From Acidobacteriota bacterium (GTDB lineage Bacteria; Acidobacteriota; Aminicenantia; Aminicenantales; Saccharicenantaceae), in contig JADBLN010000030.1 in NCBI GenBank assembly GCA_014894455.1, forward strand, positions 13,547-62,073: 48,527 nt of DNA, read 5' to 3'. Position 1 is the first letter of the stretch, and each line of letters opens with the position of its first letter. The position numbers and the translations under genes were made by a program. Shown here one piece after another: positions 1 through 48,527 of this stretch. The notes under the pieces are model-generated. The model did not search any database and was not told the DNA's origin. It saw only the letters and a list, made by a program, of their open reading frames with translations.

Positions 1-1
1 G

Positions 2-883
2 GTCGCCCTGATGGAGGGACAGGGCGCAGAAGGAGCACCGCCCGACGCATCCCCGATGAGTCTGGACCGAGAAGCGGGCCATGCCCAGTTCGGGGAAGCC
101 CTCCGGGATGCGGCGCGTGAAAGGCAGGCCGTACACCCGGTCGAGGTCCGCCGGCGTGTAATCCGGGGCCGGGTACTGGACGACGAAGCGGTTGGCGTGT
201 TTCTGGGCGATCGCCCGCCGGTTCGACAGGCGCTTCTGCGCATCGCAGAATTTATCCTTGTCCGCCTTGACCTCCTCGAACGAGGGAATGACGAGCGCTC
301 CCTCGGGCGCCTCGGCCCGCATGACGCACGTCCCCCGGATGCCGTCGAGATCTTCGCCCCGGTCGAGCCGCTTGGCGATCTCGACGACCTGGAGCTCGCC
401 CGGCCCGTAGACGAGGATGTCGGCCCGCGTGTCGAGGAGGATCGAACGGCGAACGTCGTCGCCCCAGTAATCGTAGTGGGAGAAGCGCCGGAGCGAGGCC
501 TCGATGCCTCCGAGCACAATACGCGCGCCCTTGTGGAGTTCCCGGATCCGGTTGGCGTAAACGATGACCGCCCTATCCGGCATACGCGACTGGAAGGGCG
601 CGTTCGGGTCGACGGCCCGCTCCCGCTTGAGCGGCGTGTAGTTGACGAGCATGCTGTCGATCGAGCCCGAGGTGACGCCGAAGAAGAGCCGCGGCCGGCC
701 GAGCCTGAGGAAATCCTCTGTCCCCTTCCAATCCGGGCATTCGATGACGCCAACCGCGTATCCTTCGGCGTCGAGCACCCGGGCGATCATCCCGACCGGC
801 GAAAGCGGGTGGTCGGCGTAGGGCTCTCCGCTGACGAGGATGACGTCGAACCCGGTCCCTTTTGTGGCAATCATCGTGGTCAT
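2..883 (-). CDS. ygiQ: YgiQ/UPF0313 family radical SAM protein (5' part; runs off the window start)
   Basis: Manual translation: MIATKGTGFDVILVSGEPYADHP...GVTSGSIDSMLVNYT...GGIEASLRRFSHYDYW...THRGCVGRCSFC (CxxxCxxC). Absent from the ORF track because it has no stop in the window. Start at 883 or 874. Confidence 0.9.
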   Translation of the reverse strand, partial: MTTMIATKGTGFDVILVSGEPYADHPLSPVGMIARVLDAEGYAVGVIECPDWKGTEDFLRLGRPRLFFGVTSGSIDSMLVNYTPLKRERAVDPNAPFQSRMPDRAVIVYANRIRELHKGARIVLGGIEASLRRFSHYDYWGDDVRRSILLDTRADILVYGPGELQVVEIAKRLDRGEDLDGIRGTCVMRAEAPEGALVIPSFEEVKADKDKFCDAQKRLSNRRAIAQKHANRFVVQYPAPDYTPADLDRVYGLPFTRRIPEGFPELGMARFSVQTHRGCVGRCSFCALSLHQGD

Positions 884-894
884 TTTACCCTAAA

Positions 895-984
895 TCGGGG
901 ACACAATACCCATTTCCGAATTGGGCGAGACTGACATGGCCGGCAAGCTAATGTTTAATTCGGAAATTGGTATTGTGTCCCCGA
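895..984. repeat. REP-like inverted repeat with GGGGACA ends (28-bp arms)
   Basis: tcggggacacaatacccatttccgaatt (895-922) and aattcggaaattggtattgtgtccccga (957-984), 1 mismatch. A single arm recurs at 44184-44212. Confidence 0.85.
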
Positions 985-985
985 A

Positions 986-1185
986 TTAATCGCGGGGCAG
1001 GGCGACCAGGCTGAAAGCGGCGTTGCCCAAGAGGATGAGCCCGGCGACGACCATCGGCACGTGGAGACCGGCGCGGAACCCCAGCCAGGAGAATGCCAGC
1101 GAGCCGGCCATGTGGCCGGAAGTTTGCAAGGCGGTCAGGATCCCAGCGCTCCCCCCGATCGTCTTTTTCTCGAAGAGGCGGGTCA
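986..1185 (-). pseudogene. C-terminal remnant of an MFS-type membrane protein
   Basis: Reads LFEKKTIGGSAGILTALQTSGHMAGSLAFSWLGFRAGLHVPMVVAGLILLGNAAFSLVALPRD*, like the last two MFS helices. No start codon; it begins at the DUF4097 stop. Confidence 0.55.
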
Positions 1186-2148
1186 GCTCTTCTTCAGCTC
1201 CACGTTGCCGCTGAAGCTCTTGAGCACGACCGTCGCCCCGCCCTTCCCGACCGTGCCGTGGATCTCGCGTGGCGAGATCTTGCCGACGACCTGGATCTCG
1301 AAATCGCTGTCGATGTCGCCGCTGAACGTGTTGGCCTCGAAGTCGAAGGCCGAGTCCGCCGGGATGGTCATTCGAACGTCGCCGCTGTGGGTCTTGAGCT
1401 CGTAGCGGCCGCCCGCCTTGATCTTGCCGGCATAGGTGATGTTGCCGCTGACGTTCTTGGCGCTGACCGTCTGGGCCTCGGAGACGTCCCGGAGGTCGAT
1501 GTCGCCGCTCACGGCCTCGGCTTCGACCGAGCCCTTGACCCGGGTGACGTCGATGTTCCCCGAGACGGTCTTCAGGTAGGCGTCCCCAGCGATATTCTCC
1601 AGAGTCAGCTCGCCGCTGACGAGGTCGACCTCCGCCCCCGCCGCGCCCAGCAGGTCGACGTTCCCGCTGACGCATTTGACGCGGGCGTGCCCGCCGATGG
1701 CCGCGACCCGGACGTCACCGCTCACGGACTTGAGCTCGACGGCCGCCGTGTCCGGGATCCAGAGCTTGTAGTCCACGGAGACGTTGATGGAGTCGCCGCC
1801 CCAGAAGCCGCCGCTGCGCTTGGGGTACTTCGTTTCGACGCGGACGAGGTCGGCGTCCTTGGTCACTTCGATGGTCACCAGGGCCGCGTTCTCCTTGGCC
1901 TTGGCCAGGGAGCCCGCCTTCGACGTCTTGACCGCCTCGATCTTGACCTGGGCTTCCTTCCAGGTCATGATCTCGATCTGGCCGGAGACGTTGCTCAGGT
2001 ACAATTTGCCGTTCTTGGCCAGGGCTTCGGTCTTCTCGAACTTCTCCTGGAACTTTTCCTCGGCCAGGGCCGGGGCAGCCACAAAGGCCAGGACGAAAGC
2101 CGCGCCCATCAGGGCGGCCTGCCATTTTCGGTTCGTTTTTGTCATCAT
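1183..2148 (-). CDS. DUF4097 family beta-strand repeat protein, exported
   Basis: Signal peptide (APALA/EE) and repeated xxVSGdI/vSGnV motifs; last gene of an ECF operon. Confidence 0.88.
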   Translation of the reverse strand: MMTKTNRKWQAALMGAAFVLAFVAAPALAEEKFQEKFEKTEALAKNGKLYLSNVSGQIEIMTWKEAQVKIEAVKTSKAGSLAKAKENAALVTIEVTKDADLVRVETKYPKRSGGFWGGDSINVSVDYKLWIPDTAAVELKSVSGDVRVAAIGGHARVKCVSGNVDLLGAAGAEVDLVSGELTLENIAGDAYLKTVSGNIDVTRVKGSVEAEAVSGDIDLRDVSEAQTVSAKNVSGNITYAGKIKAGGRYELKTHSGDVRMTIPADSAFDFEANTFSGDIDSDFEIQVVGKISPREIHGTVGKGGATVVLKSFSGNVELKKS

Positions 2149-2170
2149 GATGGTCCTCCTTCTCGGTGTC

Positions 2171-2869
2171 TTAAAGTATCTTCTTCCCCTTGCCCACGGC
2201 TTCCCGGCCCTGTCTCTGCAGATCCAGGGCCGAATCGAGCAAGGTCACTTTTTCGGTGTAAGCAGACAGCAGGTAGCTCCTGGCCTGGAGGTCGTCGGGT
2301 TCCTCGAGGACCGCCCGGCGGCAGGCCTGGATCGTGGCGTCGATGACGGACAGGTTGCGGTCGAAGAGTTCCGCGACCTGGGGGACGAGCGCGCCCTTCT
2401 CTGATGCGAAGGCTTCGCTGAGGGATTTGATGGCCGCCTGATAGTGGCCTTCGGCCTCATCGAGCTTGGCCAGAGTGTATTTCTCGCCCCTGTCCGATCC
2501 CACCGGAGTCCCCTGCCGTCTCAGGCGCGTGCCTATGACGACGCCTGAGACGACGAGCACGATGGCCAGCGCGGCGACGCCGGCGTAGCGCAGGGCCGGG
2601 AGGCTCAACCCGAAGAGGGGACCAAGTCCTACGCGCTCCGGTTTCAGGTCCGCGGCGGCGAGCCCGGCCCGGATGCCTTTCCAGACCCTGTCCGACGGCT
2701 CCGGCGCGTCGAGCTTGGCGGCGTCGCCGGCGATCGCCCGGAGATCCTCGAGGAGCGCGCGGCACTCGCCGCACGATGCGAGGTGGCGCTCGAGCCGGGC
2801 CGCCTGCCGCCCGGAGAGCTCGCCGTCGATCAACCGGCTGATGTATTCGTTGGCTTTACGGCATTTCAT
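2171..2869 (-). CDS. Zinc-finger (zf-HC2) transmembrane anti-sigma factor
   Basis: MKC...HLASCGEC (HxxxCxxC), one TM helix, directly downstream of an ECF sigma gene. Confidence 0.88.
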   Translation of the reverse strand: MKCRKANEYISRLIDGELSGRQAARLERHLASCGECRALLEDLRAIAGDAAKLDAPEPSDRVWKGIRAGLAAADLKPERVGLGPLFGLSLPALRYAGVAALAIVLVVSGVVIGTRLRRQGTPVGSDRGEKYTLAKLDEAEGHYQAAIKSLSEAFASEKGALVPQVAELFDRNLSVIDATIQACRRAVLEEPDDLQARSYLLSAYTEKVTLLDSALDLQRQGREAVGKGKKIL

Positions 2870-2881
2870 CGTCGTTCTCCC

Positions 2882-3565
2882 TCAGATGGCCTTTTTGGCC
2901 CGTAGGTACTCGCGGACCTTGATCCTGGCCTTGAAGAGCTGGGACTTCGACGTCCCGACCGCGCAGCCAAGCGTCCGCGCGATCTCTTCGTGCTTGAACC
3001 CCTGGACGTCGTGGAGGACAAAAACGCTCCGCAGACGCGGCGCCAGCCCCTGGATGGCCTCGTCCAGGGGCTTCCGGAGGTCACTTTCGACGGGTTCGCC
3101 GCCCCGCTCTTCGAGACGGCCATCTAGGTCGGACAGGGGGACGAGCTTGACGCCCTGGGCCTTTTTCTGGCGGAGGTAGCTGTAGCTGGTGTTGAGGGCG
3201 ATCCGGAAGACCCAGCCGGGGAAGGTCCCGGTGTCGCGGACGTCCCGGAGGTGGGTGAAGATCTTGAGGAAAACATCCTGGAGGAGGTCCTCAGCGACGG
3301 CCTGGTTCTGCGTGTGCCTGTAGATGAGGCCGAAAACCGGCCGCTTAAACATCTCGTAGAGGGATTCCATGGCCGCCAGATCGCCGTCGCGTCCGCGCTT
3401 GACGAGCTCAGCCAGGCGGGCCTTGTCGGCCGTCCCCCAGACGGGTCCCTCCCGGCTCGCCCGCTCCATGTCTAGGGCCGCCTCCAGGAAGGATTCGTAC
3501 TCCGCACGGAGGGTATTATCGCCGATTTGGCCTTGAATCGCCAGGATCAAGCCGGGTGAGTCCAT
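2882..3565 (-). CDS. ECF RNA polymerase sigma factor
   Basis: Region 2 (AEDLLQDVFLKIF...FPGWVFRIALN) and region 4 (VFVLHDVQGFKHEEIARTLGCAVGTSKSQLFKAR). Start uncertain: 3565 or 3469. Confidence 0.92.
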   Translation of the reverse strand: MDSPGLILAIQGQIGDNTLRAEYESFLEAALDMERASREGPVWGTADKARLAELVKRGRDGDLAAMESLYEMFKRPVFGLIYRHTQNQAVAEDLLQDVFLKIFTHLRDVRDTGTFPGWVFRIALNTSYSYLRQKKAQGVKLVPLSDLDGRLEERGGEPVESDLRKPLDEAIQGLAPRLRSVFVLHDVQGFKHEEIARTLGCAVGTSKSQLFKARIKVREYLRAKKAI

Positions 3566-3582
3566 TTCTTGCCTCATCCGTA

Positions 3583-3610
3583 TAGATGAAAAAGCCGGGC
3601 AAAAGGTTGC
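3583..3610 (-). promoter_or_regulatory. Putative autoregulatory ECF promoter GCAACC-N16-CATCTA
   Basis: Fits the AAC(-35)/CGT-like(-10) ECF pattern just upstream of the sigma gene. Confidence 0.5.
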
Positions 3611-3655
3611 CCCGCCGGGCTTGTTTCCCCTATCCGTTGTTGTTATCATGAGCCC

Positions 3656-4222
3656 GTGGATATCAAAGACGTCCTGACGAAGATCGGCGCGACCGAAGCT
3701 CCCCTCGCCCGCCAGATGCTGATGACCGGTTTGATCACCCGCGTTCTGGAGGACCGGGGCAAGCCGGCGCCGGTCCTCATCGGGGGCTTGGCCCTTTCTT
3801 ATTACACCCGCGAGGTTTATTTCACGGCCGACATCGATCTGGCCTACGTCGACCGCGATGCTCTAGACGCGGCGCTGCGGGAGCTGGGTTTCGTCAAAAA
3901 GGGCCGCTATTGGGTCCATGAGGGACTGGACATGGCCGTTGAGGCTCCCGCTTCCGAGCTCACCGGCGAGGATGCCCCGCGCGAAACCGTCGAGCTCGAA
4001 GGAGGCCTGCGCTGCGTCGTCATCGGCCTCGAAGACCTGATCATCGACCGGATGAACGCGTGCAAACATTGGAAATCCGAGGTTGACTGCGAAATGACGG
4101 AGCTTCTGATCATGCGCTATCGGCAGGAACTCGACTGGGTCTATCTTGAGAAGAGGGCGGCTCTTCCGGTAAACGACACTCTGGCCGAGCTTCGCGCGCT
4201 GAAAGACCGGAAATCCCCATGA
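3656..4222 (+). CDS. Pol-beta superfamily nucleotidyltransferase (DUF6036/AbiEii-like)
   Basis: PVLIGGLALSYY...TADIDL (GG plus DxD) and a C-terminal EDLIIDR...LDWVYL helix; GTG start. Confidence 0.75.
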   Translation: MDIKDVLTKIGATEAPLARQMLMTGLITRVLEDRGKPAPVLIGGLALSYYTREVYFTADIDLAYVDRDALDAALRELGFVKKGRYWVHEGLDMAVEAPASELTGEDAPRETVELEGGLRCVVIGLEDLIIDRMNACKHWKSEVDCEMTELLIMRYRQELDWVYLEKRAALPVNDTLAELRALKDRKSP

Positions 4223-4440
4223 GACCGGCAGATAAAACACGGCAACAAGCGTCCGCCACCGAGATGTTGCTTCTCCGCGACCGCCTGGGACTCCGGAAAT
4301 ACAAGAAGACGGCGAAGCGGGACCCGGAGAAGAAAGAGCTCCTTCTGAAGTTGGCCCTGAAGAAGATCGAGAAGGCCGAACGCGATAATTTTATTCCGAT
4401 AGGATTCCGGAAACGCCGCGTCCGATTTCCCGTCGCGTGA
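4219..4440 (+). CDS. Small basic protein coupled to the NTase (possible partner)
   Basis: ATGA overlap with the NTase stop; 73 aa, K/R-rich. Confidence 0.5.
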   Translation: MRPADKTRQQASATEMLLLRDRLGLRKYKKTAKRDPEKKELLLKLALKKIEKAERDNFIPIGFRKRRVRFPVA

Positions 4441-4473
4441 CGGATTTTTCGACCGCAGGCGAAATAGTTCGCC

Positions 4474-4633
4474 TCAGGCCGGGCAGGCCAAGGATGCCCA
4501 TCGTGACGCCGGAGGTCGGCAGGACGGGGTTGATGTACTCGGCCAGCTGGAAGGCGAAGACGGAAGTTTGCCGGGTGATGCCGACGAGGTCGCCCAGGGG
4601 AGCCATGATGGGGATGGTCAGGGCCGCCTGGGC
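4474..4633 (-). pseudogene. Diverged duplicate of a yfcC 3' segment
   Basis: Ungapped 160-bp match to 9437-9596 with 11 differences (manual count); encodes AQAALTIPIMAPLGDLVGITRQTSVFAFQLAEYINPVLPTSGVTMGILGL. Confidence 0.9.
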
Positions 4634-4759
4634 ATCTTCGGGAAGTCCGATCTCGATAAGGACAAACTCCTCCCGACGTAGGGGTGAGACCGGGGGCCGG
4701 GCGGTCCGCCGGTGGCTTCCGCCGCCTTTTTCCGTCAAGACGCGCTAATGGTTATTGAC

Positions 4760-5395
4760 CTACAAAATTTTCTGTTCGAGTCTTTTCTTGAGGCTAGCGG
4801 CGCTATAAGTAACATCGACGGAGTAGTCCAGCTTGCCATCCCTGCCCTCGGCGTACCAACATCTGGAGAGATAGACGTTTATGCTATACTTGTCAGAAGT
4901 TCCGCTGTCCGCCAATTCCCAATCAGCAATCGCATACTCAAGCGCTGCGCCGCCGGCTTCCAGCTCCTTCTCATTCGCCCTGTCTTCTTTGGTCTTCGGA
5001 TCCCAGATCCAATGCTTCTGAGGCGGGCCGTATTTTTCACTCAGCATGCTGACGATCCGATCGAAGGTGCTTTGCGGCCCCGGACGATGAGGACCCTTAG
5101 CGCATTCACTAGCCGTGCCCGAATAGAAAGAATTGGCGATCGAATAAAAGCTCAAATAACAGGAAGCCCCGGCGAATTCGCCTTTAAATACCAGCTTGCT
5201 GCCGTAATCGCCCTTGAGTTGCCTGTAGCCCTGTTCTTTCATGGTTTGAATGATTTGATCGCGACTCGCTCCCCAAGGCACTCCCGCGAATCCATCCGGT
5301 ACCTCGCCCGCCCAGGCCATGCAGGAGAACATGACAACCAATACTGCCAATAAAGCTGAAACTGCGACTCGATCGATCGTTTTTGTTTTTCTCAT
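4760..5395 (-). CDS. Hypothetical exported protein
   Basis: AAGGAGG RBS before ATG 5395; signal peptide (AWA/GE); FAGVPWGAS N-terminal motif; lower GC than the backbone. Confidence 0.75.
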   Translation of the reverse strand: MRKTKTIDRVAVSALLAVLVVMFSCMAWAGEVPDGFAGVPWGASRDQIIQTMKEQGYRQLKGDYGSKLVFKGEFAGASCYLSFYSIANSFYSGTASECAKGPHRPGPQSTFDRIVSMLSEKYGPPQKHWIWDPKTKEDRANEKELEAGGAALEYAIADWELADSGTSDKYSINVYLSRCWYAEGRDGKLDYSVDVTYSAASLKKRLEQKIL

Positions 5396-5481
5396 CGTTT
5401 CCTCCTTTTTCGCATAGAGCATGAATGCGCCGGTTCGGTCGACAGGACGGGAGCGTGGCTACTTGGCCTTCGTGATCTTAA

Positions 5482-5912
5482 GGATAAGAATTTGCTTTTT
5501 CTGAGCGAGCTGAATTCCCCCTCCCGGCATTGAATTTGCCCCCCAGTCCATGGTGGAACTGTACCCCCGGCCGGGCGGCGATGTCAATAACCGCGAAAAC
5601 CGCGCCCGAAGATCCAATAGGGGCGAGAAACCTCGCCGCGACGGCTAAAAGACGATAGACTTCTGTTCCCCCCTGATCACAAAATACTCAACAATATTCC
5701 CCTTTGACCTTTCCCCGGTGGGCGTTGGCGTAGAGTCCATAATAGCGCATCATGACCTGACCCTTATCAGGGATGTGGGAGGTCACCCGGGCGATGAACT
5801 CCAGATAATTCATCGTCTCCTGCTCCACGCCGCCCCGGCCCCGGCGATAACCGAACTTGCCCTCGGGTTCCAGAAACGTCAGCCTCTCCATGGCGAGCAC
5901 CGGTCGAATCAA
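5482..5912 (-). mobile_element. IS91/ISCR-family rolling-circle element remnant (truncated Y2 transposase plus putative oriIS end)
   Basis: ORF 5912-5688 has LEFIARVTSHIPDKGQVMMRYYGLYANAHRGK, the conserved IS91-type C-terminal motif, but lacks the HUH/Tyr catalytic region. The element ends in GCAAATTCTTATCC, resembling ISCR oriIS termini (TTCCTATAC). Confidence 0.7.
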
Positions 5913-6050
5913 AGAACCTGGTTTCTGTTCCTGTGTTTGTTTACGAGGGGAACTGACATCCGGAGAAAGTCCATGATGAGGACGTGGGAGGGCCGAGCCG
6001 AGGGCCTTCGGCCTAGTCCAGGAAGTAAGATTCTCGACGATCTCGTCGCA

Positions 6051-6252
6051 GAGGCGTGGAGAGACGGGGAAAAAGGGGATTGTATTGTTGTGCTAGCGAG
6101 GATGATATAGAATTGGGCTAGCATCAAGGAGGGCCGATATGAAAAAACTATTCTGCTTTCTTGTCGGGATAAGTTTCCTAGTTTCCTGCGGGAGCAGACA
6201 ACCTCAGATCGATAAGGTCATCGAAGACGGAGTAGAGGTCGTCCTGAATCAT
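6051..6252 (+). repeat. Shared 202-bp header (upstream region, RBS, first 38 codons), copy 1
   Basis: Ungapped alignment to 7467-7668; identical gctagcatcaaggagggccgatatgaaaa; about 89% identity over the 114 coding nt. Confidence 0.88.
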
Positions 6253-7326
6253 CTTGAGCCGTACACGCTTATAGGAGAACGAGACAATTTAAATCTTGAA
6301 AAACTATTCACCGTAGATTTTGAACGCGATGAATTTGCAAAGATCGGAATCCCAAGGATCGGAGGATTTAACGTTGATTCCGAGGGTAATATCTATGTTT
6401 GGAGCTGGCCAGGCTCAGAGTATTTCATCTTTAAATTCGACAAAAGCGGGGAATATGTGAATTCATTCGGTCGTAAGGGCCAAGGGCCTGGTGAGATCGA
6501 AATGCTTGTATATCTCAGAGTAAACGCAAAGGATGAAGTCATTGTTTTTGATGATACGAGAAAAAAGATAATTATTTTCGATAATGAAGGTTCGCTTATT
6601 GGGGAGATTCAACTTGAGCGCCATATTCTGTATGCAACGCCTCTTGCCAACGGTAAGATACTAGCTTTGTACGAGCGATTCAATCCGGAGGAAGGAATAG
6701 CTGACCTCCCTGTCGTCCTAATGGCATCTGGTTCCGAACAAGACAGAATTCTTCATTCTGGGGAAAGGATTCCTAATTGGTTTAGAGCGCAGAAAATTAA
6801 TGCGATAACTACGGCTCAAAGCTATAGCCAATGGAGCATCACGGATAAACATATTTTTATCGGCAATAAGGTGAGTGGATATCAATTTCTGGTCTATGAT
6901 TTCAATGGGATGCTCGTCAAAAAGATCAGAAAGGAATACCGTCCTGTGCCAGTTCCTGAAGAAATTAAAAAAAGTCTCCTGAAAGTATTCAATAGATCAG
7001 ATCGCGAAAGAACACAAGTGCTGCCAAAGGTATTTTTCCCTGATGCGATGTTTCCTATTCAGTACTTTTTTACGGATGACCACGAGCGGTTATATGTCAT
7101 GACCTTTGAAAAAGGAGATGGGCCAAGGGCTTTCATGTACGATATCTTCAACTCGGAGGGCTTTTTCATTGGCAGGGTTTCCCTGGATAATTCCGGAAAT
7201 GAATCCAATGAGATATGGGGCGGGCCTTTTGATGTGAGAGCAAGAAACGATAATCTTTATTGCATGAGAGCTAAAGACAGCGGCTACCAGGAATTGACTG
7301 TTTACAAGATGGAATGGACAAAATGA
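6139..7326 (+). CDS. 6-bladed beta-propeller lipoprotein 1
   Basis: Lipobox FLVSC; VDSEGNIYV...FKFDKSG..FGRKGQGPGE (NHL-like blade); DIFNSEGFFIGR; AT-rich. Confidence 0.88.
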   Translation: MKKLFCFLVGISFLVSCGSRQPQIDKVIEDGVEVVLNHLEPYTLIGERDNLNLEKLFTVDFERDEFAKIGIPRIGGFNVDSEGNIYVWSWPGSEYFIFKFDKSGEYVNSFGRKGQGPGEIEMLVYLRVNAKDEVIVFDDTRKKIIIFDNEGSLIGEIQLERHILYATPLANGKILALYERFNPEEGIADLPVVLMASGSEQDRILHSGERIPNWFRAQKINAITTAQSYSQWSITDKHIFIGNKVSGYQFLVYDFNGMLVKKIRKEYRPVPVPEEIKKSLLKVFNRSDRERTQVLPKVFFPDAMFPIQYFFTDDHERLYVMTFEKGDGPRAFMYDIFNSEGFFIGRVSLDNSGNESNEIWGGPFDVRARNDNLYCMRAKDSGYQELTVYKMEWTK

Positions 7327-7466
7327 ATGTCCCCTGCGCCGACCCTTCCCCGGCCCTCTGTGCTAGGATCAACTTGGCTTTCGTGAGCGGGCCGGGGAAG
7401 CCCCCACCTTTTTGGTTCCCATCATCAACCCCCCTTTTCGGCCCGCACTTCGGGCCATGGCCGAGA

Positions 7467-7668
7467 GAGGCCAGGAGAGGCGGGGAAAAGGGGAATTATA
7501 TTGTAGTGCCTGCGATGCTGAGGTAGAGTCGAGCTAGCATCAAGGAGGGCCGATATGAAAAGAGTTTGCTGTTGTCTTCTCGGGATAAGTTTCCTGGTTT
7601 CCTGCGGGGGCAAACAACCTCAGATCGATAAGGTCATCGAAGACGGCGTAGAGGTCGTCCTGAACCAC
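7467..7668 (+). repeat. Shared 202-bp header, copy 2
   Basis: See 6051-6252. Confidence 0.88.
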
Positions 7669-8700
7669 ATCAATCCCTATATCGTTAGTGAAAAACCGAT
7701 GTCTTTCCGTCTGGAAGAGGAATTGCGGATCGATTTGGCGACGGAAGAATTTGTTAATCTTGGCATATCCTTTCCAGATCAAGTCCATGTGGATTCCGCA
7801 GGTAACATCTATATTTTTGATCGCCAGAGGAAGTCGGAATATTTCATTTTTAAATTCGATAAGTCAGGTAGGTTTGTGAGGTCTATGGGTCGATTTGGGC
7901 AGGGCCCTGGGGAAATCCAGGGCGTGACGTCGATTGGCATTAATTCCCGTGACGAAATCTGGACTAATAGTTCTGGTACTAGAAAGATAGTTGTTTACAA
8001 CAGAGAAGGGAATTTGATCAGGGAATCGCGATATGCACCCGTCTGGTGGGCTACGACGCTTCTGGAGAACGGAGGCTATATTGTGCTGGGAAACATCAAA
8101 GAAACAAGCCCGGCTGGCACAGGGTTTCACCTTCGGCTCTTCGACGCCGGTTTTCATGAGGTGAAACTTCTAGATTTTTATGATATGTCTCGTCTGAGGT
8201 CCGGGGGCAGAACGACCGGCTTGATTGTTTCTTTACACTGGAAAGTCCATAAAGACAGGATATTTATCGGCAATGATCAGCGTGGTTATGAAATATTGGT
8301 TTACGACCTTGGCGGGCGACTCCTAAGAAAAATCCGCAAGGAGTACGTCCCTGTCCAATATCCTGAGAATTTCAGGAAAGATACAGAAATCATGGCCAAA
8401 CGCAGACCGGAGATTTATGCGCCGGATTATACACCTCCATTCAATTCGTTTTTTATCGATGACAACGGATATCTTTTTGTCATGACTTATGAAAAAGGGG
8501 CTGAACCTGACGAATATCTGCACGACATATTCAATGAAGAGAGCATCTTCGTCGGAAGGGTTAGCCTCGGATTGTCTGGATCGATGGGGAGGGCGCTTAA
8601 CCATATGCACGCCGTTGCCGAAGGCGACCGATATTACCGCATGAGGTTTAAGGAAGACGATTATCCTGAATTGATTGTGTATAGGATGGTCTGGAACTAA
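7555..8700 (+). CDS. 6-bladed beta-propeller lipoprotein 2 (paralog)
   Basis: Lipobox FLVSC; VDSAGNIYI...FKFDKSG..GRFGQGPGE; same architecture as 6139-7326. Confidence 0.88.
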   Translation: MKRVCCCLLGISFLVSCGGKQPQIDKVIEDGVEVVLNHINPYIVSEKPMSFRLEEELRIDLATEEFVNLGISFPDQVHVDSAGNIYIFDRQRKSEYFIFKFDKSGRFVRSMGRFGQGPGEIQGVTSIGINSRDEIWTNSSGTRKIVVYNREGNLIRESRYAPVWWATTLLENGGYIVLGNIKETSPAGTGFHLRLFDAGFHEVKLLDFYDMSRLRSGGRTTGLIVSLHWKVHKDRIFIGNDQRGYEILVYDLGGRLLRKIRKEYVPVQYPENFRKDTEIMAKRRPEIYAPDYTPPFNSFFIDDNGYLFVMTYEKGAEPDEYLHDIFNEESIFVGRVSLGLSGSMGRALNHMHAVAEGDRYYRMRFKEDDYPELIVYRMVWN

Positions 8701-9170
8701 AGCACGGGGAGCCAGAGGCCCGAGGAGAGGGCATGGCCCCGATTGATCAAAAGGACGCCGGTGACGGCGGATGATCGCGCCTCATAGGGGAAAGTCGCTT
8801 GAAGGGGCGTGGGAGTCTCAGTCAGGTCCGGAATAATTCTTGGGTCTTTAAAAGTCGCAAGCTCTTCAGCGGCTTGGTACCGCACCTTATCGAACTCCGC
8901 CATTCTGCTATCCGTTTTCAAGATCGTAAGCAGGGCGTTCTTAGCATTCTCCGTTTTCAAGCCGGACAGCGCCTTACACAACTTATCTGCTCCATACCAC
9001 CAACTTCCTTTTCCCTTCCCGTCTGCACACTCAAGAAGAGTGGAAAGAATGTGCGGTGATACATCCTCGCCTGCTGAAAGGAGAGCGTCAAACGATTCCT
9101 TGACATCATCCAATTCATACTCTCTTACCAAAACATCTCTGATTGCCGATATGATCTCAGCTTCAGTCAT
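8697..9170 (-). pseudogene. HEAT-repeat-like protein, probably truncated at about 8815
   Basis: RBS then MTEAEII...VRYQAAEELATFKDPRIIPDL (HEAT-like). After that the sequence shifts abruptly to GC-rich DNA that does not look like protein coding. Confidence 0.55.
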
Positions 9171-9285
9171 GGTTTTCTTCCCCTTTAAAAATAATAGAAT
9201 CTTGCCTATTCCGCGGCGTGGCGAAGAACAGTTTTCGATATAGAATATTTCCCGCTCGACCGTCATGCTCGACGCATGACAAAGA

Positions 9286-9325
9286 AAAGAGAGGCAGTTT
9301 CCTCCGGAGGAGACGGCCTTCTTTT
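9286..9325. terminator. Bidirectional intrinsic terminator after yfcC
   Basis: aaaagag-AGGCAGTTTCCT-ccgg-AGGAGACGGCCT-tctttt hairpin with A/T tracts on both sides. Confidence 0.65.
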
Positions 9326-9329
9326 GTTA

Positions 9330-10736
9330 TCAGTTCGGCCCCCATTTCATGAGGACGGGGGGGACGAGGGATAGGGCCGCGAAAAGGACCCAGAGGACGA
9401 GGAGCGGCACCAGCCACTTGGCCCATTTCTCCCACTTCAGCCCGGCCAGGCCCAGGACGCCCATGGTCACGCCGGAGGTCGGCAGGACGGGGTTGATGTA
9501 CTCGGCCAGCTGGAAGGCGAAGACGGACGTCTGCCGGGTGATGCCGACGAGGTCGCCCAGCGGGGCCATGATGGGGATGGTCAGCGCCGCCTGGGCCGTC
9601 CCCGAATGGACGAAGAAGTTGATGACGCACTGGGAAACGAACATGAGCTCGGCCGAGATGAGCGGGTGGAACTGGGAGATCGTCCCGGCCATGGCCGCCA
9701 GGATCGTGTCCAGGATCCGGCCGTCCTGGGCCACGATCAGGATGGCCCGGGCCGTGCCGATGATCAGGGCCGCGTTGACCATGTCCTTGGCCCCCTCGAC
9801 GAACGATTTCCCCATCTCTTCGTTCTTGAGCTTGCCCGCGACCCCGGCGAAGATCCCCATGGCCAGGAAAACACCGCCGATCTCGTAGATGAACCATTGG
9901 TATTTCAGGATGCCGAAGATCATGACGCCGAAGCCCAGGCCGAAGACCGCCATGACCCGCTTGTGGGCGGCCGTCAGCACGAGCTTCTCGATCATCTGGC
10001 TCCCGACCTGGAGATTTTTCCGCTTCTCGAGGTCCTCTTCGTAGGTCGGGCTCTTCGTCGGGTCCTTGTGGATCCGGCCCGCGTAGCGCATGACGATGGC
10101 GATGACGATGGCCGTCCCGCCGGCCCAGACGATGAGCCTGTAGCCCAGCCCGGAATAGAGGGGCAGGCTGGCGATGCCCTGGGCGATCCCAACCGTAAAC
10201 GGGTTGAAAAAGGCACCGGCGAAGCCGGCCGCCGCGCCCAGGAACGGCAGGGCAACCCCGACGATGGTGTCGTAGCCCAACGACAGGGAGAGCGGGACGA
10301 AGATCAGTATGAAGGGCATGGTCTCCTCGCACATGCCCCAGATGGCGCCTCCCAGGGAAAAAATGATCATGGTCACGGGGATGAAAAGGACCCGGAGAGT
10401 CTTGCTTCGTCCGAACTTCAAGGCCAGATTGTGGATGACCGTCGAAATGGCCCCTGTCTTCTGTATGATGGAGAACGCACCGCCGAAGATAAAGACGATG
10501 ACGATGATGGCCGCGGCGTCGACGAAGCCCTTGGCCGGCGAGACGAAGAGCGCGCCGAGCCCCTGCGGCCGGCTCTCGGTCCGCTGGTAGGACCCGGCCA
10601 CGGGGATAGTCCGGCCGTCCTTCTCCACGCGCTTGTATTGGCCGCCGGGGATGATCCAGGTGGCGACCACGGTCAGGACGACCATGATGTAGATGAGGAC
10701 GAGCGTGTGGGGGAGCTTCAGCTTCTTCAGGCTCAT
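9330..10736 (-). CDS. yfcC: YfcC/DcuC-like family transporter (putative dipeptide or basic amino acid transporter)
   Basis: LPHTLVLIY...TWIIPGGQY; GMCEETMPF; NPFTVGIAQGIA; SGTAQAALTIPIMAPL; PTSGVTMGVL. ATG 10736 overlaps the cyanophycinase stop (ATGA). Confidence 0.9.
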   Translation of the reverse strand: MSLKKLKLPHTLVLIYIMVVLTVVATWIIPGGQYKRVEKDGRTIPVAGSYQRTESRPQGLGALFVSPAKGFVDAAAIIVIVFIFGGAFSIIQKTGAISTVIHNLALKFGRSKTLRVLFIPVTMIIFSLGGAIWGMCEETMPFILIFVPLSLSLGYDTIVGVALPFLGAAAGFAGAFFNPFTVGIAQGIASLPLYSGLGYRLIVWAGGTAIVIAIVMRYAGRIHKDPTKSPTYEEDLEKRKNLQVGSQMIEKLVLTAAHKRVMAVFGLGFGVMIFGILKYQWFIYEIGGVFLAMGIFAGVAGKLKNEEMGKSFVEGAKDMVNAALIIGTARAILIVAQDGRILDTILAAMAGTISQFHPLISAELMFVSQCVINFFVHSGTAQAALTIPIMAPLGDLVGITRQTSVFAFQLAEYINPVLPTSGVTMGVLGLAGLKWEKWAKWLVPLLVLWVLFAALSLVPPVLMKWGPN

Positions 10737-11626
10737 TTCGACGGGCCCTCCGCGCGCCCCTCGACCGGGTCGAAGACGTCGCCGGCGAGGAGGAGGTGCA
10801 GGGCCAGGCCGTGGCCGCCCAGCTTGTTGGACGAGGCCTTGGTAACGACCGCCTTGCGGGCGTCGACCACGAAGACCTGGCTCTCGCCGAGGACCTCCCA
10901 CTTGCCGTCGGGACGGACCAGAATGGCCGTCGATTCGTCGATGCCGGCCCCGATGAGGGCCGGGTTCTCCAGGACGAGGCTGATGAGGCGGTTCTGCCGC
11001 CGCCGGACGAGGAAATGCTGGTCGATGACGGCGTTCTTGACGAAGCCGAAGCCGCGGACGCGGACAACGTTCTCGGCTTCGACCGTCTGCCACAGCTCGT
11101 CTTCGTTCTTGGTCCTCTTCTCGTCGCCGGTGATCATGACCTCGCTCATGACGGCCGCGCCGGCGCTCGTACCCCCGATGAGGCACCCCGCCGCGTAGAG
11201 CTCGAGCATCCGGGCGTGGATGGGCGTGTCGAGGAGCGCGGCGGTCAACCTGGCTTGGTCCCCGCCGGCGAACCAGATGGCGCTCGCACCGTCGAGGATC
11301 TTGGCGCTGTCGGCCCTCATGGCCTGCTCCCGGGAGAGCTGGTAAAAACCGACGTCCTTGACGCCGCGCTTCTGGAATTCGGCGACGAGCTCCGGCCCGA
11401 CTTCGAGCGGGACGCTGCTGGCCATGGTGAAGACGACGACCCGGCCCGTGCCGAATCCCTTGGCCAGCTCGACATAGCGCTTCATCAGGGGCTCGTCGCG
11501 GTCGCCGCCCCCGACGATGAAGAGGTGCCCCTTAGGTCCGGCCGGTACGGCGCGCGCACAGGCCGGAACGAGGGACATGGCCGCAAGGATAAGGACCATG
11601 GAAACGAAGAACGCGCTTTTTTTCAA
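10733..11626 (-). CDS. cphB: Cyanophycinase (peptidase S51), exported
   Basis: LFIVGGG, WFAGGDQARL, GGTSAGAAVMS (catalytic Ser), IDQHF..RRRQNRL, GIDEST; N-terminal signal or lipoprotein peptide; TTG start with GGAGG. Confidence 0.9.
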   Translation of the reverse strand: MKKSAFFVSMVLILAAMSLVPACARAVPAGPKGHLFIVGGGDRDEPLMKRYVELAKGFGTGRVVVFTMASSVPLEVGPELVAEFQKRGVKDVGFYQLSREQAMRADSAKILDGASAIWFAGGDQARLTAALLDTPIHARMLELYAAGCLIGGTSAGAAVMSEVMITGDEKRTKNEDELWQTVEAENVVRVRGFGFVKNAVIDQHFLVRRRQNRLISLVLENPALIGAGIDESTAILVRPDGKWEVLGESQVFVVDARKAVVTKASSNKLGGHGLALHLLLAGDVFDPVEGRAEGPSK

Positions 11627-11762
11627 CTCATCCTCCGTCCAGATCAGGGACGTTTCCTATTTGAGTAAAGCACTATACCCCAATCGAGGTCAGAAGAGGA
11701 AGGGCCCCCTCATCGTCCGTCCCCAGATCCAGCCCGAGCTGTGACTTGGACAGCCGTTCCGC

Positions 11763-14438
11763 TTAGAACATGACTTCGAGGGAGACCGGCTTCCCCGCTT
11801 CGACCCGGACGGGCTTGGCCCACTGGACGCGGACGGTGTTCCCTGTCTGACGGAACGAAGGCTTCGCCGCGACGCCGCCGGTGATTCCCCCGATCGAGCG
11901 GACCTTCCTTCCCGCGAGGGAAAGCGGGAGGACCACGGTGAATTCCTTGAGGTCGACCGTTCCGACCCGAGCCTCGAGCCCTAGGACGAGGGCTTTGCCC
12001 GGCTCGGCCTTTTGGGAGAAGACGCCCCAGCCGGACCCGGCCGTCCAGACCGTCCGGAAGTCGTCGGCGTTCATCTTCGGGTCGAAGCCCATCCTCATCT
12101 CGGGTCCCGAGTAGGAAAAGCCCGAGAGCGCCAGCAGGACGCCCCACGAGGACATGGCCCGGGCATAATGGTGTCCGCACTCGACCTCGTCCCATGGGTT
12201 GCGCCGGAAGCCGTCGTAGCGGTCGCGGACGGCCTTGACGACGCTCAGCCCCTCCTCGAGGAGGCCTTCGTAGATGAGATGTGAGGCGACCTGATACTCG
12301 ATCCCGGTCCAAACCTCGTCGGAATAGGGAAAAGGCAGGGGCGGCCGGCCGCCGCGGGGCCAGGAGCAGAGGAGCAGGCCTTTCTCGTCGCCGAGGGCGT
12401 AGGTCCGCTGGACGTTGGAGAAGTTCCGGAAGTCGGTCAGAAAATTATATTTGAAGATCGACCGGAGCGAGGACTGGATGCGTTCGGCCGGGAGGTATCG
12501 GCCGAGGCCCGAGACCATGCCCAACCATTGACCGAGGAGCATGTCGGAGAGGCAGCCCTCGCCGTATTGGTATTTTTTCTCCATGACCTGGGCGTATTTC
12601 TGGACGTAGAACTCGCCGTTCCAGAGGAGCTTGTCGTAGGCCGCGCGGCCCTTGTCGTACGTGGCCAGGTATTCTTTGGCCGAGGCGCGGTCGCCCACGG
12701 CCGTGGCCATGGCCGCGCCCGCTTTGAGCGCGCCGAGATAGAAGGCCCCCATCATGCTGTTCGGGCCGTAGAATTCGATGTCGTAGGTGTTGTGCTGTTC
12801 GCCCTCCATCAGCCCGTCGCGGTCGGCGTCCCACGATGTCCAGGCGTAGTCGAGGGCCTTTTTGGCCTGAGGCCAAAGCTTCCGGAGCCAGCCCGTGTCA
12901 CCCGAGATCTGCCAATCGCGGTAGAGGCTGATGATGCGGCCCATCTGGCCGTCGGCCGCGGACTTGAAGTTCCACAGGACTCCGCTTCCGAGCGGCAGAG
13001 AAGTCCGGAAAACCATGGCCCCGTCGGGCTTGACGTTATTCAGGAAATCCGTCTCGCGCATGGAGCGTTCGAGCGACGGGAAAAGGAAGGCCAGGCTCTG
13101 GGCATAGTTCCAGACGTGGGCGCAGTTGAGGGGGCAACAGCCGCCCTGATCGCCGCAACCCTCGAAGCCGAAATAATTCCCGCCCTCGAGCCAGAGCCCC
13201 GTCGTCGTCCGGATGATCGCGGCCTGACTGGAGACGGCGTCGAGGACGTAGGACGGCAGGGTCGTCGAGAAGAAGGCCTGGTGGAAGACGCGGCTTTCGT
13301 TCTCGAGCCGGCCGAGGTTCGCCTGGAGAAATTCCGCGGCGGCCCAGGCGTCCGGAAAACGCTCGGCGTAGTGGTTCTTGAAGATCCGGCCGCGCTGTTC
13401 CGGGACGATGTCGAAATAATTGAGGACGTTGGGGAAATGCCAGGACAGGATGAACGGCAGGACGACCTCCTCGCCGGGCGCGACCGTGGCCATGAGGCCG
13501 AGCGTCCCGACGTCGGAACGGCCGTCGGGCGAGGGCGAGATTTCGGCCAGGTCCTTGAGCCGGCCGTCGGCGGCGAAGTCGTCCCAGAAGATCTGGAGGT
13601 CGTCCCACCACTCGCCCCGGACCCAATGGGTAAGGGTGGTGATGTCGGGCCAGGAAGTCGCGAGGGCCATCGTTCCGTAGGCCGGCGCTTCGGGCTTGAC
13701 CTTGCGGGAGGACATCGTGAGGCCGCGGAGCGTCGGCGTTTTCCTGATCTCGTTGACGTTTTGGCCGAACTTATCGTGGCCGAGGCCGCCGACCTGGCCT
13801 TCGCCGTCGAAGCCGACCGGGTTGAGGATAGAGCCAGCGATGGTGATCTTGGCGGGGGCGGACCCCGTGTTCTTCACCCGGTAGCGCAGGATGAAGGCGG
13901 GGATCCCGGAATCTTCGGGCTTGAGCGGGACGAGCGGGTTGAAGGCCTCGAGCGTGATCTGGAGCGGGATCTGGCTATCCGAGAGCTCGATCGCGGCGAA
14001 CGGATACTCGCCCTTGAAGCGGGCCTTCTCCATGCGCGGCAGGCCGGGCACGTCCTCGCGGCGGAAGCCGAACCCGGTCGTGAACGGAGGTTCGAGCGGA
14101 CCTTCGAGGACGCGGACGAGCTTGCGCCCGTCCTGCTCGAAATAGAGGGCGAAGAACGTGAACGGCAGGTTGACGCCCTTTCCCGGCCGGTTGAAGATCT
14201 CCCAGTCGCGGAGGTTGCCGCGGCCGCCGAGGGAGATCGTCCCCGTGCCGATGCCGCCGAGCGGGAAGGCGACCTCACGAAGGGCCGCGCCCTCGAACGT
14301 CCGCACGGGCCCGGGCCGGAAGAGCTCATCGCGGCCGTAAGCCGGGGACGCGGCTTGGGACGCTTTCGAATCCTCTGCCGCCGCGACAGCCGGCAGGAAG
14401 AGGGAAGAGATCAGGCCGAGGATCAGGAGCTTTCTCAT
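11763..14438 (-). CDS. Glycoside hydrolase family 116 (beta-glucosidase/glucosylceramidase-like), exported
   Basis: FPLGGIGTG..GRGNLRDWEIFNRP; GFEG..GCCPLNCAHVWNYAQ; AADGQMG; QHNTYDIEFYG; EVWTGIEY; ECGHHYARAMSSW. Confidence 0.92.
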   Translation of the reverse strand: MRKLLILGLISSLFLPAVAAAEDSKASQAASPAYGRDELFRPGPVRTFEGAALREVAFPLGGIGTGTISLGGRGNLRDWEIFNRPGKGVNLPFTFFALYFEQDGRKLVRVLEGPLEPPFTTGFGFRREDVPGLPRMEKARFKGEYPFAAIELSDSQIPLQITLEAFNPLVPLKPEDSGIPAFILRYRVKNTGSAPAKITIAGSILNPVGFDGEGQVGGLGHDKFGQNVNEIRKTPTLRGLTMSSRKVKPEAPAYGTMALATSWPDITTLTHWVRGEWWDDLQIFWDDFAADGRLKDLAEISPSPDGRSDVGTLGLMATVAPGEEVVLPFILSWHFPNVLNYFDIVPEQRGRIFKNHYAERFPDAWAAAEFLQANLGRLENESRVFHQAFFSTTLPSYVLDAVSSQAAIIRTTTGLWLEGGNYFGFEGCGDQGGCCPLNCAHVWNYAQSLAFLFPSLERSMRETDFLNNVKPDGAMVFRTSLPLGSGVLWNFKSAADGQMGRIISLYRDWQISGDTGWLRKLWPQAKKALDYAWTSWDADRDGLMEGEQHNTYDIEFYGPNSMMGAFYLGALKAGAAMATAVGDRASAKEYLATYDKGRAAYDKLLWNGEFYVQKYAQVMEKKYQYGEGCLSDMLLGQWLGMVSGLGRYLPAERIQSSLRSIFKYNFLTDFRNFSNVQRTYALGDEKGLLLCSWPRGGRPPLPFPYSDEVWTGIEYQVASHLIYEGLLEEGLSVVKAVRDRYDGFRRNPWDEVECGHHYARAMSSWGVLLALSGFSYSGPEMRMGFDPKMNADDFRTVWTAGSGWGVFSQKAEPGKALVLGLEARVGTVDLKEFTVVLPLSLAGRKVRSIGGITGGVAAKPSFRQTGNTVRVQWAKPVRVEAGKPVSLEVMF

Positions 14439-14529
14439 GGACGGGCCCTCCTTCGGATCAGAGGATATTCGATGTCGTTCTTTTTCTAACGGATTAAAGC
14501 CGTAAAGTCAAACGCGTCCGGCGAGCGCT

Positions 14530-15009
14530 TCATCCGGTTATCGTTTTCCTTCTCCGCTCGAGAAGCCTCTCGATTTTTCGCTCCATGTCGCCGGTGTGAG
14601 TGCCCTGCCAAAAGACGCGGTCACAGCCCGGGCAGATGGAGAACGACGAGGCGTGCTCCAAGACGTAGGGCGTAACGAGGTTCCGCGCCCGTTCCCTGGC
14701 CACGGGCTTGAGAGGGAGGTTGCATTCGATACAACGCGTGTTCGGCCGGACCTCGTCCCAGAGCCCGAACTCGTCGAGGATCTGGGCGACCTGTTCCTCC
14801 CAATCGTCGCTGCGGACAAACAGGCGGTTCGGCCGCTTGGCCGTCTTCTCGATGAGCCCCGTGTCCCGGGTCAGAAGGACCCGGCCTTCGCGCCACGCGA
14901 TGTCAACGAGGTCTTTGTCTTCCGCCTTGGAGAAATAGAGGACGTCGAAGCCGAGGATCCTGAGCCACTTGGCCAGCCGGCCGAGCATGCAGTCGGCGAC
15001 GAAGGTCAT
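14530..15009 (-). CDS. Mut7-C RNase domain protein (DUF82, PIN fold plus Zn ribbon)
   Basis: FVADCMLGRLAKWLRILGFD; LLTRD; RCIECN...CPGCDRVFWQGTH. Confidence 0.9.
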   Translation of the reverse strand: MTFVADCMLGRLAKWLRILGFDVLYFSKAEDKDLVDIAWREGRVLLTRDTGLIEKTAKRPNRLFVRSDDWEEQVAQILDEFGLWDEVRPNTRCIECNLPLKPVARERARNLVTPYVLEHASSFSICPGCDRVFWQGTHTGDMERKIERLLERRRKTITG

Positions 15010-15019
15010 GGCCGGCGCC

Positions 15020-15772
15020 TCAAAGGCCGAGGAATTGGACGGCGAGGCCGGAGACGAAGATCATCAGCCCGGCCAGGGCGTGGGAGTACCGCTCGAGCTT
15101 GCCCAGCCGGACGAAGCGCGCCCCCCACGAAGCGGCCGTGATGATAATGAGCATGGTGGCGATGGTGGCTAGGCCGAAGGCCCCGGCGACCAGGGCGACA
15201 CCGGCCGTGCTGTGGCGGGCCGCGGGGTACATGACCAGGGGGATGAGCGGCTCGCAAGGGCCGAAGACGAAAATGGTGAACAGGACCCAGGGAGTGATGT
15301 TGGCCTTCTTCTCTTCGCCGTGGAGGTGGGCGTGCTCGGCTTTCTCGTGCGAATGGACGTGCTCGTGGACGCCGTGCTCCGGGCTATGCGGGTGCTCGTG
15401 GGCCCCGTCGCAGCCGTGGAGGTGGGCATGCGTGTGCGGCTTGCCCTTCCAGGCCCGGCGCATCCCCCAAATGAAATAAGCCAACCCGAAGCCGATGAGG
15501 AGCCAGGCGGCGATCTCGCCCCGGGCCGACTCCACGCCCTCGAGCCGGGCCACGGCGATGCCGAGGGCGATGCCGACGAAGCCGAGGACGACCGAGCTCA
15601 GGATATGGCCGAGACCGGCCAGGAAGGAGACGAAGAGCGTCTTGCGGAGCGTCCAGTTGCGGGCCCGGCTGATGACGATGAACGGCAGGTAGTGGTCGGG
15701 ACCGATGACGGTGTGGATGAGGCCGAGCGAGGCGGCCGTGCCGGCCAGGACCCAGATCTCGCGTTCGATCAT
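15020..15772 (-). CDS. His-rich Ni/Co transporter-like membrane protein (NicO/UreH/DsbD_2-type)
   Basis: HTVIGPDHYLPF; GLGHILSS; His-rich loop; FGPCEPLIP; GAGGAGG RBS before ATG 15772. Confidence 0.8.
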   Translation of the reverse strand: MIEREIWVLAGTAASLGLIHTVIGPDHYLPFIVISRARNWTLRKTLFVSFLAGLGHILSSVVLGFVGIALGIAVARLEGVESARGEIAAWLLIGFGLAYFIWGMRRAWKGKPHTHAHLHGCDGAHEHPHSPEHGVHEHVHSHEKAEHAHLHGEEKKANITPWVLFTIFVFGPCEPLIPLVMYPAARHSTAGVALVAGAFGLATIATMLIIITAASWGARFVRLGKLERYSHALAGLMIFVSGLAVQFLGL

Positions 15773-15818
15773 CTCGACTCCTCCTCGAGGCACGCGCCCG
15801 GCCCCGGGGCAAAAAAAA

Positions 15819-15894
15819 TGGTGGACGGTAGGAGACTCGAACTCCCGGCCTCAGCGTTGCGAACGCCGCGCTCTCCCAACTGAGCTAACCGCCC
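15819..15894 (-). tRNA. tRNA-Ala(CGC)
   Basis: 76-nt cloverleaf GGGCGGTTAGCTCAGTTGGGAGAGCGCGGCGTT-CGC-AACGCTGAGGCCGGGAGTTCGAGTCTCCTACCGTCCACCA; G3:U70 Ala identity pair; encoded CCA. Confidence 0.97.
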
Positions 15895-16092
15895 ACACCC
15901 CGGCCTTCAAGGCCTTTGAGCCCTCTAAATTTAGCACGTTTCGGCGATTATTTCTATTCCGATCAGAAAGACGGAGGCTCCACGCGTAAGCGTCCGTGGA
16001 TTTTTTGACTCCGGGCCTTGGAGCCCCGTCCCCGAAGCGGGGAATTCGCTACTCCTCCAGGGGCATACGTCCGCGGGATCCCGCGAAGGGGA

Positions 16093-16121
16093 TTGAAATC
16101 CCGCGCCGACTGGCTTACAAT
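16093..16121 (+). promoter_or_regulatory. Sigma70-type promoter TTGAAA-N17-TACAAT
   Basis: Near-consensus, just upstream of ATG 16140. Confidence 0.6.
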
Positions 16122-16139
16122 GCCCTCGGGAAAACCGCC

Positions 16140-16484
16140 ATGGCTAAAGCGCTGCTCGTCCTGTTCCTGATCGTCGTGGCCGCATTCTTCATCTACCGGC
16201 AAACCAGCCAGGCGCCTTCGGAAGAAGAGGAGATGGTCGCTTCCTTTCAGGACCGCTACGCCGTCGTCGTCCAAAAGTTCACGAGCGCCGCGGGCCGGGC
16301 CGGCGCGCTGGGACTCGACACGCTCGCCGACTCCGATTCCGCCGCCGACCAAGTCCTCAAGCTCCGGGACGAGCTGGTCCAGCTTCGAAAGACGCTGACC
16401 GAAGAGAAGGCCATCGGCAAGGCCGCCGCGCTCGCGGAAAAGATCGAGTATTTCTGCAAGAAAAACGACATCATCCGGCCTTGA
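16140..16484 (+). CDS. Small membrane-anchored hypothetical protein
   Basis: N-terminal TM segment (MAKALLVLFLIVVAAFFIY) followed by helical region; overlaps the GH36 start. Confidence 0.7.
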   Translation: MAKALLVLFLIVVAAFFIYRQTSQAPSEEEEMVASFQDRYAVVVQKFTSAAGRAGALGLDTLADSDSAADQVLKLRDELVQLRKTLTEEKAIGKAAALAEKIEYFCKKNDIIRP

Positions 16485-18292
16485 CAGCCCAACTTCTCGG
16501 AAAACCCATCCGCACCGGGCGACTGGTCCGGCGGCTGGAGAAAGCGCGCATCGAGGCCGGCGTCGAGAGAGCGGCGCACGGATACATCCTCAAGGGCACG
16601 GTTTCTGGCCGCCCCGGACGCCTGGAGATCTTCCGGACACCCGCCCCGCCGGCGTTCCTCCTCAACAACTGGCAGTCCTGGGGCCCGATGGAGCGCATCA
16701 CCCCTTCGACCAGGTTCCCCGAGCTCGAGGCCATCGTCCGTGATAACAGCCCTTATCTTTTCTCGCCGCTGCCGGACGTCCTTTTGCGCGGCCCGGTGAG
16801 CGACTATTTCGCCGCATGGGAGGGCACGGTCGCCGGGTTCCTGACCTCCCGCATCGGCCACCCGTTCTTCACCGTCGAGGGCGGAGACCTCGTCGGCTGG
16901 GTCGATTATTTCGACGCGGAATTCGACGCACCGGTCGCGCTCGAGCCCCTGGCCGTCCTTTCGGGCGGCGCCGTCGAGGATCTTCTCGACGTCTACGGCG
17001 CACTCGTCAAGCGGGCCAATCGCGTCCGCATCAACGCCTGGAACCCCGTCGGCTGGTGCAGCTGGTATCACTATTTCGGGAAGCTCGTCTGGGACGACGT
17101 CCTCGAGAACCTCGACATCGCAGCCCGCAACCGGAAGTCCTTCCCCTTCGACGTTTTCCAGGTCGACGACGGCTACGAAACCGACATCGGCGACTGGATG
17201 TCGCCCAAGTCGGGCTATCCGGACCTCCCCGGTCTGGCCCGGGCCATCGCCCGGAAGGGATTTAAAGCCGGAATCTGGACGGCGCCGTTCAGCGCGGCCG
17301 CGACTTCCGAGTTGTTCGCCAAGCACCCGGACTGGATGATCCAGGAGGACGGCCGGCCCAAGTTCTGCTACCGGGGCTGGGGGAAACCGATCTACGCCCT
17401 CGATACGACCCATCCGGAAGCGAAGACCTGGCTTCATGAGATGGTCACGGGCCTCAGAAAAGCCGGATTCTCATACCTCAAGATCGACTTTCTCTTCGCC
17501 GCGGCCATGCCCGGGACGAGGCGCAAGCGCGTCACCCCGGTCCAGGCCTACCGGGAGGGCTTGGGCGTCGTCCGCCGGGCGGCGGGAAGGGATTTCATCC
17601 TCGCCTGCGGCGCGCCCCTTCTGCCCTCGACCGGGCTCGTGGACGGCATGCGCGTCGGCGAGGACACCGCCCCCTACTGGAAAACCAAGCCTTCGGGCTT
17701 CCAGGGCCCGAACGCCTACTTCGCCCTCAAGAACGCCCTGCTCCGCCAGTTCATGCACCGGGCTTTCTGGCTCAACGACCCGGACTGCCTGCTCCTGCGC
17801 GGCCGGGAAACCGAGCTTACCCGGAACGAGCGGGAGCTTTACGCCCTCGCCGCCGGCGCGCTCGACAATATGGTCATCGCGAGCGACAAGCTCTCTCTCC
17901 TCGGCCCTGAGGAGAAAAATCTTTTTCTGCGCGCTCTCGCCCTCCGGAGCGGCAGGAGCCGGGTTTCAGGGCTGCTCGGGGAGGACGCTTATGTCATTCA
18001 CTCCAGGGGCGGTCCATCGGGTGACGTACGCCTCGGCGTCAATTTATCCGATGAGGAGGCCGTCGTCGGGGGGATTTCCGTGGCCCCCCGGTCCGGGGCG
18101 CTCCTCGAACCGGAATTGGCGGGAGGAGTCAAGGGACGAGCCTTCGCAGCGGACGTGGACCCCCCGTCCTGCCGGCTTCGCCACCGGCTTTGCAGTGCCG
18201 GTGCTGGCAACCGGCAGCACTGCCACCGGCTTGGCAGTGCCGGTGCTGGAGACCGGCAAGGGCGGTGGCAAGGCCGGGGCCCCGGCCGCTGA
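16481..18292 (+). CDS. Glycoside hydrolase family 36 (alpha-galactosidase-like)
   Basis: GWCSWYHY, FQVDDGYE, GIWTAPF, YLKIDF, MRVGED, WLNDPDC. The last ~55 aa are read from a repeat element. Confidence 0.9.
   Translation: MTAQLLGKPIRTGRLVRRLEKARIEAGVERAAHGYILKGTVSGRPGRLEIFRTPAPPAFLLNNWQSWGPMERITPSTRFPELEAIVRDNSPYLFSPLPDVLLRGPVSDYFAAWEGTVAGFLTSRIGHPFFTVEGGDLVGWVDYFDAEFDAPVALEPLAVLSGGAVEDLLDVYGALVKRANRVRINAWNPVGWCSWYHYFGKLVWDDVLENLDIAARNRKSFPFDVFQVDDGYETDIGDWMSPKSGYPDLPGLARAIARKGFKAGIWTAPFSAAATSELFAKHPDWMIQEDGRPKFCYRGWGKPIYALDTTHPEAKTWLHEMVTGLRKAGFSYLKIDFLFAAAMPGTRRKRVTPVQAYREGLGVVRRAAGRDFILACGAPLLPSTGLVDGMRVGEDTAPYWKTKPSGFQGPNAYFALKNALLRQFMHRAFWLNDPDCLLLRGRETELTRNERELYALAAGALDNMVIASDKLSLLGPEEKNLFLRALALRSGRSRVSGLLGEDAYVIHSRGGPSGDVRLGVNLSDEEAVVGGISVAPRSGALLEPELAGGVKGRAFAADVDPPSCRLRHRLCSAGAGNRQHCHRLGSAGAGDRQGRWQGRGPGR
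18181..18279 (+). repeat. 99-bp structured repeat (two ~42-bp hairpin units), copy 1
   Basis: Identical to 41629-41727 by manual comparison. Confidence 0.92.
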
Positions 18293-18320
18293 GGAAGAAT
18301 AATGGCGGGAAAGGCGGGAA

Positions 18321-18437
18321 CTAGCGCAGGAGAGAAGGGCCCTTGTGCCGGCCGGAGAGCTTGGACAGGCCGAAAATCAGGGCCCCCAAGAGAAGGGCGC
18401 CCAGCCCCCAAAACGTAAAGAGCCCCCTTTGGCTCAT
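18321..18437 (-). CDS. Putative 38-aa single-TM small protein
   Basis: MSQRGLFTFWGLGALLLGALIFGLSKLSGRHKGPSLLR*; AAGGTG RBS; TTGACT/TACAAT-like promoter boxes at about 18484-18516. Confidence 0.5.
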   Translation of the reverse strand: MSQRGLFTFWGLGALLLGALIFGLSKLSGRHKGPSLLR

Positions 18438-18593
18438 TTTCTCACCTTGATGGCATCCATGGCCACACCTTGTTGTTCCCTAGATTGTAAAATAACCCAG
18501 CCATTATCAAAGTCAATGGAGTTTGGCCGGATGTCCGATGATGTCAGTCTTTGTCACATCCCGGGGCAGGGCGGACACCCTCGGCAGGGCCCT

Positions 18594-19595
18594 TCAGAGG
18601 AGGACGACTTCGCGCTTGCCGCGGACGACTTCGCCGATGATCCAGGCTTTTTGGCCCCGTTCGGCGAAAAGGGCGACCGTCCGGTCGGCATCCCGGGCCG
18701 AAACGGCCAGGGCCATGCCGATACCCATGTTCAGGGTCCGGAACATCTCCCGCTCATCCACGTTTCCAGCCAGCTGGATCTTACGGAAGATGGGCGGGAT
18801 GGGCCAGGATCCCTTTTCGACCCGTACGCTGTAGCCCTCAGGGATGACCCGGGGGATGTTGTCGTAGAAGCCGCCCCCGGTGATGTGGGCCATGGATTTG
18901 ATCCGGACCTTCTTGAGGACCTCGAGGATGGCCGTGCAGTAGATCCTCGTCGGCCGAAGGAGTTCCCGCCAGAGGCCCGCTTTGATCTCCTTTTCCGAAA
19001 AAATCTTGCGGGCCAGGGAATAGCCGTTGCTGTGGAGGCCGCTCGAGGCCAGCCCGATGACGGCGTCCCCCGCCCGGCAGGCGCGGCCGTCGATGATCTT
19101 CGACTCGTCGACGAGGCCGACGCAGAATCCGGCCAGGTCCCATTTCCCGGGACCGTAAAGGCCGGGGAGCTCGGCGGTCTCGCCGCCGACGAGGGCGCAG
19201 CGGGCCTCGCGGCAGCCCCGAGCGACACCCCGGACGATGTCGACGAGCATGCGCGGTTCGACCTTGCCGACGGCGATGTAATCGAGGAAGAAGAGCGGCT
19301 CGGCGCCGAGGACGACCACGTCGTCGACGGACATGGCCACGAGGTCGACGCCCACCGTATCGTATTTGCCCACCATGGCGGCGATGAGGAGTTTCGTGCC
19401 GACGCCGTCCGTCGAGGAGACGAGGACGGGCCTTTTCATCCCGGCCAAGCGGGGTTTGAAGAGCCCGCTGAAGCCGCCGATCCCCCCGAGGACCTCGGGC
19501 CGGCCGGTCTTCCGGACGAGCGGCTTGATCAGCCGGATGAAGCGGTCCGCCGCGTCGATGTCGACGCCGGCTTTCTTGTAGGTCACGCGGGCCAT
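18594..19595 (-). CDS. purM: Phosphoribosylformylglycinamidine cyclo-ligase (AIR synthetase)
   Basis: YKKAGVDI, GGIGGFSG, STDGVGTK, GGETAELPG, SSGLHSNGYSL, HITGGG, TLNMGIGM. Confidence 0.97.
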   Translation of the reverse strand: MARVTYKKAGVDIDAADRFIRLIKPLVRKTGRPEVLGGIGGFSGLFKPRLAGMKRPVLVSSTDGVGTKLLIAAMVGKYDTVGVDLVAMSVDDVVVLGAEPLFFLDYIAVGKVEPRMLVDIVRGVARGCREARCALVGGETAELPGLYGPGKWDLAGFCVGLVDESKIIDGRACRAGDAVIGLASSGLHSNGYSLARKIFSEKEIKAGLWRELLRPTRIYCTAILEVLKKVRIKSMAHITGGGFYDNIPRVIPEGYSVRVEKGSWPIPPIFRKIQLAGNVDEREMFRTLNMGIGMALAVSARDADRTVALFAERGQKAWIIGEVVRGKREVVLL

Positions 19596-19696
19596 GAGCG
19601 CTCTCCTAGGATAATTCGTCCTTTTTATAGCACCCGCTTCCCTGCCAAGTCAAACGGGAGGGGGTGAAGCCTACTTTCTGCGCGGCTTTTTCGGAG

Positions 19697-19759
19697 GGGG
19701 TCAAACCTACCTTTTACACCCTATTTGACCCGAAAGGTGTAAAAGGTAGGTTTGACCCC
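19697..19759. repeat. REP-like palindrome with GGGGTCA ends (24-bp arms); extra half-site at 19803-19826
   Basis: ggggtcaaacctaccttttacacc-N15-ggtgtaaaaggtaggtttgacccc; same family as 36473-36527. Confidence 0.9.
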
Positions 19760-19837
19760 ATCTTAGGTTTTCCTCCTCGCCGTTGTCCCCTTGCCGAGGT
19801 GAGCAGAAAGTAAGTTTGACCCCCTCTGGCTTCCGGT

Positions 19838-19866
19838 GTAACCTTTTTCCCGAAGGGCGGTAATTA
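19838..19866 (+). promoter_or_regulatory. Putative ECF promoter GTAACC-N15-GGTAAT
   Basis: AAC -35 motif immediately upstream of the ECF sigma gene. Confidence 0.45.
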
Positions 19867-19869
19867 TCC

Positions 19870-20463
19870 ATGAACGCCGATAATCCTGAGCGAGAGAAGA
19901 CCGGACGCATGTCACCGACGGATAACGAGCTGATGGAAAACGTCAGGGACGGCCGGGTCGAGAAGCTGGCCGTCCTCTTCGAAAGATACCAGACGATGCT
20001 TTACAACTTCTTCCTCCGCCTGACGGGAAACAGGGCCGCGAGCGAAGACCTCGTCCAGGAGGTCTTCATGCGGGTCCTGAAATACCGGGCCGGCTACATG
20101 GGCGACAGCCGGTTCAACGTCTGGCTCTTCCAGATCGCCCGCAACGCCCACGTCGACTACCTGAGGAAGCGGAAGAGCACGCTCCCCCTCGACGGGCAGT
20201 ACATCGAAACGCACAGCCGCGAGCCCCTGCCCGAGGCGGCCTATGAGACCAACCGGGAGGCTGAGCTCGTCCGCCGCGCCCTCGACCGCCTGCCCGTCCA
20301 GAAACGGGAGCTCCTCGTCCTCTTCCGCTTCCAGAACCTCAAGCTCCGGGAGATCGCCGAGCTCCTGGGATGCCAGGTGGGCACGGTCAAAGCCCAGGTC
20401 CACCGGGCCCTCAAGGACCTCAGTCGCATCTACCTGGACCTCCGGAAAGGGAACGTGTCATGA
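19870..20463 (+). CDS. ECF RNA polymerase sigma factor
   Basis: SEDLVQEVFMRVL, FNVWLFQIARN, EIAELLGCQVGTVKAQVHRA; start 19870 or 19909. Confidence 0.93.
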   Translation: MNADNPEREKTGRMSPTDNELMENVRDGRVEKLAVLFERYQTMLYNFFLRLTGNRAASEDLVQEVFMRVLKYRAGYMGDSRFNVWLFQIARNAHVDYLRKRKSTLPLDGQYIETHSREPLPEAAYETNREAELVRRALDRLPVQKRELLVLFRFQNLKLREIAELLGCQVGTVKAQVHRALKDLSRIYLDLRKGNVS

Positions 20464-21284
20464 ACTGCGAAAAAACACAGGAAAAGTTCGCCGATTACCT
20501 GACGGAAGACCTCGAAGAGGGAAGCCGCGGCGAAGTCCAGGAACACATCCTCTCGTGCGCGGCGTGCCGCGAAGACCTCGAGAACCTGACCGTCGTTTGG
20601 GCCAAGCTCGGCGTCCTGCCCGAGGAACAGCCGGGCGGCGGCCTCCGGCACCGCTTTTACGCCATGCTCGAGGAGTACAAAGACGGGCTCGAGGCCAAGG
20701 GAAAGACGGCCCGGCCGTCCGGCCGCGCCGGGCGCCTGGCCGGCTGGAGGGAATGGTTCACGTTCCGGCGGCCCGCCTTCGCCGCCTCGTTCTCGGCCTT
20801 CCTCCTTTTCGTCGGCCTCGGCGCCGGCTGGCTTTTGAACGGCGGCCGCGCGGGAGGCGAACGCCTCACCACGCTGTCCCGCGAGGTCCAGGACATGCGC
20901 CAGCAGGTCGCCCTCTCGCTGCTGGGCAAATCCTCCGCCACGGAGCGGATCCAGGGCATCGGCTACAGCGCCGCTGTCGAAAACCCGAACGACACGACGC
21001 TGGCCGCGCTGACCGACGCGCTCGACAACGACCCCAACCCCAACGTCCGTCTCGCGGCCGTGGACGCGCTCTACCTTTTCCGGAACAAGCCGGGCGTCCG
21101 GGAAAGCCTCGTCCGGTCACTCGCCATCCAAACCTATCCGCTCGTCCAGGTCGCGCTCATCGATTTCCTGGTCGAGGTGCGGGAGGCCCGGGCCGCCGAA
21201 GCCCTCAAGGTCCTCATCGAGCGGAACGAGCTCACGCCGGAAGTCAAAAAGCGAGCCGAGCAGGGCCTGAAGCAGATCGTTTAA
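20460..21284 (+). CDS. zf-HC2 anti-sigma factor with TM helix and C-terminal HEAT repeats
   Basis: ATGA overlap; HILSCAAC; TM helix; DPNPNVRLAAVDAL...PLVQVALIDFL. Confidence 0.88.
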   Translation: MNCEKTQEKFADYLTEDLEEGSRGEVQEHILSCAACREDLENLTVVWAKLGVLPEEQPGGGLRHRFYAMLEEYKDGLEAKGKTARPSGRAGRLAGWREWFTFRRPAFAASFSAFLLFVGLGAGWLLNGGRAGGERLTTLSREVQDMRQQVALSLLGKSSATERIQGIGYSAAVENPNDTTLAALTDALDNDPNPNVRLAAVDALYLFRNKPGVRESLVRSLAIQTYPLVQVALIDFLVEVREARAAEALKVLIERNELTPEVKKRAEQGLKQIV

Positions 21285-21302
21285 ATCATCAAGGAGAAGA
21301 AC

Positions 21303-22421
21303 ATGCGTAAAAGAATCGCGAACATCGTCATCCTGGCGTTCCTCGTCGCCGGGACGTGCGGCTGGGCCCTGGCCCAGGCCAAGGAAGCGCCGCCCGAACG
21401 GGCCGTCGTTCCGCTCAGCAACCCGGCCAAGCCGGCCAAGATCGAGATCTCGATCATCCGGGGCAGTATCACGGTCAAGGGCTACGAGGGCAAGGAAGTC
21501 ATCGTCGAGGCCCGGGTCAGGGAAAAGGCGCTGTCGAACTTCGGCGGCCTCTATACCACCGGTTACGCTCTCGTCGCGCCTCCGGCCAAGCCGGGTCAGC
21601 CGGCGCCCCCCACGGCTCCGACGCCGGCCCCCTCGGCCCAAGCTGGGCAGCGGGCAGAACAACTCAAGAAGGAGATCGAGGCGGTGACGGCCAAGAATAA
21701 TGCGGCCCTCGCCCAGAGCCTGGACGAGCAGGAAGTCCTGGCCAAGAGACTCACCCAGAGCGACAATGCCCGCAAAGTCTATGGCGAGTATTTCGAGGAC
21801 GACAAAGCGAAGCGCGAAGCGAGAGAGAAGAAGATCGCCGGGATGAAGCTCCTGTCCGGGTCCGCGTCGGGGCTCGAGATCCAGGAGGAGAATAACGTCG
21901 TCCAGGTCAGCACCGAGTCGTGGAAAGCAGCCACGGACCTCGTCATCCAGGTGCCTCGCTCGACCTCGCTCGAGGTCCGATCGACCATGGACGGGGCGGT
22001 CATCGTCGAGGGCGTCAACGGCGAGATCGACATCAACAACATCAACGGGCCGGTGACGCTGAAGAACGTTTCGGGGAACACGCTCGTCCACACCGTCAAC
22101 GGCGACATCGAGGTCACGCTGGCCCGGGTCGCGGCCGACAAGCCGCTGTCGTTCAGCACCATGAACGGCGACATCGACGTCACGCTCCCGGCCGACGTCA
22201 AGGCCAACCTCAAGATGAAGTCCGAGCAGGGCGAGATCTACAGCGACTTCGACATCAACATGACCCGGCAGCCGGCCAAGTCCGAAGCGGCGGAGAAGAC
22301 CGAGCAGGGCAAGTTCCGCATCACATTCGACAAGTCGCTCTACGGTATCGTCAACGGCGGCGGTCAGGAGATCGGCTTCAACACCTTCAGCGGCGACATC
22401 TACATCCGGAAGAAAAAGTAG
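21303..22421 (+). CDS. DUF4097 family exported protein
   Basis: Signal peptide; repeated xNGxI motifs (INGPV, TVNGDI, TMNGDI, TFSGDI). Confidence 0.85.
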   Translation: MRKRIANIVILAFLVAGTCGWALAQAKEAPPERAVVPLSNPAKPAKIEISIIRGSITVKGYEGKEVIVEARVREKALSNFGGLYTTGYALVAPPAKPGQPAPPTAPTPAPSAQAGQRAEQLKKEIEAVTAKNNAALAQSLDEQEVLAKRLTQSDNARKVYGEYFEDDKAKREAREKKIAGMKLLSGSASGLEIQEENNVVQVSTESWKAATDLVIQVPRSTSLEVRSTMDGAVIVEGVNGEIDINNINGPVTLKNVSGNTLVHTVNGDIEVTLARVAADKPLSFSTMNGDIDVTLPADVKANLKMKSEQGEIYSDFDINMTRQPAKSEAAEKTEQGKFRITFDKSLYGIVNGGGQEIGFNTFSGDIYIRKKK

Positions 22422-22571
22422 GCCCGGCTTTACGACAACGGACCAGGGGCGGCCGGGCGGCCGGCAGGGAGCGGATTCTGAGGAGCGACCGGCAGAAGTA
22501 CGGCGGAGTGGCTCGGAGCCGGACTTCTGGTAGATATCTGAAACGAGTCTTGGGGTTATCCGCGGGGTTGG

Positions 22572-23960
22572 CTATTTTCCCCGCGAGCGCTTTCTATTCC
22601 AGTAGAGGTAGGCAGGGATGCCCAGGGCGATGATGGCGAGCCCGGCGAACGAGTTCCAGAACGTTCCGATGAGGGCATTGACCGTAACGAAAAGGGCCGC
22701 CAGGACGAAGAGCCCCGGCGTCACCGGGTAGCCCAGGGCCTTATACGGACGAGGCAGGTCGGGACGCTTCTTGCGCATGACGATGACCGCGGACACAGCC
22801 AGCCCCATGAAGATCCAGTGGCCGAAGACGACATACCGAAGGAGCTGCTCAAAGGTCCCGCTCAGGCTGAGGAGGATGCTCCAGCTCCCCACGACCAGGA
22901 TGGACACGTGCGGGGTCTTGTATTTCGGATGGACGGAGGCCATCTTCCGGAAGAAGAGGCCGTCCTTGGCCATCGCGTAATAGACGCGCGGTCCGGTCAG
23001 GATGTGGCCGTTGGCCGCGCCCATGATCGAGAACAGGATGATGAACGAAACGATCGACGCGCCGAGCGGCCCGACCGCGACGTTCATCGCGTCGGCCGCG
23101 ATCCGGCTCGACCTGGCCATCTCGCCCGCCGGCACTGCGAACAGGTAGGCGGCGTTCGCCATCAGATAGAGGAGCGTAACCAGGCCGCATCCGGCGATGA
23201 TGCCGACGGGCAGGGTCCGGGAAGGATTCCGGGTCTCGCCTGAATTGTACGTGCACGACTCGAAGCCCTTGTAGGCCCAGAGTGCGGCCACCAAAGCCAG
23301 GCCGAACTTCCCGACGATGTCTCCCCCCGTGCCGGAAGCCGGAGGCGTCACGAAATTCGCCCAGTCCCCGCGCGCGAACAGGAAGACGACGACGCTGACG
23401 CCCAGTAACGCCGCAAACTTTAGCGTTGTCAGCAGGTTCTGGAAGAAAGCGCCACGCTTGACGCCGAGATAGTTGATCCCCATCAGGATCAGGATGAACA
23501 GGATGGCCACCGCTTTCTGGACGACCGGCGTCACCTGAAAGAAATGGGGCAGGTATTTCGAGGCGAAGGCCACGGACAGCGCCGCGATGCTCCCCGAATC
23601 GATGACGAGGAACAGCGTCCAGCCGAAGAGGAAACCGGCCAGCGGACCGTAAGCCTCCCGCAAGTAAACGTAGATGCCGCCGGTCTCCGAATAGGCCGCG
23701 GCCAGCTCGGCCAGAGAGAGGGCGCCGAAAACGCTCAAAAGGCCGCCCACGATCCACACGGCGAGCATGATGAGCGGCGCCTTGACCTCAGCGGCCACGG
23801 TGGCCGGCACGATGAAGATGCCCGATCCGATCATCGTGCCAACGACGATGCCGATGATGCTTCCCTTGCCGAGGACCCGGGAGAGCTGAGGGCCGGGCAC
23901 GGAGGCGGTTTCAGCCGCCGCGGTCGGTTTGCCTGTCAAACTTTTATCGTAACTGGACAT
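22572..23960 (-). CDS. APC family amino acid permease
   Basis: VVGTMIGSGIF, GGIYVYLREAYG, GPRVYYAMAKDG, PRPYKALGYP; about 12 TM helices. Confidence 0.93.
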   Translation of the reverse strand: MSSYDKSLTGKPTAAAETASVPGPQLSRVLGKGSIIGIVVGTMIGSGIFIVPATVAAEVKAPLIMLAVWIVGGLLSVFGALSLAELAAAYSETGGIYVYLREAYGPLAGFLFGWTLFLVIDSGSIAALSVAFASKYLPHFFQVTPVVQKAVAILFILILMGINYLGVKRGAFFQNLLTTLKFAALLGVSVVVFLFARGDWANFVTPPASGTGGDIVGKFGLALVAALWAYKGFESCTYNSGETRNPSRTLPVGIIAGCGLVTLLYLMANAAYLFAVPAGEMARSSRIAADAMNVAVGPLGASIVSFIILFSIMGAANGHILTGPRVYYAMAKDGLFFRKMASVHPKYKTPHVSILVVGSWSILLSLSGTFEQLLRYVVFGHWIFMGLAVSAVIVMRKKRPDLPRPYKALGYPVTPGLFVLAALFVTVNALIGTFWNSFAGLAIIALGIPAYLYWNRKRSRGK

Positions 23961-24165
23961 GCGGCTATCTTATGCAGGGGACACCGTAAAATCAATCGCT
24001 CAAATCGCGATTTCAACCCCGCCCCGATCTGACCGGAGCCTGAAAATTATCGATATGTGCCTTATAATAAATAAATTGCTGAGGTCCGACCCCGTTTTTT
24101 CCTTGACAGGGGCGGTCAGCCGGTATATTTTTCGGCCTGATGCCGATTCTGGAGGAGGCTAACTC

Positions 24166-25923
24166 ATGGCTGGATCAGTAATCCCAAAATCGACGGGGCT
24201 GCGGGCCGTCGCTTCCGCCGCCGCGTTTCTATTCATCGCCGGGCTGGCCGCGGCCCTGTTCTCGGCGTCCGCCTGCGTCCCCAGGCCCGAGTCCGCCGAC
24301 CTCGTCCTCATCAACGGGAAGATCGTGACCGTGGACGCGGCCGTCCCCACGGCCTCCTGGGTCGCGGTCCGCGGCGGCCGCATCGCCGCCCTCGGCGCCG
24401 AGCCGAAGGACTACAAGCGCCACGTCGGCGACGGGACCGAGATCATCGACCTCGGCGGCGCGCTCGCCATCCCCGGCCTCATCGAGAGCCACGGCCATTT
24501 CACGGGCCTCGGCTCCTCCAAGATGGTCCTCGATCTGACCAAGGCCCGCTCCTGGGATGACATCGTGGCCCTGGTCGCCGAGGCCGCCGCAACGACCACG
24601 CCCGGCGAGTGGATCCTCGGCCGCGGCTGGCACCAGGACAAGTGGGACCGCGTGCCCGAGCCCAACATCGACGGCCTGCCCCTTCACGCTGCCCTCAGTA
24701 AAGCGACTCCGAACAACCCGGTCCTCCTGACCCACGCCAGCGGCCACTCGTCGCTCGTCAACGCCAAGGCCATGGAGCTCTCCAAGATCACGAGCGCGAC
24801 GACCAATCCCGCCGGGGGCGAGATCATCCGCGATGCCAAGGGGAACGCCATCGGCGCATTCCTCGAAACGGCCCAGGGCCTCGTCCGCTACCAGGCCGGC
24901 CACGATACCCCCGAGGAGGCCCAGGCGCGGGCACGCAAGCAGGTCGAACTCGCTGCGCAAGAATGCCTCGTCCACGGCGTCACGACCTTCCACGACGCCG
25001 GCGCCTCCTTTTCGACGATCGACCTCTACAAGAAGATGGCCGAAGAGGGCGCCCTCCCCGTCCGTCTCTATGTCATGCTCGGCGCCGGCAACAGGGCCCT
25101 GGCCGAGCGCGGCGCATCCTACCGGATGATCGGCGCCGTCGACAACCATCTGACCGTCCGGACCATCAAGCGGCTCATCGACGGCGCGCTCGGCGCCCAC
25201 GGCGCCTGGCTCCTCGAGCCCTACGCCGACCTCCCGGCCTCGACCGGCCTCAACACGGAGTCGATCGAGGAAATGAAGGAAACGACGAAATTCGCCATCG
25301 CAAACGGCTTCCAGCTCGCGACCCACGCCATCGGCGACCGGGGAAACCGCGAGACGCTCGACATCTACGAGGCAGCCTTCAAGGCCCATCCGGAAAAAAC
25401 CGACCTGCGCTGGCGGATCGAGCACGCCCAGCATCTCAGCCTCGACGACATCCCGCGCTTCGGCAAGCTCGGCGTCATCCCGGCCATGCAGGCCATCCAC
25501 TGCACCTCCGACGCACCGTGGATTGCCAAGCGCCTCGGCGAGAAGCGGGCCGGGGAAGGCGCCTACGTCTGGCGGAAGCTCATGGACACGGGAGCCGTCA
25601 TCCCCAACGGGACCGACGTCCCGGTCGAACCCATCGACCCCATGTCCTGCTTCTTCGCCGCGGTGACCCGCAAGCTCAAGGACGGGACGGCGTTTTTCCC
25701 CGACCAGAAGATGACCCGCGAGGAAGCCCTCCGCTCCTACACCATCAACGGCGCCTACGCCGGCTTCGAAGAGGGGACCAAGGGCTCTCTCTCCGTGGGC
25801 AAGCTCGCCGACATCACCGTGCTCGACCGCGACATCCTGACCTGTCCCGATGACGACATCCCGGGGACCGGGGTCCTCTACACCATCATCGGCGGCAAAG
25901 TGCTCTACAAGAAAGGCGGTTGA
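24166..25923 (+). CDS. Amidohydrolase, YtcJ-like (Amidohydro_3), exported
   Basis: PGLIESHGH, GRGW, DGALGAHGAWL, THAIGD, WRIEHAQH, GTDVPV, GKLADITVLD. Confidence 0.92.
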   Translation: MAGSVIPKSTGLRAVASAAAFLFIAGLAAALFSASACVPRPESADLVLINGKIVTVDAAVPTASWVAVRGGRIAALGAEPKDYKRHVGDGTEIIDLGGALAIPGLIESHGHFTGLGSSKMVLDLTKARSWDDIVALVAEAAATTTPGEWILGRGWHQDKWDRVPEPNIDGLPLHAALSKATPNNPVLLTHASGHSSLVNAKAMELSKITSATTNPAGGEIIRDAKGNAIGAFLETAQGLVRYQAGHDTPEEAQARARKQVELAAQECLVHGVTTFHDAGASFSTIDLYKKMAEEGALPVRLYVMLGAGNRALAERGASYRMIGAVDNHLTVRTIKRLIDGALGAHGAWLLEPYADLPASTGLNTESIEEMKETTKFAIANGFQLATHAIGDRGNRETLDIYEAAFKAHPEKTDLRWRIEHAQHLSLDDIPRFGKLGVIPAMQAIHCTSDAPWIAKRLGEKRAGEGAYVWRKLMDTGAVIPNGTDVPVEPIDPMSCFFAAVTRKLKDGTAFFPDQKMTREEALRSYTINGAYAGFEEGTKGSLSVGKLADITVLDRDILTCPDDDIPGTGVLYTIIGGKVLYKKGG

Positions 25924-25943
25924 GCGGCTCTCCGTCAGAATTC

Positions 25944-26112
25944 GGGGAATCCTCCTTTCGGTTCGGCTCAGGATATCACCCCTAACCCCCCGGCCCCCCG
26001 GGAACCAGTCCCGGCGGTTCCCCCGTCCCGCTTCGAGAGAAGCGGGACGGGCCCCCCTCCGCTACGGGGGTCTTCGGAGTGACATCCATCGCCGCCTCAC
26101 GGAGGACTTCCC
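25944..26112 (-). ncRNA. Candidate structured RNA or hairpin element (169 nt, rod-like with two apical hairpins)
   Basis: Terminal 12-bp stem; inner stem GGAUGUCACUCC/GGGGUGAUAUCC pairs fully with two G-U wobbles only on the minus strand; perfect 13-bp hairpin CCCGUCCCGCUUC. Confidence 0.45.
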
Positions 26113-26139
26113 AATAGTCGGAGAATAAAATAAAAATAC

Positions 26140-26177
26140 TTGACGCAGCCACCAATATATCGTATATTTACGATATA
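26140..26177 (+). promoter_or_regulatory. arsR promoter TTGACG-N17-TATATT with overlapping operator palindrome TATATCGTA-N4-TACGATATA
   Basis: Perfect 9-4-9 inverted repeat (26156-26177) covering the -10 box. Confidence 0.8.
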
Positions 26178-26199
26178 CGATAAAACAAAAGGAGACGCG

Positions 26200-26637
26200 A
26201 TGGCCCAAGCGAAGACCGGCTCGTTCGATCCCGCCCTCGTCCGGACGGCGGGCCTGGCCAAAGCCCTGGCCCACCCCGTCCGCATCCGCATCCTCGAGAT
26301 CCTGGCTTCCCGCCGGGCCTGCATCTGCGGCTGTCTCGTCGACCGTCTTCCCCTCGCCCAGTCGACGGTCTCCCGGCATCTTGGGGAGCTCCGGAACGCC
26401 GGGCTCATCCGGGGGGATGTCGACGGGCCCCGCATATGTTACTGCCTCGACCCGAAGACCGTAGACGAGGCCGGGGCGGCCTTTGCGGACGTGTTCCGTC
26501 GCCTTTGTAAGCCGCCCGGCGACGCCGCGAAAGGCCCGTCACCGGACTCATACCGTCCTCGGCCCGCCGCTCGGGGCGGATCCTACAAAGCGGGCCCCCG
26601 CTCCAAACCGAAGGCCAAGAGTTGCCGAAAGCCATAA
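26200..26637 (+). CDS. arsR: ArsR/SmtB metalloregulator
   Basis: AKALAHPVRIRIL..ACICGCL..LAQSTVSRHL..GPRICYC; AAGGAG RBS. Confidence 0.9.
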   Translation: MAQAKTGSFDPALVRTAGLAKALAHPVRIRILEILASRRACICGCLVDRLPLAQSTVSRHLGELRNAGLIRGDVDGPRICYCLDPKTVDEAGAAFADVFRRLCKPPGDAAKGPSPDSYRPRPAARGGSYKAGPRSKPKAKSCRKP

Positions 26638-26653
26638 ATAAAAAGGAGATACC

Positions 26654-27547
26654 ATGACCAGCGACAAGGAAAGAGAAAGCGAACGCCTCAAGGAGCTCGT
26701 CCGCGAGAAATACGCCCAGATCGCCCGGGAGGCGCCCAAGCCCGGAAGCTCCCCCGCCGTCCGGGCCTCGTCCTCATGCTGCGGCCCGGCCGCCAGCCCT
26801 TGCTGCTGCGCTCCCGCGGCCGAGCCGTCGGCCTCAACCTACTACGGCGAGGACATCGCCGGCATCAAAGAGGCCTACGAAAAGCTTGACGGTCACATGG
26901 ACGAGGCCGACCTCGGCCTCGGCTGCGGCCTGCCGACCGAGCACGCCGGGCTCGCCGCGGGCCAGACCGTGGTCGACCTCGGCTCGGGCGCCGGGAACGA
27001 CGTCTTCATCGCCCGCTCCGTCGTCGGCGAGACGGGCCGGGTCATCGGCGTCGACATGACGCCCGAGATGATCGACAAGGCCAGGGCCAACGCCGAGCGC
27101 CGCGGCTTCCGAAACGTCGAGTTCCGCCTCGGCGACATCGAGGCCCTGCCCGTCGACGACGCGGCGGCCGACGTCGTCGTCAGCAACTGCGTCCTCAACC
27201 TCGTCCCCGATAAGCGCCTGGCCTTCGCCGAGATCTTCCGCGTCCTCAAGCCGGGCGGCCGGTTCTGCGTCTCGGACATCGTCCTCCGGGGCGAGCTCCC
27301 GGCCAAGTTCCAGGAGGTGGCCGAGCTCTACGTCGGCTGTGTCGCCGGCGCGCTCGACGCCGAGGAGTACCTGGCGATCGTCCACGAAACGGGATTCACC
27401 GGGATCGACATCAAGGTCGCGAAACGGCTCGACCTCCCTGACGAATACATCCTGAAATATATCAGCGCCGAGGAGCTGGCCGCCTACCGCGCGTCCGGCG
27501 CCGCCGTCCTCAGCATAACCGTCGTCGGGACCCGGCCCTCGAGCTGA
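26654..27547 (+). CDS. arsM: Arsenite S-adenosylmethionine methyltransferase
   Basis: CCG/CCC N-terminus, LGLGCG, VDLGSGAGND, SNCVLNLVPDK, YVGCVAGA. Confidence 0.93.
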   Translation: MTSDKERESERLKELVREKYAQIAREAPKPGSSPAVRASSSCCGPAASPCCCAPAAEPSASTYYGEDIAGIKEAYEKLDGHMDEADLGLGCGLPTEHAGLAAGQTVVDLGSGAGNDVFIARSVVGETGRVIGVDMTPEMIDKARANAERRGFRNVEFRLGDIEALPVDDAAADVVVSNCVLNLVPDKRLAFAEIFRVLKPGGRFCVSDIVLRGELPAKFQEVAELYVGCVAGALDAEEYLAIVHETGFTGIDIKVAKRLDLPDEYILKYISAEELAAYRASGAAVLSITVVGTRPSS

Positions 27548-27563
27548 AAAAGAGAACAAAGCA

Positions 27564-28061
27564 ATGACCCGAAAAACGATCGCCTTTATGATCGCGGCGG
27601 GGATGCTCCTCGGGCTGGCGGCGGCGCGGCCGGCCGGGGCCCAGTCCCGGGAGAACGAACGGCCTCTCGGCTTTTATATCAACCTCGGCTACGTCAACCT
27701 CAACGGCTACCCCAAGTGGATCGCGCTCGGTCCTGAGCTCGAACTGCGGCTCGGAAAGATCGTCAGCTTCAACCCGGAACTCTCGGTCTGGCTCCGGGAT
27801 TCCTTCGGGAACTCTGCCCATGTCGTCCCCGGCGTGACCGTGAACTTCAGGCTCCGGCGTTTTTTCTTCGGAGGAGGGGTCGTCCGGCGCATCTCCGACT
27901 GGGCCGAAGACGCCGGCGGCTGGCTCGTCCCCAAATTCCAACTGGGCTACCTGTCGGGCCCGACCAGGCTGTCCTTATCCCTTCACTACCTCAACCGGAC
28001 CGACGATATCGTCCTCGGTCTGAATTTCGGGTTCAGAATCGGTATCCGCCGGAGGGATTGA
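27564..28061 (+). CDS. Small outer-membrane beta-barrel-like protein
   Basis: Signal peptide (AGA/QS); alternating amphipathic strands ending LGLNFGFRI. Confidence 0.65.
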   Translation: MTRKTIAFMIAAGMLLGLAAARPAGAQSRENERPLGFYINLGYVNLNGYPKWIALGPELELRLGKIVSFNPELSVWLRDSFGNSAHVVPGVTVNFRLRRFFFGGGVVRRISDWAEDAGGWLVPKFQLGYLSGPTRLSLSLHYLNRTDDIVLGLNFGFRIGIRRRD

Positions 28062-28071
28062 CGCCCGGAGG

Positions 28072-29550
28072 CTAAAGCGCGGCCAGGGCCTTGAGGGCCA
28101 GGCTGTAGAGCCAGCGGTGGGACTTGTTGCCGTTGGTCAGGATGGCGATGCCGGTCCGCTTGTTCAGATTCCCGGCCAGGAAGGCCGTGTAGCCGTTGAC
28201 GCTGCCGCTGTGGGCGATGATCGTCTCGCCGTTGACGGTCGAAATCCACCAGGCCAGGCCGTAGCCGGACGTCTCGTTGAGCCAGCCGCCGTTGATCGGG
28301 CCGGCGAAGCGGTCGTACTGCCGCTTCATCATCTCCCGGAAGGTCGCCTCGCTCAAGAGCCGGCGCCCCTTGTAGACCCCGCCGTTGAGGTTGGCCATGA
28401 GCCAGCGGGCCTGGTCGATGGCCGTTCCATAGACGACGCCGGCCGGCCAGGCGTCGGCCTTGACCCAGTCCACGGGCCGGAAGACGCCGCCGCGCCGCCG
28501 CACGGGCATGTAGGGGATAGCCAGCCGCTCGGCCATGTCGGCCCGCGGCTCGAAGGCGGTGTCGCGCATCTCGACGGGGGTGAAGACGTTCTTCCGCATG
28601 TACTCCTTGAACGGAACGCCCGAGAACTTCTCGACGAGGTGGGCGACGAGGGTGAAGGCGATGTTGGAATAGAGGACGCGCGTCCCCGGCCGCCGGGCCA
28701 GCCGGAGCCGCCCGCGGAGGTAATCGACGAGCGACGGCGGTGCCTGATCCTCCCAGACGGCGTGCCGGCCGAAATCGGTTGGCAGGCCCGAAGTGTGGGT
28801 CAGGAGGTTGCGGAACGTCACGAGGTAGCGCTTGTTCTCGCCCTCGATCTTGAAGTCCGTGAGATAATCGTTGACCCGGTCGTCGAGCTTGAACTTGCCC
28901 TGCTCCATCTGCTGGAGGAGGGCCGTCGCCGACATCGTCTTGAAAGTCGAGGCGATGAGGTAGACGGTGTCGCAGGCGGCCGGGGTCTTGACCCGGACGT
29001 TGGACAGGCCGGCCGACCGCGTCCAGACGATGCGCTCGCCGGAGACGAGGACGACGGCCATGGACGGGATGCGGCCGACCTTGAGCAAGCGCTCGATCTC
29101 GGGGTCGAGGAGGGCGGCGAGGCGCGGGTCGTCGACGGGCGAGAACGGGCGCGCCGCGGCGGGGTCGGAGACGATGGCCGGGCCGAGCATCGGGTCGTCG
29201 TCGACGTCACCCTCGTACTCGTCGGGACCGGTCTCGAGGTCGGCGAACGCTCCCGTCGGACCGGAGTCACCTTCGGGGCCGATGGACGAGGACGGCGCGC
29301 CGACGCCGTTCCCGTTCTTGCCGTTCGGTCCGTTGGTCCCATCGGCCCGTCCGCCGATGATCTTCGTGGCCACGAAGAGGCCGATCGCGACGAGGGCCAG
29401 GACGACGAGGGCGATGTCGGCCGCCCGCCGCAGGCGCGAAAGCGACCGCTCGGTGGGGCGCGGGGAAGGCTCCGGCGCGGCGGGCAGGCCGGCGGCCGGA
29501 CCCGGGCCCTTCTTCGATCTCCGCTTCATAGGCTTGGCCATGCCGCTCAT
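28072..29550 (-). CDS. Membrane-anchored serine hydrolase (beta-lactamase class C/PBP-like)
   Basis: SxxK (ASTFK), LLTHTSGL, YSN and HSG motifs; N-terminal TM helix and low-complexity linker. Confidence 0.9.
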   Translation of the reverse strand: MSGMAKPMKRRSKKGPGPAAGLPAAPEPSPRPTERSLSRLRRAADIALVVLALVAIGLFVATKIIGGRADGTNGPNGKNGNGVGAPSSSIGPEGDSGPTGAFADLETGPDEYEGDVDDDPMLGPAIVSDPAAARPFSPVDDPRLAALLDPEIERLLKVGRIPSMAVVLVSGERIVWTRSAGLSNVRVKTPAACDTVYLIASTFKTMSATALLQQMEQGKFKLDDRVNDYLTDFKIEGENKRYLVTFRNLLTHTSGLPTDFGRHAVWEDQAPPSLVDYLRGRLRLARRPGTRVLYSNIAFTLVAHLVEKFSGVPFKEYMRKNVFTPVEMRDTAFEPRADMAERLAIPYMPVRRRGGVFRPVDWVKADAWPAGVVYGTAIDQARWLMANLNGGVYKGRRLLSEATFREMMKRQYDRFAGPINGGWLNETSGYGLAWWISTVNGETIIAHSGSVNGYTAFLAGNLNKRTGIAILTNGNKSHRWLYSLALKALAAL

Positions 29551-29582
29551 GTTGATCTCACGTCCGGTGAAAGATTATACCA

Positions 29583-29653
29583 CAGCGGCCGGGGCGGGCG
29601 GGCCCCCGGGCTTGCCCGGGGATCCGCTTCCGCCGCGAAGGCTCGTCCCTTGA
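29583..29653 (-). repeat. Short version of the host element seen at 18129-18291
   Basis: Reverse complement tcaagggacgagccttcgcggcggaagcggatcccc...gccccggccgctg matches both flanks of the 99-bp repeat at 18129-18291. Confidence 0.75.
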
Positions 29654-29716
29654 TGCCTTGTTTCGGAGGGCTCATCGCGAGTATGCTTCGTGGGCACGGA
29701 CGAAAGAGGTGAAGGC

Positions 29717-30595
29717 ATGCTAACGGCGAACCGCACGGTCTCACTGCTGGCTTTATCCGCCTGGGTCGCGATCGCGATGCCGGCGGAAGGCCAATCCCGC
29801 CCCGGCGGACCCAACCCCGACAAGCGTCTCGGCGCATGGGAAAGACAGCTCGTCCTGGCGCCGCAGCTCTACTCGCGGCTAACCTGGGCTGAGAGACGTC
29901 TCCGTCCCACCGGGCTCCGGAAGCTCGAGAAAATGGGACGGACGCTGGCGCCGGCCGTCGCCGCGGGAACCGGATTCCCTTCGCTCCGCGACCAGGCCGA
30001 GCAGGAGGTCGCCGCGTCTTTCGTGGGGCTCGCGGCCACGGACATCTCGGAAGCCGCTTTCATCGTCCTGTCCATGGCCACCAAGGACATGGACGACGAC
30101 ATCCGCATGATCATGGCCGAGATCAAGGCGACGAGCGCGGCCAAACAGAAGCTGCGGGACCTGATCAAGGAGCTCAACAGCTGGATTTCCCAGGAGATGT
30201 CCAAGCACCCGGGGTCCGAGGACATCGACAACGAAAAGGTGGAGAAGCCGGGAACGACGGCCGGCGCCGCCCGGCCCGCCGCAAAGACACCGGTCCCTCC
30301 CGTCCGCAGGATGACCCTCGAGACCAAGGCCTCGCCCGTGATCCATCTCGAGTATGTCAAAGCGCCCGTCATCCCGCCGCTCCCGCCGCGGAACCCCGGC
30401 TTGACGGTCTCCGGTCTCAAGTTCTTGCTGGACGATCTCCAGGGGAACCTCGACGGCATGAACGAGATGTCGGAGATGACCTCGCTGCGGCTCCAGATGA
30501 CCATGGACCGCCGCTCCAAGTTCATCCAAACGCTCTCCAACATGATGAAGAAAATCGGCACCACCCAAGAAACGCTCGCCCAGAACATCAAGTGA
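29717..30595 (+). CDS. Hypothetical exported helical protein with EspA/Bsp22/needle-like C-terminus
   Basis: GAGGTG RBS; signal-like N-terminus; ends SLRLQMTMDRRSKFIQTLSNMMKKIGTTQETLAQNIK. Confidence 0.8.
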   Translation: MLTANRTVSLLALSAWVAIAMPAEGQSRPGGPNPDKRLGAWERQLVLAPQLYSRLTWAERRLRPTGLRKLEKMGRTLAPAVAAGTGFPSLRDQAEQEVAASFVGLAATDISEAAFIVLSMATKDMDDDIRMIMAEIKATSAAKQKLRDLIKELNSWISQEMSKHPGSEDIDNEKVEKPGTTAGAARPAAKTPVPPVRRMTLETKASPVIHLEYVKAPVIPPLPPRNPGLTVSGLKFLLDDLQGNLDGMNEMSEMTSLRLQMTMDRRSKFIQTLSNMMKKIGTTQETLAQNIK

Positions 30596-30681
30596 GCGCG
30601 GACCGCATGTCGAGTACAAGGACTACAAGTTCTTCGAAGTCAAGGTCAGGACCGAAGTCCGGAAGGGCGGTTAGGTAGGCC

Positions 30682-30888
30682 TCAATCGTCGGGCAGGCCG
30701 GCCAGCTTGTCCTGGACGCGACGCAGCTCGTCCTGGACTTCCTTGAACAGCTTGGCTTTGAAGGCCAGGGTGTCGAGCGCCTTGGTTTCGTTCATGGTGC
30801 TCTTCAGCCGGTCGATCCGGGTGAGGATCTCCGCTTCGCGCCGGCGCAGCCGGGCGATCTCTTCTTTATTCAAGGGAAACTCAGGCAT
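30682..30888 (-). CDS. Small coiled-coil hypothetical protein (68 aa)
   Basis: AGGA RBS; heptad-like charged helices; host-like codon usage. Confidence 0.65.
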   Translation of the reverse strand: MPEFPLNKEEIARLRRREAEILTRIDRLKSTMNETKALDTLAFKAKLFKEVQDELRRVQDKLAGLPDD

Positions 30889-30973
30889 GCGTCGGTCCTA
30901 ACGATGTTTCTATTGTAGAGGGAACGGCCGGCCAGGGCAAGTTTAAGCTGGTACCTTCTTTTTTTCTTTTTCT

Positions 30974-33900
30974 TTATCTCAATAGCCGGACGGTCTGGAT
31001 CTCGAAGGACTTGAGCCGGACGGGGATCGACTCGGCCTCGACGGTTTCACTGCCACCCGTCCGCCTGGTCGTTATACCGAGGAAGAATCCACTTGCCAGC
31101 CGCACATCCGTGGCCCTGCCGGCGATCTCCCGAAGGCGGGCGACGGGTGTTCCGTCGGCGTCGAGCCAGAGCGCCTGGACGATGACGTTGGGCTGGTCGA
31201 CGGACAAGAACGATTCCCCCGCCGTCGTGATCCGGCCTTTGTTCCGGGCCGGGATCCAAGTCGCGATGAGCGGCGTGTGGACATCCCAGCCGAATCGGGA
31301 GGCGGCGACACGGTCCGAAGCGGGGGCCGCGCCGTTACCTGGATCGGCAGGCGGAGCGCTCGTCAGGCTATAGCGGAATTCGATTCGTCCCTCCTGGCTC
31401 GCCTTGAAATTCGTCATCCAATAGTTGTTCATGGCATAGGAAAAAACCCAGGCGTTCGCGAGGTCGAGGCGCGTGAGCCATTTTCCCGTGTTGATGTCGC
31501 CGAACTGGACGAGCGGCGCCTCTACGGGAGACCAGACGACCCGGGCGTCCTTTCCGGAAAACTCGACCCAGTTTTGGACCGTGTGCCAATCGAGGGTCGT
31601 GCCGGAGAGCTGTTCGGCCCCCGGGGCCATGTCGGCGTCGGCGATCTCGAACCGGACGTTCGGCCCGACCTGCCCCGATACGCCCGCCTCCGGCCGCTTT
31701 TCCCTGAGCGGGGAGGAAAGCGGACCGAGCTTGGCGCTGAGCGCGCCGGGCAACCCCGGCCCGACTTCGAACGGAAAGGCGAAATAGACGGCCTCGGGCG
31801 CGAACGTTTCCTCTTTATCGAGAATGTTGACGAGGTCGACGCGCTTGACGTCGTCGTAGAGGATGATGCGTTGCTCGAGTGACGGGCACATCTTCGGCGA
31901 ACTCTTGATGATGAGGCTTGCGGCCACCGGCCCCTGCCAGCCGGCCTCGACCTTGGCCGACTCGGGCGACCAGCGGTTGAACGCCGCCCGCTTGGTCATG
32001 TCGTCCACGGCCTTGCGGCCGCCGACGGGTTGCTCATAGATGTAGGCGTTGAGCGGCCAGGGGCAGGCCTTGTCGACGAGCTCGCGGCCGAGCTCCTTGT
32101 CGTAAAGACTCGAGATGCCTCCCGTCTTCGCGTCCACGGTGACACGGTAGAAGCGGTTTTCGATCGTATTGCCGCGAAACTCGGAGACCGGTCCTGCCGC
32201 TTGAACCGGCGCCCCGGACGCCTCTCCCGCCGTGACCGCGAACACGGCGTAGCCCATCGACGGGACGTTCTGCGCGAGGACCAGCATGGCGTCATCGCCC
32301 AGCATCTGGAACTTCGCGCCGCTGCCGAGGCGCCGGTCGACGACCCGGAGCTTCCCTTTCGCCTCGCGCAGCGGCCCGGCCGGAAGAGTCACGCGGACGA
32401 CGTCCGTCCTCGGCCAGGAGAGCGGGTTGAAGACGGCGAACTCGAATTCGCCGTCGGCGCTGATGAGCCGGACCAGGGCCTCGGTCCCACGCCGCAGGAG
32501 CGTCCGCGAGGCCTCCCGCGCCTCATAAGCGAAGCTCGACTTCGCCGCCCACTGGCCGCGGGCCAGTTCAGACTGCGGTTCGTCGATCGAATTGTAGGCC
32601 CCCCAGGTGTGCTCGTCGTAGAGCATGGCCAGCTCGTGGGCATCCCGGATCTGGCCCTCCGGGAAGCGGAAGGCCTTAGCCGGGTCGAGATTCGCCGCCA
32701 GCGCCGATATTTTTTCGGCCGAGACGAGGTCGCTGTGGGTCATGCGGTTGAGCCCGGTCTCGAAGGACGTCGAGGCGACGCCGTCGGTCCAGTAGTCGGG
32801 CCAGCCGAGCTTGTGGACGGGGAGTGATTTCCCGTAACCCTTCTCTAAGCGACCGAAAAATTCGCTCATCGTGGCCAGCCGGAGGCGCGGCGAGACGTAA
32901 CGCTCGTTCCATTCCTTGACCAGGTCGGAGAGGCCGCGCCCGGGCGGGCAGTTGTCCGTCGTCCAGGCCCCGATGTTGAAGGCGATGATGTCGTAGGGAT
33001 AATCGCCGCGCGCCTCGAGCTTGGCCAGATAGTTCCCGACTTTCGGGGCGCTTTTCGCGACCGGCTCGTGGAGGAGGAGCTCGTAGTTCCCGAACAGGTA
33101 ATGCTCGCCGTTCCAGTGGAGGATGCGGCTGCCGTCGGGCGATTCCCACCAAAAAGCGTTCGGCCGGCGGAGAGGGGCGCGGGAGCGCGTCTCGTTGATG
33201 CCTGTGGCGAAATAGCGGATGCCGGCCTGGGCGAAAACCTGGGGCAGGGCCCAGGAAAAGCCGGTGACGTCGTTGTTCATGGCCGAGCGGACCTCGAAAT
33301 CGTAGGTCCGGGCGTACTCCCGGGCCAGGTCGACGGAGCGTAGGAGTTCTTCGTGGGAGAAGCCGTCGGACTGATTGAGGTAGAGCCCGGACAGCTCGAC
33401 GCGGCCGGCACGGATGAGGTCGGCCAGGGCGCGGACATCGGCCTCGGGACGGGTCCGGATGAAATTCTGGAGGGCCCAGGAGATCTCGATGTTCCAGCGG
33501 AACCTGGCGTCGTCGGGATAGGCGTCAGTTTGCCGGCAATAGTCGATGACGGAGTCGAGGTATTCGACGTGGTTTTGGGCGACCCGCGTCTGAAGCTCGG
33601 TATAGCCGATGTCCGTGTGGGAATGATGGAAGAGATAGACGGACCAGCGGCGCTGGGGGGCAAGGGTGATCTCGCGGCTGAGGACGGTCGTACCGATCCT
33701 GACCTCGAAGCGCGCCCTGACGGGCTTCGCGGCCTCGAGAACGCGCGTCTCCACGACGTTCCTGCCGGGCTCGAGGCTGAGCGAGGTCACGTCCAGGCCG
33801 AGAGGCTTGCCGGCGATCCAAGCCTTGACGGAGGCCGGCGCGCCTGCGGGGCCGGCCTGGTCGATGATGAGTTGGACGACCTGCTTGACCACCGCCCCGT

Positions 33901-34093
33901 CCCTGACCAGGAAAACGGTCGGGACGACGTCGAGCGCGGGTTTCGTGACCTGGTTCACGGAGGGCCCGGACGCCGGCGCCGTCTGGGACGATGTCTCTCC
34001 ATGGGCGGACAGGACCGGCCCAGCGACAAGCGCGGCCAAGAGCAAGGGGACCGCGCAGATAAGGGCGGCTTTCCCGTTGTTTCTTTTTCGCAT
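30974..34093 (-). CDS. GH38-like (alpha-mannosidase family) glycoside hydrolase, exported
   Basis: HHSHTDIGYT, NDVTGFSW, FWWESPDGS, WPDYWTDG, LYDEHTWG, VFNPLSWPR, IENRFYRV, MNNYWMTNF; AAGGAGG RBS. Confidence 0.88.
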   Translation of the reverse strand: MRKRNNGKAALICAVPLLLAALVAGPVLSAHGETSSQTAPASGPSVNQVTKPALDVVPTVFLVRDGAVVKQVVQLIIDQAGPAGAPASVKAWIAGKPLGLDVTSLSLEPGRNVVETRVLEAAKPVRARFEVRIGTTVLSREITLAPQRRWSVYLFHHSHTDIGYTELQTRVAQNHVEYLDSVIDYCRQTDAYPDDARFRWNIEISWALQNFIRTRPEADVRALADLIRAGRVELSGLYLNQSDGFSHEELLRSVDLAREYARTYDFEVRSAMNNDVTGFSWALPQVFAQAGIRYFATGINETRSRAPLRRPNAFWWESPDGSRILHWNGEHYLFGNYELLLHEPVAKSAPKVGNYLAKLEARGDYPYDIIAFNIGAWTTDNCPPGRGLSDLVKEWNERYVSPRLRLATMSEFFGRLEKGYGKSLPVHKLGWPDYWTDGVASTSFETGLNRMTHSDLVSAEKISALAANLDPAKAFRFPEGQIRDAHELAMLYDEHTWGAYNSIDEPQSELARGQWAAKSSFAYEAREASRTLLRRGTEALVRLISADGEFEFAVFNPLSWPRTDVVRVTLPAGPLREAKGKLRVVDRRLGSGAKFQMLGDDAMLVLAQNVPSMGYAVFAVTAGEASGAPVQAAGPVSEFRGNTIENRFYRVTVDAKTGGISSLYDKELGRELVDKACPWPLNAYIYEQPVGGRKAVDDMTKRAAFNRWSPESAKVEAGWQGPVAASLIIKSSPKMCPSLEQRIILYDDVKRVDLVNILDKEETFAPEAVYFAFPFEVGPGLPGALSAKLGPLSSPLREKRPEAGVSGQVGPNVRFEIADADMAPGAEQLSGTTLDWHTVQNWVEFSGKDARVVWSPVEAPLVQFGDINTGKWLTRLDLANAWVFSYAMNNYWMTNFKASQEGRIEFRYSLTSAPPADPGNGAAPASDRVAASRFGWDVHTPLIATWIPARNKGRITTAGESFLSVDQPNVIVQALWLDADGTPVARLREIAGRATDVRLASGFFLGITTRRTGGSETVEAESIPVRLKSFEIQTVRLLR

Positions 34094-34214
34094 TTGAGGC
34101 CCTCCTTGGGTTTCAATCTAACATGCCCCGGGACCCGAGGTAAAGGTCCGGCCCAGCGGACCAGCCGTTTGACCGCCTGCGGCGGTTATGCCATCATAGA
34201 ATTTCGAGGACGAT

Positions 34215-35027
34215 ATGATAGCACGCCGAAGCGTCGTCACGACACTGATGGTCCTGACCATGGCCGCCCTGGTCTCGGGATACGCCAACGCGGCCGCTGC
34301 CCGGGCGGGCGACGCCGCGGCCGAGCCCCAGAAGAAGAAAAGCCAGGCCGGCGAAAAAAGCGCCCAGTACCAGTACGAAAAGGGCGCCATCGCCCTTCGT
34401 TACGGTCTCGCCGACGAAGCCATCCGTTACGGGAAGCTGGGCATCTCCCTAGACCCGGAGCACTTCAACTCCTGGAACCTCCTGGGGTCGGCCTATTACA
34501 CCAAGGCCGAGTATGGCCCCGCGGCCGAGGCCTACGGCAAGGCGGCGGCCCTCAAGCCGGACGCCGCGGACGTCCAGAGGAACCTCGGCATGGCCTGGAT
34601 CGAGCTCAAGGAGACAGAAAAGGCCAGCGCCGCCTTGAAAAAGGCTTTCGAGCTCGGCGAAGATGCCGAGGCCGCTTATAATCTGGGACGGCTTTTCTAC
34701 GTCGAAAAGAGGTTCGACGAGGCCCTGGAATACGCCCTCAAGTCCATCCAAAAAAATAGCGGGAGCGCCAAGGCGTACAACCTCAAAGGCGTCATCCTGA
34801 ACCAGATGGGGCGCTACGCCGAGGCCGCCGGGAGCTTCCAGGCCGGCCTCGTCCTGGCCCCCGAGGACATCGGCCTCCAGGTCAACCTGGGCGTCGCCTT
34901 CATCAACGCCAACGAGCCGGCCAAGGCCAAGGCCGTCTTCGAGGCGGTCCTTCCCAGCATCAAGGAACAGGCGTTGAAGGACCAGGTCGAGAACTACCTC
35001 AAGTCCATCAAGGACGCCGGGAACTAG
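34215..35027 (+). CDS. Tetratricopeptide repeat protein, exported
   Basis: Signal peptide; repeated TPR motifs (WNLLGSAY, NLGMAW, YNLGRLF, YNLKGVIL, NLGVAF). Confidence 0.9.
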   Translation: MIARRSVVTTLMVLTMAALVSGYANAAAARAGDAAAEPQKKKSQAGEKSAQYQYEKGAIALRYGLADEAIRYGKLGISLDPEHFNSWNLLGSAYYTKAEYGPAAEAYGKAAALKPDAADVQRNLGMAWIELKETEKASAALKKAFELGEDAEAAYNLGRLFYVEKRFDEALEYALKSIQKNSGSAKAYNLKGVILNQMGRYAEAAGSFQAGLVLAPEDIGLQVNLGVAFINANEPAKAKAVFEAVLPSIKEQALKDQVENYLKSIKDAGN

Positions 35028-35883
35028 CCCCGGAAAAGCGGGCTTCCATGGCTCGCAGGAAGGCCGTCCCTTTTTCGACGAAAGCCCGGCCGTCCGGACA
35101 GAGGTCCTGGAAAATCCCCCGTTCGAAGGCGAAATCCCCGAGGCTCGAATTGTAGGTCTCAAGCCCGACCGTACCGTCGAAGTCGATCTCAGCGAGCGTC
35201 CGAAAAACGACCTCCCAAGGCACGAGCCCGCCGCCGGGCACACCCCGGTCGTTCTCGCAGGCGTGGACGAGGGCGAGGCGCGGGCCGAGGACGCGCAGGC
35301 CCTCGGCGTAGTCGCGAACTTCCGTGATAGCGTGGTAGGTATCGAACGTGGCCTTGATGTTCGGGTGGCCGGCGAAGGCGATGAGCTGGGCGAGCCGGGC
35401 CGGGGTGTTGACAAGATGGGTCCGGAACCGGCTCATCGGCTCGAGGACGACGGCGACGCGCCGCGCGGCCGCATATTCGGCCAGGGCGTGGAGGCCTTCG
35501 GCGGCGCGGGGGAACTCGTCGGCCGGCGGGCGGCGGCGTTTGACGACGCCCGGATGCCCGTAGAGGCAGCCGGCGTACGCGGCGGCGCCTAGCTCGGCGG
35601 CGAGGTCGATCTGCCGCTTGTGCCAGGAGAGGCCGCGGACCCGGTCTCCGGCGTCGTCGGCCGAAAGGTCGCAGTCGAGCGGCCAGAGACCGCCCGGGCC
35701 GACGATGAGCTCGAGGCCGAGAGCGGCGGCGCGCCGGCCGGTCAGCCGCGGACTGAAGACGACGTCGTCGCCGACGGAAAGCTCGAACATGTCCAGACCC
35801 AGCTCCCGGGCGAGGTCGAGAAAACGCAGGTCGGCGTCCGACCAGCTCCGGGTGAAGAGGTAACAGTGGGCTCCGTATTTCAC
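35008..35883 (-). CDS. Sugar phosphate isomerase/epimerase (D-psicose/D-tagatose 3-epimerase family)
   Basis: LEPMSRF, FDTYH, VHACENDRGVPG, GLETY (E-D-H-E metal site). Confidence 0.85.
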   Translation of the reverse strand: MKYGAHCYLFTRSWSDADLRFLDLARELGLDMFELSVGDDVVFSPRLTGRRAAALGLELIVGPGGLWPLDCDLSADDAGDRVRGLSWHKRQIDLAAELGAAAYAGCLYGHPGVVKRRRPPADEFPRAAEGLHALAEYAAARRVAVVLEPMSRFRTHLVNTPARLAQLIAFAGHPNIKATFDTYHAITEVRDYAEGLRVLGPRLALVHACENDRGVPGGGLVPWEVVFRTLAEIDFDGTVGLETYNSSLGDFAFERGIFQDLCPDGRAFVEKGTAFLRAMEARFSGASSRRP

Positions 35884-35948
35884 GGGCCAAAGATACCCCA
35901 GCTCCGCGGCGAGTTCAAGCCGAAGGGCGAAGGTGATATGATAGCCGC

Positions 35949-36173
35949 ATGAACTGGGTCACCGTCCACAAGACCAACGGAGTCACGGACGCGGAGATCC
36001 TCAAAAACATGCTCGAGTCCTTCGGCATTCCCGCCCGGGTGAGTTACGAGTCCGTTGGCAAGATCTACGGCTTGACCATGGACGGGATGGGTGTCGTCGC
36101 CCTTCTCGTGCCCGAAGACAGGGCCCGGGAAGCGCAGGACATCCTGGCCGAGCATTTCACGCCTGAAGCCTGA
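35949..36173 (+). CDS. DUF2007 domain small protein
   Basis: WVTVH...AEILKNMLESFGIP...LLVPEDRAREAQDIL. Confidence 0.82.
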   Translation: MNWVTVHKTNGVTDAEILKNMLESFGIPARVSYESVGKIYGLTMDGMGVVALLVPEDRAREAQDILAEHFTPEA

Positions 36174-36234
36174 GAACCTCCTCATCGATATGGAGACGGG
36201 CCGATACGTTTCGGCCTGCCATACGTCTTATGGG

Positions 36235-36471
36235 GTGAAGACGGACGAAGACATGACATCCTTCGACGAGCTTTACGACATGTACCACGCGCACATCTGC
36301 CGATTCGCCATCGTCCGCAGCGAGACGCCGGTCAAGCGGCGGGCCGAGGGCGCGGGGGGAAGCGCGGGTCCGGAAAAATGCCCGAGCTGCGGCAAGACCG
36401 TCGAGGGCGGTTGGAAAGCCTGCCCGGCCTGCGGCGCGAGCCTCGACCCCGGGGACATCCGCCAAGCCTGA
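36235..36471 (+). CDS. Chimeric-looking small ORF: ECF-sigma-like N-terminal helix plus zinc ribbon
   Basis: MTSFDELYDMYHAHICRFA then CPSCG...CPACG; ECF-like promoter GATACG-N15-CGTCTT at 36203-36229. Confidence 0.5.
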   Translation: MKTDEDMTSFDELYDMYHAHICRFAIVRSETPVKRRAEGAGGSAGPEKCPSCGKTVEGGWKACPACGASLDPGDIRQA

Positions 36472-36472
36472 C

Positions 36473-36527
36473 CAAGAGGGGGTCAAACCTACCTTTTGCA
36501 GCAAAAGGTAGGTTTGACCCCCTCTTG
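36473..36527. repeat. REP-like perfect palindrome (27-bp arms, 1-nt spacer) between convergent genes
   Basis: caagagggggtcaaacctaccttttgc-a-gcaaaaggtaggtttgaccccctcttg. Confidence 0.92.
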
Positions 36528-36533
36528 CCCTTC

Positions 36534-37640
36534 TTACTTGAAGATCTCCCGGCGGAGCGAGGCCAGGGCGATGCGCGACTCGATCGGGTTGACGCCGATG
36601 CCCGGCCCGTCCGGGACGCGGATCGTGCCCGGCCCGCTGAGCTCGATGAAGGGGTCGATGACGTCCTCTTTGTAATACCTCCGGCTGGCGCTGAGGTCGT
36701 TCGGGTACTTGAAGTTCGGGAGCGTGGCGATGTGGAGGTTGTGCGCCCGTCCGATGCCGCATTCGAGCATGCCACCGCACCAGACCGGCACGCCGCGCGA
36801 CTCGCAGTAGTCGTGGATCTTGCGCGTCTCGACGACCCCGCCGACCCGGCCGACCTTGATGTTGACGACCCGGCAGCTGCCCATCTCCACGGCCGCCCGG
36901 GTCGTGTCGAACGACAGGATGCTCTCGTCGAGGCAGAGCGGCGTTGTCATCTCCCGCTGGAGCTTGGCGTGGTCCCAGAGGTCGTAGGGGGCGAAGGGCT
37001 GCTCGATCATGAGCAGGTTGTAGGCGTCGAGGGCCTTGAGCGTCTCCATGTCCCCCAGGCCATAGGCGCCGTTGGCGTCGGCCTGGAGCATGATGTCCGG
37101 GTATTTCTCGCGGATGGCGGCGCAGGCCGCGGCGTCCCAGCCCGGTTTGATCTTGATCTTGATCCTCTTGTAGCCCTGGTCGAGGTACTGGCCAACCCGG
37201 GCGACGAGGTCCGGGAGTGAATCCTCGATGCCGCAGCTCACGCCGGCCGCGATCTCGGTCCTGACGCCGCCGTAGAGCTTGTGGAGCGGGAGTCCCGCCT
37301 TTTTCGCCTTGAGGTCCCAGAGGGCCAGTTCGATCCCGGCCTTGGCCATCCGGTTGCCCCGGAAGACGGCGGCTTCGCGGGCGTAGTCCTCCGGCTCGAC
37401 GAGGCCCTTGCGGAAAATGAGCGGCACGAGGAACTCCTTCATGACGTGCCGGGCCGTCTCCGTCGTCTCGCCGCTGTAGAGGGGCGCCTCCTCGGCGACG
37501 CACTCGCCCCAGCCGCAAACGCCGCCCTCGAAGACCTTGACCAGGCTGAAGGTCCGGTCGTAGGACCGGCCGAAGCTCGTCTCAAAGAAGTGGACGTAGG
37601 GAAGCTTGAGCAGGTCAATCTCGATCCGTTCGATGGCCAT
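36534..37640 (-). CDS. menC: o-succinylbenzoate synthase / N-succinylamino acid racemase (enolase superfamily, NSAR/OSBS type)
   Basis: FETSFG, KIKIKP, ADAN, IEQP, LDES, NIKVGRVGG, WCGGMLE. Confidence 0.88.
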   Translation of the reverse strand: MAIERIEIDLLKLPYVHFFETSFGRSYDRTFSLVKVFEGGVCGWGECVAEEAPLYSGETTETARHVMKEFLVPLIFRKGLVEPEDYAREAAVFRGNRMAKAGIELALWDLKAKKAGLPLHKLYGGVRTEIAAGVSCGIEDSLPDLVARVGQYLDQGYKRIKIKIKPGWDAAACAAIREKYPDIMLQADANGAYGLGDMETLKALDAYNLLMIEQPFAPYDLWDHAKLQREMTTPLCLDESILSFDTTRAAVEMGSCRVVNIKVGRVGGVVETRKIHDYCESRGVPVWCGGMLECGIGRAHNLHIATLPNFKYPNDLSASRRYYKEDVIDPFIELSGPGTIRVPDGPGIGVNPIESRIALASLRREIFK

Positions 37641-37734
37641 GGGCTGTCCTCCTCGTTCTCGATTCCCGCCTAACATAATCCAGGACGACCGCCGAATTCA
37701 AGGAAATCCGCGCCAGGCTTTTTTAAGGATCCGC

Positions 37735-37785
37735 TTGACAAGCCCGGAATTCGTGTTATTATACAAACTAGTTTGTTATACAAAC
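37735..37785 (+). promoter_or_regulatory. Promoter TTGACA-N16-(TG)TATTAT with overlapping operator palindromes
   Basis: ACAAACTAGTTTGT (37763-37776) and GTTTGT-TAT-ACAAAC (37771-37785); likely binding site of the downstream wHTH regulator. Confidence 0.7.
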
Positions 37786-37802
37786 CATAAAGGAGAAAAG
37801 AT

Positions 37803-38441
37803 ATGGTCGACATCGAAAAGATCGAGAAACGGACGGTCCAGAGCTTCTACAGCGACGGGCTGGCAGAGATCGCCATCGGCCTCATCTTCCTCTTGCTCGG
37901 GGGCTATTTCTTCGCCCAGGCAGTCGTCCCGGAGGGGTCCGCCCTCGGCTCGGCGCTGAGCGTCCTGTTCGTCCTCGTCATCGTCTCCTCCGGCTTTCTC
38001 GTCAGCCGGATCCTCCGCTTCCTCAAGCGCCGCATCACCTACCCCCGGACGGGCTACGTGGCCTTCAAAAAAAAGGAACTGAGTCCGAAGCGCCGCGTCG
38101 CGACCATGATTATCGGCGGGATCATCGGCGGATCTCTTGCCGCGCTCTACGGACTCTCGCCATCGCTCAAGACGCTCTTCCCCGCCTTGAACGGCATCCT
38201 GTTCGCCATCGCCGTCCTCCTCTTCGCCAACAAGGTCGGACTCATCCGCTTCTACATCCTCGCCGCCGTCTCGGCCGTTATCGGCTTCGCCGTCACCGCG
38301 GCCGGGGTTGGCGATACTAAAGGGATCAGCCTCTACTGGGGCCTCTTCGGCGCCGCCGTGATCATCTCCGGTCTGGCGTCTCTCGCCATTTACCTCCGGA
38401 AGTCGGCGCGCGCCGACCGGGAGAATCCCGATGCCGTCTGA
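37803..38441 (+). CDS. Hypothetical membrane protein (about 6 TM)
   Basis: DGLAEIAIG...KRRITYPRTGYV; hydrophobic helices; AAGGAG RBS. Confidence 0.85.
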   Translation: MVDIEKIEKRTVQSFYSDGLAEIAIGLIFLLLGGYFFAQAVVPEGSALGSALSVLFVLVIVSSGFLVSRILRFLKRRITYPRTGYVAFKKKELSPKRRVATMIIGGIIGGSLAALYGLSPSLKTLFPALNGILFAIAVLLFANKVGLIRFYILAAVSAVIGFAVTAAGVGDTKGISLYWGLFGAAVIISGLASLAIYLRKSARADRENPDAV

Positions 38442-38739
38442 CCTGCGCGGCCTGGCCGATATCGACCGTCTCATCCACGAGCCGGCCCGGCTGGCCCTGG
38501 CGGCCATCCTTTCGGTCGTCGAAAGCGCCGACTTCCTCTACCTCCAGCGCGAGACCGGCCTGACCAAGGGCAATCTCTCGTCCCACCTGGCCAAACTCGA
38601 GGAGGCCGGCTACATCGCCATCGAAAAGACCTACCGCGGACGCATTCCCCTGACCCTCGTCCGGCTGACCGACGCGGGCGCCGCGGCCTACCGCGCCTAC
38701 CGGGCCCGCTTCAAGAAATTTTTGGAGAAAACCGGCTGA
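38431..38739 (+). CDS. Winged-helix transcriptional regulator (HTH_34 type)
   Basis: IDRLIHEPARLAL...DFLYL...LTKGNLSSHLAKLEEAGYI. Confidence 0.9.
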   Translation: MPSDLRGLADIDRLIHEPARLALAAILSVVESADFLYLQRETGLTKGNLSSHLAKLEEAGYIAIEKTYRGRIPLTLVRLTDAGAAAYRAYRARFKKFLEKTG

Positions 38740-38758
38740 TCTTGGATTGAAGGAGCTG

Positions 38759-39871
38759 TCAGCCGAGCTTGATTCCTTTCCGGTGGGCCCGCCGTTCGTA
38801 GATGCCGATGATGCGGCGGGCCATGGCTTCGGCGGAATATTTCTCGAGAACCGATTCCCGGCCGCGAGCGGCCAGGCGGCCGGCCAGGACCTTGTCCACG
38901 CAGATCTTGAGGATGGCGTCGGCCAGGGCTTTGGCGTTCCGGGCCGGGACGAGGAGGCCGGTCTCGCGATGGGTGATGATGTCCCGGGCCGCCCCGACGT
39001 CCGCGGCGGCGACGGGCAGGCCGCTGGCCATGGCCTCGATGAGGAAGCCGCCGAGCCCGTCGAGATGGGAGAAGATCACAAACATATTCAGAGATGCCAG
39101 GATCCGCGGCGCTTCGTTCCGCCGGCCCAGGAAATAAAGGACGTTGTCCATGGGGCGCCCGACGGCGGGGTCGCCGGATTCGAGGCGCAGGCTTCCCTCG
39201 CCGAGGACGACGATCTTGACCTTCGGGGCCGCCTGGCCGACGATCGCGGCCGCGTCGAGAAGCGCCTGGTGACCCCGCTCGTCCTCGAGCGGGATGACGA
39301 CGCCGGCCAGGAAGTCCTCCGGGTCCAAGCCGAGCTCCCTGCGGACGGAATCGTCCGGGCCGTGGGCGGTGAACGGCGAAAAGTCCAGCCCCGGCGGGAC
39401 GACCTCGACGTTCGCCTCGGCGACGCCGCCGCGGACGAGGATCAAACGGACCCCTTCGGAGCCGGCGACGACGGCGTCGACCGACGCGAGAGGCAGCCGC
39501 CCTTCAAGCGGCGAAGAGTCGGCGGGCCGGGAGAGGATGCGGACGGGGACCTGGGCCGAGACCGCCGCGGGAAGCCCGAGCGCGGCGCCCAGGGTCTCAT
39601 GGAAATGGGCCAGTCGGCAGCCGTGGGCCCGCATGGCCCGGATCAAGCCCTGGCGGACGACCCATTTCATCCGGCCGCGCATGCGCAGGGGGAGCGTCGA
39701 TAACCCCTCCTCGGCTGCTTTCTGGTGAAGAGCGCCGCCTGGCTCGAGGACGAGGTGGGCCGCCCAACCTTTCTCACGGAGTTCGCGGGCTATGCAGAGG
39801 ACCTGCCGTTGGCTCTCGCGCCATTCGCGGCCGGCGTCGACGAGGAAGAGGCTCACCGCGCCTCCCGCCAC
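38759..39871 (-). CDS. Glycosyltransferase family 4 (possibly degenerate)
   Basis: GT-B fold motifs: FLGRR, DGLGGFLIEAMASGLPVAAADVGA, ETGLLVP; GTG start. Confidence 0.85.
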   Translation of the reverse strand: MAGGAVSLFLVDAGREWRESQRQVLCIARELREKGWAAHLVLEPGGALHQKAAEEGLSTLPLRMRGRMKWVVRQGLIRAMRAHGCRLAHFHETLGAALGLPAAVSAQVPVRILSRPADSSPLEGRLPLASVDAVVAGSEGVRLILVRGGVAEANVEVVPPGLDFSPFTAHGPDDSVRRELGLDPEDFLAGVVIPLEDERGHQALLDAAAIVGQAAPKVKIVVLGEGSLRLESGDPAVGRPMDNVLYFLGRRNEAPRILASLNMFVIFSHLDGLGGFLIEAMASGLPVAAADVGAARDIITHRETGLLVPARNAKALADAILKICVDKVLAGRLAARGRESVLEKYSAEAMARRIIGIYERRAHRKGIKLG

Positions 39872-39930
39872 AGGGGTGGGACAACCGCCGGGATATTCAC
39901 ACGGTCATCTTAGCACAGCGAAAATAAATA

Positions 39931-41472
39931 TTAAAAGGTGATGTTGCGGGTCTCGAGGGTCGAGCCGGTCACCTTGGCGATGTTGGCCACGGCCACGTTG
40001 TAATCGACGAGGGCCCGGAGCTCCATCGACCGGGCGCTGGCCAAAGCGTCCTGGTAGGTGAGGACGAAATAATTCGTCGACATCCCCACGGCAAGCTTTT
40101 TCATCTCGGCTTCAAGCTGCCTTGCGGCCAGCTCGCGGGCGATGCGGTAGGCGTCGACGCTCTTGGCCGCGGTTTCGAGGGTCAGGACGGCGTCGCTGAC
40201 CTCGAGGTAGATCTGCTGCTCCTGGTTCTTGAGGCGGGCCTGGGTCTGCTCGAGGTCGAGCCTGGCATAGGTGTAGTTGGCGCGTCCGACGATGTCTCCG
40301 AAGGGGATGGTCAGGGTCAGCCCGGCCGTCCAGTTGTTGTACAGGAACCTGAACGTATCCTTGAACGCCTGCGTGGCGCTGCCCGGGTCGCCTACTGTCG
40401 GCGGCAGGAACGGGTTGGCCGGGTCGTAGATGTATTGCTGGCCGGAGATGCCGGGGCTGGCTTTGACGAGCTGGAGGTCGAGCTGGGGCAGGAGCTGGTT
40501 CTTGGCATAGCGGAAATTGATCCTCTTGGTTTCGATCGTCGATTTCGCCACCTCGAGGTCCGGGCGCCTGGCCATCGCCTTTTCGAAGGCCTCGTCGAGG
40601 GTGATGGCGAACGGTTTGAAGCTGGGCGTGTCGGCGGGACGGAGGTTCTGGCCCTTGGCCGAGGGATCCCCGCCCTGATTGAGGAGGGTCTTCAATTGGT
40701 CCTGGCTGCGCTTGACCACGGCTTCGGCCTGGAGGATATCGGCCTCCCGCCGGGCCACGGTGGCTTCGGCGTTGAGGACCTCGATCGGCGCCTTCGTCCC
40801 GACCTCGACCTCTTTTTTGGTTTTGGCCAGGAGGTCCCGCCCGCTCTGAAGGGCCTGCTGCAGGGTCTTCAGGTTCTCGACGGAATAGACGAGGTTCCAG
40901 TAGGCCGTTTCGACGGAGTAGACCAAGTTGATGAGGACGGTCTTGAACTGATTCCGGGAAACATCGAGGCTGTTCAGGGCCACGATGATCTCCCTCCGGC
41001 TGATCGACCAGCCGAAGTTCCGGAGCAGGGGTTGCGTCAGGGCAAAATTCAGGCGGCTCGTGAAGGACGGATTGTAGCTCTGGAAGAGTTGGTTGTTCTT
41101 CTGATAATCGTAGCTCAAAGAGGCGGTAAAATTTCCCCCGAACGGCATCTGCTGGGCGATGGAGGCGGTCGAGCCCGTGGTCTTTGTGATGTACTTACCC
41201 GAGCCCTGGAGCGACCAGGTCGAGAGCTGTTCCATCCGGTTCCCGGTCAAGTCGACCTGGAACGTCGGCATGAAAAATTGCCGGGCCCGCGAAACCGAGG
41301 CCGAGGCCAGCTCGGGGGTGAGGACCTCGACGGCCACGTTGAGGTTGTTCCTCAGGGCCTGGACGATTGAATCCTCGAGGGTGAGGGAAACGTCTTTCTT
41401 CTCCTGGCCGAGGGCGAAGCCGCTGAGAAGGGCCAGGACGAGGAACACGGCCGAGATTCTTTCTTTAATCAT
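39931..41472 (-). CDS. TolC family outer membrane efflux protein
   Basis: Signal peptide; LTLEDSIVQALRNNL, LTQPLLRNFG, VETAYWNL, NQLLPQLDL, GMSTNYFVL. Confidence 0.92.
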   Translation of the reverse strand: MIKERISAVFLVLALLSGFALGQEKKDVSLTLEDSIVQALRNNLNVAVEVLTPELASASVSRARQFFMPTFQVDLTGNRMEQLSTWSLQGSGKYITKTTGSTASIAQQMPFGGNFTASLSYDYQKNNQLFQSYNPSFTSRLNFALTQPLLRNFGWSISRREIIVALNSLDVSRNQFKTVLINLVYSVETAYWNLVYSVENLKTLQQALQSGRDLLAKTKKEVEVGTKAPIEVLNAEATVARREADILQAEAVVKRSQDQLKTLLNQGGDPSAKGQNLRPADTPSFKPFAITLDEAFEKAMARRPDLEVAKSTIETKRINFRYAKNQLLPQLDLQLVKASPGISGQQYIYDPANPFLPPTVGDPGSATQAFKDTFRFLYNNWTAGLTLTIPFGDIVGRANYTYARLDLEQTQARLKNQEQQIYLEVSDAVLTLETAAKSVDAYRIARELAARQLEAEMKKLAVGMSTNYFVLTYQDALASARSMELRALVDYNVAVANIAKVTGSTLETRNITF

Positions 41473-41628
41473 TGCCATCCTCCGATGAAGCACATGAAGC
41501 CATCTTATTATAATACGATTTCGCCGGACTTTCGTTCACGCCGGCCACTGGCTCCCGGGAGTCCTCCTTTTCTCTAACCGGTTATCAACCCATTCGACTC
41601 CCCGGCCTGAAGCCCGGGGCCGGGCTTC

Positions 41629-41727
41629 CCACCGGCTTTGCAGTGCCGGTGCTGGCAACCGGCAGCACTGCCACCGGCTTGGCAGTGCCGGTGCTGGAGA
41701 CCGGCAAGGGCGGTGGCAAGGCCGGGG
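41629..41727 (+). repeat. 99-bp structured repeat, copy 2
   Basis: Identical to 18181-18279; here intergenic. Confidence 0.92.
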
Positions 41728-41902
41728 TATATACTCAGGGTTAATACTGAGCACCACCCACCCCGTTTTAAAAAATCGGTGTGGGTGGTGTCGAACGTAT
41801 CAAGGATACAGGAAACCCGGATATTTGTAAAAACCAGGCATAACAAATTTCGATTTGGCACCGTATTTACGTTATGATAGGCCGATAAGTGGAGGCTTGC
41901 CC

Positions 41903-43384
41903 ATGAAAGTCCGTAAACTCGCACCCATCCTGGCCGCGGTCATTCTGACCGTCCTCTCGCTTACCGCGCAAACCCAGGATTCCCAGAGCATGAAGCTCCT
42001 CAAGCTGAAAAGCGCCCAGCTCTCTCTCGAGCTGAAAAAGGCGGATTTCGACCGTTATCTCAAGCTCAAGGAGGACGGCCTGACCTCGGAGGCCGACTTC
42101 GCCCAGAGGCAGACGTCCTATCTCCAGACCCAGGTCGACTATCAGCAGGCCCTGATCAGCTTCATGGGCAGCGAGGCCCGCATCTCGGTCGCCAGCGCCG
42201 TCAAGTTCCAGGACGGAAGCGGCAAGAAATTCGTCCGGGTGGCCTTGCGCTACGCGTCCAAGGAACTCAAGGAGCTGGCCAACCTCAAGATCAGCGCCGA
42301 GGACCTCTTCCCGCTCGACTTCATGAAAGAGATCAAGGACGTCTACGTCTCCCTCCTGACGGAGGGCAAGATCATCTCCGACCCCTACGAGAAGTCTATC
42401 GCCTCGATGCCCATCGAGACCGAGCGCGAGGTGACCTTCCAGCTCCTCAAGGACGTCGAGAGCCTGGACGTCAACGTCTCCTATTCGGGGAAGACGGAGA
42501 AGACGTCCGTTTATCTCCAAAAGGGCGTCAGTGCCAACATCGTCACCGTCAACTCCGCCCAGTTCTCGCAGGAAGCCGACCTCGAGAGCACGGCGACCTA
42601 CGATCTGTCGCTCGAGAAATTCAGCGGCGAGGCCAACATCTTCAAGCTCGAGGCCGTCGCCCTGCCGCAACAGATCACCTACGAATTCAGCGACCCGACG
42701 ACGAGCGCCCGTCTCTCCCAGATCAAATTCAGCGAGGGCATCACCAGCCTGAAGCTCCAGCTCAAGCTCTACCTCCCCAAGAACCCGGACGACCGCGTCG
42801 TTCTCGACAAGCCCCTCGAGTTCTTCGTCCTGGCCCTCGACAACGACCAGACGCTGAAACTCCGCGCCCTCGAGACGGCCGGCGCCGGGATCGGCCCCAA
42901 GGAGATCGAAAGCCTGAAGGCCGGGTCGGCCAAGCTCGAGCTCATCCCTCGGGGCGTGCCCAAGGTTGAAGTCCAGGCCGTCAACCTCTACCACGAGATC
43001 AAGGCGGGCGACAACATCAGCATGGAGGTGACCATCCGCAACACGGGGACCCGCAAGCTCAACAACGTCCGCGTCTACTGCGACCTGCCGCTCAACTGGC
43101 GCGTCGAGATCAAGCCGGACCTCCTGCCAACCCTGGAGCAGAACAAGGACGAGGTCGTCAGCATCAAGTTCCAGCCCCCGGCCGGCGTTTCCGTCGGCGA
43201 TTACGAGCCGAAGATCCGGACCGACGCCGTCGCCGACAACCGGCGCGTCGAGTCAGAGGACAAGATCGTCCGCATCCACATCACCTCGAAGGCCAACGTC
43301 CTCGGCATCGGGGCCCTGGTCCTGCTCCTCGTCGGGCTCCTCGTCGGCATTGTCGTCTTCGGCATCAAGCTGACGCGGCGGTAA
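41903..43384 (+). CDS. NEW3 (NPCBM-associated) domain membrane-anchored protein
   Basis: Signal peptide, coiled-coil N-terminus, Ig-like VTIRNTGTRKLNNV..LPLNW..GDY, C-terminal TM helix ending KLTRR. Confidence 0.82.
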   Translation: MKVRKLAPILAAVILTVLSLTAQTQDSQSMKLLKLKSAQLSLELKKADFDRYLKLKEDGLTSEADFAQRQTSYLQTQVDYQQALISFMGSEARISVASAVKFQDGSGKKFVRVALRYASKELKELANLKISAEDLFPLDFMKEIKDVYVSLLTEGKIISDPYEKSIASMPIETEREVTFQLLKDVESLDVNVSYSGKTEKTSVYLQKGVSANIVTVNSAQFSQEADLESTATYDLSLEKFSGEANIFKLEAVALPQQITYEFSDPTTSARLSQIKFSEGITSLKLQLKLYLPKNPDDRVVLDKPLEFFVLALDNDQTLKLRALETAGAGIGPKEIESLKAGSAKLELIPRGVPKVEVQAVNLYHEIKAGDNISMEVTIRNTGTRKLNNVRVYCDLPLNWRVEIKPDLLPTLEQNKDEVVSIKFQPPAGVSVGDYEPKIRTDAVADNRRVESEDKIVRIHITSKANVLGIGALVLLLVGLLVGIVVFGIKLTRR

Positions 43385-43419
43385 CGAAAAAGGGGGACAA
43401 CCCCCTTACGGAGGAGAAG

Positions 43420-44163
43420 ATGACCGATACCAAGCCCATCTTGAAGGCCGATGACCTGTCCAAGCGTTACGAGGACGGCGTCCTTGCAGTAGATCACCTG
43501 AATCTGAATATTTACCCCGGCGAGGTCTACTGCTTGCTCGGCGCCAACGGCGCCGGCAAGACGACGACGATCAACCTCTTCCTGAACTTCATCCCGCCGA
43601 CGACCGGGACCTGCTTCATCAACGGGATCGACGTCACCAAGGACCCGCTCGAGGCCAAGAAATACATCGCCTTCGTCTCCGAGAACGTCATGCTTTACGG
43701 CAACTTCACGGCCCGTCAGAACCTCGACTTCTTCGCCAAGCTCGGCGGCAAGACCGACCTCGCCAAGAACGACTACTACCAGGTCATGCGCCGGGTCTCG
43801 CTCCAGGAGAAGGCCTTCGACCAGCGGGTCAAGAACTTCTCCAAGGGCATGAGGCAGAAGTTGGGCATCGCCATCGCCGTCATCAAGGACGCGCCGGGGA
43901 TCCTCCTCGACGAGCCGACCTCGGGCCTCGACCCCAAGGCGGCGACCGAGTTCCTCGAGATCATGGCCGAGTTGAAGAAAGAGGGCAAGGCCATCCTGAT
44001 GTCCACGCACGACATCTTCCGGGCCAAGGAGATCGGCGACCGCGTCGGGATCATGAGGGAAGGCCGGCTGGTCATGGAGCGGACCCGCGAAGAGCTCCAG
44101 CACGAGGACCTGAACAAGATCTACATCGACTACATGAAGTCCGCGGAGGCGCCGGCGGCATAA
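43420..44163 (+). CDS. ABC transporter ATP-binding protein
   Basis: Walker A GANGAGKT, signature FSKGMRQ, Walker B LLDEPTSGLD, H-loop STH. Confidence 0.96.
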   Translation: MTDTKPILKADDLSKRYEDGVLAVDHLNLNIYPGEVYCLLGANGAGKTTTINLFLNFIPPTTGTCFINGIDVTKDPLEAKKYIAFVSENVMLYGNFTARQNLDFFAKLGGKTDLAKNDYYQVMRRVSLQEKAFDQRVKNFSKGMRQKLGIAIAVIKDAPGILLDEPTSGLDPKAATEFLEIMAELKKEGKAILMSTHDIFRAKEIGDRVGIMREGRLVMERTREELQHEDLNKIYIDYMKSAEAPAA

Positions 44164-44183
44164 CGCCGGACCGGGTGGAGCGA

Positions 44184-44212
44184 AATTCGGAAATGAGTAT
44201 TGTGTCCCCCGA
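44184..44212. repeat. Single arm of the 895-984 REP-like element
   Basis: aattcggaaatgagtattgtgtcccccga versus aattcggaaattggtattgtgtccccga. Confidence 0.8.
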
Positions 44213-44226
44213 TTAGGAGCACTGCC

Positions 44227-45471
44227 ATGACCTGGACGATCGTCCGCAAAGAGATCCTGGCGAACCTCCTCAGCTACAAGTTCTACGTCGTCATCCTGCT
44301 CGCGGCCGTCCTTGTCGCCACGAGCTTTTTCATCATGACCAGGGACTATAAGGAGCGGCTGGCGGACTACAGCCTCATCCGGCCCAAGCCCGGCGAGCCC
44401 ATCGCCGTCAATCCGCCGAACCCGCTTTCGATCTTCGCCAAGGGTCTCGACGAGGCCATGGCCCGGTCCTTCGAGGTCGGCCCGACCGGGATCTCCGTCC
44501 GCGCCGGACAGAAATCGGGGAACACCGTCTTCGCTTTCTTCCCGACACCCGATTTCCTCTACATCGTCCGGGTCGTCCTCTCGCTCGTCGCCCTGCTCTT
44601 CGGGTTCGACCAGGTCAGCCGCGAGAAAGAGGCCGGCACTCTCCGCCAGATGCTGGCCAACCAGACCTCCCGCTCCACGATCCTGATCGGCAAATGGGCC
44701 GGCAATTTCCTCAGCCTGGCCGTCCCGTTCCTGCTGGTGACGACGCTCGGCATCGCCGTCCTGGGGCTCGATCCGGACATCCGTTTCTCCTCGGATCAGG
44801 TGCTCAGGCTGGGCCTCATCCTCGCCCTGACGCTCGTCTACATCGCCTTTTTCCTGAGCCTTGGGATCCTTATTTCGACGCTGACCCGGCGGGCGTCGAG
44901 CTCGATCGTCATCCTTCTGTTCATCTGGGCCCTCCTCGTCTTCATCCTGCCCAACCTGGGCACGCTCGTCGCCCGGCAGGTCGTCGACGTCCCTTCGGTC
45001 CGGGCTTTGAGCGAGAAGCGCGAGCAGGTCTGGACGCGGGAGATCCTCCTTCGCATCAAGGGCCAAGGGGACATGCCCTCGCACATCAGGTCGATCAGCG
45101 CCGAAAACGACGCCCTCGAGGCGGATTACAGGGTCAAGTTCGACCGCCTGGTCAACCTTTCGAAGAACATCAACCGTATCTCGCCGGTGGCCAGCTTCGT
45201 CTATGCCGTGACCGAAATTGCCGGCACGGGGATCGGCGAGGAAGGCGCTTTCAAAGGCGAGGTCGTCCGGTATAAAAACGCCGTGCTCGGGAAGAGGCTC
45301 GCCTCCCCGGATCTGAAGAGCTCGGAGTATCCGGCGTTCCTCTACCGTTACCGGCCGCTCGGCCGCGTCCTGGTCAGGGGAGCGCTTTTCGACACGGCCT
45401 GGCTCGCCGCTTTCGGCATCCTCTTTTTCGCCCTGAGCTATCTCGCCTTTGTGAGATACGACGTCCGCTGA
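44227..45471 (+). CDS. ABC-2 type transporter permease
   Basis: TIVRKEILANL, DFLYIVRVVLSL, VSREKEAGTL, ends FVRYDVR. Confidence 0.92.
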   Translation: MTWTIVRKEILANLLSYKFYVVILLAAVLVATSFFIMTRDYKERLADYSLIRPKPGEPIAVNPPNPLSIFAKGLDEAMARSFEVGPTGISVRAGQKSGNTVFAFFPTPDFLYIVRVVLSLVALLFGFDQVSREKEAGTLRQMLANQTSRSTILIGKWAGNFLSLAVPFLLVTTLGIAVLGLDPDIRFSSDQVLRLGLILALTLVYIAFFLSLGILISTLTRRASSSIVILLFIWALLVFILPNLGTLVARQVVDVPSVRALSEKREQVWTREILLRIKGQGDMPSHIRSISAENDALEADYRVKFDRLVNLSKNINRISPVASFVYAVTEIAGTGIGEEGAFKGEVVRYKNAVLGKRLASPDLKSSEYPAFLYRYRPLGRVLVRGALFDTAWLAAFGILFFALSYLAFVRYDVR

Positions 45472-45489
45472 GAAGGGGTTGGAGGAGCC

Positions 45490-46917
45490 ATGATCGCAAC
45501 CATCGTCAAAAAAGAGGTCCTGGGGCACATCCTCTCCTTCCGTTTCATCGTCACCCTGGCCCTGCTCCTGGTCGTCGTGCCGGTGACGACTTTCGTCCTG
45601 ACCAACGATTACCTGAAGAGAATCGACGATGCCTCGCTCCGCCAGGCCGAAATCGAAACCTACCTGAGGAGCTACGCCCACTTCAACCGGATCGGCAACA
45701 TCCTCCAGGCGACGCCGACCCCCATCCCCTTCCACGCCCTCGTCCGGGGCCTCGCGCCGGACATCAACCTGGGGGAGTTCGACAACGACCCCCTGCCTGT
45801 CATGTTTCCGCTTGTCGACCTCGTCTTCATCGTCACCATCCTCATGAGCCTCGTTGCCCTGATCTTCGCCTATGACGCGGTCAGCGGCGAAAAGGAGGAC
45901 GGCACCCTGAAGCTCGCGCTGGCCAACGGCCTCGCCCGGCCCAAGGTTATCCTGGCCAAGGTGGCCGGCGGCGGGCTGACGCTTCTCGTCCCCTTCCTGC
46001 TGTCGCTCATCCTCGGACTGCTCGTCATCCTCGTCCACCCGGGCGTTGACTGGAAGGGGCCGGACTGGGTCGCCCTGGCCCTGGTCACGCTGGGCACGGC
46101 GCTCTACGTCATGCTCTTCTACGGCCTCGGCGTCTTCATCTCCTCCCGCCACCACTCGAGCTCAGCCTCGATCATGACCTCGCTCCTCGTCTGGGTCCTC
46201 CTCGTCCTCGTCGTCCCGAGCCTGAGTCCTTACATCGCCTCTTTCCTCTCGCCGACGCCGTCCCGGATCCAAGTCGACAGGGAGGCCGAGCGGCTGGGGG
46301 ACACGGAGAGGGACGACCTCGGCCGGAAGCTCCAGGCGGAACGGATGCGCGAACTTGTCGCGAAATACCCGGTCCTGAACGAGCGCCTGTCCGAGGCCGA
46401 CAAGAAACGGCTGATGGAGCGGGACCCGGCCGCGAGGGAGGCCTTCGAGGCGGCCAGGAAGGCGACGCAGGGTGCGTGGGATGAGGCCAACCGGGTTCAG
46501 GGGGAAAAGATCGACACCGTCAGGAGGGCCGCGGCCCAACAGGAAGAGGCCCAAACGGGATTGGCCCGGACGATTTCCATGGTTTCGCCGCTCTCCGTAT
46601 TCACCTATTTAGCCACAGACCTCAGCTCGACGGGTTTGCGGAACGAAGCCTACTTCGGCCGGGTAAGCGACGTCTGGGACCGGGCTTTCTGGGACTACGC
46701 GCAGAAAAGGATCGCCGAGCTGCAGGCCAAAGACCCGGCGACGGACTGGTGGAACACGCCGGTGGACATGAGCGATCGGCCCCGGTTCGTCTACACCGCG
46801 GAGGCGCTCGGCGGCAGGGTCGAGGCGGCACTGCCGGGTTTCCTGCTGCTTTTCGGCTACGGGCTCGTCTTCTTCGTCCTGGCCTATGTCTCGTTTCTCA
46901 AGTACGACGTACGTTAG
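45490..46917 (+). CDS. ABC-2 type transporter permease (paralog)
   Basis: TIVKKEVLGHI, DLVFIVTILMSL, VSGEKEDGTL, ends FLKYDVR. Confidence 0.92.
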   Translation: MIATIVKKEVLGHILSFRFIVTLALLLVVVPVTTFVLTNDYLKRIDDASLRQAEIETYLRSYAHFNRIGNILQATPTPIPFHALVRGLAPDINLGEFDNDPLPVMFPLVDLVFIVTILMSLVALIFAYDAVSGEKEDGTLKLALANGLARPKVILAKVAGGGLTLLVPFLLSLILGLLVILVHPGVDWKGPDWVALALVTLGTALYVMLFYGLGVFISSRHHSSSASIMTSLLVWVLLVLVVPSLSPYIASFLSPTPSRIQVDREAERLGDTERDDLGRKLQAERMRELVAKYPVLNERLSEADKKRLMERDPAAREAFEAARKATQGAWDEANRVQGEKIDTVRRAAAQQEEAQTGLARTISMVSPLSVFTYLATDLSSTGLRNEAYFGRVSDVWDRAFWDYAQKRIAELQAKDPATDWWNTPVDMSDRPRFVYTAEALGGRVEAALPGFLLLFGYGLVFFVLAYVSFLKYDVR

Positions 46918-46927
46918 GCGGATCCCG

Positions 46928-47095
46928 CTATCGCGGCTTGTTTCCTTCGGACTCTACAGTCTCAAGTTCCGAAATTCTCTCCAGAAATTGTGTCGCTTCT
47001 TCAGCCGTCCAGACGCCGCAGAATTCGGCAAACTGATCTCTGTTATCTTTTCCCCTGACCTTATTGCTCTTGATTGATTCTTTCTTTGTGGACAC
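46928..47095 (-). CDS. 55-aa orphan antitoxin-like peptide (VapB/FitA-type C-terminal part)
   Basis: GGGGGAG RBS plus GTG; MSTKKESIKSNKVRGKDNRDQFAEFCGVWTAEEATQFLERISELETVESEGNKPR*; AT-rich. Confidence 0.5.
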   Translation of the reverse strand: MSTKKESIKSNKVRGKDNRDQFAEFCGVWTAEEATQFLERISELETVESEGNKPR

Positions 47096-47118
47096 TTTAA
47101 TCTCCCCCTGTCGATGAC

Positions 47119-48192
47119 CTAGGCTCGGGCGTAGGCGTCGAGATCGAGGTCGGTGGCCGGGTCGGGGCGGCGGGCGAACTTCTTGAGGGCTAGGGCGCCG
47201 ACCATGGCCGCGTTGTCCGTGCAGAGTTTCGGGGAAGGAATATAGGCGGGAAGGCCGGCGTCTCGGGCGAAGTCCTGGAAGCGCGCCCGCAGTCTCGTAT
47301 TGCGGGCCACGCCGCCGCAGAGGACGAGCGACCGGGGTTGGACCGCATCGGCGGCACGGCGAAGGTTATCGACAAGGGTCCGGGCGACAACCTCCTCGAA
47401 GCTGGCCAGGAAATCGGGGAGGCGCGCGTCATCCTTGACGATCCCGTGCTCCCGGATGTGTTTGAGGGCCGCCGTCTTGAGGCCGCTGAAGCTGAAATCG
47501 AGGCTCCGGTCTTTCGTCCGCGGCACGGCGAAAGGAAACGCCTTGGGGTCGCCGCCGCGGCCGAGCTTCTCGATGACCGGCCCGCCGGGATAACCGAGGC
47601 CGAGGAACTTGGCGATCTTGTCCAAGGCCTCCCCCGCCGCGTCGTCGCGCGTCCTCCCCAGGAGCTTATATGAAAGCGGCTCCTCCATCAGATAGAGGGC
47701 CGTGTGCCCGCCGGAGACGAGGAGCCCCAGGACGGGATACTCGATGCCGGGGTTTTCGAGAAAACACGCTTCGAGATGGGCCTCGAGGTGGTCGACGCCG
47801 ACGAGCGGTTTCTTGTGATAGTAGGCCAGCCCCTTGGCGAAGGACAGGCCGATGAGAAGCGAGCCGATGAGCCCGGGGCCCTGGGTCACGGCGTAGAGGT
47901 CGATTTTCTCGAGCGCGACGCCGGCCCGGCTCAGTCCTTCGCTCACGATGACCGCGATCGTCTTGATGTGCTGGCGCGAGGCGAGCTCCGGCACGACCCC
48001 GCCGTACGGCGCGTGGACTTCGTCCTGGGAGAGAACGATGTTGCTGAGGACGTCCGGAGCGGCCGCGGGCTCGGGGACAAGTGCCGGAGGTACAAAAAGC
48101 ACCTCCGGCGCGTGTCCCCTTTCTTGCGCGGCAGTCCGCAGCACGGCCGCGGACGTCTCGTCGCACGAAGTTTCGATGGCTAATACCAGCAC
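47119..48192 (-). CDS. tsaD: tRNA N6-adenosine threonylcarbamoyltransferase TsaD, with an N-terminal loop insertion
   Basis: IETSCDETS, YGGVVPELASRQH, GPGLIGSL, HLEAH, VSGGHT, DDAAGEALDK, FSFSGLKT, CTDNAAMV. Confidence 0.97.
   Translation of the reverse strand: MLVLAIETSCDETSAAVLRTAAQERGHAPEVLFVPPALVPEPAAAPDVLSNIVLSQDEVHAPYGGVVPELASRQHIKTIAVIVSEGLSRAGVALEKIDLYAVTQGPGLIGSLLIGLSFAKGLAYYHKKPLVGVDHLEAHLEACFLENPGIEYPVLGLLVSGGHTALYLMEEPLSYKLLGRTRDDAAGEALDKIAKFLGLGYPGGPVIEKLGRGGDPKAFPFAVPRTKDRSLDFSFSGLKTAALKHIREHGIVKDDARLPDFLASFEEVVARTLVDNLRRAADAVQPRSLVLCGGVARNTRLRARFQDFARDAGLPAYIPSPKLCTDNAAMVGALALKKFARRPDPATDLDLDAYARA
48073..48119. repeat. GGGGACA-ended palindrome inside tsaD
   Basis: ggggacaagtgccggaggt-N9-acctccggcgcgtgtcccc (19-bp arms, 2 mismatches). 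Confidence 0.85.
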
Positions 48193-48527
48193 GGAGCAGA
48201 GACCTTTCCCCCGTATTTTAACAGAAAAGGGATTGTTGCTCGAATCCCACGCAACATCCTCGGCCGGCCCGGCGTATTAATTTCGAATGCCGTGGGAATT
48301 TTTCGCCTTTTCAGCTGTCTTATTTTTTGGTGGTTTTGTTGACAAAATGGCCCGAAAGTTGCTTATTGTAGGCTAAGATAGCAAGGTTAGTTCAGCACTC
48401 GGGTTCCCAGCGCTCGATGCGTCCTCTTTTTAACATAATTAGGAGGTGGGCGATGCGCATCCCCAAAGCCGCCCTAGCCTGACCTATTCATAAACATTCA
48501 TGACGGCGCCAAAATTGAGAGGAATCG

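What the first reader, a model, noticed from the sequence alone, without database searches (positions are those of the whole stretch)
48060..48140. Palindromic element inserted in frame in the essential gene tsaD
Seen: between ETSAAVL and DVLSNIVLSQ, normally a short beta-turn, there are about 20 extra residues (AQERGHAPEVLFVPPALVPEPAAA). Their DNA is a 47-bp hairpin with the same GGGGACA...TGTCCCC ends as the intergenic repeats. Established: Rickettsia palindromic elements insert into surface loops of housekeeping proteins. Inference: an analogous repeat-driven peptide-insertion process in an unrelated lineage; together with the GH38 and GH36 cases, this makes three coding invasions in 48 kb.
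Basis: partly seen in the sequence, partly recalled or inferred. Interest (0 to 1): 0.72.

Follow-up and report, generated by a model that had tools for sequence, protein, structure and literature searches.

The report
REP hairpin translated inside tsaD
A short mobile-type DNA hairpin that normally sits between genes lies in frame inside the vital tRNA-modification gene tsaD, where it adds a floppy 18-residue loop; this is known from other bacteria, but here one loop is occupied again and again across a whole genus.

Summary
tsaD (window 47119-48192, minus strand, 357 aa) carries a 47-bp imperfect palindrome at 48073-48119. With its AAGAAA flank it makes a 54-bp, 18-codon insert (Q23-P40) in the beta2-beta3 turn.

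It is a diverged copy of a genome-wide REP-like family ("A": AAGAAR + GGGGACAYGTACC-loop-GGTACRTGTCCCC, about 100 copies, mostly intergenic). The sister species has the site empty. Of 21 congeneric alleles read, 11 carry family-A-like hairpins in the same turn. Of 107 metagenomic homologues, 56 carry REP-type peptides there and 0 carry them elsewhere in the protein. Contigs from two independent runs diverge exactly at the element's edge into other family-A-type elements.

The likely mobiliser is a RAYT-type Y1 transposase. The genome's only such gene is flanked by the sister family B. In relatives a shorter RAYT class is flanked by family A, but that class was not found in this assembly.

Intragenic REPs are already published (PMC3733652), and earlier notes of this scan report repeats in tsaD of other phyla. 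I class this as a new member of a known kind, with an unusually clear hotspot. Other genes elsewhere in the genome (hrpA-like, a second GH38, YfiH-like) do carry in-frame copies.

The parts
47119..48192 (-). tsaD coding sequence (357 codons plus stop), the only tsaD in the assembly
48073..48126 (-). The whole insert relative to the empty allele of the sister species: 54 bp, 18 codons, Q23-P40 (QERGHAPEVLFVPPALVP). It consists of the family's 5' flank (CAAGAAA on the coding strand, 48120-48126) plus the hairpin core.
   Evidence: The core is stop-free in all six frames.
48073..48119 (.). 47-bp imperfect palindrome with GGGGACA / TGTCCCC ends
48073..48091 (.). left arm of the hairpin (plus-strand coordinates)
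48092..48100 (.). loop between the arms as reported; the RNA fold pairs part of it and leaves a 5-nt loop
48101..48119 (.). right arm of the hairpin
48127..48192 (-). tsaD codons 1-22 (strands beta1 and beta2 with the ETSCDET motif), upstream of the insert
891..988 (.). intergenic long hairpin with the same GGGGACA...TGTCCCC ends (arms 32 nt, 94% complementary)
19697..19759 (.). intergenic family-B copy, 63-bp variant
36479..36521 (.). intergenic family-B copy, 43 bp: GGGGTCAAACCTACCTTTTGCAGCAAAAGGTAGGTTTGACCCC

Best explanation
A REP-type (repetitive palindrome) element of family A has become part of the tsaD reading frame.

Shown:
- It is a family member.
- It adds exactly 18 codons between A22 and E41.
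- It has no stop codon in any of the six frames.
- It lies in the turn between strands beta2 (12-19) and beta3 (47-55), which the model leaves disordered.
- The sister species lacks it.
- Congeners and close strains hold other family-A-type copies at the same place, 1 to 3 copies, in three reading frames.

Inferred:
- The element was put there, or exchanged, by the machinery that spreads the family. That machinery is most likely a RAYT-type Y1 (HUH) transposase acting on the single-stranded hairpin, with recombination between copies as a second route.
- Any copy whose length is a multiple of three is simply translated as a floppy surface peptide that does not disturb TsaD, so it persists as neutral 'decoration'.
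- The turn is hit repeatedly because it is permissive, and because a resident copy attracts or exchanges with further copies.
For: Family and membership:
- 143 hairpins with GGGG[AT]CA...TG[AT]CCCC ends were found in the 2.95-Mb genome.
- In a looser scan of 146 hairpins, 117 are intergenic, 8 are at gene edges and 21 are inside ORFs called by my own crude gene finder.
- The 29-bp subfamily (51 copies) has the consensus flank AAGAA just before the core, as the tsaD copy does.
- The tsaD copy plus flanks aligns best to the 44-bp subfamily: 45 identities, score 30. Random genome windows give 4.6 +/- 2.0, with a maximum of 16 in 2979.

Empty and filled sites:
- G009 is sister to G000 with support 97/90 and has 94-95% identical TsaD. 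Its turn reads RAPEAVAAPE, with no hairpin.
- Of 21 alleles of the genus, 11 carry GGGGAC...GTCCCC hairpins in this turn, 8 are short (7-12 aa) and 2 are long without a family-A hairpin.
- Of 7 alleles from other genera of the order, 5 have 5-aa turns, 1 has 11 aa and 1 has a 60-aa insert of another kind.
- Of 120 metagenomic homologues, 107 have both anchor motifs. Of these, 56 have REP-type peptides in the turn, 31 have short turns and 20 have long turns without my motifs. The motifs occur elsewhere in the protein in 0 of 107.

Strain level: contigs of independent runs X3 and X4 follow the window up to 48072 (1 and 5 differences over 373 bases) and then run on into other AAGAAG-flanked elements.

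Structure: mean pLDDT is 87.2, with only residues 24-40 below 50.

Mobiliser:
- The one Y1_Tnp gene of G000 (C69, 321 aa) has family-B copies within about 80 bp upstream and about 25 bp downstream.
- In relatives, each long RAYT is bracketed by its own long hairpin family. A 203-219-aa RAYT class is bracketed by family-A copies.
- The 29-bp family-A pattern occurs in 24 of 25 genomes of the genus and in 0 of 16 from other genera of the order.

Other hosts: the hrpA-like, second GH38 and YfiH-like genes carry in-frame copies inside or between Pfam domains. The hrpA copies are present or absent among congeners.
Against: - The tsaD copy is diverged. A model built from the 29-bp subfamily finds it only at E 0.24 genome-wide. 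The stem has 3 mismatches, the loop is unlike other copies, and the 3' YTTCTT flank is missing.
- The RAYT class that flanks family A in relatives was not found in G000. At the syntenic place G000 has another gene. The assembly has 94 runs of N and is 96% complete, so absence is not shown either.
- No target-site duplication is visible against the empty allele.
- Transposition, translation of the insert and activity of the enzyme are not shown. The only RNA-library contig over the site is from a relative (12 differences in 128), and such libraries can hold DNA.
- The tsaD tree is poorly resolved inside the genus (5 open forks), so the number of independent insertions cannot be counted.
- My gene calls are home-made. 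8 of the 13 ORFs with hairpins 'inside' proved on reading to be chance hairpins, upstream of the true start, or unresolved.
Confidence: 0.87

Rival explanations
1. One ancient colonisation rather than repeated hits. A family-A copy entered the turn in the ancestor of the genus. The present variety then comes from gene conversion with other copies (concerted evolution), local duplication and deletion, and the 'empty' alleles are secondary losses.
For: - The frame-2 copies of G000, G018 and G022 share both the 5' CAAGAA(A/G) flank and a similar 3' junction, GA(G/C/T)CC.
- Even 'empty' alleles of the genus have turns of 7-12 aa, against 5 aa in 5 of 7 alleles from other genera, and they keep the RAP(D/E)...APE frame.
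- Tandem copies occur in G016, G018 and G022.
- Close strains differ in subfamily at an identical junction, as conversion would give.
Against: - The AAGAA flank belongs to the family consensus, so shared flanks do not prove common descent.
- Filled and empty alleles are interleaved on the tree, and G000's sister is empty, which needs many clean in-frame losses.
- Three reading frames and at least two orientations are in use.
Confidence: 0.3
2. The hairpin or its peptide is kept because it does something. It could be an mRNA structure about 70 nt into the gene that tunes tsaD translation or stability, or a functional extension of TsaD.
For: - The stem is strong (z -6.4) and lies near the 5' end of the mRNA.
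- More than half of the homologues keep some insert at this site.
- REPs are reported to act on RNA in other bacteria (PMC3733652, passages read; 10.64898/2026.03.23.713779, listing only).
Against: - 8 of 21 congeners and 31 of 107 homologues do without an insert.
- Sequence, copy number, frame and orientation all vary.
- The peptide is predicted to be disordered.
- No Rfam family matches at E <= 1.
Confidence: 0.07
3. A natively variable linker that is palindromic by chance, or an assembly chimera joined at a repeat.
For: - MAG contigs often break or join at repeats. One contig of this genome ends inside a copy (C111).
- The allele of G007 is out of frame in its assembly.
Against: - Chance expectation is 0.02 per window, and the alignment score is far outside the null.
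- The frame stays open and both halves of TsaD are collinear.
- 21 other assemblies and 107 metagenomic proteins show the same architecture.
- Contigs of other runs enter an element from the tsaD side at the same base.
Confidence: 0.02

Closest known systems
Intragenic REPs (GTAG- and CGTC-tagged palindromic repeats; Di Nocera et al. 2013, PMC3733652, passages read)
   Same: These are short palindromic repeats, mostly between genes. Some lie wholly inside ORFs of known proteins as singles, dimers or clusters, encoding about 20-30 or more residues. The authors argue that they sit in linkers or loops. RAYT genes are flanked by the repeats. Different REPs at about the same site of one gene are noted for Xanthomonas recB. 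An RNA helicase is a host in O. terrae, as hrpA is here.
   Different: Family A has no GTAG or CGTC tag: its ends are GGGG/CCCC and GTAC lies next to the loop. The host lineage is different (records with the same repeat are labelled Candidatus Aminicenantes). I did not see tsaD named as a host in the passages read, and the list of hosts (Additional file 3) could not be opened. The hotspot here spans a genus and differs between strains.
REP / REPIN elements with their RAYT transposase (PMC2817692, PMC3116915, 10.1101/2022.05.22.493013: search listing and start of abstracts only)
   Same: The copies are imperfect palindromes, on the order of 100 per genome. They cluster, often in alternating orientation. 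A Y1_Tnp gene, single in this genome, is bracketed by copies. Both RAYT classes show a His-hydrophobic-His motif and a Tyr before NPV (the motif names are recalled).
   Different: Classical REPs are by definition extragenic. The RAYT that brackets family A in relatives was not found in this genome. No biochemical link between these RAYTs and these hairpins has been tested.
Rickettsia palindromic elements (RPEs; Ogata et al. 2000/2002, known to me only through PMC3733652 and recall)
   Same: Palindromic repeats inserted in frame in conserved, presumably functional proteins, with orthologues that lack them.
   Different: The lineage is unrelated and free-living. The element is much shorter than RPE-1 (size recalled). 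A candidate transposase exists here, whereas CGTC-type REPs, including RPE-4 and RPE-6, 'apparently lack a dedicated transposase' (PMC3733652 abstract). Sequence likeness to RPEs was not tested.
Earlier notes of this scan on repeats in tsaD of Patescibacteria/CPR genomes (e1-880943, e1-839938, e1-901624, e1-1106603; unchecked AI notes)
   Same: The same gene is involved, with in-frame repeats in floppy loops. Some are linked to REP-type transposases, and relatives carry different cassettes at the same place.
   Different: These are other phyla, other repeat families and tiny genomes. I did not check whether it is the same loop.

Membership tests
REP / REPIN-RAYT elements | Short (about 20-50 bp) imperfect palindrome able to form a stem-loop | tested here: met
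   Arms of 19 nt, 89% complementary. Fold z-score -6.4.
REP / REPIN-RAYT elements | Many dispersed copies per genome, predominantly extragenic, often clustered in alternating orientation | tested here: met
   143 to 146 hairpins were found, 117 of 146 intergenic. Clusters occur, for example, on C5, C12, C15, C64 and C79.
REP / REPIN-RAYT elements | The tsaD copy belongs to the family by sequence, not only by shape | tested here: met
   It has the AAGAAA flank, both 7-nt ends and the inner CCGGAGG/CCTCCGG. Alignment score is 30, against a null maximum of 16 in 2979 windows. The 29-bp model alone gives only E 0.24.
REP / REPIN-RAYT elements | Copies bracket a Y1 (IS200-like) RAYT gene | tested here: inconclusive
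   Met for family B in G000. Met for family A in relatives G009, G013, G018 and G022. The family-A-type RAYT was not found in G000, whose assembly is gapped.
GTAG / CGTC REP superfamilies (PMC3733652) | Conserved GTAG or CGTC tetramer at one end of the repeat | tested here: not met
   The family-A consensus has GGGG/CCCC ends and GTAC beside the loop. Family B holds GTAG, but inside the stem.
Rickettsia palindromic elements | In-frame insertion in a conserved ORF, with orthologues lacking it | tested here: met
Rickettsia palindromic elements | Sequence similarity to an RPE family; Rickettsia lineage | not tested
   No RPE sequence was at hand. Records holding the repeat are labelled Aminicenantes and Caulobacter, not Rickettsia.
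MITE | Terminal inverted repeats with a target-site duplication | tested here: inconclusive
   No duplicated bases flank the 54 bp when compared with the empty allele of G009. Only one comparison was made, and by eye.
TsaD / Kae1 (host gene) | Pfam PF00814 over the whole protein; alignment to solved TsaD | tested here: met
   E 5.2e-90. 8iey_A at 2.1e-78 and 6nak_B at 3.4e-77.

The most novel reading that the evidence does not exclude
The beta2-beta3 turn of TsaD may not be just a tolerant spot. It may be a preferred, self-renewing harbour for REP-type elements. A resident hairpin would recruit or exchange with further copies, by RAYT action or by conversion. Because the gene is essential, only clean in-frame changes survive, which would shield the element from the sloppy deletions that purge repeats elsewhere. 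That would explain three things: why more than half of the alleles in this clade are occupied, why close strains differ at one junction, and why the scan's notes report repeats in tsaD of unrelated phyla. It would also make TsaD a natural reporter of REP activity.
Probability: 0.2. Interest if true: 0.65.

Novelty: new member of a known kind. Interest (0 to 1): 0.45.

Why it matters
- It extends in-frame colonisation of core genes by REP-type repeats to an uncultured, free-living lineage. Records with the same repeat are labelled Aminicenantes.
- It links one of the repeat families to a bracketed RAYT gene.
- It documents with many natural alleles that one turn of an essential enzyme accepts 0 to about 50 extra residues.
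- The site is useful as a permissive site for engineering TsaD.
- The site is also a marker of REP turnover between strains, and a test case for whether REP spread is targeted or merely filtered by selection.
- It is a practical warning for annotation and for MAG assembly, since contigs break at these copies.

Tried and rejected
1. nhmmer with a model of the 29-bp subfamily finds the tsaD copy only at E 0.24. I replaced this with pairwise alignment against all longer copies plus a random-window null.
2. The window's GH38 and GH36 genes have no family A or B hit and no paired ends. A weak CCGCTTT...AAAGCGG hairpin in GH38 (31679-31738) may be a decayed 40-bp-type copy, but I could not show it.
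3. Rfam finds nothing at the hairpin at E <= 1. In the whole window it finds only a tRNA.
4. Search for a family-A RAYT in G000: only the C69 gene matched, at 37% identity. The syntenic locus holds another gene.
5. RNA evidence: the three RNA runs held 5-10% of the sampled words. The one that I laid (X18) gave contigs of relatives (88-99% alike). One reaches from tsaD codons into an element, but this does not show transcription of this allele. No contig of X3, X4 or X6 bridged 48078-48098.
6. The G007 allele has a 52-nt hairpin with the same ends, but the gene is read in three frames in that assembly. I cannot tell sequencing error from decay.
7. 8 of the 13 ORFs with hairpins 'inside' are not real intragenic copies: two chance hairpins (C17, C81), three upstream of the true start behind antisense-looking N-termini (C76:23167, C87, C112), and three unresolved or weak (C53, C79:20988, C96).
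8. Literature: 0 papers hold both 'Rickettsia palindromic element' and 'O-sialoglycoprotein endopeptidase'. Six papers hold 'Aminicenantes' and 'palindromic', and none is about REPs judging by title and start of abstract (listing only).
Its list of REP-bearing ORFs may or may not include tsaD.
10. The place look-up in the scan's notes for this genome gave nothing.
11. One search failed on a bug of mine and was repeated.

Full report
WHAT IS THERE

The last gene of the window is tsaD, at 47119-48192 on the minus strand, 357 aa. It matches Pfam PF00814 at E 5.2e-90 and solved TsaD chains such as 8iey_A (2.1e-78) and 6nak_B (3.4e-77). It is the only tsaD match in the 2.95-Mb, 125-contig genome.

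At 48073-48119 lies a 47-bp imperfect palindrome with GGGGACA and TGTCCCC ends.
- It is the only match to GGGGACA-N15-45-TGTCCCC in the window, with 0.02 expected; 2 of 100 shuffles gave a match.
- Its arms are 19 nt and 89% complementary.
- As RNA it folds at -51.3 kcal/mol, against -29.9 +/- 3.3 for shuffles (z -6.4; 0 of 200 fold as well).

HMMER aligns solved TsaD chains to residues 1-19 and 47-341 only. About 27 residues therefore stand where T. maritima TsaD has about three.

THE REPEAT FAMILIES

The genome holds 143 hairpins with GGGG[AT]CA...TG[AT]CCCC ends and at least 70% arm complementarity. They fall into two families.

Family A:
- The core is GGGGACAYGTACC, a short loop, then GGTACRTGTCCCC. 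The 29-bp form has about 52 copies.
- Longer-stem variants of 40, 44, 49 and 52 bp also occur.
- Oriented copies show a conserved AAGAA just before the core and often its complement after it.

Family B:
- The window copy at 36479-36521 is typical. It is 43 bp, with about 42 copies plus 63-bp variants.
- Its flank is AAGAG.

On the coding strand the tsaD copy reads CAAGAAA followed by the hairpin, so it carries the family-A flank. With its flanks it aligns best to a 44-bp-type copy on contig C79, with 45 identities and score 30. For 2979 random genome windows the mean is 4.6, the sd 2.0 and the maximum 16. A profile made from the 29-bp form alone finds it only at E 0.24, so this is a diverged member with a long stem.

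Of the 53 29-mers of family A, 46 are free of stop codons in all six frames. The tsaD copy is too.

WHERE THE COPIES LIE

With a home-made codon-usage gene finder (2499 genes, 89% coding), 117 of 146 hairpins are intergenic, 8 touch a gene end and 21 lie inside a called ORF.

I read the translations of the 13 ORFs involved.
- Two hold chance hairpins.
- Three have the copy upstream of the true start.
- Three are unresolved or weak.

The ones that hold up, with Pfam domains on both sides, are:
- tsaD.
- An hrpA-like helicase (C76), with three family-B copies all read as GSNLPFAAKGRFDP. One lies between HA2_C and OB_NTP_bind and two lie inside DUF3418.
- A GH38 mannosidase on C79, with several family-A copies.
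- A YfiH-like Cu-oxidase_4 protein (C31), with a 49-bp copy.
- A ROK gene that ends at a contig end inside a copy.

The hrpA copies are present in some congeners and absent in others. Site 2 is filled in G000 and G004 and lacks the copy in G009, G017 and G023; G022 has unrelated residues there.

In this window the other copies (891-988, 19697-19759, 36479-36521) are intergenic. The window's own GH38 (30977-33958) and GH36-type gene (16481-18289) have no family hit and no paired ends.

EMPTY AND FILLED ALLELES

TsaD was found in 39 of 41 genomes searched (G000, 24 of the same genus, 16 of other genera of the order). I read the turn in 21 alleles of the genus and 7 from other genera.

The sister of G000 is G009 (support 97/90; 94-95% identical protein). 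Its turn reads RAPEAVAAPE, with no hairpin. Against it, G000 has a clean 54-bp (18-codon) addition between A22 and E41, plus one neighbouring codon indel. I saw no target duplication.

In the genus:
- 11 of 21 alleles carry GGGGAC...GTCCCC hairpins in this turn, in one to three copies.
- They are read in three frames: GTRTSGTCP-type, GHVPEVHVP-type and GDCPRSGTVP-type. At least one copy is in the opposite orientation.
- 8 of 21 are short (7-12 aa).
- 2 of 21 are long without a family-A hairpin.

Outside the genus, 5 of 7 turns are 5 aa, one is 11 aa and one (G034) has a 60-aa insert of a different nature.

Filled and empty alleles are interleaved on the TsaD tree, which is poorly resolved inside the genus.

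A wider sample gave the same picture. Of 120 metagenomic homologues (75-93% identity), 107 have both anchor motifs. Of these, 56 have REP-type peptides in the turn, 31 have short turns and 20 have long turns without my motifs. The motifs occur elsewhere in the protein in 0 of 107. None has the peptide of this window.

STRAINS

Contigs of two independent runs (X3, X4) follow the window to base 48072, with 1 and 5 differences in 373 bases. They then continue for 59 and 67 letters into other AAGAAG-flanked elements. X4's begins like the 40-bp subfamily. Close relatives of this population thus hold a different family-A-type element at the very same junction. No contig bridged the hairpin, and the RNA-library contigs came from more distant relatives, so transcription of this allele is not shown.

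STRUCTURE

AlphaFold2 on an alignment of 26 sequences gave mean pLDDT 87.2 and pTM 0.86. Strands lie at 2-8, 12-19 and 47-55. Residues 24-40 are the only stretch with pLDDT below 50. The repeat-encoded residues Q23-P40 are therefore a predicted disordered extension of the beta2-beta3 turn. I could not measure distances to the active site or to the TsaB/TsaE interfaces.

LIKELY MOBILISER

G000 has one Y1_Tnp (PF01797) gene, 321 aa on C69. Family-B copies lie about 80 bp before its start and about 25 bp after its stop.

Homologues occur in 34 of 41 genomes. In relatives, several long RAYT genes are bracketed by their own long hairpin family. A shorter class (203-219 aa, Y1_Tnp E 2.2e-8) is bracketed by family-A copies in G022 and G013, and has them close by in G018 and G009.

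That class was not found in G000. The place syntenic to G009's copy holds another gene. The assembly has 94 runs of N and is 96% complete, so loss is not proven.

The 29-bp family-A pattern is present in 24 of 25 genomes of the genus and in 0 of 16 from other genera of the order. In the public species collection the same core occurs in records labelled Candidatus Aminicenantes.

INTERPRETATION

Shown:
- Family membership.
- In-frame addition in a disordered turn.
- An empty sister allele.
- Repeated and variable occupation of the same turn.
- RAYT genes bracketed by these families.

Inferred:
- RAYT-mediated insertion or exchange.
- Neutrality of the insert.
- Retention of the peptide in the protein.

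I cannot separate many independent insertions from one ancient colonisation followed by conversion, duplication and loss. Shared flanks are part of the family consensus and so do not decide the matter.

COMPARISON WITH WHAT IS KNOWN

Di Nocera et al. 2013 (PMC3733652; abstract and passages read) describe REPs inside genes in several phyla. The highest numbers are in Opitutus terrae and Rickettsia conorii, where they equal RPE-4 and RPE-6. The repeats encode 20-30 or more residues, sometimes at the same site of one gene in related species, and RAYT genes are flanked by GTAG REPs.

The present case is of that kind. It differs in four ways: it lacks a GTAG or CGTC tag (family A), the lineage is different, the host gene is different as far as I could see, and the hotspot is denser. 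The paper's list of host ORFs is in a supplement that I could not open.

I found no paper on REPs in Aminicenantes (listing only). No paper couples RPEs with the old name of TsaD.

Earlier notes of this scan (unchecked AI notes) report in-frame repeats in tsaD of Patescibacteria genomes. The scan has therefore seen the same theme on other DNA. I did not test those claims.

VERDICT

This is a real, well-supported in-frame REP-type insertion. I class it as a new member of a known kind, of moderate interest because of the genus-wide and strain-level hotspot in an essential gene.

Noticed in passing
G000:C76:38086-42090 (locus L060 501-4505): An hrpA-like helicase carries three in-frame family-B copies, all read as GSNLPFAAKGRFDP, at about aa 577, 1031 and 1179. 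Congeners have or lack them site by site. At the third site the copy seems to replace about 20 residues.
   Followed up: partly
G000:C79:38200-40695 (L062), G000:C31:8366-9163 (L061), G000:C111:5991-6356 (L063): A second GH38 gene and a YfiH-like Cu-oxidase_4 gene carry in-frame family-A copies. A ROK-family gene runs into a copy exactly at the contig end.
   Followed up: partly
loci L065, L071, L077, L081 and others: The identical 26 specified bases of the family-A 29-bp core occur in records labelled Caulobacter / Caulobacteraceae. They are often in pairs of opposite orientation, with different flanks (…TCGATTG or …GGTTTA before the core) and TGC/TTC loops. This points to related RAYT systems in two phyla, or to transfer between them.
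   Followed up: partly
L025 (G034, another family of the order), tsaD turn: A 60-aa insert in the same beta2-beta3 turn is not a family-A hairpin. It contains two decayed repeats of the flanking tsaD segment (ECETPANVLDSG, ECETSACVLEGS, against SCDETASAVLEG).
   Followed up: no
G000: C108:14896-14938, C28:44227-44269, C46:42-84, C62:8155-8197, C66:40974-41016: Five ORFs called by my gene finder run 30 nt into a family-B copy and end at the TAG of its GTAGG motif. The paper on GTAG REPs describes the same for stop codons.
   Followed up: no
L033-L047 (relatives): Several long RAYT homologues of the genus are bracketed by their own 50-75-bp hairpin family (for example GTGTCAGACCTACC..., AAGAAGGTACCGGGTCTACGC..., AAGGGACCTGGTCTTCGC...). 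Several REP/RAYT pairs therefore coexist in the genus.
   Followed up: partly
L020 (G007) 1297-1372: The tsaD allele has a 52-nt hairpin with the same ends, but the gene is read in three frames in that assembly. This could be indel errors or a decaying copy.
   Followed up: partly
G013:C4:223173-224217: A second, broken tsaD-like copy (several frames, one TGA) lies beside an intact one in that genome. It could be contamination, a strain mixture or a pseudogene.
   Followed up: no
window 5243-9332: My crude gene finder calls few and weak genes in this stretch. Nothing in Rfam reaches the gathering score there.
   Followed up: no
window 15822-15894 (-): A tRNA gene, the only Rfam match of the window (62.1 bits).
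   Followed up: no
window 18150-18289: The C-terminal tail of the GH36-type ORF (…HRLCSAGAGNRQHCHRLGSAGAGDRQ…) is repetitive and overlaps a strong local hairpin (-38.8 kcal/mol). It may lie beyond the true stop.
   Followed up: no
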